A stretch of DNA of 50,563 nt from Elusimicrobiales bacterium. GTDB lineage: Bacteria; Elusimicrobiota; Elusimicrobia; Elusimicrobiales; UBA9959. Position 1 is the stretch's first letter. The number at the start of each line of letters is the position of its first letter. The translations under genes were made by a program, and so were the position numbers. The notes beneath the pieces are model-generated. The model saw only the letters and a list, made by a program, of their open reading frames with translations. It had not been told where the DNA came from and did not search any database. The DNA is taken from NCBI GenBank assembly GCA_049972095.1, contig JBMFKQ010000008.1, forward strand, positions 1 through 50,563, written 5' to 3'. This document shows, in pieces, positions 1 to 50,563 of this stretch.

Positions 1-2
1 GT

Positions 3-158
3 GAGGTTCAATATTTAGCCAAAAATAAATTTGGAAGATATTTAGAAGAAGATGAGATTAAAGAGGTTCAAAAGAGAATTCAATGGGGGTTGGAATGCTG
101 GGAGGATGTTGTGCTTTATGCGATTAGCGATGTTATGAATTATAAAGATAATAAATAG
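3..158 (+). CDS. 3' end of a small hypothetical protein (truncated by window edge)
   Basis: Open frame from nt 3: EVQYLAKNKFGRYLEEDEIKEVQKRIQWGLECWEDVVLYAISDVMNYKDNK, TAG at 156-158; below the track length cut-off. Confidence 0.6.
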   Translation, partial: EVQYLAKNKFGRYLEEDEIKEVQKRIQWGLECWEDVVLYAISDVMNYKDNK

Positions 159-166
159 TCCTGCAA

Positions 167-344
167 AAACCTTACGAAAGGTAGACACTGAAAGGAATGT
201 TAGATTTAGAAATTAAAGCTCGCAGAGGAATTTTGGGACTTTTTAGGAGGGGAAAGTTCTTACTTAGAGCTTTTGAATTGTTTTGAAAGAGTAGGAATAG
301 AATTGAGGCCAGAAATAGATGAATATTTTTCAAGATTTAAGTAG
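167..344 (+). pseudogene. C-terminal remnant of a TdeIII/MjaII-like type II restriction endonuclease
   Basis: Reads KPYER*TLKGMLDLE, then after a frameshift near 209-221 KLKLAEEFWDFLGGESSYLELLNCFERVGIELRPEIDEYFSRFK*. Matches my recollection of the RE_TdeIII-family C-terminus, with Trp TGG replaced by TAG at 182-184. No start codon or N-terminal part. Confidence 0.6.
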
Positions 345-374
345 AAAGAGGAGAATTTTACTAATTACAAAAAA

Positions 375-486
375 CGAGCAGCAACGTACAGGAGTTGACA
401 AAAGACTTTGCTACGCTTTGTCAAAATCAAGCCTAACGGCTGAACCTCAGATGTGTTTAGAATAGTACTACATTTTTAGCGGCAAT
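375..486. repeat. degenerate attC-like hairpin element
   Basis: Inverted repeat ttgacaaaag (395-404) / ctttgtcaa (416-424) with a one-base bulge; mini-hairpin agcc-taac-ggct (430-441); 3' end tttagcggcaat resembles a GTTAGCG core with the G mutated; lies between two gene remnants. Confidence 0.4.
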
Positions 487-507
487 GATATTAATCGAGG
501 GAATATT

Positions 508-732
508 ATGGTAGCAGGATATGTTTTATTTTTGTTTATTTATTCTTATCCGTTGTTTATAGTATTGATGCCAGTGGCTTGCCCATTTGAGTTTAAAGAG
601 GTATCATAAGATTATAATATGACACCGATGGAATATTTAATTAAAGAGAAAATAGAAAACAAAGAATTAACACCTCAAAATTCCAAAATGTATGGAGATC
701 TTACAAGATCTGTAAAGGTGTATCTGTTTTAG
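508..732 (+). pseudogene. possible decayed small membrane/secreted protein gene
   Basis: SD-like gaggg, ATG at 508, hydrophobic MVAGYVLFLFIYSYPLFIVLMPVACPF, in-frame TAA at 607-609, then 40 more open codons in the same frame to TAG at 730-732. Confidence 0.35.
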
Positions 733-755
733 GTATAATATTTGATGGGGGGATA

Positions 756-1772
756 ATGGAAGAGGAAGCAAAGAAAAACGATATTAGTCGACAATCTCTT
801 TCTGAGACGAAGATTGTTGGAAAAAAGAAAAAAATTTCATTGCTTTCAATAGCAGTATATACTCTGTGTATTTTATATCTTATAACAGTTGTTGTTTCAG
901 TGAAGATAGTTCTTAAAAAGCCTCAAGTCTCTATTGGTTCTAAAATAACTAAGACTATAATTAGAAGTGTTAAAGGAGAGATTGTAGTTGTGCCTATTTA
1001 TGGTGTAATATATAAAAGATTAACTACATTTTCAAATAGAGGAAGTGATTATGTTGTGAGTGTGCTTAAAAAATATGCCGAGGATAAGGATGTTAAGGCG
1101 TTTGTTCTTGATATAAACTCACCAGGAGGGAGTGTAGGCGCTGTTCAAGAGATATATTCAATGCTTTTAAAGATTAAAGGTAAGTATAAAAAACCTGTTA
1201 TAGCTCATCTTGGAGATGTCGCTGCAAGTGGTGGGTATTACATAGCATGTGCTGCTGATAAGATATATTCAAACAGTGGAAGCCTTACAGGCTCGATAGG
1301 TGTTATGTTTTCAACTATGGAGGGAGAGGAGCTTTTTAAAAAGATAGGAATAAGATCAAACACAATAAAATCTGGAAGGTTTAAAGATATAGGTTCATTT
1401 TCACGCCAGATGACAAAGGAGGAGAAAAGGCTTCTTGAGGATATAATAAATGATACATATTCTGTTTTTGTTGATGTTGTTTCAAAAGGAAGGAAGATGA
1501 GTTATGATAAAGCAAAGGAGCTTAGTGATGGTAGAATATTTACAGGCAATCAGGCATTGTCTAATGGGCTTGTGGATGCAATAGGTGATCTTGATGATGC
1601 TATAAGAGAGGCTGCTATGTTATGCGGACTTGGTGAAGATTTTTCTGTTATAAGGGCACGTGGTGATTTGATAGATGAGATATTTATCGGGATTGATTCT
1701 ATGTTTGGTTTTCTAAAACTCTTTAGTTTTTCAAAAGATATGCCTCTTATTGAATACAGATTTGCCATCTGA
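756..1772 (+). CDS. sppA: signal peptide peptidase SppA (S49, short type)
   Basis: N-terminal TM helix; INSPGGSV, AASGGYYIA, TGSIGV, KSGRFKD and DGRIFTGNQA motifs. Confidence 0.93.
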   Translation: MEEEAKKNDISRQSLSETKIVGKKKKISLLSIAVYTLCILYLITVVVSVKIVLKKPQVSIGSKITKTIIRSVKGEIVVVPIYGVIYKRLTTFSNRGSDYVVSVLKKYAEDKDVKAFVLDINSPGGSVGAVQEIYSMLLKIKGKYKKPVIAHLGDVAASGGYYIACAADKIYSNSGSLTGSIGVMFSTMEGEELFKKIGIRSNTIKSGRFKDIGSFSRQMTKEEKRLLEDIINDTYSVFVDVVSKGRKMSYDKAKELSDGRIFTGNQALSNGLVDAIGDLDDAIREAAMLCGLGEDFSVIRARGDLIDEIFIGIDSMFGFLKLFSFSKDMPLIEYRFAI

Positions 1773-1775
1773 TTT

Positions 1776-2282
1776 ATGGAAGATATAAGAAAAACAAAAT
1801 TTTATCCTATTTTTGGTTTTATGGGATATATTGTAGGTGCAATTAATATCTATCTTTTTTTCCTCTTAACTACAACAGGAAGATTTAGTTGGCTTTTTTA
1901 TTTTGTTTTTTCTCTACTTATAGTTCTTGTAAATCTCCTTATATCATCCCTTACATATATGTATATTGATATTCAGAGGAAAAATCTATCGAGTGGAAGG
2001 GATATATTCCTTTTTTATGGAGAGTCTCTTTATGTATCACTTTTTCTTTTACCTTTAGCATATTTAAAAATCTTAGGATTTATAACTATTGCACAGCTTA
2101 TTTTAACCTTTTTCTTTATAATCATATCTATATGGCTTTATAGAGTGATTTCAATTAAAAAAACCTTTCAGATAGGTTTTATGAATGCTACGATTGCAGC
2201 TTTCTTTCCACATATGTTTTTTATGGCTGTTATTTTTGTTTTAGTCTTTTTTCTAATTCTTGCAACATATGTCTTTCTATAA
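1776..2282 (+). CDS. multi-pass membrane protein (Yip1-like)
   Basis: About five hydrophobic segments; sits between sppA and polX with minimal gaps. Confidence 0.65.
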   Translation: MEDIRKTKFYPIFGFMGYIVGAINIYLFFLLTTTGRFSWLFYFVFSLLIVLVNLLISSLTYMYIDIQRKNLSSGRDIFLFYGESLYVSLFLLPLAYLKILGFITIAQLILTFFFIIISIWLYRVISIKKTFQIGFMNATIAAFFPHMFFMAVIFVLVFFLILATYVFL

Positions 2283-4020
2283 CAACTCAAAAGTATCTGA
2301 TATTCTGAAGAAAATGGCTTTTCTTTGTGAGCTTGAGGCAGAGAATCCTTTCAAGGTAAGAGCATACTATAAAGCAGCAGATGCCATAGATATGCTTGTT
2401 AAAGATCTTTCTGAGATGAGTGATGATGAACTGCTTGAAATAAATGGAATAGGAAAGGGAATGCTTTCTCATATAAGGGATATAATAGCTAAAGGGAGTT
2501 TTGATGAGTATGTTGCTCTTTCAAAAAAATATCCTGCTACAATTTTTGAGCTATCTGAAATTGGAGGTCTTGGTCCAAAAAGAATAAAAATTCTTTACGA
2601 AAAACTTGCTATTGATACCAAAGAAAAGCTTTATAGAGCTGCAAAAAACGGTGATATAGCAAAGCTTGATGGTTTTGGGGAAAAGATAGAGAAAAAAATT
2701 ATTGAGTCAATTGAAAGAAATGAAATAACATCAAAGAGATTTTTGATTTCAAAAGCACAGTTTAATGCCGCAAATATTGTTGATTTTATTAAAAAGCTTG
2801 GCTATAAAAAGGTTGAGTATGCTGGCAGTTTAAGAAGAGGCAAGGAGACAGTTGGGGATATAGATGTAGTTGTTGCAGGTGATCCATCAGCAGCATCAAA
2901 GATTGCTAAGTATCCGGGTGTGTTAAAAGTTGTTGCTGAAGGGCCAACAAAGGTATCTTTTATTCTTTCAGATTCAATGCAGTGTGATGTTAGAATAGTA
3001 AGCGAAGAGTCTTTTGGTGCAGCGCTTTGTTATTTTACAGGTTCGAAAGAGCACAACATAGCTCTTAGAGAAATAGCAGCAGGTAAAGGATATACCCTTA
3101 ATGAATATGGACTTTTTAGAAAGGGAAGTAAAAAACCAATTGCCTCAAGAACAGAGCATGAGATATACAAAGCACTTGGGCTTAGCTATATACCGCCAGA
3201 GCTTAGGGAGAATCAAGGAGAGATTGAGCTTGCTCAAAAGAATATGATCCCAAAGCTTGTTGAGCTGTCTGATATAAAAGGTGAGATACACTGCCATACA
3301 GATATGACAGATGGCAATATGTCTTTAGAGGAGATTGTGGATTATCTTTCTCAAATTTATGAGTGGTTTTTTATAGGTGATCATTCTTATCCTTTGAGGT
3401 TTGTAAAAGGGCTTGATTATAAAGCTTATATAAGCTCAAGAGAAAAGCTCATTTCAATAAGGGATAAATATCCGAAGGTTTCATTTGATAGGTCTATAGA
3501 GCTTGAGATACTGAAAGATGGGAGTCTTGCTTTTGAGGATAGTGAGCTTGAAAATGTTTCGCTTGTTATATCTGCAGCACATACCTTAACCAAGATGAAA
3601 AGAGATGATATGACATCTCGTATGATAAAAGCTATTTCAAATCCTTATTGTGATGTTGTGGCTCATCTTTCTCAAAGACTTATTTTTCAAAGGGATGAGG
3701 TTGATATGGATTATGATCTTGTATTTGAAAAGGCAAAGGAGTTTAATACAATTTTTGAGGTCAATGGTCAGCCTGATAGACTTGATCTTAAAGATGTTAA
3801 TATCAAAAAGGTTAAAGGCATGGGGCTTAAAGTAGTTCTTAGCTCCGATGCTCATTCAAAGGAGCAGTTTTCATATATTGAATATGCTGTTAAGATTGCA
3901 AGAAGAGCCTGGCTTACAAAGGATGATGTGCTTAATACTTATTCATTTAAAGATTTTGTTGAGTTTATAAAGGAAAAAAGGGCTTACAGAAAAAAATTAA
4001 AGTCAAAGACAAATGGCTAA
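2269..4020 (+). CDS. polX: DNA polymerase X family / PHP 3'-5' exonuclease
   Basis: ENPFKVRAY, HhH motifs, AGSLRRGKETVGDIDV, YFTGSKEHN, IPPELRE; PHP motifs HCHT, DHS, SDAH. ATG at 2269 preferred to TTG at 2260. Confidence 0.93.
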   Translation: MSFYNNSKVSDILKKMAFLCELEAENPFKVRAYYKAADAIDMLVKDLSEMSDDELLEINGIGKGMLSHIRDIIAKGSFDEYVALSKKYPATIFELSEIGGLGPKRIKILYEKLAIDTKEKLYRAAKNGDIAKLDGFGEKIEKKIIESIERNEITSKRFLISKAQFNAANIVDFIKKLGYKKVEYAGSLRRGKETVGDIDVVVAGDPSAASKIAKYPGVLKVVAEGPTKVSFILSDSMQCDVRIVSEESFGAALCYFTGSKEHNIALREIAAGKGYTLNEYGLFRKGSKKPIASRTEHEIYKALGLSYIPPELRENQGEIELAQKNMIPKLVELSDIKGEIHCHTDMTDGNMSLEEIVDYLSQIYEWFFIGDHSYPLRFVKGLDYKAYISSREKLISIRDKYPKVSFDRSIELEILKDGSLAFEDSELENVSLVISAAHTLTKMKRDDMTSRMIKAISNPYCDVVAHLSQRLIFQRDEVDMDYDLVFEKAKEFNTIFEVNGQPDRLDLKDVNIKKVKGMGLKVVLSSDAHSKEQFSYIEYAVKIARRAWLTKDDVLNTYSFKDFVEFIKEKRAYRKKLKSKTNG

Positions 4021-4057
4021 TATAATTTTGTTGATTTTTTAATATGCTGGAGGTAAA

Positions 4058-4795
4058 ATGAAAATACCAAAGGTTAAGTTTTTTGAAGGCTATCCTGTTG
4101 TAATGGCTGATAAGGCGAGGGAGATTGATAGAATTGCTGTTATGGATTATGGTATAAAAGAAGATACTCTTATGGAGAATGCAGGCATGAAATCAGCGCT
4201 AGAGATAGAGATTTATGTTTTGGAGAATTTGAAAAAGGATATAAAAGGGCTTTTTGTATCTATTTTATGTGGTAGAGGGAATAATGGCGGTGATGGACTT
4301 GTGTGTGCAAGGTATCTTGCTCAAAAAGGGGCAGGTGTTTATGTTTTTATAGTATCTCCATCTGAGAAGGGCTATAGCAAGCTTGTTGTTGAGAATCTTG
4401 AAAAGGCTAAGAAAGCAGGCGTTAATATTATGATGGTTGATTTTGAAAATCTTAAAGAGGTAGAAGAGAAAATAGTGAATAGTGATATAATTGTTGATGC
4501 ACTTCTTGGAGTTGGAACATCAGGAAGACCTCAAGGTGTTGTTAAAAGGTTGATACAGATTGCAAACAAAAGTAAGAAGGATATAATCTCGCTTGATATT
4601 CCATCAGGACTCCTTCCTGACAGCGGGCATCACACCGGTGTTTTTATAACGGCAAAGATGACGCTTACATTTGGCTTTCCAAAAACAGGATTGATGGCAG
4701 CTCATGCTCAAAAGTATATTGGAAGGCTTAAGGTGATTGATATTGGCTATCCCCCTCAACTTTATGAAAGGGTTAAGAAGGAGATATCCTCTTAA
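4058..4795 (+). CDS. nnrE: NAD(P)H-hydrate epimerase (stand-alone YjeF N-domain)
   Basis: LMENAG, CGRGNNGGDG, IVDALLGVG, SLDIPSGL, DIGYP; SD ggagg. Confidence 0.9.
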   Translation: MKIPKVKFFEGYPVVMADKAREIDRIAVMDYGIKEDTLMENAGMKSALEIEIYVLENLKKDIKGLFVSILCGRGNNGGDGLVCARYLAQKGAGVYVFIVSPSEKGYSKLVVENLEKAKKAGVNIMMVDFENLKEVEEKIVNSDIIVDALLGVGTSGRPQGVVKRLIQIANKSKKDIISLDIPSGLLPDSGHHTGVFITAKMTLTFGFPKTGLMAAHAQKYIGRLKVIDIGYPPQLYERVKKEISS

Positions 4796-4941
4796 TTATC
4801 CTGTCTTGTCATCATTAAATAGTATGTTATTAACTTTGCAGTTGCATTTGTTATATTTTTCCATCTATCCATAGTTTTAGCAGTGTTGGATTGTTTTTTT
4901 AAGTTATTCAACCTGGATATTATCATTTCTTTGAGGCTCAT
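4792..4941 (-). CDS. 49-aa basic small protein (not in track)
   Basis: Minus strand GGAGGAAGGT-ATG then MSLKEMIISRLNNLKKQSNTAKTMDRWKNITNATAKLITYYLMMTRQDN*. The stop overlaps the nnrE stop, and the same SD-ATG string precedes pal. Confidence 0.6.
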   Translation of the reverse strand: MSLKEMIISRLNNLKKQSNTAKTMDRWKNITNATAKLITYYLMMTRQDN

Positions 4942-5068
4942 ACCTTCCTCCACATATATTATATTGGGTCTATGTGTTATTTTAAAGGTCTTAGGTTATA
5001 AATTTTCTTGGGAGAAATGTCCTATTAAAACATAGAGGTCAGGTTATAGAAGATTGATTTTTTGGTTA

Positions 5069-5097
5069 TTGACTACCATTTGGATTAAGTATAAACT
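5069..5097 (+). promoter_or_regulatory. sigma70-type promoter of the minor-pilin operon
   Basis: TTGACT (5069-5074), 17 nt, TAAACT (5092-5097); ATG at 5106. Confidence 0.55.
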
Positions 5098-5105
5098 ATT
5101 AATAT

Positions 5106-7631
5106 ATGTTTAAGAAGGCATTTACCCTTACTGAGCTTATGATAAGTGTGGTGGTGATCTCTGTTGCAATAATTGCTATTGTTGAGGGTTTTAAGTCAAT
5201 AAGCACTGCAATTCAGTTTTCAAAGGATAGGGCCATTGCATCAAATCTTGCTCAAGAAAAGATGCAGATTATAAAGCAGACACTTTATTATAAGGTTATT
5301 CCATCAACATCAGTTTCTTATCTTACAGATTTTACACCACCAATACCTTATGATACCATGTATTTTCCACCTGAAAGCATACTTGAAGCAGGGGTTAGAT
5401 ACACAAGATATGTTTATGTTGTGCCGGTGGTCGAGGTTGGGGGAGATATTATTGAGCTTCCTGCTGATTCACCGGATACTGGAATGAAGAAGATTACAGT
5501 AACTGTAATATGGACAACAAAAGGTACGAAAAAGGCTAAGGTTCAGCTTTCAAGTATATACTCAAACAGAGATACTGTTATGGCTAATTCCTCTGTATAC
5601 GGAAGGGTCAGGGATAGTTTAACTTTTCTTCCCATTTCACAGGCATATGTAAATATAGCAGAGTATATGGGTGCAAGGGCTATAACAGACTCATCGGGAA
5701 ACTATTATATATCTCTTGTTCCTGGCAACTATACTATCTATGTTGATGCAAGGGGATATTTTCCTTATTTTTCACAGATATCCCTTGCGCCAAACCAAAG
5801 CCTAAACTTAGATATCAATCTTAAAAAAATGGACCGGGGTAAGATGACAGGAAATGCCTGGATAAGTGATCATCTTGTGATAAGTCAGGTAGTTGGATCA
5901 ACTCTTTCCCCCTCTGGATTTGATCAAGAATACATTGAAATATATAACCCTACAACATATTCTTGGCTTGTTAATGGAAATATTGGTTTAAGATTTCAAA
6001 GAATATATGATAGTAGTAAAAACGATATTCGCATTGATTATTTAACAAATGAAATTCTTCCTGGTGGTTTTTATCTTTTTGCAAACACAAACCCTGTTAT
6101 TATAAATGGAGTTAGTATAAATGCTGATGCTGTATGGTCAGAGTTTGGAAATCCAACATCTATTTTTCCTTATTTTGATCCACCGCTATCTAAATATAGT
6201 ATAGTACCAGTTTTTGGAGAGGGACCTGATGAGGGGGGTGGAGCTATTGAGCTATATAGGATTTCAGATAATAGGATACTTGATCAGGTCGGTTGGAACA
6301 GAAATGATGGGGCAAGTGGTAAAAAGATTGCTCCATTTTATGAAACCTCACCAATACCCCAGAATATAGGGCTTGAGCGTGGAGAGCAGTATGTAAGATA
6401 CTCATCAACATCATCAGTCAGCTCAAGTTATGGCCCTGCTTATGATTCAAATAATAATTCTGCTGATTTTTATGATTATTCGTCAGGGATAGTCATCCCT
6501 CCAAGAAATTCTCAAAACATACTTCCCCTTGTTTCTGCAACACCGGCTCAAGGGGCTGTTATTAGCTGTTCAGATGGGCTTTCTCTATCAACATTTGCTT
6601 ATCTTGTGGGGGCACCAAGACCATATGCATATTTTGAACTCAATGAGATTGCAACAGGCACATGGTTATGCAGTCTCTCAAGCTCAGTTTATTCTCTTAT
6701 AATAGATTCGCTCACTATAACATCAGGCTCAACAACAACCCTAAACTCTGTTTTTCTTGATAGCACAGTGAGCTGGGGGTATGTGAGTGGTATGGTGACA
6801 GATATATATGGAAATCCAATATCGCCTGCTATAAAAATAGCTGCTGATGATGGAAGCTATACATATGTATCTGGAAAAAGATACATTCTTCAGGTTACAT
6901 CATCTCCAACAACTATTACAGCAAATCCTGATAATCTGAACCCTTCCTATGTTTCTATATCATCGTCAGGAATAAGTTTTATGCCTGGTGAGATAAAAAG
7001 TGGGGTGGATTTTGTATTGTTTCAGGGAGGGAGAATAACAGGTAAGGTTTTAATCTCAGCAAGCACCATACCTATCGCAGGTGTTGGTATTGCAGTTTAT
7101 GATGCCTATGGTGTTGCAAGGGATCAGCAGATCACAAATAACCTTGGTGTTTTTATGACAAATGTTTTAAGCACAGGTATATATGTGGTTGAGCCTGTGG
7201 TGGACTCAAAGGAAACTGTAACACCATCAAGTGCAACTGCAATAATATCTACTGGTGGAAGCAGTATTTTTGTTGCAACCTTTTCAGTGTCAAATGCTAT
7301 GGGTTATATCAAGGGTTCGGTTTCTTTCGACTCAAAACCTATTAAAACAGGTGCTCTTATAGCTGTAACTACTATGACACTTTCAGGAACTCCACCACAG
7401 ATACCTACCTTAAGCACACAAACACTTAGTTCTGGTGCAATATATTTTGCTACATCTGATGAAGAAGGAAATTATACAGTTGAGGTAAGGCACTCAACAA
7501 ATCCTGCTTATAATGTGTATTCTTATTATCCTCATTTGGTTGACTCTTCCTTTACTATCTACTGGTCAGTGAAAACTGGAGTTAGGGTATTTGCCGGACA
7601 AACCACATCGGGGGTGAATTTCTCATGGTGA
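5106..7631 (+). CDS. giant prepilin-type protein with carboxypeptidase-regulatory-like repeats and a lamin-tail-like domain
   Basis: Class III signal KKA|FTLTELMISVVVIS; beta-sandwich repeats (VYGRVRD...TDSSGNYYISLVPGNYT; GYVSGMVTD; GRITGKV; GYIKGSV); LTD-like HLVISQV...EYIEIYNPT...PGGFYLF...ILDQVGW. Confidence 0.8.
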   Translation: MFKKAFTLTELMISVVVISVAIIAIVEGFKSISTAIQFSKDRAIASNLAQEKMQIIKQTLYYKVIPSTSVSYLTDFTPPIPYDTMYFPPESILEAGVRYTRYVYVVPVVEVGGDIIELPADSPDTGMKKITVTVIWTTKGTKKAKVQLSSIYSNRDTVMANSSVYGRVRDSLTFLPISQAYVNIAEYMGARAITDSSGNYYISLVPGNYTIYVDARGYFPYFSQISLAPNQSLNLDINLKKMDRGKMTGNAWISDHLVISQVVGSTLSPSGFDQEYIEIYNPTTYSWLVNGNIGLRFQRIYDSSKNDIRIDYLTNEILPGGFYLFANTNPVIINGVSINADAVWSEFGNPTSIFPYFDPPLSKYSIVPVFGEGPDEGGGAIELYRISDNRILDQVGWNRNDGASGKKIAPFYETSPIPQNIGLERGEQYVRYSSTSSVSSSYGPAYDSNNNSADFYDYSSGIVIPPRNSQNILPLVSATPAQGAVISCSDGLSLSTFAYLVGAPRPYAYFELNEIATGTWLCSLSSSVYSLIIDSLTITSGSTTTLNSVFLDSTVSWGYVSGMVTDIYGNPISPAIKIAADDGSYTYVSGKRYILQVTSSPTTITANPDNLNPSYVSISSSGISFMPGEIKSGVDFVLFQGGRITGKVLISASTIPIAGVGIAVYDAYGVARDQQITNNLGVFMTNVLSTGIYVVEPVVDSKETVTPSSATAIISTGGSSIFVATFSVSNAMGYIKGSVSFDSKPIKTGALIAVTTMTLSGTPPQIPTLSTQTLSSGAIYFATSDEEGNYTVEVRHSTNPAYNVYSYYPHLVDSSFTIYWSVKTGVRVFAGQTTSGVNFSW

Positions 7632-8122
7632 TAATAAGAAGAGCATTTACACTGATAGAGCTTATGGCCAGTGTTGTCATAGTTTCAATACTTGTAGGTG
7701 TTGCTATTCCTGTTATAAGGTCGATGAATGAGAATATTATGATGTCAAAAACAAGACTTTCTCTCCAACAAGATGCAAGAAATATTATGGCTATGTTAAA
7801 TCGTTTTTTGAGAGAGGCGAAAGCCTCTTCACTAATTATAACAAGGTATGACTCATCTCAGCCTTTCTGCTCTTATATAAGGTTTACAACTATTGACTCA
7901 AAAACATATGAATTCTATCAAGATGGGAAAAATTTTATGCTTAAACAAGGAAATATGCAGAAGGTTCTAAGTCAGGATCTAAGGTATCTTTCATTTACAT
8001 TTCCTGATTCAAGCAATATGTATATAGTTTCTGTATCAATGACATTTGAAAAGGATCTTTTTGGAGGCAGGAAAAAAGCGATACATGTTGCTTCTGAAAA
8101 GATAAGAGTTATGAATGATTAA
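7625..8122 (+). CDS. prepilin-type (PilW-like) minor pilin
   Basis: RRA|FTLIELMASVVIVSILVG class III signal; overlaps both neighbours. Confidence 0.8.
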   Translation: MVIIRRAFTLIELMASVVIVSILVGVAIPVIRSMNENIMMSKTRLSLQQDARNIMAMLNRFLREAKASSLIITRYDSSQPFCSYIRFTTIDSKTYEFYQDGKNFMLKQGNMQKVLSQDLRYLSFTFPDSSNMYIVSVSMTFEKDLFGGRKKAIHVASEKIRVMND

Positions 8123-8132
8123 AGGGATTTTT

Positions 8133-9581
8133 ATGAAAAAAGGATTTATACTTCCAGCCCTTATTTCCGTTATACTTGTTTTTCTTATAATGGTGCCGAC
8201 AATTCTTAGATGGGTAACAACTGATACAAAACATAGCGTTAGAGAAGAGAGGAAATCAAGGGCTTTATATCTTGCTGAGGCAGCTGTTGAGAGAGGTTAC
8301 TGGAAGGTTAAAAGTTCAACCTCTACATTTGAAAGTGTTATGAAGGGAAATATATTAAGTGGATACAATTTTGATAAGGTTTACACAGATATTATGGGTG
8401 GAAGCTATAGAATAAGAATAACAAGTGGTTCTGCAAAAGAGGTTGTTATAATTGGTGAAGGAAGGGATTATTCTACAAATGAGATAAGAGCAATAAAGGC
8501 TATCTACAGAAATCAGACAATAAACGGAGCAATGCTTAGTGGCTCAAGAATAAATCCAAGCGGATCTACCACTATACACTGGGGTCCTATTCTTTCATGG
8601 GGGGATATAAATTTATCTGCTGGTGCTGAAAATGTTTATTTCCCAAGAAAGTTTTCAAAACAGCTTGTAAGACCACGAGATAATAGCCTTAATCCACCAA
8701 ATACTGATGGTGTAGAGTGGTGGTCTGCTTATGATGTTCCAGAGCTTCCCATCTTTGACTTTGCAACAATAAGATCATCTGCTGCTTCAAATGGAACCTT
8801 GAACTGCGGGGGATATACAAACTCTTATCCTGCTACTCCTAACTCATCAAACAACTGGACAATGACCTGTAACTGTAATTATACTAACTCTTCTAAAAGG
8901 TGTTGTGCAAATAGAGATAAGTGTTATATTGAGAATATATATGCTGATAGAAGATACAATCAAGGACTTTTGTGGTACTGGGATGAAGGAAAATCTGTTT
9001 ATATTACTCACAGCGGTGTTAAAGGTTCATTCTTTGTAAGGGGGGATTTAAGAATTGATGGTGATGACTGTTATGGTCCATGGTATAAAACAAATGGTTA
9101 TGATCCTTATGGAGGGTATCATCTATGTGGTGGAGGACCATCATCAGAAAACGGGCCAGGTGCACTTTTTGTTGATGTCCCAAAACAGGCATATATTGAA
9201 TATGCAAAGATTGATACACCTGCTACAAATCAGTATCCTGGTGATTTAGGGCTTTCATCATCAAGCCTTGTCTATCAGATAGGTGCATGCAACAAAACAT
9301 ATTATTATCAGTGTGGTCATTCCTGTGAACAGGGATGTGAGAGAGGTGCTAGCGGTGATGATATTGGGCTTTATGGATTTTTATATGTAGGTGGTAATCT
9401 TCAGATTTATGGTGCTTTTGATATATATGGTGCTATATGGGTTGTTGGAGATGTAAATACCGGAGCTGGTAATAATGTTTCTGTATTTTTTAATGAGAAT
9501 CTTGAGCTTCCAACACTCAATGTTATACTTATAAGAGAATCATGGCAGGAGATAACTCCAAGTAATCTGGCTTGGGTATAG
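8133..9581 (+). CDS. PilX-like minor pilin with Cys-rich inserts
   Basis: MKKG|FILPALI (no Glu5) and ALYLAEAAVERG typical of PilX N-termini; C-terminal GFLYVGGNL...YGAIWVVGD...SWQEI. Alternative start 8115. Confidence 0.72.
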   Translation: MKKGFILPALISVILVFLIMVPTILRWVTTDTKHSVREERKSRALYLAEAAVERGYWKVKSSTSTFESVMKGNILSGYNFDKVYTDIMGGSYRIRITSGSAKEVVIIGEGRDYSTNEIRAIKAIYRNQTINGAMLSGSRINPSGSTTIHWGPILSWGDINLSAGAENVYFPRKFSKQLVRPRDNSLNPPNTDGVEWWSAYDVPELPIFDFATIRSSAASNGTLNCGGYTNSYPATPNSSNNWTMTCNCNYTNSSKRCCANRDKCYIENIYADRRYNQGLLWYWDEGKSVYITHSGVKGSFFVRGDLRIDGDDCYGPWYKTNGYDPYGGYHLCGGGPSSENGPGALFVDVPKQAYIEYAKIDTPATNQYPGDLGLSSSSLVYQIGACNKTYYYQCGHSCEQGCERGASGDDIGLYGFLYVGGNLQIYGAFDIYGAIWVVGDVNTGAGNNVSVFFNENLELPTLNVILIRESWQEITPSNLAWV

Positions 9582-9696
9582 TCTTGACATGACAAGTGTC
9601 TAAATTACCTTGTGTCAATAGGTAAATACTCCTTTTAAGGTATAGTTCTTTTGGGTTAATAATATAGTAGATGTTTTAATTTTTGAAGGAGGGCGG

Positions 9697-10905
9697 ATGA
9701 AAAAGATTGGAGTTTGGTTTGTTTCTATGATGTTTATCTCTTTTGAGCTTTGTGCGGTTCAAAAGATTGTTATGATTGATGAGACAAAGTCTCTTAAGAT
9801 GATATATCCAGAGATAGAAAAACTTGGTGGTAAGATATTGAAAGAGCTTTTGCTTATAAATGCCCTTGTTGTTGATTTTCCTGATTATATGAAGGATGCT
9901 GATATATATTTGCTTGGCTTTGTTAAAAATGTTGAGGATGATAGGTATGTTAAATGGATTGAAGAGTTGGCAATTCCCCAATTACCATCGGTTGAGGAGG
10001 TTAGAGATGCGATAAAAAATGGCACTTATGATTATGAGCTACCACATGGAGGTGCAATTGTTGAGGAAAATGGACTTAGTGAGGAAGAGCTAAAAGAGAT
10101 TCCATGGGGGGTTAAAAGAGTAAATGCTTATAATGCATGGAGCTTTACAACTGGAAAAGGAGTAAATCTTGCTGTTTTAGATACAGGTGTTGACTATACG
10201 CATCCTGATATAAAGCCAGTTTACAAAGGCGGATATAATGCCATTGATTCGTCAAAACCACCTCTTGATGATCATGGACATGGAACCCATGTGGCTGGAA
10301 CAATTGCTGCGGTAAGGGATGGGAAAGGGGTTGTTGGTGTTGCTCCTGAGGTTAATCTATATGCTATTAAAGTTCTTGATTCAAGTGGTTCAGGACAGTA
10401 TTCTTGGATAGTTTCTGGAATAGAGTGGGCTGTTAATAACAAGATGAAGGTTATAAATATGAGCCTTGGAAGTAGATATTCAAGCCAAGCAATAAAATCA
10501 GCAGTTGAAGCTGCATACAAGGCTGGTGTTGTTATTGTGTGTGCTGCGGGAAATGATGGTGGTGCTGTAAACTATCCTGCAGCATATCCTCAATCAATTG
10601 CAGTTTCTGCAAGTGATTCATCTGATAAGATTGCATCCTTTTCATCAAGAGGAAGTGAGATTGATTTTATAGCACCAGGAGTAAGCATATACTCGACATA
10701 CAAAGGTGCTACATATAAAACCCTCAGTGGCACATCTATGGCAAGCCCACATGTTGCAGGGCTTAGTGCTCTTGCTGTTGGGCTTGGTATTGATGATCCT
10801 CAAGCTGTAAAGCAGGCACTTATAAATGCAGCTGTTAAACTTCCAGGTCTTAAAGATACAGAGCAAGGCTATGGGATGATTGATGCATCAAAGATAAAGA
10901 AGTAA
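9697..10905 (+). CDS. secreted subtilisin-like serine protease (S8) with prodomain
   Basis: Signal peptide; catalytic triad motifs VLDTG, HGTHVAG, GTSMASPH; SD aggagg. Confidence 0.93.
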   Translation: MKKIGVWFVSMMFISFELCAVQKIVMIDETKSLKMIYPEIEKLGGKILKELLLINALVVDFPDYMKDADIYLLGFVKNVEDDRYVKWIEELAIPQLPSVEEVRDAIKNGTYDYELPHGGAIVEENGLSEEELKEIPWGVKRVNAYNAWSFTTGKGVNLAVLDTGVDYTHPDIKPVYKGGYNAIDSSKPPLDDHGHGTHVAGTIAAVRDGKGVVGVAPEVNLYAIKVLDSSGSGQYSWIVSGIEWAVNNKMKVINMSLGSRYSSQAIKSAVEAAYKAGVVIVCAAGNDGGAVNYPAAYPQSIAVSASDSSDKIASFSSRGSEIDFIAPGVSIYSTYKGATYKTLSGTSMASPHVAGLSALAVGLGIDDPQAVKQALINAAVKLPGLKDTEQGYGMIDASKIKK

Positions 10906-10926
10906 CATCTGTTCTTTGCAAATTTA

Positions 10927-11472
10927 TTAAGGTGATAGTTTTTTATTGGTTAGAATTGTTTTTAGTTTTTCTAATGCCCTTTTGAATCTGCTTAAAAGTG
11001 TTCCAAGGGATGTGTTGGTTATCTTAGATATTTCCTCAAATCTAAGTCCTGCAAAATGTTTTAGATAGATTATTTCTTTGTATTCTTCAGATAACTCTTC
11101 AATTGCAAGGCGTATAGTTTCTGATTCAATATTTTTTATTGCATTATTCTCAGTATCTTGCTCCGATTTAAGCTCAAAGTTTAGATCCTCAATGTTTTTA
11201 TCAATCATTAAATGTTTTTTTCTTGTATGATCTATTACAAGGTTTCTTGCGATAGTAAAGAGGTATGCTTTAAAGTTTGATGGGGTGTATGAGTTTATAT
11301 TGTCAATTACTCTGATAAATGTTTGCTGAAATATATCCTCAGTAAGATCCCTGTTGTGTGTTAGTGATTGGATGAAGTTGAAAAGAAGACTTCTATACCT
11401 TAAATAGAGCTTTTCGAATGCTTCTATATCCCCCTCTCTGTATCTTTCAATAAGTTTTTCATCACCTTCCAT
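10927..11472 (-). CDS. ECF-family RNA polymerase sigma factor
   Basis: AFEKLYLRY, EDIFQQTF, YLFTIARNLVID, region 4 EEISKIT...GTLLSR. Start MEGDEK at 11472 preferred; the track uses 11499. Confidence 0.9.
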   Translation of the reverse strand: MEGDEKLIERYREGDIEAFEKLYLRYRSLLFNFIQSLTHNRDLTEDIFQQTFIRVIDNINSYTPSNFKAYLFTIARNLVIDHTRKKHLMIDKNIEDLNFELKSEQDTENNAIKNIESETIRLAIEELSEEYKEIIYLKHFAGLRFEEISKITNTSLGTLLSRFKRALEKLKTILTNKKLSP

Positions 11473-11494
11473 AATATTATTATGCAAAAAAGAA

Positions 11495-11522
11495 TGCAAT
11501 AAAAAATGCCTGATTTTCGTTA
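11495..11522 (+). promoter_or_regulatory. putative ECF-dependent promoter
   Basis: TGCAAT, 17 nt, CGTTA upstream of the anti-sigma gene; similar to the TGAAAC...CGT class of ECF promoters. Confidence 0.4.
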
Positions 11523-11539
11523 TTATATTTGGAGGGATT

Positions 11540-11965
11540 ATGAGATGCTTTAAGATAGATGAGATGATAGAAAGATTCTATAAAGAGCCTTCTGATAGTG
11601 TTCTTACAAGTCACATTAATCAATGTAGTTATTGTAAGAAATTTTTTGATATTATTTATGCTCTTGATAAGGTTGTTTTTAATGAGGAGCCTTTGAATGA
11701 GACTGATGAGAAGATCTTGAGTTATGCTTTAAAGAAAATAACTGTTTATAATCCTTTTTATTATATGAAGAAAATTTTTATCTCTTTCGCTCTTGCATCG
11801 CTTGTTCTTGTTTATCTTTTTAAGCCTGCAAATAACCTAAGGTTTATGGATGATTTTGATAAAAAGGTTATGGAGGTTGAAAATGATATCAGTTCTTTTG
11901 AGTCCTTAAGCTATTATTCTTATGATTTTTCAGATTATTTGAATCTTAACAAGGAGGAGTTATGA
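11540..11965 (+). CDS. zinc-binding anti-sigma factor (zf-HC2/ZAS) with TM helix
   Basis: MRC...HINQCSYC (HxxxCxxC), one TM helix (IFISFALASLVLVYLF); SD ggaggg. Confidence 0.75.
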   Translation: MRCFKIDEMIERFYKEPSDSVLTSHINQCSYCKKFFDIIYALDKVVFNEEPLNETDEKILSYALKKITVYNPFYYMKKIFISFALASLVLVYLFKPANNLRFMDDFDKKVMEVENDISSFESLSYYSYDFSDYLNLNKEEL

Positions 11966-12585
11966 AAAAAATACTGATGATAACATCAGTTATTTTTGCG
12001 ATGATGGTATCTGTAAATATACTGTCATCGCAAGTGGCTTGTGGAGATGGAGTGGGATGTGGTATGCATGGTGGACCTGGCTTTGGTCCAAAAGCTATGG
12101 CGGGAAAGATGAGAAGAGGAATTGATATTTCAGCTGAGACGGAAGCAAGGGTTATGGATATCGTTTCAAAAAATGACCCACAGCTTGCCTCAAAGCTTGG
12201 AGAGATCAAAAAAAACTTCCCTCAAAAATACAAGCAGATAATAAGGATCTCATCAAACCTTTTTGATCTTTCACATGATGATGATGATGAAGGTGTTGAA
12301 AAGGATATTGTAAAAGGTATAGCGCTTGAGATTGATACAAGGGAGCTTGCTCTAAATTATGCTAAGGCTCAAGGCTCAGAAAAAGAAAAGATAAAATCTG
12401 ACATAAAAGCAAAACTCAATGAGCTTTTTGATATAAGAACAAAGATTCAGGAGCTTAGGATTAAAAAACTTGAATCAAGGATAAAAGAGCTTAAAGCTGA
12501 TATAGAGAAAAGAAAGCAGAATAAATCCAAGATTGTTGAAGAGAGATTAAACGATCTATGCCAGGATAGGTCTCTCAAGTGGTAA
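11962..12585 (+). CDS. exported helical protein, Spy/CpxP/ZraP-like stress chaperone candidate
   Basis: Signal peptide, Gly/Met/His/Cys-rich CGDGVGCGMHGGPGFG segment, coiled-coil C-terminus; coupled to the anti-sigma gene. Confidence 0.6.
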   Translation: MKKILMITSVIFAMMVSVNILSSQVACGDGVGCGMHGGPGFGPKAMAGKMRRGIDISAETEARVMDIVSKNDPQLASKLGEIKKNFPQKYKQIIRISSNLFDLSHDDDDEGVEKDIVKGIALEIDTRELALNYAKAQGSEKEKIKSDIKAKLNELFDIRTKIQELRIKKLESRIKELKADIEKRKQNKSKIVEERLNDLCQDRSLKW

Positions 12586-12607
12586 GACTTTAAAACTATC
12601 CACTCCA

Positions 12608-12641
12608 TAAAGCCACTGGTCATAATCCCCCAGTGGCTTTA
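12608..12641. terminator. intrinsic terminator-like hairpin
   Basis: Perfect 12-bp inverted repeat taaagccactgg / ccagtggcttta with a 10-nt loop, just after the anti-sigma operon. Confidence 0.7.
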
Positions 12642-12663
12642 ATATTTAATAAAATAAACTTGT

Positions 12664-14703
12664 ATGTTTTTTTGCTTTCTTTTAGCTTTTTATCTATTTT
12701 GCCATGATTCATCACATCTAATAGATAAAGCTTATAAAAGCTATCTTTCAGGGGATTATGAAAGGGCAGCTGAATATTATACAGCTGCATGGGAAGAGGG
12801 CAAAGAGATAAATGCTCTTCTTGATCTTGCAATGATATACAAGTTTTCAGATAGATATTCAAAGGCGATATCTGCTCTTGAAAAATATACTGAGTTTAGA
12901 AAAGATACTGATGTGTTGTCTGAAATTGGTTGGCTTTACTTTCATATCTCTAACTATGAAAAAGCCATAGAGTATTTTAAAATGGCTGTTGATATTGATA
13001 CTGCTAACTATAATGCATATCTTGGACTTGCAAGTGTCTATTCTCATATTAGGGATTTTATAAATACAGAGGAGTATCTTAAAAAATATAGACAGCTTAG
13101 GGGAGATTATGCAGGTGTTGATTATATATTTGCCTGGAATTATGCAAATTTCAATATGTATGATATGGCAAAGAACTATCTGATTGAAACATTAAGAAAG
13201 GATCCAAACTTTGTTGAGGCAAGATTTCCTCTTGCTCAGCTTTATCTTAAAGAGGGGGATTACAATAATGCTTGGAATCAATATTACAGAATACTTGAGT
13301 TTTTTCCTGATCATCCTGTTGCTACATCTATGGTTAAACTTATAGAAGGAAAGCTAACAAAACAACCTGAGGAGATAAGAAAGCCATTTAGAATAGAAAA
13401 TCCAACAATTATAGATGAGAGCTACAGTATAGATAGTTTTAGAAAGAGCCCCAGATTGAGAATAGCAATAGCTACAGATTCCATGGGAAAACATAGACAG
13501 AATAGAAGAATAAAGTTAAGAAGTTTTGTGAAGGTTGATATCTATAGCAAAAAAACATGGAAGAATATCTTTTCTTTTAAACCGGGTGATGTAATAGATG
13601 TAGTCTATTCAAATGGTTCTTTCTCTTTTTACAAGGGTAAAACTCTTGTCTTTTCAGGTTTGAGAGGCAGTGTTGTTGTAAGACCTTATGATATAAGAAA
13701 TGGCAGTGTTATAATAGAGGCAGATCCTAAGAATACAAATCCATATTTCAGATATTCAGACAGAGAATACAGAGGATTTATTGAGCTTGTTCCATTTTCA
13801 GGCGGTTTTGGAATAGTGAATGTAGTTGAGCTTGAGCTTTACCTTCTTGGCGTTGTTGGAGCTGAGATGGAGCCAAAATGGCCGCTTGAGGCTCTTAAAT
13901 CACAGGCTGTAATTGCTAGAACAGAGGCTTTGAGAAGAATGAAGGAAGGACCTCATCGTAAAGACGGCTATCATCTGTGTGATACACAACACTGTCAGGT
14001 TTATAAGGGTGTTGGTTATGAGACAAAATCAGTTACAAAGGCAGTTTTTGAAACACAGGGTCTGGTTCTAACTTATAAAGATAGATTGGCTTATACATTT
14101 TATCATTCAAACTGTGGTGGTTTTATCCAGTCATCTCAAGAGGTCGGTTGGGGGAATGTGCCATATTTAATTTCACATCCTGATAATAGTGAAGAATCTA
14201 AAAGAAACCTTTCACCATGGGAGTTTAATATCTGGATAAAGAAAAATCCTCCTGCTTACTGCAATTATCCAGGTGTTGTTAGTGATACGGAATACAGATG
14301 GCTTAGGATAATAAAAAGATCAGACCTTGCATATAAACTCAATGAAAGATATAAAATAGGGGATCTCAAAAGTATAGTTATCTTAAGGAGAAGCACAAGC
14401 GGGCATGTTAATTCCATAAAGATAGTTGGCTCTAAAAGAAGCGTTGTAATAGAAAAGGAACATATAATAAGAAATACATTCGGTATAAGCTCACTTAAAT
14501 CCACACTGTTTAATATTGAGATAAACAGATACCCTGATGGAAGGATCAGAAACATCTGGTTTTATGGAGGTGGATGGGGTCATTCAATAGGACTTTGTCA
14601 GGGTGGTGCTGCGGGTATGGCTGGAAAACTTGGCAAAAAATATAATGAGATACTTGAATTTTATTTTCCTCAAACAAAAATTAAAAAGGTGATTTATAAA
14701 TAA
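12664..14703 (+). CDS. TPR-repeat + SpoIID/LytB-domain lytic transglycosylase
   Basis: N-terminal TPRs; YRGFIEL, YLLGVVGAEM, EALKSQAVIART, LCDTQHCQVY, YHSNCGG, GWGHSIGLCQ. Confidence 0.88.
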   Translation: MFFCFLLAFYLFCHDSSHLIDKAYKSYLSGDYERAAEYYTAAWEEGKEINALLDLAMIYKFSDRYSKAISALEKYTEFRKDTDVLSEIGWLYFHISNYEKAIEYFKMAVDIDTANYNAYLGLASVYSHIRDFINTEEYLKKYRQLRGDYAGVDYIFAWNYANFNMYDMAKNYLIETLRKDPNFVEARFPLAQLYLKEGDYNNAWNQYYRILEFFPDHPVATSMVKLIEGKLTKQPEEIRKPFRIENPTIIDESYSIDSFRKSPRLRIAIATDSMGKHRQNRRIKLRSFVKVDIYSKKTWKNIFSFKPGDVIDVVYSNGSFSFYKGKTLVFSGLRGSVVVRPYDIRNGSVIIEADPKNTNPYFRYSDREYRGFIELVPFSGGFGIVNVVELELYLLGVVGAEMEPKWPLEALKSQAVIARTEALRRMKEGPHRKDGYHLCDTQHCQVYKGVGYETKSVTKAVFETQGLVLTYKDRLAYTFYHSNCGGFIQSSQEVGWGNVPYLISHPDNSEESKRNLSPWEFNIWIKKNPPAYCNYPGVVSDTEYRWLRIIKRSDLAYKLNERYKIGDLKSIVILRRSTSGHVNSIKIVGSKRSVVIEKEHIIRNTFGISSLKSTLFNIEINRYPDGRIRNIWFYGGGWGHSIGLCQGGAAGMAGKLGKKYNEILEFYFPQTKIKKVIYK

Positions 14704-14708
14704 CCTAT

Positions 14709-15530
14709 CTACTTTATATTTATACTCGAGAGTATTTTTGCACCCTGTGGATTTTGTGAGAGTGCCTCTATTACATAGGGATTTGTAATAATCTGTGATG
14801 CTTGAGGATTTTTTTGTAAGATGGTGTTGAGTTTGTTTGAGTCGCTAAGAAGCTGAATAACTGCAGGTGATGTTGCTATTTCGTTTATTAGCTTGCTTTT
14901 AGCTATTGCATTTATAACCTCACGATTGTTTAAAGCTGCTTTAACACCTTCATTGTTTAGAAAATTTGAGATAGTTTGTGGATTAGATAGAAAATCTTCA
15001 AGGAATTTAGGGTCTGAAAGCGCCTTCTGAACATTTTCCCTTGCAAGAAACCCTTTTACTACATATTCATTATCAAAAAGCGCTTTTATGGCTTTTGGAT
15101 TATTAATAAGCCTACCAACAGCCTCAGAGAGAAAACCTTTCTTATAACCGACAGATTTCATCTCCTTCTGTTTTATTGATTCAACCTTTGAGCTATCAGA
15201 CTCATTGCTGATTTTTTCATTTTTGTTATTCGATGTTTTATCGGATGATTTTTTTTCTGACGAAGGCAATGTATATCTTTTGCTTTCATCTATCTTTACA
15301 GCATCAACATTTTTATATGACACAGTATATGATAGATCCTCAAGATTTGGCTCATAGAATTTAAAATCATCCTTTTCCTTTATCTCAGCCTTACCACTGA
15401 AAGCCTTTATGTCATCTTTTGAAAGCTTTATATCTGGTGATGATAACTTTGCCGTCCATCTGATGAGTATTACAAAGAGGATAAGATAAACTGTAATAAC
15501 AAGCCATCCAACCTTTATTTTACCTTTCAT
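14709..15530 (-). CDS. membrane-anchored protein with NP/DP helical repeats (STI1-like)
   Basis: N-terminal TM helix, low-complexity linker, then repeated LINNP / LSDP / LSNP / ATSP / QKNP / ITNP / SQNP. Confidence 0.65.
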   Translation of the reverse strand: MKGKIKVGWLVITVYLILFVILIRWTAKLSSPDIKLSKDDIKAFSGKAEIKEKDDFKFYEPNLEDLSYTVSYKNVDAVKIDESKRYTLPSSEKKSSDKTSNNKNEKISNESDSSKVESIKQKEMKSVGYKKGFLSEAVGRLINNPKAIKALFDNEYVVKGFLARENVQKALSDPKFLEDFLSNPQTISNFLNNEGVKAALNNREVINAIAKSKLINEIATSPAVIQLLSDSNKLNTILQKNPQASQIITNPYVIEALSQNPQGAKILSSINIK

Positions 15531-15569
15531 ATCAAATAATTATATAATATTTTTAAGGAAGACAATTTT

Positions 15570-16826
15570 ATGTTTGAGACTTTGCTTATATTTGGAAATA
15601 TTAGTCAGTTTTATTTTCTTCTTTGCATGCTTTTGTATTTTGCTCTATCTATTTATGGAGTTTTTCTTTATTTCCTGAAAAGTTCAAAGAATTTTGCTCA
15701 GGATCATACCTTTGCTATTGTTGTGCCTGCACACAATGAGGAGAAGGTTATTGGCAATCTTATTGAAAGCCTTCAAAGGCTTGACTATCCTAAGGAAAAA
15801 TATGACATATATATAGTGTGTAATAACTGTAGCGATAAAACAGAAGAGATTGTAAGAGGATATAATCTTGTTCCATTGATTTACAAGAATGAGTTTTCAA
15901 ACAAAGCAAAAGCCCTTAATTACGCTATAACCAAGATATTTAGAGATTCTACTAAAAGCTATGATGCATTTTGTTTTTTTGATGCGGATTCTCTTGCCCA
16001 TCCTGATTTTCTTAAAAGTATGTCCTATATGCTTTCTCGCGGATATAAGGCTATTCAGGGTCATCAGCTTCCAAAAAATCCATTTGATTCCTTCATATCT
16101 GTAATAGTATCTGTGGGCCAGTATATCACAAATAGGTTTTTTCAAAAGCCTAAGATGAATCTAAACTTATCAGCCACATTTCACGGTAAAGGCATGTGTT
16201 TCTCTGTTGATATTGTAAGAAATTTCAGATGGGATGAAATGTGTTTGACTGAGGATCTTGAGATGCAGATGAATCTGGTTAAAAATGGTATTTTTATAGC
16301 TTGGAATGAAGATGCGATTGTCTATGATGAAGAGCCAGTTAATATTGCTCAGTATATAAAAAGATCTGTAAGATGGACAAAGGGTTCACTGTATGTCGCA
16401 AGAAAGCATGCTTTTTGCCTTTTAGTTAATTTCATTAGAAGGTTTGATGTATCCTGCCTTGAGGCATTTTTATACACTGTTGGAGTTTATAGAGTTATCC
16501 TTGTTTTATTTGTGGCTGTTTCTATGTATTTGACAAGAGATCATTTTAATCTTCTGATATATACTTTTAATCTAATCCCATATGAAAAAGTTCTTCTCAA
16601 GATTGTATTTTTAGTTCTTCCTCTTATTTTCCTTCCTGTTATTATTTGGCTTGAGCGCAGAATCTCTTTCACCATGATATTTGCATACTATATGCAGCCA
16701 TTGCTTGGTTTTTTTAGGATCCCTATATTTTTGATGGGTGTTTTGAAACCTAACTATCTCTGGGATGTGGTTGAACACTCAAGCTCTGTAAAAATAGATG
16801 ATATAGTTAAAAAGGGGGTTGTATGA
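15570..16826 (+). CDS. membrane glycosyltransferase family 2
   Basis: VPAHNEE, KAKALN, FDAD, LTEDLE, RSVRW (QxxRW-like) and flanking TM helices. Confidence 0.9.
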   Translation: MFETLLIFGNISQFYFLLCMLLYFALSIYGVFLYFLKSSKNFAQDHTFAIVVPAHNEEKVIGNLIESLQRLDYPKEKYDIYIVCNNCSDKTEEIVRGYNLVPLIYKNEFSNKAKALNYAITKIFRDSTKSYDAFCFFDADSLAHPDFLKSMSYMLSRGYKAIQGHQLPKNPFDSFISVIVSVGQYITNRFFQKPKMNLNLSATFHGKGMCFSVDIVRNFRWDEMCLTEDLEMQMNLVKNGIFIAWNEDAIVYDEEPVNIAQYIKRSVRWTKGSLYVARKHAFCLLVNFIRRFDVSCLEAFLYTVGVYRVILVLFVAVSMYLTRDHFNLLIYTFNLIPYEKVLLKIVFLVLPLIFLPVIIWLERRISFTMIFAYYMQPLLGFFRIPIFLMGVLKPNYLWDVVEHSSSVKIDDIVKKGVV

Positions 16827-17284
16827 TAGATGTGGTGTTATTTTTTGTATCTAATATTTTTTGTCAGGATCTTGCGCTTCAAAGGCCTGAACCTGAGAAG
16901 GTTATGAAGATAATATCTGATCTTGATCTTTCTGAAAAACAAAAACAAGATATTGAAGAAGAGCTATATGCAAATCTTAAAAAGTATGATAAAACGAGGA
17001 AGAAATATGATAAGAAGGTTAAAGAAAAGCAGGAGATTGAGAAAGAAATTGAGGAGCTAAAAAATAGGCTGATTGAAATGAATAAAAATGTAACAACTAT
17101 AATAAAAAGCTTTCTCACAGAAGAGCAAAACCTTAGGTTTGCAGATATAATAAAAAAGCAGAAGGAAAGGGTAAAGGAAGAAAAAGAGAAAGAGATAGAA
17201 AAAGAAGAAAAGACTGATGTAAGTGCTGAGAAGAGTAAAGAGGAAAGAACATCAACATCACCGTTTGATATTTATTTTCCTTAA
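16823..17284 (+). CDS. exported coiled-coil protein with two LTxxQ-like motifs (Spy/CpxP-like)
   Basis: LDLSEKQ and LTEEQ flank a Lys/Glu-rich coiled coil; short hydrophobic N-terminus. Confidence 0.55.
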   Translation: MIDVVLFFVSNIFCQDLALQRPEPEKVMKIISDLDLSEKQKQDIEEELYANLKKYDKTRKKYDKKVKEKQEIEKEIEELKNRLIEMNKNVTTIIKSFLTEEQNLRFADIIKKQKERVKEEKEKEIEKEEKTDVSAEKSKEERTSTSPFDIYFP

Positions 17285-17319
17285 TCTTTTTGCTAAAATT
17301 TGCTTTTAAGGAGTTCAGT

Positions 17320-17685
17320 ATGGCAAAGATAATGATAGTTGATGACGACCCTGAAGTATTAAACCTGCTTCAATATACGTTGGAGAGTATGGGGCATAGT
17401 ATTAAGGTTTGTGATAACGGAAGGGATGTTATAGATAGCCTAAAAGAGTTTATGCCTGATCTGATGATCCTTGATGTTATGCTTCCTGGAATAGATGGAT
17501 ACTCAATAGCAACAACCCTTAGCCAGGATGAACAGCTTTCCAAACTTCCCATAATCATCATTTCAGCACTTGAACCCTCCAGGTCGCTCTTTGGTAAGTT
17601 TAATCAAGTTATAGCCTTTCTTACAAAACCATTCTCTACTGATGAACTTCTTGAGGCTGTGACCAACGCTGTTAGTGGTAAATAG
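17320..17685 (+). CDS. single-domain response regulator (REC)
   Basis: IVDDD, LDVMLPGIDG, IISA, LTKPF; SD aaggag before ATG 17320. Confidence 0.9.
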   Translation: MAKIMIVDDDPEVLNLLQYTLESMGHSIKVCDNGRDVIDSLKEFMPDLMILDVMLPGIDGYSIATTLSQDEQLSKLPIIIISALEPSRSLFGKFNQVIAFLTKPFSTDELLEAVTNAVSGK

Positions 17686-17686
17686 T

Positions 17687-18631
17687 ATGGCAGTTTGGCT
17701 TGTTAGTGGTGGTGCTGGTTTTATAGGCTCACATATAGTTGAGGAGCTTGTAAAAAGAGGTGAGAAGGTAAGGGTTTTTGATAATTTTTCAACTGGAAAG
17801 ATTGAAAATATATCAGATTTTAAAAAAAGTATAGAGATTATAAAAGGTGATATAAGGGATTTTAAAGAGATTGAAAAAGCTGTTAGGGGAGTTGATTATC
17901 TTCTTCATCAAGCAGCAATGAGATCTGTTCCTAAGTCAGTTGATAATCCATGCGATGCAAATGATAATAATATAACAGGCACACTGAATGTGCTTCTTGC
18001 ATCAAAAAAGGCAGGTGTTAAAAAGGTTGTTTATGCATCATCTAGCTCAGTTTATGGTGATTGTAAAATATTTCCACAGAAAGAGTCGTTTGTGCCATCT
18101 CCCATATCTCCATATGCTGTATCAAAGCTTGCTGGTGAGTATTATGCTGTGATGTTTTCAAAAACCTACTCTCTTCCAACGGTTTCGCTTAGATACTTTA
18201 ATGTTTTTGGTCCTAAGCAACCCCCTGAATCTCAATATTCTAGTGTTATTCCGAAATTCATAGAAAGTGCTCTTAAAAAACAACCCCTTGAGGTTCATTG
18301 GGATGGGAGACAATCAAGGGATTTCACATATGTCAAAAATGTAGTTGATGCAAATATAATAGCAGCACTCAGCCCAAGGAGTAACGGGAAGGTTTATAAT
18401 GTCGGCTGCGGTTCAACAGTTTCGCTTCTTCAGATAATAAAAATGATAGAAAAAATTCTTGGATACAGACTTGAAAAAAGGTTTATGCCTAAAAGAGCTG
18501 GTGATGTAAGAAAAACATGGGCTGATATCTCACTTATAAAGAGGGATCTTGGCTACAAACCCACAGTTGATTTTGAGGAAGGACTTGCTAAAACAATTGA
18601 GTGGTTTAAAAAATCTTTCTCAGAGGGGTAA
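17687..18631 (+). CDS. NAD-dependent nucleotide-sugar epimerase/dehydratase (extended SDR)
   Basis: SGGAGFIGSH, ASSSSVYG, YAVSK, LRYFNVFGP, SRDFTYV. Confidence 0.92.
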   Translation: MAVWLVSGGAGFIGSHIVEELVKRGEKVRVFDNFSTGKIENISDFKKSIEIIKGDIRDFKEIEKAVRGVDYLLHQAAMRSVPKSVDNPCDANDNNITGTLNVLLASKKAGVKKVVYASSSSVYGDCKIFPQKESFVPSPISPYAVSKLAGEYYAVMFSKTYSLPTVSLRYFNVFGPKQPPESQYSSVIPKFIESALKKQPLEVHWDGRQSRDFTYVKNVVDANIIAALSPRSNGKVYNVGCGSTVSLLQIIKMIEKILGYRLEKRFMPKRAGDVRKTWADISLIKRDLGYKPTVDFEEGLAKTIEWFKKSFSEG

Positions 18632-18636
18632 TTTTT

Positions 18637-19218
18637 ATGATACATGTATCAAACATAAAGAGTCGTGGTTCAATAGAGGTTATATGTGGAAGCATGTTTT
18701 CAGGTAAAACTCAGGAGCTTATAAGAAGGTTGAAGCTTGCTATGATAGCAAAGCAGAAGGTTCAAATATTTAACTCATATCTTGATACAAGGTATGCAAA
18801 GGAACATATTGTATCGCATGATAGAATAATGCTTAAAGCCATTCCTGTAAAAACAGCTTTGGAGATATTAAAAAAGGTTGAAGAGGATACGCAGGTTGTT
18901 GGAATAGATGAGGCACATTTTTTTGATGAGAGCATAGTTTCTGTTGCAGACAAGCTTGCAAACAAAGGCAAAAGAGTCATAATAGCAGGTCTTGATATGG
19001 ATTGGAAGGGAAGGCCTTTTATGCAGGTGGCAAGGCTTATGGCTATCGCTGAGTATGTGACAAAGAATCTTGCGATATGTGTTGTGTGTGGTAATCCTGC
19101 ACATTATTCTCAAAAGATTTCAAACAGCGCTGAAAGGATTGAGGTTGGGTCTGGTGATAAGTATGAGGCAAGGTGCAGAAAATGCTTCAATCCTGATATT
19201 GTGGTTTTAAAAAAGTAG
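18637..19218 (+). CDS. tdk: thymidine kinase
   Basis: GSMFSGKT, IDEAHFF, AGLDMD, CVVCG and YEARCRKC. Confidence 0.96.
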   Translation: MIHVSNIKSRGSIEVICGSMFSGKTQELIRRLKLAMIAKQKVQIFNSYLDTRYAKEHIVSHDRIMLKAIPVKTALEILKKVEEDTQVVGIDEAHFFDESIVSVADKLANKGKRVIIAGLDMDWKGRPFMQVARLMAIAEYVTKNLAICVVCGNPAHYSQKISNSAERIEVGSGDKYEARCRKCFNPDIVVLKK

Positions 19219-19221
19219 TTT

Positions 19222-20526
19222 TTAGTTCTTGCTCCAGTTCGGTGTATAGGAGTTTGCGGTTATTTTTTTTGATAGCAGATGGGGTCTTGAACCGTCAACA
19301 TCCATTATAAATATCTGTCTTGTCCCGTTTCTTGTTGATATGAAAGCAATATACCTTGAATCTGGTGAGAATGTAGGATCTTCATTATCACCCTCGTTTC
19401 TTGTGAGTCTTTTTATAACAGATGTTGTTGGATCCATTAGAAATATGTTGAGTCTTTCATTCTTTGTTTCTCTTCCTGAAAATGCAATCCACCTTCCATC
19501 ACTAGACCATGATGGTGAATCAACCCAATAGAAATTAGTTAGTTTTCTTGTTTTTTTGGTTTGAGTGTTATATATGTAGAGCTGAGGCATACCTGCCCTG
19601 TCGCTTACAAAAGCTATTTCCTTTCCATCAGGTGAAAATGTTGGTGATGCACACACGCCGAAGTTATCAAGTATATTTTTGACCTCTTTTGTTGCAAGAT
19701 TGAGTATATAAAGCGAAGGGTCCTTTCCTCTTGAAAGTATAACAGCAAACTCTGTGCCATCAGGAGAAAACCCACCAGCAATGTTGAGACCCTGAAATTT
19801 TGAAAACAACCTTTGTCTTCCTGTTTCAGGTTCAATGTATGCCATATCAGGATTTCCATATCTATATGTCGTGAAGTATATTCGCTTTCCATCAACTGAC
19901 CATTTTGGAGCCAATGATATGCTTTTTAGATCAGTAAGTCTAACAAGATTTTCTCCATCATAATCAACTATGTATATCTCTTTATATCCAGTTGAGTTGT
20001 TGGAAAATGTTATTCTTGATGATGCAATGAATTTTTTATTTACAGTTTTCTCAATAATATCATCGCTTATGAAATGTGAGAGTCTTCTTAACTGTGAAAT
20101 CGGTGCTGTATATTTTTTAGTAGTTTTTATCTTTTGAGGTATGTTGTATATATTTGCCTCTGCTTCTATCATATCGCCTTTTACATCAACACTAATGCTG
20201 AGAAGGTAAGGATAGAAAGCCTTGTTTTTATCAATAAAATCTGAAAGATTTTCTATCCTTTGTTCAAATTCGACTACCTCTAAGTACCCTGAAAACATAA
20301 TATCTGCTCTAACAATCTCCTTGATCTCTATTTCGGTCTTTTTGTCAGATGTCGATATTATGTTGAAAAAGGCGATTTTAGGTATTTGCTGTGAGAATTT
20401 TTTTTCTATACCTATATATATCTCTGTTTCTGAAGCGCTAACTGAAAGTGTTATAGATACTAACAACAGCAGTTTAGCTGTTCTAATTAGTTTTAATATT
20501 TTTTTTGGTTTTCTTTGATATTTCAT
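19222..20526 (-). CDS. tolB: TolB (PD40 beta-propeller)
   Basis: The reverse complement from 20526 reads ATG AAA TAT CAA AGA AAA (MKYQRK), so the gene is on the minus strand despite the + label in the track. PD40 repeats PKWSVDGK, FSPDG, PTFSPDGK, PSWSSDG, PTFSPDS; KEIYIVDYDG. Confidence 0.9.
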   Translation of the reverse strand: MKYQRKPKKILKLIRTAKLLLLVSITLSVSASETEIYIGIEKKFSQQIPKIAFFNIISTSDKKTEIEIKEIVRADIMFSGYLEVVEFEQRIENLSDFIDKNKAFYPYLLSISVDVKGDMIEAEANIYNIPQKIKTTKKYTAPISQLRRLSHFISDDIIEKTVNKKFIASSRITFSNNSTGYKEIYIVDYDGENLVRLTDLKSISLAPKWSVDGKRIYFTTYRYGNPDMAYIEPETGRQRLFSKFQGLNIAGGFSPDGTEFAVILSRGKDPSLYILNLATKEVKNILDNFGVCASPTFSPDGKEIAFVSDRAGMPQLYIYNTQTKKTRKLTNFYWVDSPSWSSDGRWIAFSGRETKNERLNIFLMDPTTSVIKRLTRNEGDNEDPTFSPDSRYIAFISTRNGTRQIFIMDVDGSRPHLLSKKITANSYTPNWSKN

Positions 20527-21217
20527 TCAGCAGGTTTTTAGAGAGGTTTTTTATATATAGATCCTTTGAGCTTCTTTCAAGCTCTTTTAAGTATTGTTCT
20601 ATCTCTTTTTCTTTGGCGGGATCGTTCATATTTAAAAGGCAGATGGCATATCTGAGCTTTATTTTATCTATATCTATAAATGATGGAAACTCTGATATTA
20701 TCTTTGCATAAAATATTGCTGCCTCTCTGAAATTCTGTTCAGAGTAGAGTATATCCGCAAGATACGAGTATGCAAGATCTATGTTATTACTTTTTGGATA
20801 TTTTGATATATATTCTTTTAGAAGATCTATAGCGAGTTTGTTCCTACCTGATGAATATGCATTTGCTGCTCTAAGAAAGAGCTTTGCCTCTTTTGATGCC
20901 TCATCATCTTCTTTTGTAGATGTAATAATGCTTTTACCTAACTGATTGATTTTTCTATCAGTTATTGAGTTGTATTCATCAATCTTGCTTGAAAGATTAG
21001 ACATCTCTGATGAGAGATCTTTTGAGGTTTCTGTGAATGATATTATTGTTCTATTGACTTCATCAATTTTTGACATCAAATCTGCCTGATTCTTTTTAAG
21101 GGTGTATATATTAGAGTTTAGATCATCTATTTGACTTTGAAGGATTATCATATCCTTTTCTGTTGCAATGCATGAAGTCAAAAAGACTGTTGTAAGTAGA
21201 AAAGCTGTTTTTTTCAT
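20483..21217 (-). CDS. cpoB: CpoB/YbgF-like lipoprotein (coiled coil + TPR)
   Basis: Lipobox LTSC, N-terminal coiled coil, TPR with YISKYPKS; located between pal and tolB. Confidence 0.75.
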   Translation of the reverse strand: MKKTAFLLTTVFLTSCIATEKDMIILQSQIDDLNSNIYTLKKNQADLMSKIDEVNRTIISFTETSKDLSSEMSNLSSKIDEYNSITDRKINQLGKSIITSTKEDDEASKEAKLFLRAANAYSSGRNKLAIDLLKEYISKYPKSNNIDLAYSYLADILYSEQNFREAAIFYAKIISEFPSFIDIDKIKLRYAICLLNMNDPAKEKEIEQYLKELERSSKDLYIKNLSKNLLNEISKKTKKNIKTN

Positions 21218-21765
21218 TCGCTAACCTTTGTCTCTGCCCTTCTGTTTAAAGCCCAACACTCCTCTGTATGTTCGCTGCAGACAGGCATCTCTTCCCCATA
21301 TGAGATTGTTGCTATTTTTGATGGGTTGATGCCAAGCCTTATATAATAATCCTTAACCGTGTTTGCTCTCTTTTGACCAAGTGATAGATTATATTGTTCT
21401 GTTCCTCTCTCATCACAATGGCCTTCAATAACTATGCTAAGGTTGTTTTCCATTATTATTTTAGCGTTCTGTGAGAGTATGTCTTTTGCATCTGTTTTCA
21501 AATCATATTTGTCAAAATCAAAATAAATGGTTTTAAGACTTGCAGAAATCTTTTTTCTCACATCCGCCTCTTCATTTTCACTACTATCTCCAAATTCTGC
21601 ATCCGTTTCAGTGGTAGTTGTGGTTATAACATCTTGAGTTTGCTGTTGCTGTGATGCTTGCTGTGATGCTTGTTGTGGTTCTTTTTTAACCTGTTTTTTA
21701 ATACATGACTCTGTGGCTATCAAGACAAACAGTGTTAAAATCATGCTCAGTATCTTAGATAACAT
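21214..21765 (-). CDS. pal: peptidoglycan-associated lipoprotein Pal
   Basis: IYFDFDKYDL, IEGHCDERGTEQYNLSLGQKRA, ISYGEE, NRRAE; SD GGAGGAAGG before ATG 21765; Cys after the hydrophobic signal. Confidence 0.93.
   Translation of the reverse strand: MLSKILSMILTLFVLIATESCIKKQVKKEPQQASQQASQQQQTQDVITTTTTETDAEFGDSSENEEADVRKKISASLKTIYFDFDKYDLKTDAKDILSQNAKIIMENNLSIVIEGHCDERGTEQYNLSLGQKRANTVKDYYIRLGINPSKIATISYGEEMPVCSEHTEECWALNRRAETKVSE
21647..21670. repeat. 12-bp tandem duplication in the Pal linker
   Basis: tgctgtgatgct twice, within the QQASQQASQQQQ linker. Confidence 0.8.
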
Positions 21766-21798
21766 ACCTTCCTCCCTCTCACTCAAGCATACACTTAC

Positions 21799-21837
21799 AT
21801 TATACAAAAAATCTGACTTTTGCAATTTTGGTATAAT
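21799..21837. promoter_or_regulatory. divergent -10 elements for pal and carbamate kinase
   Basis: Minus-strand TATAAT (21804-21799) and plus-strand extended TGgTATAAT (21829-21837). Confidence 0.5.
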
Positions 21838-21895
21838 AGAATTTTAAGCAGAAAAGAGTATCTTTAGGAAAAGACTTCTTTGAATTAGAGGGTTT

Positions 21896-23002
21896 ATGAA
21901 AAAGACCATTAGAATATTTGCATTGGGTGGTAATGAGGTTTCCCCTGTTGGACTTAAGGATAAGGATGGAAAACCGCTGAACCCTGATATTCCAATGCAA
22001 TGGAGGAGAACAGCAAAAACTCTTAAAAATATTGCTGATATATTTGAAAAACACCCACAGGATTATTATGTGATAACTCATGGAAACGGACCCCAGGTTG
22101 GAAATGTTCTTTTAAGCTCAGAATATACACGGAAGTTTCTTTTTCCTATTCCACTTGATGTCTGTGTGGCAGATACTCAGGGTAGTATGGCATATATGAT
22201 AGCCCAGCTTAACAATGAGCTGAATATCAGAGGAATAGATAACATCGTTAGTGGTATAGTAACTCAGGTTGTGGTTGACCCTAATGATCCTGATTTTAAA
22301 AATCCCTCGAAGTATATCGGTCCATCATACACAAGACAGGAGGCCCAAGAAAGAATGGAAAAAGATGGATGGGTGATGAAGGTTTACAAGAGGGATGAAA
22401 GCGGAAATGAAATGTGGAGGAGGGTTGTCCCATCCCCAAAGCCGATTGATATAGTTGAGATAGATACGATTGAGGCACTCATAGAAAAAGGGATTATTCC
22501 CATAACCGTTGGGGGTGGTGGTATTCCTGTTAAAGAGGTTGTTCCTGAGATAAAGGATGGATTTGAGATTTATAGATGTAGCTATGGTATTGAGTATAAA
22601 AGACCTTACAAAGCAGATCAAAAGTTTCTGAAGATGTATAGTGGAGTTGAAGCTGTTATAGATAAGGATCTTGCAAGTGCACTTCTTGGCTCACTGCTGA
22701 TTAAAAGGGCAAAAGCAAGAGGGCAACATCTTGATGTTATGCTTACAATATTCACAGGTGAGGATGGGATAAAGATTGATTATCAAAAGCCAACTCAGAA
22801 GGATATAAGGGTTATAAGGGTGAGCGAACTTGAGGAAATCTACAATTCAATGCCTGATCAGTTTCCAGCTGGCAGCATGGGACCGAAAATAAAGGCATGC
22901 ATAGAATTTATGAAAAATGGTGGAACAAAAGCATTTATAACCAAAACTGAGCTTTTTGAGCAGACACTTGAAGGTAAAGCGGGGACCACTATTATACCAT
23001 AG
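21896..23002 (+). CDS. arcC: carbamate kinase
   Basis: ALGGN, THGNGPQVG, ADTQG, PSKYIGP, WRRVVPSPKP, GGGGIPV, VEAVIDKDLAS, GSMGPKI. Confidence 0.93.
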   Translation: MKKTIRIFALGGNEVSPVGLKDKDGKPLNPDIPMQWRRTAKTLKNIADIFEKHPQDYYVITHGNGPQVGNVLLSSEYTRKFLFPIPLDVCVADTQGSMAYMIAQLNNELNIRGIDNIVSGIVTQVVVDPNDPDFKNPSKYIGPSYTRQEAQERMEKDGWVMKVYKRDESGNEMWRRVVPSPKPIDIVEIDTIEALIEKGIIPITVGGGGIPVKEVVPEIKDGFEIYRCSYGIEYKRPYKADQKFLKMYSGVEAVIDKDLASALLGSLLIKRAKARGQHLDVMLTIFTGEDGIKIDYQKPTQKDIRVIRVSELEEIYNSMPDQFPAGSMGPKIKACIEFMKNGGTKAFITKTELFEQTLEGKAGTTIIP

Positions 23003-23017
23003 CATAAAGAGGACTGT

Positions 23018-24265
23018 ATGAAAAAAATAAGTTTTCTTAAATGTATTGGTTGTGGAAAAGAGCATGAACTTAGGGATTTGATATATACATGTGATGTCTG
23101 TGGCTCGAATCTTGAAGTAATATATGATTATGCTCTTATAAAGAAGAGATTTAAACTCAAGGACCTTGAAAATAACCGCTTCTATGATATCTGGAGATAT
23201 GTTGATCTTTTGCCTGCGGATGATCTTAATGAAATATCGCCTTTAAGGGTCGGTTATACACCACTTTATCGCTTTAAAAAACTTGCTGATGAGTATGATG
23301 TTGAGATGATCTACATAAAAGATGATTCTTTAAATCCAAGCCTTTCATCCAAGGATAGGGCAACAGCTGTTGTTTTGAAAAGAATGGTCGATGTTATTGA
23401 TGTGGGTAGAAGGTTTGTTGCATGTGTTTCACAGGGAAATATCGCAGCATCAACAGCATGCCTTGCTGCATCGGTTGGAGTTAAATCTATAATCTTTATT
23501 CCATCAAAGACTCCTGAGCCAAGACTTATTCAGGTTTTTATGTATGGAGCAGGGGTAATTAAGGTTGATGGCAGTTATGATGATGCTTATGAGCTTTGTA
23601 AACAAGCATGTGATAAGTTTGGGTGGTTTAACAGAAACTCCGCTTACAATCCTTTTACTCGTGAGGGTAAAAAGACAATTTCTTTTGAGATAGCAGAACA
23701 GCTTGAGTGGGAGGTGCCGGATGTGATTTTTGTTCCTGTTGGAAATGGAAATATAATAAGTGGTATATGGAAAGGATTTCTTGAGTTTAAGAAGATTGGT
23801 TTTATAGATAAGCTTCCAAAACTTGTTGCTGTTCAGGCTGGAGGTTCGAATGCTATTTTTAAAGCTTTATCAGAGAACAAAGAGGTTGAGAAGGTAAATG
23901 CACAAACTATATGTGTCAGCATATCTGTAAGTATGCCAAGGGATGCTATGGCTGCTATTAATGCTGTGAGGGAGTCAAATGGTTTTGTAGTAAATGTCAG
24001 CGATGATGATGTGTTGTCTGCATCACTTGAGCTTTCTACAAAAACAGGTGTTTTTGCCGAACCATCAGCAGCCAGCTCTTTTGCTGGATTTAAGAAAGCA
24101 AGATCTGAAAATAAAATTGAAAGCAACCAGAGTGTTCTTTTACTGATTAGCGGTTATGGAGTTAAGGATATGTCCGTTAAGGATAAAATGAATTTTAAAC
24201 CCGGAATCTATATAAAACCTGATATAAAAGAGTTAGAAAGATATATCACAAAGATTGTTGAATGA
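23018..24265 (+). CDS. thrC: threonine synthase-like PLP-dependent enzyme
   Basis: N-terminal CxxC...CxxC, GYTPL, NPSLSSKDR (PLP lysine), EGKKT, VPVGNG, FAEPSAA. Confidence 0.8.
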   Translation: MKKISFLKCIGCGKEHELRDLIYTCDVCGSNLEVIYDYALIKKRFKLKDLENNRFYDIWRYVDLLPADDLNEISPLRVGYTPLYRFKKLADEYDVEMIYIKDDSLNPSLSSKDRATAVVLKRMVDVIDVGRRFVACVSQGNIAASTACLAASVGVKSIIFIPSKTPEPRLIQVFMYGAGVIKVDGSYDDAYELCKQACDKFGWFNRNSAYNPFTREGKKTISFEIAEQLEWEVPDVIFVPVGNGNIISGIWKGFLEFKKIGFIDKLPKLVAVQAGGSNAIFKALSENKEVEKVNAQTICVSISVSMPRDAMAAINAVRESNGFVVNVSDDDVLSASLELSTKTGVFAEPSAASSFAGFKKARSENKIESNQSVLLLISGYGVKDMSVKDKMNFKPGIYIKPDIKELERYITKIVE

Positions 24266-26343
24266 TAAAAAGCTCTACGGATGTTAAATACCTCAAAGGT
24301 GTTGGGCCAAAAAGATCCGAAATCCTGTTAAGGCTTGGTATAAATAATCTTAGAGATCTCATATTTTATTTTCCAAGGTCCTACCGAGATTATAGAACAC
24401 AAAAGGAGTTTGATGAACTTATTGAAGCTGTAAATAGTGTTTTTGGTGAGGTTATTGATTATTATGAACAGTATACATCCACATCACTGAGGATTTTCAA
24501 AATAATTATCAAAACAGCAGATGGAAGAATGGTTGAGGTTAATGTTTTTAAAAAGGCAAGCTTGAGGTTTGATGTTTTTGCTTCCATTAAAAAGAAGATA
24601 GGCAGGGGAAAAAAAATTTTTGTTGTAGCAAGAAGCTCTGATATCTTTTTCCCTCACAGGCTTGATGCTGATGAAATATTTTTTGAGTGTGATGCTGATT
24701 TTAATCTAACTGTGGAAAGGATAGTTCCCGTTTATTCTCTTACATCCGGTATTGATAATCGAACTTTTAGAATGATGATGAGAAGATGCCTTGATCTTAA
24801 AACAGAGATTGAGCGAGAAATACTACCTCGTAGCATAATCAACAAAAGGGGACTTTATGATAGATATACTGCCCTTGAAATGATACATTTTCCATCAGGT
24901 TTGTTTGAGCTCAAAAAAGCAAGGGAGAGGTTTATATATGAGGAGCTTTTCTTGATGGCTGTTGCGTGGGCTTTAAAGAAAAAACAATCTCTTGAGATTA
25001 AAAAACCCCAGAGGTATGAGGTAAAAAGAACACTTCTTACGCCCTTTAAAAACAGGCTTGGCTTTGAATTTACTCCTTCACAGAAAAAAGCAATTAATGA
25101 GATATTTTCGGATATGATGAGTCCAAATCCAATGAACAGACTCCTTCAAGGGGATGTTGGAAGTGGCAAGACTGTTGTAGCGCTTTGCGCCTGCCTGCTT
25201 GCTGCTGAAAATGGTCATCAATCATGTTTTATTGCACCAACAGAAATACTTGCTGAACAACATTATTATACATTTAAAAAATTTCTTCAAGGTCTTGATG
25301 TAAGGGTTGAGCTTTTAACCTCATCAACCCCTAAAAAGAAGCGCAAGCAGATATATGAGCAACTGTTGTTGGGGGGGATTGATATAATTGTAGCAACTCA
25401 CTCCGTGCTTGAAGGTGAGGTAAGGTTTAAAGATCTTACACTTGCAGTTATTGATGAACAGCATAGATTTGGGGTAAGACAAAGGGCGACTGTTAGAAAA
25501 AAGGGTGAGAGTGTTGATATGCTTGTTATGACTGCAACTCCAATTCCAAGAACACTTTTTCTTGCACTTTATGGAGATCTTGATCTTTCAACTCTTACCG
25601 ACATGCCACCTGGAAGGAAAAAAGTATTTACAGCTCATGTCAGTGAATCAGAGGCTTTTGAAAAGGCTAAAAAGCTTTTAAATGATGGTGATAGTGTATA
25701 TATAGTCTTTCCTGTAATAGAGGAATCAAAAGATCCTGATGTTAGATCTTTGATTAAAGAGTATGAGAGAATAAAAAGGGAGTTTTCAGGCTTCAATACT
25801 GCACTTCTTCACGGCGGCATGAAATCATTAGAAAAGCAAAAGATAATGAGGGATTTTTATGAAAGAAAAATACAGATCCTATGCTCTACTACTGTGATAG
25901 AGGTTGGTATTGATGTGCCACATGCTAATATTATGATAATAGAAAATGCTGAAAGGTTTGGGCTTGCCTCTCTGCACCAGTTGAGAGGCAGGATAGGAAG
26001 AGGCAGTAGGTATGGCTATTGTTTTCTTGTAAGCAGTGTTAAAAGTGCTGATGGATATGAAAGGATAAAGGCTATGTGTGAGACATCAAATGGATTTGAG
26101 CTCAGTGAAAAGGATGCTTATATAAGGGGTGTTGGTGAGGTTCTTGGAACACGACAGCACGGTGATATGGAGTTAAAGATAGCCTGTGTTTATAGGGATA
26201 GGGCTGTGCTTTCAAATGTGTTTGAAGATAGAGATGAAATAATAAGAGATGATCCTTATCTCTTAAAACCTCAACACTCTGAACTTAGGAAAGAGCTTAT
26301 TGAGATATATGGTAAAAAGTGGAATATAATAGACCTAAACTAA
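24262..26343 (+). CDS. recG: ATP-dependent DNA helicase RecG
   Basis: LKGVGPK, RLLQGDVGSGKT, IDEQHRFGVRQR, MTATPIPRTL, LHQLRGRIGRG. Confidence 0.96.
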   Translation: MIKSSTDVKYLKGVGPKRSEILLRLGINNLRDLIFYFPRSYRDYRTQKEFDELIEAVNSVFGEVIDYYEQYTSTSLRIFKIIIKTADGRMVEVNVFKKASLRFDVFASIKKKIGRGKKIFVVARSSDIFFPHRLDADEIFFECDADFNLTVERIVPVYSLTSGIDNRTFRMMMRRCLDLKTEIEREILPRSIINKRGLYDRYTALEMIHFPSGLFELKKARERFIYEELFLMAVAWALKKKQSLEIKKPQRYEVKRTLLTPFKNRLGFEFTPSQKKAINEIFSDMMSPNPMNRLLQGDVGSGKTVVALCACLLAAENGHQSCFIAPTEILAEQHYYTFKKFLQGLDVRVELLTSSTPKKKRKQIYEQLLLGGIDIIVATHSVLEGEVRFKDLTLAVIDEQHRFGVRQRATVRKKGESVDMLVMTATPIPRTLFLALYGDLDLSTLTDMPPGRKKVFTAHVSESEAFEKAKKLLNDGDSVYIVFPVIEESKDPDVRSLIKEYERIKREFSGFNTALLHGGMKSLEKQKIMRDFYERKIQILCSTTVIEVGIDVPHANIMIIENAERFGLASLHQLRGRIGRGSRYGYCFLVSSVKSADGYERIKAMCETSNGFELSEKDAYIRGVGEVLGTRQHGDMELKIACVYRDRAVLSNVFEDRDEIIRDDPYLLKPQHSELRKELIEIYGKKWNIIDLN

Positions 26344-26345
26344 AA

Positions 26346-27059
26346 ATGCCAAAACTAACACTTAAACTCTGGAATAGAATAAATAAGTTTATTGATGATT
26401 ACAAGCTTTTAAATAAAAAAAGTAGAATTCTTCTTGCAGTTTCTGGTGGTCCTGATTCAATGATGCTGCTTCATTTTTTCCATAAAGCAAGGGATAATTA
26501 TTTTGCGGTTTTTCATCTTAACCATATGATACGCAAAGAATCTGAAAAAGATGAGAAGATAATTTTTGATTATTGTGAGAGAAACTCATTGGATTTTGCC
26601 ATTGAAAGAATTGATATTAAAAGAATGGCAAATAAAGAGAAGAAAAATCTTGAGGCATATGCAAGGGATATTAGATATAAGATGTTTGAAAGATATGCAA
26701 GGAAATTTAAGTGTGATATTATAGCAACTGCTCACAATGCTGATGAGAATGTAGAGACAGTGCTTTTAAATCTTTTTCGTGGCACAGATCCTCTATCTCT
26801 TTGTGGTATACCTGTTAAAAGAAGGCTTGGTAGTTTTTATGTTATAAGGCCGCTTTTGTGTATTAGAAAAAATGAGATACTTTGTTATCTTGAGGAAAAC
26901 AAAATAAGATATGCAGTTGATAAAACAAACTTTGACACATACTACACAAGAAACTGGCTAAGACATAAGATAATACCTGATATAGAGAAGAGATATAGTG
27001 GTTTTAGCCAAAGGATTGTTAAGATGTGTGAAAAACTCAAAAAAATAATAGGGATGTAA
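26346..27059 (+). CDS. tilS: tRNA(Ile)-lysidine synthase, short form
   Basis: AVSGGPDS, HLNHMIR, EAYARDIRY, TAHNADE, IRPLL, TRNWLRH. Alternative start 26319. Confidence 0.88.
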   Translation: MPKLTLKLWNRINKFIDDYKLLNKKSRILLAVSGGPDSMMLLHFFHKARDNYFAVFHLNHMIRKESEKDEKIIFDYCERNSLDFAIERIDIKRMANKEKKNLEAYARDIRYKMFERYARKFKCDIIATAHNADENVETVLLNLFRGTDPLSLCGIPVKRRLGSFYVIRPLLCIRKNEILCYLEENKIRYAVDKTNFDTYYTRNWLRHKIIPDIEKRYSGFSQRIVKMCEKLKKIIGM

Positions 27060-27073
27060 AATGCATGTTGAAA

Positions 27074-27187
27074 AGTTTCTCTTTGATGTTAGGAAAAAAG
27101 GATAACTTTCTATGGACTTGATCCTTTCAAATCCCTAAGGGAATAAAAATCCTTTTTGGAGTTTAAGAGGTATAGATCAAAGAAACT
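27074..27187. other. structured intergenic element (nested stems) upstream of alaS
   Basis: agtttctctttgat / atcaaagaaact (12 bp, 2-nt bulge); aaaaaggat / atccttttt (9 bp); inner hairpins ttga/tcaa and tccc/ggga. Confidence 0.45.
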
Positions 27188-27252
27188 GAAGTTGTGAGTT
27201 AAAGTCAGTAGGCTCGGCTAATTTGATAAAATAATTTAAATGAGAGGGATAT

Positions 27253-29925
27253 ATGAACTCAAGAGAGATAAGAGATAGGTTTCTTGATTTTTTCAAGAAA
27301 AAAGATCACCCAATAATTCCTTCAAGTCCACTTGTGCCTTATGGGGATCCTACCCTTCTTTTCACAAGCGCAGGGATGGTTCAGTTTAAACCATATTATC
27401 TTGGCTTAAAAACAGATTTGAAAAGAGCAGCAAGCTGTCAGAAGTGTTTTAGAACAACTGATATAGATAATGTTGGCAGAACAATAAAACATCTTACATT
27501 TTTTGAGATGCTTGGAAACTTCTCTTTTGGTGATTACTTTAAAGAGGAATCACTGAGGTGGGGTTATGAGTTTTTGACATCAGAAATGGGACTTGATCCT
27601 GAAAGGCTCTATTTTTCATACTACAAAGGTGGGATTGCACCTAAGGATAATGAGACATATGATATATGGAAGAGGATTCTTTCCCATCATCTGCATTCCC
27701 ATATATTTGAACTTGGTGAGGATAATTTCTGGTCTATGGGAGATACAGGACCAAGTGGTCCATGCTCTGAGATATATTATGATCGTGGAGAGGTTTATCA
27801 TCCAAACTGTCCTGGTCCATGGTGTGGCTGTGATAGATACATTGAGATATGGAATCATGTGTTTACTCAGTTTGATAAACAGGTTGATGGTAGTTTTAAG
27901 CTGCTTCCTAAAAAGAATATTGATACAGGTATGGGCCTTGAAAGACTCTCATTTATAGTTGAAAAGAGATTTTCTCCATTTGAGACATCACTTTTTTTCC
28001 CTATTATTGAGAGATTTATATTAGAAAACAACATAACAGATTCTAACTTTAAAAGATTTTCACAAGTAATTATTGAAAATTATACATCGCCTGATCTTTA
28101 CAAAAAACTTTCATCAGCTGCTTTTGATGTTTTCATCCCTGCACTAAGAATAATATCCGATCATATAAAAGGTGCTGTATTTCTTATATCCGAAGGTGTT
28201 ATTCCATCAAATGAAGCAAGGGGTTATTTGCTTAGAAGGCTTATAAGAAGAGCTCTTAGGTATGCTATGATTATTGGTGTGAAAGAACCATGCCTTTTTA
28301 GATTAGCAGATACTGTCAAGGATATATATAGCGATGTTTATCCTACCATAGAACAGAATATCTCTGTGATAAAAGAGGTTATTGAAAATGAAGAGAAGGG
28401 TTTTATTGAGATGCTTGAGAAAGGCGAAAGATATATAAACGAGCTTCTTGAAAAAAGGCAGTTATCAGGCTCGCAAGCTTTTTGGATATATGAAACCTAT
28501 GGTTTTCCTTATGAGCTTATAAAAGAGATCGCTGTTAAAAAGGGAATAGTCATATCTGATAGTGAGTTTGAAGAAGCAAAAAAAAGAGCGAAAGACAGGT
28601 CAAGAAAATGGAGATTTATAGATTCCTCTTTAGGAATATTTGACAGTATTAACTCAAAAATGCCAAAAACATGTTTTACAGGTTATGACAGACTCAACGA
28701 AAGTTCACAACTCTGTGCAGTGATAGATAGAGATGGAAATGAGTTGATGGAGGCGCAAGGCAGTGAGTTTTTTCTTGTCTTTGATAAAACCCCATTTTAT
28801 GCTGAGTCTGGAGGTCAAGTTGCTGATAGTGGAGTTATAAAAAAGGAAGGAAAGATCGTTGGGGTTGTTGTTGATGTTCAAAAGCCTTTTGGTGATGTCT
28901 TTTATCATAAAACAGTTCTTAAAGAAAAGGTAAAAGTTGGTGAGATTTATGAACTTTGTGTTGATGTGATTAAGAGAAAGAAAATATCTGCCAATCATAC
29001 CGCAACACATCTCATCAATGCATCACTCAAAAAAGTTTTTGGTTTAGGCGTTGTTCAGGCTGGCTCTCTTGTTGATGATGAAAAGTTTAGATTTGACTAC
29101 ACCCTTTCAAGACAGCCTACTCTTGAGGAGATCAAAAAGGTTGAGAAGGTTGCAAATGAGGCAATAGCTGAGGGTTTTAAGGTTCATACTGATATAAGAC
29201 CTCTTGATGATGCCAAAAGATTAGATGCGGTTATACTTCCAGGTGAAAGATATTCAGACCCTGCGAGGTTTGTTCTTATAAATCGTAGTGGTTTTTCTGA
29301 TGTATCGTCAAGATTTAGTCTTGAGCTCTGCGGTGGCACACATGTTAAGAATCTTGAGGAGGTTTTTAGGATAAAGATAATAAAAGAGGGATCGTTGTCA
29401 AGAGGAATAAGAAGGATTGAGGGAGTTTCAGGTTATAGCCTTTTAGATTATCTTGAGTCAAAAGAAAAAAGACTTATTCAGATATCGCAAATTCTTGAGG
29501 TTGATGAGGGTGATATTGAGGCAAGGATATTAAAGATGAAAAATGATATAAAATCTCTTTCTGATAAGTTAAGAGATCTTTCATTAACTAATTCTATATC
29601 TGATGAGATTTTTAATGTTAAAAACCTTAAGTTTGTTTTTGTAAGACTTGCACAGGCAGATATCAAAACAATAAGATCTGCGGCTGATAAAAAGAAAAAA
29701 GAATTTTCTTCTGCTATTATATTTATATATGCCGTTAATGGTTCAAAGGTATCATTTGTTATAACAAAAACAGATGACGCAGGGGTTTCTGTTAAGGAGA
29801 TTTTTACAAGGCTTAAAGACAGCTATAATATCAGAGGTGGTGGTAGGGATGATTTTATTCAGGGTGGTGGTATTATAGAAGATATTAATGAGTTTAAAAA
29901 GAAGATTTGTCAAACAATAAACTGA
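27253..29925 (+). CDS. alaS: alanine--tRNA ligase
   Basis: TLLFTSAGM, HLTFFEMLGNFSFGDYFK, IDTGMGLER, TPFYAESGGQ, editing motifs HTATH and ELCGGTH, C-terminal GGGR. Confidence 0.97.
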   Translation: MNSREIRDRFLDFFKKKDHPIIPSSPLVPYGDPTLLFTSAGMVQFKPYYLGLKTDLKRAASCQKCFRTTDIDNVGRTIKHLTFFEMLGNFSFGDYFKEESLRWGYEFLTSEMGLDPERLYFSYYKGGIAPKDNETYDIWKRILSHHLHSHIFELGEDNFWSMGDTGPSGPCSEIYYDRGEVYHPNCPGPWCGCDRYIEIWNHVFTQFDKQVDGSFKLLPKKNIDTGMGLERLSFIVEKRFSPFETSLFFPIIERFILENNITDSNFKRFSQVIIENYTSPDLYKKLSSAAFDVFIPALRIISDHIKGAVFLISEGVIPSNEARGYLLRRLIRRALRYAMIIGVKEPCLFRLADTVKDIYSDVYPTIEQNISVIKEVIENEEKGFIEMLEKGERYINELLEKRQLSGSQAFWIYETYGFPYELIKEIAVKKGIVISDSEFEEAKKRAKDRSRKWRFIDSSLGIFDSINSKMPKTCFTGYDRLNESSQLCAVIDRDGNELMEAQGSEFFLVFDKTPFYAESGGQVADSGVIKKEGKIVGVVVDVQKPFGDVFYHKTVLKEKVKVGEIYELCVDVIKRKKISANHTATHLINASLKKVFGLGVVQAGSLVDDEKFRFDYTLSRQPTLEEIKKVEKVANEAIAEGFKVHTDIRPLDDAKRLDAVILPGERYSDPARFVLINRSGFSDVSSRFSLELCGGTHVKNLEEVFRIKIIKEGSLSRGIRRIEGVSGYSLLDYLESKEKRLIQISQILEVDEGDIEARILKMKNDIKSLSDKLRDLSLTNSISDEIFNVKNLKFVFVRLAQADIKTIRSAADKKKKEFSSAIIFIYAVNGSKVSFVITKTDDAGVSVKEIFTRLKDSYNIRGGGRDDFIQGGGIIEDINEFKKKICQTIN

Positions 29926-30158
29926 TGCTTGAGAAAAAACTTGAACAACTTGAAAAAGAGATTATCAACCTGCTTGAAAGGATTAAAATGCTTTATGCAC
30001 AAAATATGAAGTTGGCTCAGGAACTTAGGCTTTTCAAGGAAAGGGAGAGATATTTGCTTTCAGAGATAGAAAGGCTTAAGAAAAGCAAGTTTGAGGATAA
30101 GATAAAAAATAAGCTTGAAGATATAAGTCGTATGATAGAAAGAGAGATTCACAGATGA
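29925..30158 (+). CDS. ZapB-like coiled-coil protein
   Basis: TGATG overlap with alaS; LEQLEKEIINLLERIKML...NMKL heptads; precedes a zapA-like gene. Confidence 0.55.
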   Translation: MLEKKLEQLEKEIINLLERIKMLYAQNMKLAQELRLFKERERYLLSEIERLKKSKFEDKIKNKLEDISRMIEREIHR

Positions 30159-30445
30159 AGGTATCTTTGAGGATAAAAAACAGAAATGTAGCTGTGAGTA
30201 TAGAGGATCAGATTACTGATATTGAAATATCCCATATTGAAGGTGTTATATCCCATGATATAGAAAAGCTTGAGAAAAAAATACCAGATACAATAACAGT
30301 GCTTACAACACTTATTGGGGATTATGCTGTAAGGCTTTATGTTAAAGATAGACAGCTTAAACAGCTAAGAGAAACTGTTGATAAGAAGATAGACGAACTC
30401 ATAGAAAAAGCAAAGGATATAGACAGATCATCTTCATATCTGTAA
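30155..30445 (+). CDS. ZapA-like cell division protein
   Basis: Beta-beta start VSLRIKNRNVAV, two helices and a C-terminal coiled coil; size and context fit ZapA. Confidence 0.55.
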   Translation: MKVSLRIKNRNVAVSIEDQITDIEISHIEGVISHDIEKLEKKIPDTITVLTTLIGDYAVRLYVKDRQLKQLRETVDKKIDELIEKAKDIDRSSSYL

Positions 30446-30446
30446 T

Positions 30447-31706
30447 ATGGAATCCCTTCTTCATAGGATGATGCCTTTAAGCCTTGATGAATTTATTGGT
30501 CAGAGACATCTTGTTGGTGAAGGATGTTTTCTTAGAAAGATGATTGATAGTCAAAACATAAGATCCTGTCTTTTCTATGGGCCAAGTGGAAGTGGCAAGA
30601 CTGCTCTTTCACACATAATATCAAAAAGAATAAACGCCGAGGTTTTTTCTTTCAATGCTGCATTGTCATCCATCACTGATATAAAAAAAATAATGGATAA
30701 AACCCAATCTTTGTTTTCAGATAAAAAGTTAGTTGTAATAATAGATGAGATACATCACTTCAACACAAATCAACAAGATGTTTTTCTTCCCTTTATTGAG
30801 GATAAAGACATAACAGTCATAGGTATAACCACGCGTAATCCATTCTTCTACATAAATAGAGCATTAATGTCAAGATTTATTATCTGTGAGTTCAAACCTC
30901 TTAATGATGATGAGATGGACATTCTTATTGACAGAGTAATTAGTAAGGGTTTTGAAGGAAGGATTAAAATAACGGAAAGCGCAAGAAGATTTTTTATAAA
31001 GTTTGCCGGTGGTGATGCAAGAAAGCTGATAAACTTTATTGATGCAGCCTCCATTGTTGCAAAGAATGAAGTTATAGATGATACTGTAATAAAGGAGCTT
31101 TCACTTAACAGATATCTTGAGTATGATAAAAGGCAGGATTATCACTATGATATTGTATCAGCCTTTATAAAATCAATGAGAGGAAGCGATCCTGATGCTA
31201 CAGTCTATTGGCTTGCAAGGATGATTGAAGCTGGTGAAGATCCTCTTTTTATAGCAAGAAGAATTGTCATTGCTGCGTCCGAGGATGTTGGGCTTGCAAA
31301 TCCTATGGCACTGGTTATTGCACAGATGGCCTATGAGTCGGTTGAAAGAGTTGGAATGCCTGAGGGGAGAATAATACTTGCTCACGCTGCACTTTATGTC
31401 ACCCTTTCTCCTAAATCAAACTCAGCTTATTTGGCGATTGAAAAGGCGATTGATGAGGTAAGGAATGGTCCAAAAAGAGATGTTCCGCCTCATCTTAGAG
31501 ATCCTCATCTTGATGGTAAATTTTTTGGAGATGGCAAGGGATATAAATATCCTCATGATTATCCTGGCCATTATGTCAAGCAACAGTATATGCCAAATCC
31601 CGTAAGGTTTTATGAGCCTACCGATCAAGGAAATGAGGCAAGGATAAAGCAGTTTTTGAAAGAGCTTATAGACAAATGTAAAAAATATCATGAAGAAGAG
31701 ACTTGA
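30447..31706 (+). CDS. rarA: replication-associated recombination protein A (AAA+)
   Basis: GPSGSGKT, IDEIHHF, SAFIKSMRGSDPDA, ASEDVGLA, VPPHLRD, YKYPHDY. Confidence 0.95.
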   Translation: MESLLHRMMPLSLDEFIGQRHLVGEGCFLRKMIDSQNIRSCLFYGPSGSGKTALSHIISKRINAEVFSFNAALSSITDIKKIMDKTQSLFSDKKLVVIIDEIHHFNTNQQDVFLPFIEDKDITVIGITTRNPFFYINRALMSRFIICEFKPLNDDEMDILIDRVISKGFEGRIKITESARRFFIKFAGGDARKLINFIDAASIVAKNEVIDDTVIKELSLNRYLEYDKRQDYHYDIVSAFIKSMRGSDPDATVYWLARMIEAGEDPLFIARRIVIAASEDVGLANPMALVIAQMAYESVERVGMPEGRIILAHAALYVTLSPKSNSAYLAIEKAIDEVRNGPKRDVPPHLRDPHLDGKFFGDGKGYKYPHDYPGHYVKQQYMPNPVRFYEPTDQGNEARIKQFLKELIDKCKKYHEEET

Positions 31707-32433
31707 TCTAAGATGTGTTGATATTGGAATTTTTGAGTCAAGGGAAAAGGCAAGGCGAGCAATTATGGCTGGTGAGGTTGAGGTTAATGGCCGGGTTGTT
31801 ATGGATTGTTCTTTTCTGACAAAAGACAAAGACTTTATCTCTGTTAAAAAGGGATTGTGCCCATATGTTTCAAGAGGGGGTCTTAAGCTTAAAGCAGCAA
31901 TTGATGCTTTTAATATAGATCTAAGAAATAAAGTTTGTCTTGATGTAGGGGTTGCAACAGGTGGTTTTTCACATTGTATGCTTGAGCTTGGTGCTCGAAA
32001 GGTTTATGGTGTTGATGTTGGAAAAGGACAGGTCCATGAAAAGGTTTTGAATGATAAAAGATTTGTTTTTATTCCAAATACAAATGCAAGATATCTTACA
32101 GCTAATCTATTTGATGAGGCTATTGAGTTTGCAGCAGTTGATGTAAGCTTTATATCTTTGAGACTTGTTATACCACCAGTTTTAAACTCGATTAAGAGAT
32201 ATGCCGAAGTTGTTCTTTTAGTAAAACCGCAGTTTGAACTTTCAAAATGGGATCTTGTAAAGGGGATAGTTAAAACTGAAGAGCTTAGAGTAAGAGCACT
32301 TATGAATATAAAGGATTTTATAAGGGAAGGTGGTTTTGCTGAGATTGTTGGTGAGATGGAGTCACCTATAAAGGGTATAAGCGGAAACAGAGAGTTTCTT
32401 CTTTATATTAGAAATCTGAAAGGATATTTATGA
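31690..32433 (+). CDS. tlyA: TlyA-family rRNA methyltransferase
   Basis: S4 domain, YVSRGGLKL, DVGVATGGF, DVSFISL, LVKPQFE, GNREF. Confidence 0.93.
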   Translation: MKKRLDLRCVDIGIFESREKARRAIMAGEVEVNGRVVMDCSFLTKDKDFISVKKGLCPYVSRGGLKLKAAIDAFNIDLRNKVCLDVGVATGGFSHCMLELGARKVYGVDVGKGQVHEKVLNDKRFVFIPNTNARYLTANLFDEAIEFAAVDVSFISLRLVIPPVLNSIKRYAEVVLLVKPQFELSKWDLVKGIVKTEELRVRALMNIKDFIREGGFAEIVGEMESPIKGISGNREFLLYIRNLKGYL

Positions 32434-33566
32434 GGAAATACGAGCTTCTTTCATGTGTGTGGGAGATTACGCTTGCATGCAATCTTAAATGTCTTCACTG
32501 CGGTTCTTCTGCCGGGAAAAAGAGGGATGATGAGCTTGATCTTGATAAGTCTTTGAAATTATGTGTGGATCTTAAAAAAACGGGATGTAAAGCTGTAGCA
32601 CTAATGGGTGGCGAGCCACTTTTAAACCCTCACTTTAAGGATATTGCCATAAAGATAAGAGAGCTTGGTATGGAGCTTTGTGTTATTACAAATGGAACGC
32701 TTTATAATGATGAGATTATTGAGTTTCTTGCAAAACTTAAACCAAGGGCTGTTGCAACAAGCATTGATGGATCAACTGCTTCAACACACGATAAAATAAG
32801 AGGAGTTAATGGTGCTTTTAAAAAGACGATGAATTTTATGGAAAAATGCCTTGAGAAAGATATACCTTTGAGCGTTATCACATCAGTTTCAAAGCTTAAT
32901 ATCTCTGAGCTTTCCGGTATAGCCCAGATGATAAAGGGTAAAAAAATAGCATGGCAGATTCAGATGGTTGGTGCTGAGGGGATAAGATTTGATAAGAGAT
33001 ATCTTCTTGATGAGGATGAGTTTTATTCTGTTGGTGTTTTTATTGAGGCTTTGAGGCGAAGGTACAGTATTTATGAGCTTGCTGTTATAGGAGCTCATGA
33101 TATGGGTTATAACTCCTGCTTCATAAAGAATATATGGCTTTATGATAAATGGCAGGGTTGTCAGGCAGGAATTAGTGTTGTTGGTATAAGAAGCAATGGT
33201 GATGTAGTTGGATGTCTTTCGATTAACAATGATAGGTTTGTTGAAGGAAATATAAACGAAAGAAGTATCTATGATATATGGAATGACTCAAATTCATTTT
33301 CATATAACCGTAAGTTTAAAAAGGAAGATGCTGGGCCTTTGTGTGCTGATTGTTGCTATATAGCTGAATGTGGTGGTGGGTGCAGTGAGGTGTCGTTGAT
33401 GAAGACAGGAATGATTCATAATGATCCTTACTGCTTCTATCGCTATGAAAAAAAACATCTTAGCTGGTTTAAAAGATTTTTGCTTTCTCTCTATTCCAGA
33501 TTTTGGATTAAAAAGGATACTCATCTGCTTAACAGATTCTTTGGAGGCGAGAGAAATGAAGCTTAA
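32430..33566 (+). CDS. radical SAM/SPASM domain protein
   Basis: VWEITLACNLKCLHC (CxxxCxxC), MGGEP, ITNG, SIDG; SPASM cysteines CQAG...DVVGC...CADC...CGGGC...PYC. Confidence 0.92.
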   Translation: MRKYELLSCVWEITLACNLKCLHCGSSAGKKRDDELDLDKSLKLCVDLKKTGCKAVALMGGEPLLNPHFKDIAIKIRELGMELCVITNGTLYNDEIIEFLAKLKPRAVATSIDGSTASTHDKIRGVNGAFKKTMNFMEKCLEKDIPLSVITSVSKLNISELSGIAQMIKGKKIAWQIQMVGAEGIRFDKRYLLDEDEFYSVGVFIEALRRRYSIYELAVIGAHDMGYNSCFIKNIWLYDKWQGCQAGISVVGIRSNGDVVGCLSINNDRFVEGNINERSIYDIWNDSNSFSYNRKFKKEDAGPLCADCCYIAECGGGCSEVSLMKTGMIHNDPYCFYRYEKKHLSWFKRFLLSLYSRFWIKKDTHLLNRFFGGERNEA

Positions 33567-34479
33567 TGCCGGCTGCGGTAGAGAAAAACTTAAAGGCTAC
33601 ATAAATATAGACATAAATCCCGCCTTTAAGCCAGACTATATTATGGCTGTTTGGGATCTTGATTTTGATGATATGGTTTTTGATGAGATTTTAGCAAAGC
33701 AGGTTATTGAGCATTTAGGTTATTTTAAAACCATCTATTTTCTTTCTGAGGCTTTAAGAACACTTAAATACGAGAAAATACTTATAATAGAAACTGTTGA
33801 TGTCGAGGAATCTTTTAAACTATTTCTTGAAAATAAAGACAAAGATGTAAAGGAAAGGATTTGTGGCTGGATATTTGGAAGTGAAACTGAATATATGAAC
33901 CATATCTATTGCTTTCCTGAAGAGCTTCTTGAAAGGCTCTTTGAAAGAATAGGTTTTGAAATTGTAAAAAAAGAGAAGTTTCTATTTGAATATATGCGAC
34001 CTGCTTTAAGGTATATTTGTATTAAAAGAAAAAAAGACCTTAAAGAGGTGTTTTTGAGAAAGAGCCTTGTGAAAAATGGGATCTTTAACTTTAAGGATGA
34101 AATTGTCTTTTCTGAAACAGAAAGAATTATTGAACAGCTAAGATGGGAAAATGTGGATAAGAGATATCTTTATGATCTTTCATTTGTTTCTCCTATTTTT
34201 TCATATGCAGTTTGCAGCTATGTTAAAGGGGAAGAACCATCATTTTATCTTGAACTTTTTAAGAAAAATTTTACAGGATATATATGGGAAAGATTTGCAA
34301 GATACATTAAACTTTATCGTTCTTTTAAAGTTGCTTACGATAGAATTAAGGAAGAGTATTTTGACAATCCTTATCAATTTATATATAATTTTATGGAAGA
34401 GAGTAGGGTCATAAAGGCTAAGAAGTTTCTTATAACTGAAACTTTGCTCAGATACGACTTCGCAGATATGGAGGTGTAA
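33556..34479 (+). CDS. class I SAM-dependent methyltransferase with C-terminal extension
   Basis: SD ggagg before ATG 33556; KLNAGCG, YINID, DEILAKQVIEHL. The track start at 33421 looks over-extended. Confidence 0.8.
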   Translation: MKLNAGCGREKLKGYINIDINPAFKPDYIMAVWDLDFDDMVFDEILAKQVIEHLGYFKTIYFLSEALRTLKYEKILIIETVDVEESFKLFLENKDKDVKERICGWIFGSETEYMNHIYCFPEELLERLFERIGFEIVKKEKFLFEYMRPALRYICIKRKKDLKEVFLRKSLVKNGIFNFKDEIVFSETERIIEQLRWENVDKRYLYDLSFVSPIFSYAVCSYVKGEEPSFYLELFKKNFTGYIWERFARYIKLYRSFKVAYDRIKEEYFDNPYQFIYNFMEESRVIKAKKFLITETLLRYDFADMEV

Positions 34480-34481
34480 GG

Positions 34482-34793
34482 ATGTCGCTGAAAGATATTG
34501 TTTTAAAAACAGGCCTTAAGAAGGATGATGTAAAATATATCAAATTTTCTTTCGCAGGTATTGTTGCAATTCTGTCCTCATTTCTTAGTTCATGCTCTAA
34601 GAATGGTGTTAAAGAGCTTGATAATACAGCACCAAGTGTTTCATCAACACAAACATATGTTATTGAGAAGTCAAGCAATGTTAGAGATATAATAGATACT
34701 CCTGAGGATTTTAAAAATAAAAACTGCGGACCTACGCCGGGATATCCTTGCGGAACAAAATACTACACAGTTAGCATAAAGGATTTTGTATAA
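34482..34793 (+). CDS. small putative lipoprotein with C-terminal CGPTPGYPCGT motif
   Basis: SD ggagg; h-region FSFAGIVAILSSF with lipobox LSS-C; polar linker; Cys-X7-Cys tail. Confidence 0.7.
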   Translation: MSLKDIVLKTGLKKDDVKYIKFSFAGIVAILSSFLSSCSKNGVKELDNTAPSVSSTQTYVIEKSSNVRDIIDTPEDFKNKNCGPTPGYPCGTKYYTVSIKDFV

Positions 34794-34813
34794 TTAGCAG
34801 ACATATAAGCATA

Positions 34814-34842
34814 TTGACAATTTTAAGAGTATATGCTATAAT
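34814..34842 (+). promoter_or_regulatory. consensus sigma70 promoter of the hrcA operon
   Basis: TTGACA (34814-34819), 17 nt, TATAAT (34837-34842) with extended TG. Confidence 0.9.
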
Positions 34843-34846
34843 ATTA

Positions 34847-34873
34847 TTAGCAGTTAATCATTGTGGTTGCTAA
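34847..34873. promoter_or_regulatory. CIRCE operator (HrcA site)
   Basis: TTAGCAGTT-N9-GGTTGCTAA versus consensus TTAGCACTC-N9-GAGTGCTAA, directly upstream of hrcA. Confidence 0.85.
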
Positions 34874-34887
34874 AAAAGTGTGGTGTT

Positions 34888-35991
34888 ATGAGGGTTATTA
34901 AACCTGAGGTTGCAAGTCGAAGGAAGGAGATAATACTTAACTGGCTTACCCATAGATACATAGTTTCAGGAAAGCCTGTAAGTTCTCAAGAGATATTTGA
35001 TGCCGGAATTATAGATATTTCACCTGCCACAATAAGAAACATTCTTAAAGAGCTGGATGATGAGGGTTATCTTGAGCAGGTTCATACATCTGGTGGGAGG
35101 ATACCAACTGATAAGGCATACAGATTTTACATAGAGAGTATACTTAAGACTCAGGCGATTGCTGAGGCGGAAAAAGAAAGGATTGAGATAGAGTATGAAA
35201 AGAAAATGGCTGAACTTGATTATTTTTTAAAAAACACTACAAAGCTTCTTTCTGATCTTACGAAAAAGGTTGGTTTTTCAATGGTTTCTGATATAAAATC
35301 TGAAGAGATAAAAAGAATTGATATAATTGGGGTTTCCTTATCCAGCTATATACTTATTCTTGTTACATCAACAGGGATAGTAAAACATTATCCATTAATC
35401 CTTTCTTCAAGGGCCGAGAAACTAAAAGTTAGCTCAATTGTCCGGCTGCTTAATAAAAGGCTTAAAGGTCTAACAATTGCTGAAGCAGCTGAGATTATTA
35501 AAAAGGATTATCTTTTAAGGGATGATAGTGGTATTTTTAATGCTATTTATGAGATATTTGGTGCCATCATAAATGAGGATGATGAGATTTTTATAGAGGG
35601 AATTTCAAGGATATATGAGGATGACAAGGGTGTATCTATTGAGGATATAAGAAATGTATCAAGACTTCTTGAGGAAAAAGAAAGATTTTCAAGAATTATA
35701 AAAGAAAGGTTTTGCGATGCTCTCAATAGAGTCAAGATAATTGAATCAGATAAAGGTATTAAACCAGCAAAAAAACATCTTATAGATGTTAGCATTGGAG
35801 GTGAGAGTAATATTAAAGATCTTGGGAATTTTAGTATAGTTAGCTCATTCTACTCCATAGGTGATAAAAATTGCGGAATTCTTGGGATAATAGGACATAG
35901 AAGAATGGAGTATCCTAAAATTATATCTATAATAGACACTGTAAGCTCCATAATTGAAGAGGTAATTGAGGAATGGCAAAGGGAGATGTAA
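34888..35991 (+). CDS. hrcA: heat-inducible transcription repressor HrcA
   Basis: PVSS, SPATIRN, HTSGGRIPTDKAYRFY, GIIG..RMEY; ATG 34888 lies downstream of CIRCE. Confidence 0.94.
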   Translation: MRVIKPEVASRRKEIILNWLTHRYIVSGKPVSSQEIFDAGIIDISPATIRNILKELDDEGYLEQVHTSGGRIPTDKAYRFYIESILKTQAIAEAEKERIEIEYEKKMAELDYFLKNTTKLLSDLTKKVGFSMVSDIKSEEIKRIDIIGVSLSSYILILVTSTGIVKHYPLILSSRAEKLKVSSIVRLLNKRLKGLTIAEAAEIIKKDYLLRDDSGIFNAIYEIFGAIINEDDEIFIEGISRIYEDDKGVSIEDIRNVSRLLEEKERFSRIIKERFCDALNRVKIIESDKGIKPAKKHLIDVSIGGESNIKDLGNFSIVSSFYSIGDKNCGILGIIGHRRMEYPKIISIIDTVSSIIEEVIEEWQREM

Positions 35992-35993
35992 CT

Positions 35994-36620
35994 GTGAATT
36001 CAGAGAAGGATAAAGAAGATCAGCCTAAAATTTCTAAGCTTAGCAAAGATATCAAACAGGCGAAGCAAGAGTTCAATAAATCTGAGCGTGAGAAAACTGA
36101 TCTTGAGAAGGAGATTGAAGAGCTTAAGAAAAAGAATGAAGAATACTTTGACCAGCTCCTTAGACTCAAGGCTGAGTTTGAAAATTACAGAAAGAGGGTA
36201 GAGAGGGAGAAATCTGAGCTTACTGAATGGGTTAAGTATGATATAATGCTTTCACTTCTTTCTCTTTATGATATGTTTAGGATGGCAAAGAATCATATAT
36301 CAGAAAGTCCATCAGATATTGAAAATTTAAAGGTTGGTTTAAATATGATATTCAGCGAGTTTGATAAGCTTTTTAAGAGTATGGGGCTTTTGGAGATAGA
36401 TATTCTCAACAAAGAGTATGACCCAATGACCTGCGAGATTATTGAAACGGTTGAAGGTGATGATGAAAGCGATGGTAAGGTTGTTGAGGTTATACAGCCA
36501 GGGTATAAGATTAACAATCATCTGCTTAGACCTGCAAAGGTTAAGGTGGCAAGAAAACATCAGGATTTGCCTAATAGCTCTACTCAGGAAGGTAGCAATA
36601 AAAAAGAAACCAAAACTTAA
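35994..36620 (+). CDS. grpE: nucleotide exchange factor GrpE
   Basis: LLRLKAEFENYRKR, YDP, QPGY...LLRPAKVKV. GTG 35994 with SD gggag (alternative ATG 35973). Confidence 0.94.
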   Translation: MNSEKDKEDQPKISKLSKDIKQAKQEFNKSEREKTDLEKEIEELKKKNEEYFDQLLRLKAEFENYRKRVEREKSELTEWVKYDIMLSLLSLYDMFRMAKNHISESPSDIENLKVGLNMIFSEFDKLFKSMGLLEIDILNKEYDPMTCEIIETVEGDDESDGKVVEVIQPGYKINNHLLRPAKVKVARKHQDLPNSSTQEGSNKKETKT

Positions 36621-36629
36621 GGAGGTAGT

Positions 36630-38477
36630 ATGGCAAAGATAATAGGAATTGACCTTGGAACATCAAACTCTGCTGCGGCAGTTATGGAGGGTGGTAAGGT
36701 TACAATAATACCTGCAGCCGAAGGAACATCAATAGGTGGTAAGGCATTTCCATCATATGTGGCTTTCACAAAGGATGGACAGCTTCTTGTCGGTGAGCCA
36801 GCGAGAAGGCAGGCTGTTGCAAATCCTCAAGGAACTGTTACTGCATTTAAAAGAAAGATGGGAACAACACATAAATACAAAATATTTGATAAGGAGTTTA
36901 CTCCTCAGCAACTTTCAGCCTTCATACTTCAAAAGATTAAAAAGGATGCTGAGGCTTTCCTCGGTGATAAGGTTGAGAAGGCTGTAATAACCGTTCCTGC
37001 CTATTTCAATGATAACCAAAGACAGGCAACAAAGGATGCCGGAATCATAGCAGGGCTTGAAGTTATAAGGCTTGTAAACGAACCAACAGCAGCTGCTCTT
37101 GCATATGGTCTTGATAAACTTGGTAAAGACCAGAGGGTTATGGTTTTTGACCTTGGCGGTGGAACACTTGACGTTACGATAATGGAGATAGGTAAGGAAG
37201 GCACATTTGAGGTTCTTTCAACAAGCGGGGACACACAGCTTGGTGGAACGGATATGGATAATGCCCTTGTTGATTGGATATGCGATGAGTTTAAAAAACA
37301 AACTGGGATTGATCTTAAGAATGACTCAACAGCCATGCAGAGAATAAAGGAGGCAGCTGAAAAAGCAAAAATAGAGCTTTCCACTGTTCTTGAAACGGAT
37401 ATAAACCTTCCTTTTATAACTGCTGATTCGTCTGGTCCTAAGCATCTTTCAATGAAGATTTCAAGAGCAAAGCTTGAGGCACTTGTTGAGCCAATTGTTT
37501 CAAGATGTAAAAATTCAATAGATCAAGCGCTTTCAGATGCAAAGCTTAGAACAAGTGATATAGACAGGATAATACTTGTTGGTGGTCCAACAAGAATGCC
37601 AATAGTTCAGAGATTTGTTGAGGATTATGTTGGCAAGAAGGTTGAGAGAGGGATAGATCCTATGGAGTGTGTGGCTCATGGTGCTGCAATTCAGGCAGCA
37701 ATACTCACGGGTGAGGTTAAGGATATACTTCTTCTTGATGTAACACCGCTTTCTCTTGGGATTGAAACACTTGGTGGTGTTATGACAAAACTTATTGAAA
37801 GAAACACAACTATACCTGTGACAAAAACCCAGATATTCTCAACAGCAACTGATAATCAGCCCGCAGTCACAATACATGTCCTTCAGGGAGAAAGACCACT
37901 TGCAAAAGACAATGTATCGCTTGGTAAGTTTGATCTTGATGGTATTCCTCCTGCCCCGAGAGGTGTTCCTCAGATAGAGGTAACATTTGATATAGATGCA
38001 AACGGGATACTTAAGGTTTCGGCAAAGGATCTTGGAACAGGCAAATCACAGCACATAACTATATCGGCACCTAACAAGTTAAACAAAGAGGAGATAGATA
38101 AGTTTATTAAAGAGGCTGAAAAATACGCAGAACAGGATAAAAAGATGAAGGAGCTGATTGAAGCAAAGAATGAGGCTGATGCTGTTATATACTCAACAGA
38201 AAAGGCTCTTAGGGAATATGGAGATAAGGTTTCTCAGGATGAAAGACTTGCAATTGAAAGGGCAGTTAGTGATCTAAAGGAAGCCATAAAGGGTGATGAT
38301 ATTAATAAAATTAGAAAATTCAAGGATGAGGTTATAAGAGTCTCACAGAAGCTTGGTGAGGCGATGTATAAATCTCAATCTCAAGGATCTCAGTCCTCCT
38401 CACAAAGCCAATCATCAACCTCTGGGAAGAAAGAGGATGTTGTTGATGCTGAGGTAGTAGACGAGAATAAAAAGTAA
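36630..38477 (+). CDS. dnaK: chaperone DnaK
   Basis: [55 protein letters not shown]. Confidence 0.98.
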
Positions 38478-38534
38478 TCTATTGATTGAATATTTGGTTT
38501 TTTAAATGACAAGAAGCCTTAGCTTTATAGATAT

Positions 38535-39647
38535 ATGGCAAAGGACTATTATAGGATACTTGGTGTTTCAAGAAATGCTACACAGGATGAGATAAAATCC
38601 GCTTTTAGAAAGCTTGCACTTAAATACCATCCTGATAGAAATCCCGGCAACAAAGAGGCAGAGTCAAAATTTAAGGAGATAAATGAGGCTTATGATGTTC
38701 TTTCAAATCCTGAAAAAAGAAGGATGTATGACACATATGGCGAGGAGGGATTGAAGGAAGGCTTTGGAGGTTTTTCATCACAAGGCTTTGAAACATTTGG
38801 AGATTTCAGTGATATATTTGATAATGTTTTTGAGAGTTTTTTTGGTGATATAAGGGGGGAAAGAAAGAGAAGAAGGCGTGGTGAGGACCTTAAGTATGAA
38901 ATTGAGATAACACTTGAGGATGCATTTAAAGGAACAAAGCTTGATTTTGAATATGAAAGACTTGATGTGTGTGATGTATGTGGTGGCAAGGGAGCTAAAA
39001 GTAGCTCATCTCTAAGGAAATGCCCAATGTGCGGGGGAAAAGGTAGGGTTCAATATTCTCAGGGTTTCTTTTCTTTTACTCAGACATGTCCTCAGTGTCA
39101 TGGTGAGGGTAAGGTAATAACAGAACCATGCAATGATTGCTCTGGGAGAGGTGTAAAAAACAAAAAAAACAAAATATCAATAAAGATACCTCAGGGGGTT
39201 GAGGATGGAACTCTTTTGAAGATAAGAGGTGCTGGAGATGTGGGAGATGGCGGATACAATGGTGATCTATATCTTGAGGTTAAAATAAAACATCATCACC
39301 ATTTTGAGAGAGAAGGTTCTGATTTAATCTATGTTGCAAATGTGGATGTTTTTGATGCAGTTCTTGGAACTGAAATAGAGATTCCTGTTATAGATGGTGG
39401 AAGGGTTAAAATAAAGATCCCACCAGGAACACAACATGGTAAGATATTAAGAGTCAATGAGAAAGGGATGTATTATCCCAACTCGAAAAAAAGAGGAGAC
39501 CTTTTGGTAAAGGTTTTTGTGAATATACCTCAAAATCTTACGGATGAACAGAGAGAGCTTTTTATAAAACTTAGAGATTCATTCAAAAAAAATGATGCTT
39601 CTTCTAAGAAGGATGAGGGTGGATTTTTTAAGAAGATATTTACATAA
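38535..39647 (+). CDS. dnaJ: chaperone DnaJ
   Basis: J-domain HPD, G/F region, four CxxCxGxG repeats. Confidence 0.97.
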
Positions 39648-39650
39648 AAG

Positions 39651-40367
39651 ATGCAGTTTATATCTCCCCCATTGAACACTATTCCATGCGAGGTTATGCT
39701 TGATTCTGGTGAGTCATTTCATGCTTTAAAGGTTTTGCGTTTTAGAAAAAATGATAAGATAAAACTCTTTGATGGAAGATTCAAATATAATGGGTTCATA
39801 AAGGATATAATTGATGAAAGGGTTATTGTTTATGTGACTGAAAAAAGAGAGGATAATATCAAGAAACACAGGGTTAATCTATATCTTCCATTTATAGATA
39901 AGAGGGACTTTGAGGAGGTTGTAAGGTGTTGCAGTGAGATGGGAGTTGATAGTTTTTTTCCTCTTATAACCAGATATACACAGCTTGATAAAAACATTCG
40001 CAGTTCAGATATAAATAGGCTTGAGAGAATAATTGTAGCAGCTGTAAAACAATCAGAGTCAGCATCTTTTAGTAGAATTGAAAAATCCGTTAGCTTTCAA
40101 GAGCTTGCTTCAAGCGGTAAAAAGGTAATCTGTGGCTTTATTGGTGGTTTGAAAAGAATGTCAATAAAAAAGGCTATTGAGGTTATGGGTGATGAGATAA
40201 ACATAATGATTGGTCCAGAGGGTGGTTTTTCTGAGGATGAAAAAAGAATAATAGATGAAAGATTTTTCACTGTAAAGCTTTCAAACAACATACTTACCTC
40301 AAAGACAGCAGCTATTTCACTCGTTGCCTCAGTTATGTATCATATTAGTAATGAGGATATTTTTTAA
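39651..40367 (+). CDS. rsmE: 16S rRNA m3U1498 methyltransferase
   Basis: HALKVLR, IGPEGGFS; usual position after dnaJ. Confidence 0.88.
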   Translation: MQFISPPLNTIPCEVMLDSGESFHALKVLRFRKNDKIKLFDGRFKYNGFIKDIIDERVIVYVTEKREDNIKKHRVNLYLPFIDKRDFEEVVRCCSEMGVDSFFPLITRYTQLDKNIRSSDINRLERIIVAAVKQSESASFSRIEKSVSFQELASSGKKVICGFIGGLKRMSIKKAIEVMGDEINIMIGPEGGFSEDEKRIIDERFFTVKLSNNILTSKTAAISLVASVMYHISNEDIF

Positions 40368-41577
40368 ATCATTTGGATGCAGGACAAATCAGGTAGAGCT
40401 TGAGAGTTTAAAACAGCATCTTTTAAAACAAGGATTTGAAATTTCTCAAAAAATTCCTGATTTTGTTGTTATAAATAGCTGCTGTGTTACAGCAAAGGCT
40501 GAGGCTGAGGTTGATAGATTCGTGCGCAGGTGTCTTAGGGAGTATCCTCAATCAAAGATTATCCTCACAGGATGCCTTACAGATATTGGGATAAAGGAGT
40601 TGAACCCCCAGAAAAGGATTATTATCTTTAAAAATTCTGATAAACATAGGATCTACAATTTCATATCAGGTGATACTACGGAGTTAAGTTTTTTCCCAAT
40701 TCTTGGAACTGGCAATAGAACCAGAGCTTTTATGAAAATACAGGATGGATGTGATATGAGATGTTCGTATTGTATTGTGCCTTATATGAGGTATAAGATT
40801 GCAAGCAAAAAATTTGAATATGCTGTTATGGAGTTTGAAAGACTTCTTAGTAACGGCGTAAAGGAGGTTGTGCTTTGTGGAACGAGGCTTGGTTCTTATA
40901 GTGATGGAGATAAAAAACTTGCTGATCTTCTCAATAGGCTTGTGAGTATAAAGGGGGATTTTAGGATAAGACTTTCATCGCTTGAGCCATGGGAGATAGA
41001 TGAAAAACTCTGTGATGTGATGTCTGATAAAAAAATATGCCGCCACCTTCACATACCTCTCCAAAGTGCTTGCGATAGAATACTTAGTCTTATGAAAAGG
41101 CCTTATACAAAAAAGATGTTTACCTCAAAGATAGAGCTTATCAGAAAGAAAATTCCAGATATAGCAATATATTGTGATGTTATAGTTGGTTTTCCAACAG
41201 AAACTGATGAGGAGTTTATGGAAACCTACAATTTTGTGAGAGAGATGTATATAAGCGGGCTTCACTGCTTTCCATATTCAAAAAGGCCTTATACCGAGGC
41301 TTTTTGTCTTGGAGAGCTTGACAGAGATATTGTTAGAAAGAGATCAGTTATGATGAGACAGAATGATGCTTATTTAAGAGAAAGGTTTCTTGAGTCAAAA
41401 AAAGGAAAGCTTCTTGAAGTTCTTGTTATTGGAAAGAAGGGGGAATTTTTTTCGGCTCTTAGCTCTGAGTTTATAGAGACAATTATTGATGACAAACTTA
41501 AAGTAAATATGTTTGAAAGGGTGAGAGCTGTTGAGAGATATGGGAAAAAACTTTTATGCGTGAAAGAAGATTTTTAG
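40351..41577 (+). CDS. mtaB: tRNA methylthiotransferase MtaB
   Basis: FGCRTNQ, NSCCVT, TGC, RAFMKIQDGCDMRCSYC, RIRLSSLEP, HLHIPLQS, IVGFPTE. Confidence 0.88.
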   Translation: MRIFFKSFGCRTNQVELESLKQHLLKQGFEISQKIPDFVVINSCCVTAKAEAEVDRFVRRCLREYPQSKIILTGCLTDIGIKELNPQKRIIIFKNSDKHRIYNFISGDTTELSFFPILGTGNRTRAFMKIQDGCDMRCSYCIVPYMRYKIASKKFEYAVMEFERLLSNGVKEVVLCGTRLGSYSDGDKKLADLLNRLVSIKGDFRIRLSSLEPWEIDEKLCDVMSDKKICRHLHIPLQSACDRILSLMKRPYTKKMFTSKIELIRKKIPDIAIYCDVIVGFPTETDEEFMETYNFVREMYISGLHCFPYSKRPYTEAFCLGELDRDIVRKRSVMMRQNDAYLRERFLESKKGKLLEVLVIGKKGEFFSALSSEFIETIIDDKLKVNMFERVRAVERYGKKLLCVKEDF

Positions 41578-41681
41578 GGTGTTGGGATTGTGGATGTTTT
41601 AAACAGGCAAGATTTAAGTGTATGTAAGATATGATGTAAATCTTGTTTCAGCTGAATGTATGAAGTTGGGATATCAACACC
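41578..41681. other. structured intergenic element after mtaB
   Basis: Outer stem ggtgttg / caacacc; inner stem aggcaagattta / taaatcttgttt (two G-U pairs); palindrome ttcagctgaa (41647-41656). Confidence 0.4.
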
Positions 41682-41777
41682 AAGCAATATTATAAGAGTC
41701 AGCGTCTTAATTAAAAATCTTTATGTTAGTTATTTTAAGCATCAATAAATTTTGTATATTATCTTTAAGGAGTATTT

Positions 41778-43616
41778 ATGAATAAAGGTTCTAAAAAGAT
41801 TGATATACACACTAAAAATCTTACTGTTGTTAGGTTTGCAGGAGACAGTGGTGATGGTATACAGCTACTTGGAAATCAGTTTGCTGATGCAACTGCGATA
41901 TCTGGCAATGATGTTTCAACCCTTCCTGATTATCCCGCGGAGATAAGAGCACCACAGGGCAGTGTGGGGGGAGTAAGTGGTTTTCAAATAGCTTTTGGTG
42001 ATGAGTCTGTTATGAATCCTGGAAGTAAGGCTGATTTTCTTGTTGTTATGAATCCCGCAGCGCTTAAGGTCAATCTGAAGTATCTTGATAAAGGGAGCAT
42101 AGTAATAGTGAATTCAGGAAGTTTTACACCGGAAAATCTCAAAAAAGCTGGATATAGTTCAAATCCACTTGAGGATGGTAGTCTTTCAAACTATAGGGTT
42201 ATAGTTGTTGATGCAAATAGAATGGTTGAGGAAACCCTTAAGGATGATGGACTTTCAAGAGCAGAGGTTTTAAAGACAAAAAATTTTTTTATGCTTGGCA
42301 TTCTTTACTGGATGTTTGATCTTTCAGTAGAAATAACGGCGAAATGGATAAATGAGAAATTTTCTAAAAATCCGAAGATTGCTGATGCAAATAGAAAGGT
42401 TCTTTATGCTGGTTACAATTATGCAGAGACAACAGAGATATTTGATGCTAAATATAAAATTCAAAAGAGCAATCTTAAAAAGGGAAAATACCATAATGTT
42501 ACAGGAAATGAAGCAGTTGCTTATGCACTTATTGCTGCCTCAAAAAAGCTTGGAAGAAAAGTTTTTTATGCCTCTTATCCGATAACACCTGCAAGTGAAA
42601 TCCTTCATACATTTTCAAAGCTTAGATCTGAGGATATAGTTGTTTTTCAGGCAGAGGATGAGATCTCTGCTATATGCTCATGCATAGGCGCATCTTTTGC
42701 AGGAAACCTTGCTGCTACAGGCACAAGTGGGCCTGGGCTTTCACTTAAAACAGAGGCTATTGGTCTTGCTGTTATAAGCGAACTTCCTCTTGTCATAATA
42801 GATGTTCAAAGAGGAGGTCCTTCAACTGGTCTTCCAACAAAGACTGAGCAGTCGGATCTTTTTATATCACTTTTCGCAAGACATGGAGATTGCCCTGTTG
42901 TTGTTATGGCAGCCTATTCTCCTGCAGATTGTTTTGATACAGTCTATGAGGCTTCAAGGATAGCTGTTAAGTATATGACTCCTGTTATTGTTCTTAGTTC
43001 TGCTTATATAGCTCAGGGTTCTGAGCCAATGAGGATACCATGTGATAAAGAGCTTAAAGATTTTGAGTTACCTGAAATTCCACCAAGGGAAAGCTTCAAA
43101 CCATATATGAGGAATAATACTACCCTTGCCAGACCCTGGGTTTACCCTCCAATGAAGGGATATGAGCATAGAATAGGTGGTCTTGAAAAATCAAACCCTG
43201 AAGGGGCTGTGAGCTATGACCCTGATAATCATCAGATAATGACCGATCTCAGACATGAAAAGATAAAAAGGGTTGTTAAAGAAATTCCTCCAACTGATGT
43301 CTATGGAAATGCTGGCAATCTTCTTGTTGTAGGATGGGGTTCGAATTATGGCTCAATAAGATCAGCTATTTCATATCTCAACTCCCAAGGTAAAGATGTG
43401 TCATGTGTTATACTGAAATATTTAAACCCACTTCCGCCAGATCTAAATGAAATAATTAGAAGATTTAAAAGAACTATTGTTATTGAGGAAAATAAAGCTC
43501 AGCTTTTCTTGCTACTTTCAGCATTAACTAAAATGGAAATTATCTCTGAAACAAAAGTAACAGGACAGCCTTTTACAACTGAAGAGGTTGTTAAAATAAT
43601 AGAAAGATATATATAA
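41778..43616 (+). CDS. korA: 2-oxoacid:ferredoxin oxidoreductase alpha subunit (gamma-alpha fusion)
   Basis: FAGDSGDG, PAEIRAP, YPITPAS, QAEDEI, TSGPG, VQRGGPSTGLPTKTEQ. Confidence 0.92.
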   Translation: MNKGSKKIDIHTKNLTVVRFAGDSGDGIQLLGNQFADATAISGNDVSTLPDYPAEIRAPQGSVGGVSGFQIAFGDESVMNPGSKADFLVVMNPAALKVNLKYLDKGSIVIVNSGSFTPENLKKAGYSSNPLEDGSLSNYRVIVVDANRMVEETLKDDGLSRAEVLKTKNFFMLGILYWMFDLSVEITAKWINEKFSKNPKIADANRKVLYAGYNYAETTEIFDAKYKIQKSNLKKGKYHNVTGNEAVAYALIAASKKLGRKVFYASYPITPASEILHTFSKLRSEDIVVFQAEDEISAICSCIGASFAGNLAATGTSGPGLSLKTEAIGLAVISELPLVIIDVQRGGPSTGLPTKTEQSDLFISLFARHGDCPVVVMAAYSPADCFDTVYEASRIAVKYMTPVIVLSSAYIAQGSEPMRIPCDKELKDFELPEIPPRESFKPYMRNNTTLARPWVYPPMKGYEHRIGGLEKSNPEGAVSYDPDNHQIMTDLRHEKIKRVVKEIPPTDVYGNAGNLLVVGWGSNYGSIRSAISYLNSQGKDVSCVILKYLNPLPPDLNEIIRRFKRTIVIEENKAQLFLLLSALTKMEIISETKVTGQPFTTEEVVKIIERYI

Positions 43617-43630
43617 ATCCGGAGGATTTT

Positions 43631-44614
43631 ATGATAAAGCTTACCCCTGATGATTTTTCTTCTGGTGCTGTTATAAAATGGTGTGCCGGATGCGGTAATT
43701 ATGCAATACTTAGCAGTGTTAAGAGGGCAATGGCTGAGATAGGTCTTGAAAAAGAGAGATATGTAGTTGTTTCAGGTATAGGATGCTCAAGCAGGCTTCC
43801 ATATTATGTTGGAACATATGGATATCATACAATTCATGGAAGAGCAATAGCTGTGGCAAGCGGTATTAAGCTATCAAATCCCAATCTTTGTGTTTTTGTT
43901 GTTAGCGGGGATGGTGATGCACTGTCTATAGGTGGCAATCATCTAATGCATGCTATAAGAAGAAATATAGGTCTGAAGCTTCTTATGTTCAACAATAGAA
44001 TATATGCGCTTACGAAGGGACAGGCTTCTCCAACGACTCTTTATGGTTCTAAAACAAAAACAACACCTGAAGGAAACATTGATAGAGCGATTAATCCTGT
44101 AGCTCTTGCGATAAGCCTTGGAGCAAGTTTTGTGGCAAGATGTATAGACACTGAAATAGATATTAACGCATCAGTGATAAAATCCGCAGCTGTTAATGCG
44201 GGTTTTGCTTTTATTGAGTTTCTTCAGAAATGCGTTGTTTTTACAGATAAAGAGTTTGATGTCTATAAATCTCCTCAAACAAGGGATGATGCTATACTAA
44301 GAGTTGAGGATGGGAAGCCAATGATATTTGGGAAAAACAGAAATAAGGCTGTTGTTGTAAGGGGTTTCAATCCGCAGGTAATTGAATTTGATCCATCAAA
44401 ACCACCATTAGATCTTACTGTATATGACTCATCAAACTATATCTTGGCTTTTATAGTGTCATCCCTTCTACCACCTCAGTTTCCACTGCCTGTAGGTGTA
44501 TTTTACAAAGAATCATCTATATCTTATGAGGAGAAATACTACTCATCTGTTAAGGGCAAGAGATATGATAACCTTGAAAGTGTAATAGGGGGTGGGATAT
44601 ACGAGATAAAGTAA
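43631..44614 (+). CDS. korB: 2-oxoacid:ferredoxin oxidoreductase beta subunit
   Basis: WCAGCG, SGIGCSSR, HTIHGRA, GDGD, NNRIYALTKGQASPT. Confidence 0.92.
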   Translation: MIKLTPDDFSSGAVIKWCAGCGNYAILSSVKRAMAEIGLEKERYVVVSGIGCSSRLPYYVGTYGYHTIHGRAIAVASGIKLSNPNLCVFVVSGDGDALSIGGNHLMHAIRRNIGLKLLMFNNRIYALTKGQASPTTLYGSKTKTTPEGNIDRAINPVALAISLGASFVARCIDTEIDINASVIKSAAVNAGFAFIEFLQKCVVFTDKEFDVYKSPQTRDDAILRVEDGKPMIFGKNRNKAVVVRGFNPQVIEFDPSKPPLDLTVYDSSNYILAFIVSSLLPPQFPLPVGVFYKESSISYEEKYYSSVKGKRYDNLESVIGGGIYEIK

Positions 44615-44622
44615 AAAATTTG

Positions 44623-44650
44623 TTGAAATTTAATAAATATTTAATATAAT
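44623..44650 (+). promoter_or_regulatory. sigma70-type promoter of pilMNOPQ
   Basis: TTGAAA, 16 nt, TATAAT. Confidence 0.5.
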
Positions 44651-44659
44651 GGTGGTATA

Positions 44660-45823
44660 ATGTTTAATGTGAAAAATTTTTTTGAGTTTTTATATCCAAG
44701 GGATGAAGTAGTTGGTATTGATATAGGAAGTTATTCACTAAAATTTGTTTTATTCTCTAAGAAAAAAAATGGTGAGGTTGTTCTCAAGAATTGGGGGTAT
44801 CAACCGCTAATCTTACCACAAGACCTAAACCCTGATGAAAAAAGGATTGCAATAGCATCTGAGATCTCATCATTTATCAAGAAAAATCAAATAAAAACGA
44901 AATATGCTGCTACCTCTGTTTCAGGTAACTCTGTTATAGTAAGGTATATAAAAATACCACAGATAGAACCAAAGCTTTTTTCTGAAGGTATTTATACTCA
45001 AGCGGAGGCTTTTATACCATTTGATATTAATGATGTTTATCTTTCTTATTATGTTATAAATCCTTCAATCTTCGATGAAAATCAAAATAAGATGGAGGTT
45101 GTTTTGGTGGCTGCCAAAAAGGAGATAATAGATGAAAGGCTAAATATAATAAAAGAAGCTGGTCTTATGCCTGTTCTTATAGATGTTGACAGCTTTGCAA
45201 TTGAAAACATAATAAACAGAATAGAACCAGAGCCTGAGATTGAGGGTTCTGCTGTGATGGTTATTAACATTGGCCATAATGTTACAAATCTCTCAATACT
45301 TAGCGATAACATATCTCTTGTAAATCAATCATATTATGGAAAAAAGGAGTATTATTCCAGACTTGTAAGGGATATATTTGTTGGGGGTAGTTCTATTGAT
45401 AAAAACATTGCTAAAAGGTTTTCATTTAAGGATGATGAATCACAAGAGTTTAAAAAAGCTCTTAAAATACTTGTAAGTGATGAGGATAAACTTTCGGCAA
45501 TAGAGGATTATAACAGAAATCTTATACTTGGTTCAAAGATTATATCATCTGTTTTTAAAGAGATCGTTTCTGATATAACAAGATCCATAGATTTTCTTAC
45601 ATCATCTGTGCTTGATATAAATATAACGAAGGCTTATATATGTGGAGGGTCATCATCATTTGATGGTGCTGATGAGATGATAAGTAGCCAGCTTAAGATT
45701 CCTGTCAAAAGAATAGACCCTTTTTCATTTGTATCAAACCCTCCTAAAAATCTACCAAACTATATTAAAAATTCGCTTTGTGTTGCAGCGGGGCTTTCTC
45801 TAAGGAGTATTAAGACGCTATGA
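44660..45823 (+). CDS. pilM: type IV pilus assembly protein PilM
   Basis: VGIDIGSYSLK, VIVRYI, IPFD, VVLVAAKK, DVDSFA, CGGSS, AAGLSLR. Confidence 0.93.
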   Translation: MFNVKNFFEFLYPRDEVVGIDIGSYSLKFVLFSKKKNGEVVLKNWGYQPLILPQDLNPDEKRIAIASEISSFIKKNQIKTKYAATSVSGNSVIVRYIKIPQIEPKLFSEGIYTQAEAFIPFDINDVYLSYYVINPSIFDENQNKMEVVLVAAKKEIIDERLNIIKEAGLMPVLIDVDSFAIENIINRIEPEPEIEGSAVMVINIGHNVTNLSILSDNISLVNQSYYGKKEYYSRLVRDIFVGGSSIDKNIAKRFSFKDDESQEFKKALKILVSDEDKLSAIEDYNRNLILGSKIISSVFKEIVSDITRSIDFLTSSVLDINITKAYICGGSSSFDGADEMISSQLKIPVKRIDPFSFVSNPPKNLPNYIKNSLCVAAGLSLRSIKTL

Positions 45824-46365
45824 TAACCATTAATTTTGCACCGAGGAAATATGTCTCTAAAATCTTCTCAAATATAATTCTTGTAAAGTTTGTCTTTGTT
45901 TTTATTATTTTCATAATAGTTGTCTTCGGAGTATCACTCCTTCATTACATAAAATACAAAACTCTTTCTACTGAAAATCAGATGCTTGAAGCTGAATACA
46001 AAAGACTTAATTTACAGCTTGATCTTTCAAAAAAGATAGAAAAAGAAATATCTGATGTTCAAAACTATATAAATCAGATTGAAACAATCAGCAAAAACAG
46101 ATATCTCTATGTTGCCTTTATGCAAGATCTTGTAAACAATCTTCCTTCAACCCTTTGGTTTTCAGGTATAGATACAAGAACTCAATCAGATTTTATTGAT
46201 GTAAAGATAAATGTTAATGCAAACAATCTTGAGGATCTTCTATGGTGGTATTCTTTTATAGATAATAACAAAAACAGATACTCTAATGCAAAAATAGCAG
46301 CGATAAATTATGCTGGTGATTATTACACTACTCAGATAACCTTTAACTACAGATATAAGATATGA
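45820..46365 (+). CDS. pilN: PilN
   Basis: ITINFAP (INLLP-like), TM helix, coiled coil, LPSTLWF; position in operon. Confidence 0.82.
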   Translation: MITINFAPRKYVSKIFSNIILVKFVFVFIIFIIVVFGVSLLHYIKYKTLSTENQMLEAEYKRLNLQLDLSKKIEKEISDVQNYINQIETISKNRYLYVAFMQDLVNNLPSTLWFSGIDTRTQSDFIDVKINVNANNLEDLLWWYSFIDNNKNRYSNAKIAAINYAGDYYTTQITFNYRYKI

Positions 46366-46907
46366 AAGATTTGAAGATTAACAAAGATACTCTTGTAAAA
46401 ATAGTTCTTGGAGCGCTTCTTATCGGTTGTATTTCTTATGTTTATATTTCCTATTTCTGGATTCCTTTGTCAAAAAAAATAGCCCTTTTTGAAGAAAAGA
46501 ACTCTGAGATGAAAACAGATATAATGAAGGCAAAGGCTATAATAGAAAAATATCCTGATCTTCAAAAAAAACTTGAGGAACTAAAAGCTCAAAAAGAGGA
46601 GATGAAAAAGAAAATCCCCGGTGAGAGAAATATGTCTGAGCTCTTTAGGATTGTCAAAAGGATTGCTGATAAAAACTCTATTGTTATAAACTCAATAAAT
46701 CCACTTAGCACTGTTAATGAAACCTATTATTTCAGGACAACATACAATATGACGGTTAAGGGAAGCTATCATAACATAGGAAACTTTTTGGGGGAGATTG
46801 CATCTGAACAGAGAATTATTAACATTGAGAACCTTACTATAGGTGGTGGGGAGGAATCAAACGCAACCTTTAATCTTATCTCTTACCAGTATATGGAGGG
46901 AAGGTGA
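46362..46907 (+). CDS. pilO: PilO
   Basis: TM helix, coiled coil, IPGE..MSEL, GSYHNIGNF, RIINI. Confidence 0.88.
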   Translation: MKDLKINKDTLVKIVLGALLIGCISYVYISYFWIPLSKKIALFEEKNSEMKTDIMKAKAIIEKYPDLQKKLEELKAQKEEMKKKIPGERNMSELFRIVKRIADKNSIVINSINPLSTVNETYYFRTTYNMTVKGSYHNIGNFLGEIASEQRIINIENLTIGGGEESNATFNLISYQYMEGR

Positions 46908-47335
46908 TAACTATACTAACCATTTTTGCTATTAGTATGAAAGCTCAGATTGTAAGTGATGTTGTTATATCAACCCAGAGTGTTAAGCTCTATATCCCTG
47001 TTAATCAGCGAAATCCCATGGTAAGATCATCAATCAAATCTCCAATTACACTTAAATATTCATACTCAAAATCAACATCTCCAGCTATATCTGAGTTTAG
47101 TGTTGATAACCTTGTTCTTGAAGGAATAATGTCAAATCCAAATTTTAAAGAGGCACTTTTAAGGGATAAGATAACTGGTGAGATGTATATTGTAAGATAC
47201 GGTAGGATATACACACTCAACAGGAGGCTTATAGAAGGATATTCTGTTGAGATAGTTGGTAAGGGTGTGATTGTATATGATAAGAAGAAAGGAAGGAGGA
47301 AGGAATTAATAATTGCTGAAGGAGGTCAGATATGA
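46904..47335 (+). CDS. pilP: PilP-like protein
   Basis: RNPM (RDPF-like), LVLEGIM, ALL...YIV; located between pilO and pilQ. Confidence 0.65.
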   Translation: MITILTIFAISMKAQIVSDVVISTQSVKLYIPVNQRNPMVRSSIKSPITLKYSYSKSTSPAISEFSVDNLVLEGIMSNPNFKEALLRDKITGEMYIVRYGRIYTLNRRLIEGYSVEIVGKGVIVYDKKKGRRKELIIAEGGQI

Positions 47336-48999
47336 TGTATTTAGTAAACATTCTTGCTACATTATTTATCATGGCTGGTGAAAACACATCTGCTATCACC
47401 GGTATTAACTTTTCAGACAACCTTATAAATATAATCTACTCTGGTCCAAAGATAAACTTTCAGGTTTCAAAAAAATCAGATGAAGAGTTTTCAATAATGC
47501 TTGAAAGATGCACTCTTAAGACAGATAAAGAATACTCATTTAACTCTGGAGATGTGAAAAGTATAACTGCAAGGCAGGAAAAGGATGGGGTTAGGATTGA
47601 TGTTTATATGAGAACTCCATTTGATTACTCTGTTTTTGAGGGGGATAAGATAATAAGTATTAAGCTTAGATCCATTGCCTTATCTAAATCTAAGAGCATC
47701 AAGATTATACCAGCGAAGAAACCTTCTCTTTCTTCATCATCTAAAAGCACTGATCTAATTGACAATCTTCCTAAATATCGTGTTGATGTAGATTATGCAG
47801 ATACAAGCATAAGGACTGTTATAATACAGATGTTGCAAAGGGCTGGTATAAATGTTATATTTGACAGCGATGTTGGTGGAGATATAACGGTTTCTTTGAG
47901 GGGGGTTGCTTTTAATGAAGCTTTTAAAACTGTTTTGAATATGAAAGGGCTTGTTGCACAGCAGATTGGAGATAATGTGATAAGAATAACTACGGCTAAA
48001 AAGATTCGTGATGAGCAAAGTAGCACACTGCTTCAAACAAAGATCTTTTTTTTAAACTATGTAAAAGCCTCAGATCTAAAAACTCAGATAGAATCTATTT
48101 CTCAGGCTGAGGGTAGGACAACATCAAAATGCAATGTTGATGAAACTAATAATGCTCTTATAGTTACAGATACCCCTTATGGTCTTGATGTTGTTGAGAA
48201 GCTTGTTAAAGATCTTGATAGGATGCCAAAACAGGTTCTCATAGAAGCAAAGCTTGTTGAGGTATCTCTTGACAGTGGTCTTTACACAGGTGTGCAGTGG
48301 GGTGTTGAAAGAAGGAATGAAACAACACAGATAGGGATGGGTAATACTGAAAATGTTGTTAAGGATCTTCAAGGAAATCCTCTCTATGCACTTCCATTTT
48401 ATGGTTTAGGCTCTGGTACTGGAGTTTCTCTTACGCCTGAGCAGATTTATGGTTCTTTTAGGTTTCTTAAGGTCACATCAAAGACACTTCTTGACGCAAC
48501 AATATCTGCGGCTGTAAAAAAGGGTAAAGCAAATGTACTTTCAAATCCGAAGATAGCAACCCTTAACAACACACAGGCGACAATAAACATAACAAATCAG
48601 ATACCTTATGTTACCACAGAGATAACAAACACATCAGGTGGTTCTGTGTCCTCAACAAAGGTTACATACATAACAGCTGGAATTGTTTTAAAGGTTCTTC
48701 CAACAATAACCGCTGATGGCAAGATAGTTATGAAGATATCCCCTAAGGTTTCAAAACCATCTCAGACAGCTCAATTTCAACCACCATCAATAGATGAAAG
48801 AACTGCTGATACGACTGTTGTTGTGGAGGATGGTGATACAATTGCCATAGGTGGGCTTATACATGATTCTGAAAGTGAATATGTCTATAAGGTTCCTCTT
48901 TTTGGTGATATACCAATCATAGGATATCTTTTCAAGAAAAAGACCAAAGAAAGAAATAGGATGGAGCTCATTATATTTGTCACACCAAAGATAATTTGA
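47332..48999 (+). CDS. pilQ: type IV pilus secretin PilQ
   Basis: AMIN-like N-terminus, N0/N3 domains, QVLIEAKLVEV, LSNPKIAT, IGGL, KVPLFGDIPIIGYLFK, ELIIFVTPKII. Confidence 0.92.
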   Translation: MMYLVNILATLFIMAGENTSAITGINFSDNLINIIYSGPKINFQVSKKSDEEFSIMLERCTLKTDKEYSFNSGDVKSITARQEKDGVRIDVYMRTPFDYSVFEGDKIISIKLRSIALSKSKSIKIIPAKKPSLSSSSKSTDLIDNLPKYRVDVDYADTSIRTVIIQMLQRAGINVIFDSDVGGDITVSLRGVAFNEAFKTVLNMKGLVAQQIGDNVIRITTAKKIRDEQSSTLLQTKIFFLNYVKASDLKTQIESISQAEGRTTSKCNVDETNNALIVTDTPYGLDVVEKLVKDLDRMPKQVLIEAKLVEVSLDSGLYTGVQWGVERRNETTQIGMGNTENVVKDLQGNPLYALPFYGLGSGTGVSLTPEQIYGSFRFLKVTSKTLLDATISAAVKKGKANVLSNPKIATLNNTQATINITNQIPYVTTEITNTSGGSVSSTKVTYITAGIVLKVLPTITADGKIVMKISPKVSKPSQTAQFQPPSIDERTADTTVVVEDGDTIAIGGLIHDSESEYVYKVPLFGDIPIIGYLFKKKTKERNRMELIIFVTPKII

Positions 49000-50450
49000 T
49001 GTTGGATGAAAAAAAATTTTCTTTGGCTCTGGAATTTAAAAATATTGCTCATATTCTGCCTTTTATACATATTGTTGTTTACCCTTTTATTGGAGTGCTT
49101 TCATATTCAGTTTTAAATGTAATTTCTATTCTTGCTTTTATATCTGTGATTTATTCCTCTATCTCTGAAACTAGATTAGTTATTTATCATCATACCTTTT
49201 ATCTTTTTCTTTTTTTCTTTGTTTACCTTTTTTCTTATATTTTTAGTCCTGTTAGAGATATAATATCTGCAGAGAATATAAATTTCCTTATGGGTTTTTT
49301 GATATTCTTAACGGTTTTTTACTCTAAAGGCTATGGGCTGAAAGGATATATTCTATGGATGTATATAGCTCTTATAATTTTTTTGATTGAGGAGATAATA
49401 GGCTCATCCCATAAGGGAAACACGAACCTTATGGCTTTTATTTTTATTATTTTTTCGGGATTACTTCTTGAAGAAAAAAGATATTACCATGCAGTTATTT
49501 TCTTTGTATCCATTCTCATTACTAAATCTATAGCCGCAGTCTTCTCAATACTTGTTGCAGCCCTTGTTTATCTTTTTGACAATAGAAAGGCAATTGAGTG
49601 GAAAAATAATGCTTTTGCCATTAGCGTGATTTGTGTGTTATGTTTCTCTCTTTTTTATTTTGTTGATGTATCATCACTCACAGATAGATTTGAGTGGTGG
49701 AAGGTTGGTGTGAGAATGTTTTTAGAAAGACCATTTGCCGGCTGGGGTTACTCATCATTTACATACATACTTCCTGCATTTTCACATTCATCGTTAAAAA
49801 CTCTCTATACACATAATCATTTTCTTTCTGTTCTCTGTGAAGGTGGGATTCTTGCGTTTGTTGTTTGGATTTATTTTATTGCAAGAACACTTACCTCTGC
49901 CTTTGGGGTTTCAAGGTATGTTCTTGTTGCTGTATTTGTAGATTCTTTTTTTGATATAGGTCCAGATACATCGTGTGGTTGGTGGCTTGTTATGTTTTAT
50001 ATTGCAAAAAGCTTAAAAACAAGATCATCTCCTTTAATAATAGTATCAATAGAGTATAAAAAGATTGCTTACGGATTAATTGTTATAGCAGTTTTTTTTC
50101 TTTTAAAATTTATTTGTTTCAGCTATTCTCTGTGGAAGATTGAAAAAACGGTAAAAGAAATTTTTTCTTCCTCTGATATTCATTCATCCATAATTCTTGC
50201 TGACAAGGCTTTAAAAAACTATCCAAAAAGCATAGATATAGCCGAGGCAAGGGCATATGCATATCTTAAACTTGCAAGGAGCAATCCACCTGCTATCATT
50301 GATTATCTTAAATCCCTTGAATATATACTTGTTTTAAATCCATATAGAGATGATATTTATAACATTCTTCTCAAATATTATTCAAAGGCTGACAGGAAGG
50401 TATATAGAGATATTTTTTTAAGGAAGAATAAATACATTAAGATCAAATGA
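48996..50450 (+). CDS. O-antigen ligase (Wzy_C) family membrane protein with helical C-terminus
   Basis: Many TM helices; NTNLMA, TKS, DRFEWW...ERPFAGWG...HNHFL...EGG. Confidence 0.8.
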   Translation: MMLDEKKFSLALEFKNIAHILPFIHIVVYPFIGVLSYSVLNVISILAFISVIYSSISETRLVIYHHTFYLFLFFFVYLFSYIFSPVRDIISAENINFLMGFLIFLTVFYSKGYGLKGYILWMYIALIIFLIEEIIGSSHKGNTNLMAFIFIIFSGLLLEEKRYYHAVIFFVSILITKSIAAVFSILVAALVYLFDNRKAIEWKNNAFAISVICVLCFSLFYFVDVSSLTDRFEWWKVGVRMFLERPFAGWGYSSFTYILPAFSHSSLKTLYTHNHFLSVLCEGGILAFVVWIYFIARTLTSAFGVSRYVLVAVFVDSFFDIGPDTSCGWWLVMFYIAKSLKTRSSPLIIVSIEYKKIAYGLIVIAVFFLLKFICFSYSLWKIEKTVKEIFSSSDIHSSIILADKALKNYPKSIDIAEARAYAYLKLARSNPPAIIDYLKSLEYILVLNPYRDDIYNILLKYYSKADRKVYRDIFLRKNKYIKIK

Positions 50451-50563
50451 ATGAAAATCAGATAGTTTTAAAAAAAATAAAGTGCATAATCTCGGATACT
50501 TATCTTTATCTCTATATCAAATCAGAAAAATACCAATAAAGCAAAAGGGCTTGAAATGATTGG

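Follow-up and report, generated by a model that had tools for sequence, protein, structure and literature searches.

A radical SAM/SPASM enzyme related to the tyramine spliceases, a class I methyltransferase and a small predicted lipoprotein are encoded by one unit of three genes in an Elusimicrobiales bacterium, and the conserved C-terminal tail of the small protein is very probably the substrate of the enzymes. We tentatively read the unit as a binary, RRE-less, spliceotide-related maturation system that would edit Tyr94 of the tail in the manner of a splicease and methylate the protein before export, every chemical step of which we infer. A radical reaction at Tyr94 is likely; that this reaction is tyramine excision has slightly less than an even chance.

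Organization of the locus

The unit lies in the window (the whole stretch of DNA analysed, 50,563 nucleotides) with the following features.

31690-32433: tlyA, overlapping the radical SAM ORF by 4 nt
32430..33566, + strand: radical SAM/SPASM maturase of a splicease-related clade, 378 aa (Pfam and NCBIfam profiles, trees, common residues)
33556..34479, + strand: class I SAM-dependent methyltransferase with a helical C-terminal domain, 307 aa, ATG at 33556 (profiles, conservation, fold)
34361..34389, + strand: candidate precursor promoter with a perfect sigma-70 consensus, TTGACA-17-TATAAT, in the 3′ end of the methyltransferase gene
34470-34476: Shine-Dalgarno sequence GGAGGTG of the precursor ORF
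34482..34793, + strand: candidate precursor lipoprotein, 103 aa, with leader, signal with lipobox Cys38, low-confidence linker and conserved C-terminal tail
34482..34595, + strand: leader helix (KTGLxxxD/E-type), then signal helix and lipobox L35-S-S-C38
34725..34787, + strand: core tail C82-G-P-T-P-G-Y88-P-C90-G-T-K-Y94-Y-T-V-S-I-K-D-F102
34761-34763, + strand: codon of Tyr94, the predicted radical target
34814-34842: hrcA promoter

The radical SAM and methyltransferase ORFs overlap by 11 nt, the gap between the methyltransferase and precursor genes is 2 nt, and no terminator-like site was found in 29500-35200. A sequence-only reading of this DNA had described three tightly coupled genes between tlyA and the hrcA promoter, and its ORFs, overlaps and gap were confirmed.

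The candidate promoter, 92 nt upstream of the precursor ATG, may drive the precursor separately. The same site, in which Asp is encoded by the rare GAC (10% of the window's Asp codons), is present in two related genomes (G019 and G010) and absent in G027, whose precursor lies elsewhere. Only 3 of 19 regions upstream of precursors have it in perfect form; most of the others match at 7-10 of 12 positions, ~1 point above control windows. Because the 8 perfect sigma-70 sites of the genome fall within the range of 10 shuffles (2-9), the perfection of the promoter alone is not significant.

The radical SAM/SPASM enzyme

The enzyme carries a CxxxCxxC motif (C17/C21/C24) and seven SPASM cysteines (C244, C262, C305, C308, C314, C318 and C335), the full set that had been read from the sequence, and both Pfam Radical_SAM and SPASM score over their cut-offs. 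No RRE domain was seen in it, and it ends in a tail of ~43 residues with an amphipathic stretch at its start. It passes no NCBIfam family cut-off: its best matches are TIGR03913 (176.3 bits, cut-off 591.75) and TIGR04103 (170 bits, cut-off 725), which we take to be the PlpX family, and TIGR04133 gives 120.3 bits (cut-off 425). On these scores, membership of the TIGR03913 GDL-peptide maturases (with no DUF1843 match), of the TIGR04103 nif11-class maturases 3 (with no Nif11 match in the precursor) and of TIGR04133 was rejected.

In the tree, one branch (100/99, length 0.62) unites the enzyme family with the GDL/nif11-3 enzymes and leaves AhbC/D-like rows outside, the references L129-L131 being annotated members by label and the tree containing neither assayed spliceases nor TIGR04133 members. 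The enzyme has HCGSxAGxxR, W175-Q176-x-Q178, G226 and W241 in common with TIGR03913/TIGR04103-type enzymes; its identity to annotated GDL/nif11-3 enzymes is ~29%, versus 24-28% to outgroup enzymes, and its family differs from them throughout at M59, N88, I150, Y199, H223, S229, L263 and E340. Enzymes with K-Y-G substrates (L087-L090) nest within the bacterial clade of non-Gly tails (100/99), suggesting that both use a single chemistry that tolerates different residues at +1. Nineteen bacterial rows nest among archaeal rows, and the bacterial clade may have received the system from archaea.

The sequence-only reading had compared this system with two groups. Its likeness to the GDL-peptide group is borne out by the position of the enzyme beside that group in the trees. 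TIGR03913 (with DUF1843, PF08898) is both the best NCBIfam match and the sister branch, and its loci L129 and L130 encode short precursors in tandem, in which one Tyr is invariant and the follower motif conserved; at L130 a methyltransferase lies next door, but it does not match the profile of the methyltransferase described here, and the Tyr of GDL peptides lies near the N-terminus, whereas that of our precursor lies near the C-terminus behind a leader. The second group, the 'rSAM/lipoprotein system' of Bacteroidetes (TIGR04133), likewise pairs a SPASM enzyme with a small lipoprotein, but the present system is not TIGR04133 (120 bits versus 425): the lipoprotein matches no NCBIfam model, and the TIGR04133 cut-off is passed by 0 of 251 Elusimicrobiota genomes and by one control genome.

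That the enzyme belongs to cofactor or heme biosynthesis (AhbC/D, NirJ, PqqE) beside unrelated neighbours is very improbable. AhbC, AhbD and NirJ belong to the same superfamily, have the same SPASM cysteine pattern and give sub-threshold NCBIfam matches (114-136 bits, cut-offs 500-650), but they lack the signature residues common to the enzyme and the TIGR03913/TIGR04103 types. Clustering with AhbC/D, raised earlier as a possible refutation, was not borne out; the enzyme is separate from the AhbC/D-like rows, among which L133 passes the AhbD cut-off, in both trees, and a precursor and a methyltransferase accompany it across domains. Tree and neighbourhoods largely refute this explanation.

The precursor and its conserved tail

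The product of the third gene is predicted to be a lipidated lipoprotein, as had been read earlier, from its hydrophobic signal stretch, the lipobox L-S-S-C38 and the Lgt and LspA encoded in the genome. The lipobox Cys is invariant in 28/28 aligned rows, and a lipobox-like Cys occurs in 70 of 78 Elusimicrobiota-type precursors, where the leader in front of it places it late, at a median position of 40. Of 171 precursors, 140 have a leader-like pattern, soluble archaeal ones without a hydrophobic segment among them; the middle may be a lipoprotein signal, one membrane helix, a signal with a Kunitz domain, or nothing; and precursors often occur in 2-4 tandem copies. The conserved leader, variable linker and conserved tail support the view that the small protein behaves as a RiPP precursor, and to this extent the earlier RiPP-like reading agrees with ours. 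No Pfam or NCBIfam model, DUF1843 included, matches the precursor, which has no usable feature match in the ESM Atlas and gives a structure model of low confidence (pLDDT 63, pTM 0.22). Among 11,694 six-frame ORFs of the genome, it is the only significant match to the tail profile.

No part of the precursor is better conserved than the tail. The residue at the Tyr94 site is Tyr in 171/171 matched tails, under a pattern that permitted Y, F or W there, that 11 of 182 precursors did not fit, and for precursors gathered by similarity, a procedure that itself builds in some of the conservation. An upstream Tyr (Tyr88 here) is present in 170/171 tails, 5-8 residues from the site. In the 78 Elusimicrobiota-type tails, the core cysteines are both present in 57, both absent in 21 and never single, and they are not a conserved feature of archaeal tails. 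This suggests that C82 and C90 probably form a disulfide, and the conserved target looks like tyrosine rather than cysteine, contrary to the earlier focus on a Cys motif.

It is very unlikely that Cys82 and Cys90 are instead thioether donors in sactipeptide/ranthipeptide chemistry, as with CrpC on a protein substrate. SkfB is the best match of the enzyme in a PDB sequence search, and both cysteines are kept in most Elusimicrobiota-type tails. That search returned only generic SPASM relatives (PqqE among them) and no splicease structure, and a passage of PMC13692751 describes protein thioethers made by a SPASM enzyme. The joint loss of the cysteines, an intact trio without them (L046) and NCBIfam scores that do not group the enzyme with such maturases argue against this explanation, and sactipeptide/ranthipeptide identity was rejected because the donors are absent in 21/78 tails and not conserved in archaeal ones.

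The site of this precursor (P0003) is Lys-Tyr-Tyr, and Y-G is absent. Of the 171 family tails, 57 have Gly after the site Tyr; this Gly is rare in Elusimicrobiota-type (2/78) and Lokiarchaeal (1/35) tails, and X-Y-G is found in 28/28 Thermoplasmata-like, 22/25 Thorarchaeota and 4/5 Deltaproteobacteria/Nitrospiraceae tails; by lineage, the +1 residue is Gly, Ser, or one of Tyr, Phe, Ala, His and Asn. The Tyr at +1 here counts against the splicease-like reading.

SPASM enzymes commonly cross-link aromatic residues, and in the tail a biaryl or aryl ether bond could connect Tyr88 with Tyr94, or Tyr94 could close a small macrocycle with a neighbour, each at -2 Da and with tailoring by the methyltransferase. 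Among the alternatives, this one comes nearest to the earlier idea; a C82-C90 disulfide would confound the -2 Da shift by which it was to be detected. The two near-invariant tyrosines with a Pro/Gly turn between them, and the tolerance of many +1 residues, which suits a side-chain reaction, fit a cross-link. We nevertheless consider it unlikely: spacings of 4 to 7 intervening residues are awkward for one ring size, the sister enzymes of G050 and G249 adjoin secreted peptides with repeated K-Y-G-V and no second tyrosine, the ring would have to traverse the export channel, and the neighbours that have been studied form no cross-links.

Without Gly, a radical reaction that starts at Tyr94 as in spliceases could also end in loss of the side chain, cleavage of the backbone or a C-terminal amide by which the tail is trimmed. 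The placement evidence for this outcome is the same as for splicease-like editing, and the lineage-dependent +1 residue occurs alongside family-specific enzyme residues, but the nesting of the K-Y-G enzymes suggests one chemistry, and we regard the alternative as distinctly unlikely.

The methyltransferase and distribution of the three genes

Residues 1-160 of the methyltransferase adopt a class I fold (best match 3sm3, Z 14.7, rmsd 2.7, 148 aligned) that keeps the glycine motif I (N4-x-G6-C7-G8) and the acidic motif II (D19); G8, N17, D19, D27, E52, H53, E65, R68, L70, E79, W105, G108, H116 and G133 are invariant. The model (pLDDT 92.2) has ~150 helical residues after residue 160. This extension, described earlier as unexplained, is present and helical but not unique, being a shortened form of the helical and TPR tail of homologues, which in archaea have 429-451 aa. 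Fold searches, which barely probed residues 162-307, named generic class I methyltransferases only, and the ESM Atlas returned generic Methyltransf_11 clusters and unnamed Promethearchaeota clusters.

Among 61 related genomes, all three genes are present in 23, none in 34 and part in 4, a grouping beyond chance, in a tally that overstates co-occurrence because kin are not independent; the co-occurrence on which the earlier proposal had been staked is thus found. In 79 loci around enzyme homologues of bacteria and archaea, the methyltransferase occurs in 68, a recognised precursor in 62 and both in 54, and the trio with the same leader and tail is also found in Deltaproteobacteria, Asgard archaea and Thermoplasmata. 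The enzyme orthologue was not found in G014, G032 and G001, the methyltransferase lying at a contig end in the first two. With alignment A4, used without a positive control, the methyltransferase was not found in G050 or G062-G065, of which completeness is known for G050 only. A search of genome contigs by the methyltransferase alone gave 75 pattern matches and 0 confirmed, whereas the enzyme alignment recovered loci.

The Elusimicrobiales tail might have drifted and no longer be a radical substrate, the genes persisting by linkage or the enzymes acting elsewhere. The Y-G motif is lost, the precursor lies apart from the enzyme genes in G027, G012 and G021, and in G005 and G007 full-length enzymes adjoin a precursor without the tail, which also counts against splicease-like editing. 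Drift is quite improbable, because the tail is the most conserved segment and is retained by the separated precursors, the genome has no other tail-bearing ORF, and the truncation in G005 looks recent, as a close relative of its protein (P0031) has the full tail.

A model for maturation of the tail

In the splicease-like reading, the precursor would be synthesized, perhaps in surplus through an internal promoter of its own, and its N-terminal leader helix would dock in the cytoplasm on the radical SAM/SPASM enzyme, like the RhaA leader on RhaX, which requires a leader helix and residues C-terminal of the site (PMC11414181). The conserved T-V-S-x-x-D-F follower would position Tyr94, and a 5′-deoxyadenosyl radical would start tyramine excision at Lys93-Tyr94, leaving an α-keto-β-lysine amide without the usual Gly at +1. 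The methyltransferase would methylate the same tail, the hydroxyl of Tyr88 being a guess. The largely unfolded protein would then be exported and lipidated at Cys38 by Lgt/LspA, C82-C90 would close a disulfide loop, and a reactive ketoamide, probably a protease-inhibiting group, would be displayed on a membrane tether; Kunitz fusions fit a role as protease inhibitor. The earlier proposal of a cross-linked and methylated lipoprotein stands in its RiPP-precursor behaviour and is given up in its default of cross-linking, as the studied neighbours excise tyramine (-135 Da).

Co-folding of enzyme and precursor gave a score of 0.56 against 0.03 for the best control, with no interface obtained, at least 27% of contacts shared between runs and a partner pLDDT of at least 43. 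Of 157 solved pairs, 116 reached the mark, as did 2 of 215 mismatched pairs; only 18 of the 157, but both mismatches, did so with a score no higher than 0.60. The models thus back the pairing weakly.

Comparison with spliceotides and implications

The tyramine spliceases comprise PlpX/PcpX with PlpY (type I) and the binary RhaX/RhaA, RcsX and RasX, and act on X-Tyr-Gly (PMC11414181, PMC11626197, PMC10533398). Our enzyme shares a branch with the TIGR04103-annotated L131, whose locus has a Nif11 precursor and a small downstream ORF, and has WQxQ and HCGSxAG residues in common with it. The layout is likewise binary, with an activating Y gene absent at the locus and a conserved helical leader present, and has a conserved Tyr with a conserved follower, many homologous precursors being X-Y-G. 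In contrast to spliceotides, the enzyme is at ~29% identity and far under the TIGR04103 cut-off, the Tyr of this lineage has no following Gly, a second conserved Tyr and a dedicated methyltransferase have no counterpart in the cited spliceotide papers, and the putative substrate is a predicted lipoprotein that would retain its membrane anchor.

A literature search, outside which the 2022 Chem spliceotide survey lay, found no description of the trio and nothing joining splicease, radical SAM and lipoprotein. Elusimicrobiota, Asgard and Thorarchaeota were not mentioned among the matches where they were looked for, and no splicease passage was found in PMC10288494.

It is possible, if on balance doubtful, that splicease relatives in both domains install a ketoamide, or a new tyrosine-derived modification, and a methyl group on membrane-tethered proteins without needing X-Y-G. 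The carriers would be a lipoprotein with a disulfide-closed tail in Elusimicrobiales, single-pass membrane proteins in Asgard archaea and Kunitz-adjacent proteins in Deltaproteobacteria. Few enzymes besides the spliceases introduce β-amino acids and a reactive ketoamide into ribosomally made proteins, and spliceases serve as protein-labelling tools, so far at X-Y-G sites (PMC11414181, PMC10533398). In the natural enzyme-substrate pairs of this family, the tyrosine is followed by Gly, Ser, Ala, His, Asn, Phe or Tyr, which makes the glycine requirement directly testable, and genome mining by Y-G motif count (as in PMC10849128) would miss this branch. The family also contributes a partner methyltransferase and points toward a surface modification conserved among uncultured anaerobes and Asgard archaea. 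If true, the proposal would amount to a spliceotide with a lipid anchor, a splicease that does not depend on glycine and, in Asgard archaea, a RiPP chemistry at the cell surface.

Organization of the Locus

The three coupled open reading frames described in the sequence-only reading were confirmed, together with their overlap and spacing. They lie 3′ of tlyA and 5′ of hrcA-grpE-dnaK-dnaJ:

32430-33566: rSAM/SPASM enzyme (378 aa)
33556-34479: methyltransferase (307 aa), overlapping the enzyme gene by 11 nt
34482-34793: small protein, the precursor (103 aa), after a 2-nt gap

A perfect TTGACA-17-TATAAT site at 34361-34389, within the methyltransferase gene and 92 nt 5′ of the precursor, is only suggestive of a separate promoter for the precursor. 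An equivalent perfect site, using the GAC codon (10% of Asp codons in the long ORFs of the window), occurs in the relatives G019 and G010 (89 nt); G027, with its relocated precursor, no longer has the site. It is present in three genomes of two genera and absent from 16 of 19 precursor upstream regions, and the genome has eight perfect sites in total, a number that shuffled sequence also yields. A perfect sigma-70 promoter also precedes hrcA and is followed by a 9-9-9 inverted repeat (34814-34873 in all; repeat at 34847-34873, TTAGCAGTT ... GGTTGCTAA), which is similar to CIRCE; translation of hrcA probably begins 3′ of the TTG at 34861. Elsewhere in this genome, contig C2 carries a run of at least 10 radical-SAM-like ORFs (about 70000-86200).

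Occurrence in Related Genomes

When this genome and 60 relatives were searched with each protein (small protein, E<=0.01; methyltransferase, E<1e-15; enzyme, E<1e-80; excluding weak methyltransferase matches in G004, G016, and G038, as well as an enzyme of 38% identity in G050), all three genes were found in 23 of 61 genomes, none in 34, and part of the set in four, a tally that overstates co-occurrence because kin are not independent. Conservation of the neighborhood, proposed as a check in the sequence-only reading, is thus seen among the relatives. The usual order is tlyA-enzyme-methyltransferase-precursor, with variable genes further 3′; precursor and enzymes are on separate contigs in G027, G012, and G021, and the enzyme was not found in G014 and G032, where the methyltransferase sits at a contig end. 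Local variants include a tandem duplication of the precursor with a TGA interrupting the second copy (L010/L026; G006:C110:5126-5776), U32-family genes that separate the enzyme from the methyltransferase in certain Elusimicrobiales (L052:5157-7536, L111:5136-8189), and, in genera g13 and g2 (L005, L006, L007), a small ORF 3′ of the precursor that is apparently similar to a bacterial microcompartment shell protein.

Across domains, alignment of the enzyme against genome_contigs gave 584 relatives, from which 79 loci were kept, in bacteria (Elusimicrobiota, Geobacteraceae, Syntrophus, Smithellaceae, Nitrospiraceae, and Anaerolineae) and archaea (Thorarchaeota, Promethearchaeota, Hodarchaeota, Thermoplasmata, and Undinarchaeota). 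The methyltransferase is present in 68 of these loci, an automatically recognized precursor in 62, and both in 54; reading by eye added diverged precursor candidates in L110, L115, L118, L119, L123, L125, and L126.

Anatomy of the Precursor

Precursors share an N-terminal leader of the G-x-x-x-G-L-x-x-x-E type, which a loosely defined pattern detects in 140/171, and, at the C terminus, the tail Y-P-x-G-x-x-Y-x-[TS]-[IV]-S-x-x-D-F. Among the 11,694 ORFs of this genome, the tail profile matches just this one. In Elusimicrobiales the middle is a lipoprotein signal (70/78 with a lipobox-like Cys), in Asgard archaea one membrane helix (hydrophobic in 60/60), and in Deltaproteobacteria and Nitrospiraceae a signal plus Kunitz domain (PF00014); it is lacking in Thermoplasmata, where the precursors (0/28 hydrophobic) are about 60-70 aa long and occur in several copies. 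Because the ends are constant, the middle is free, and tandem copies adjoin the enzymes, the small protein appears to have the anatomy of a RiPP precursor.

The Kunitz/BPTI domain lies between signal and tail (P0044; L086-L090, precursor just 5′ of the enzyme; Geobacteraceae, Syntrophus, Smithellaceae, and Nitrospiraceae). Nine Thermoplasmata loci (L050, L053, L100, L102, L103, L106, L107, L109, and L112) each encode two paralogous enzymes and several soluble precursors of 57-77 aa, mostly with a methyltransferase and often with a PaaK/F390-synthetase-like gene. Among the diverged precursors (L118:1711-2684, L123:2562-4014, L119, L125, L110, and L126), those of Thermoflexales have repeated Y-x-A-G-T-x-Y-S-V-F-G tails and CxxC pairs, and those of Hodarchaeota and Undinarchaeota are two-helix membrane proteins ending in Y-G-V-F or Y-x-x-Y.

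Conserved Residues of the Tail

Of 182 distinct precursors, 171 fit the tail pattern (most of the 11 missed deviate slightly; one has no tail), and part of this conservation is built in, as the set was gathered by similarity. The residue corresponding to Tyr94 is Tyr in 171/171 tails, although the pattern permitted Y, F, or W, and a second Tyr (Tyr88 here) lies 5-8 residues upstream in 170/171; the sole exception, with Phe, is L088, whose system lacks the methyltransferase. The tail is very probably the substrate of the enzymes, and the radical chemistry probably acts at Tyr94. Cross-linking, which the sequence-only reading had supposed for the lipoprotein, is unlikely. The residue following Tyr94 is Gly in 28/28 Thermoplasmata-like, 22/25 Thorarchaeota, and 4/5 Delta/Nitrospiraceae tails, and Ser in 34/35 Lokiarchaeal tails; in the 78 Elusimicrobiota-type tails, a group that takes in unnamed database proteins, it is Tyr (46), Phe (10), Ala (9), His (5), Asn (5), Gly (2), or Cys (1). 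Tyramine excision is tentatively proposed as the reaction, and another fragmentation of the tyrosine is quite unlikely.

The earlier emphasis on a cysteine motif is not supported, and the conserved target appears to be Tyr: in Elusimicrobiota-type tails both core cysteines are present in 57/78, neither in 21/78, and never one alone. Thioether chemistry at these cysteines is hardly probable at all. This all-or-none distribution fits a disulfide made after export, but it may stem from just one or two evolutionary events.

In G005 and G007, both enzymes adjoin a precursor with leader and lipobox but without the tail, which makes strict dependence of the enzymes on the tail less likely; P0031, near the G005 protein, does carry it. 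That the tail is inactive is very unlikely. The G007 precursor (L033:6735-6926) ends before the tail and is followed by opposite-strand genes, apparently similar to a restriction-modification pair; the G005 precursor (L032:5980-6270) is likewise cut off before the tail, and the methyltransferase there is also shortened, to 206 aa.

Placement of the Enzyme

The enzyme carries the rSAM motif and, as initially read, a full SPASM cysteine set, with seven cysteines. It passes no NCBIfam cut-off (bits/cut-off: TIGR03913, 176/591.75; TIGR04103, 170/725; AhbD, 136/500; TIGR04133, 120/425). In trees from FastTree (136 rows) and IQ-TREE (61 of those rows), which agree and whose reference rows are annotated enzymes, none an assayed splicease (the rSAM enzyme of spliceotide systems), 40 family rows form one group (support 95/95). 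This group shares a branch of length 0.62 (support 100/99) with L127, L147, and four enzymes of GDL/nif11-3 type; of these four, two are annotated, as TIGR03913 and TIGR04103, a third adjoins DUF1843 peptides, and the fourth is unlabeled. The suggested likeness to GDL-type enzymes is therefore upheld by the grouping, but that to the rSAM/lipoprotein group is not, given the TIGR04133 score. AhbC/D-like rows, including L133, which exceeds the AhbD cut-off, fall outside this branch, and a role in cofactor synthesis, named as a refutation in the sequence-only reading, is highly improbable.

Residues including G25, S26, G29, R32, W175, Q176, Q178, G226, and W241 are shared by the four GDL/nif11-3-type enzymes and no fewer than 90% of the 101 family rows but are rare in 26 outgroup rows; the family and these four are only about 29% identical, and the family has specific residues at other positions. 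Secreted peptides with repeated K-Y-G-V adjoin the sister enzymes of G050 and G249, and the L127 enzyme adjoins a short ORF ending in M-Y-G. In other Elusimicrobiota, sister enzymes without a methyltransferase lie beside peptides that are secreted or anchored in the membrane and contain 2-5 Y-G-V repeats (L047:6860-7432, L152:1015-1485, L159:1194-1433); these are spliceotide candidates of canonical appearance. Residues 341-378 of the enzyme (33450-33566) form a C-terminal tail that starts with the most amphipathic 11-mer of the protein and is 30-69 aa long in bacteria, 32-41 aa in Lokiarchaea, and 8-21 aa in Thermoplasmata and Thorarchaeota; it is possibly a membrane-binding or built-in activating helix.

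The Methyltransferase

The methyltransferase model (pLDDT 92.2) has a class I fold over residues 1-160 and a helical C-terminal part. This extension of about 150 aa, first noted as unexplained, is not unique: archaeal homologues (429-451 aa) are longer and end in TPR-like repeats, and the length of those from Elusimicrobiota varies between about 195 and 434 aa. We infer that it is an eroding domain of the peptide-binding type. The methyltransferase was not found in G050 and G062-G065, whose precursors read K-Y-G, in a search run without a positive control. Its target may therefore be the upstream Tyr or the non-Gly tails, but Thermoplasmata and Thorarchaeota have Y-G tails and the methyltransferase together.

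Proposed Maturation and Relation to Spliceotides

The enzyme would bind the leader in the cytoplasm and edit Tyr94, and the methyltransferase would put a methyl group on the tail; the modified precursor would then be exported, lipidated, and closed by a C82-C90 disulfide. Both Lgt and LspA were found in the genome. Co-folding of enzyme and precursor scored 0.56 against 0.03 for the best control, which is weak support from an output containing no interface (runs sharing at least 27% of their contacts; pLDDT of the partner no lower than 43); in the benchmark, 116/157 solved and 2/215 mismatched pairs reached the mark, with 18/157 solved pairs and both mismatches at 0.60 or under.

The trio would work like a binary spliceotide system, but its precursor fails the X-Y-G test and it is therefore not filed as a member. 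By a review's account, a 2022 spliceotide survey counted Y-G motifs near 3418 enzymes; its supplement may list Y-G-bearing archaeal members, and the full-text literature searched contained no description of the trio. The archaeal system described in PMC13692751 is cysteine-based and distinct from the Tyr-tail trio. The trio is real and conserved, an apparently undescribed splicease-type variant with putative chemistry.
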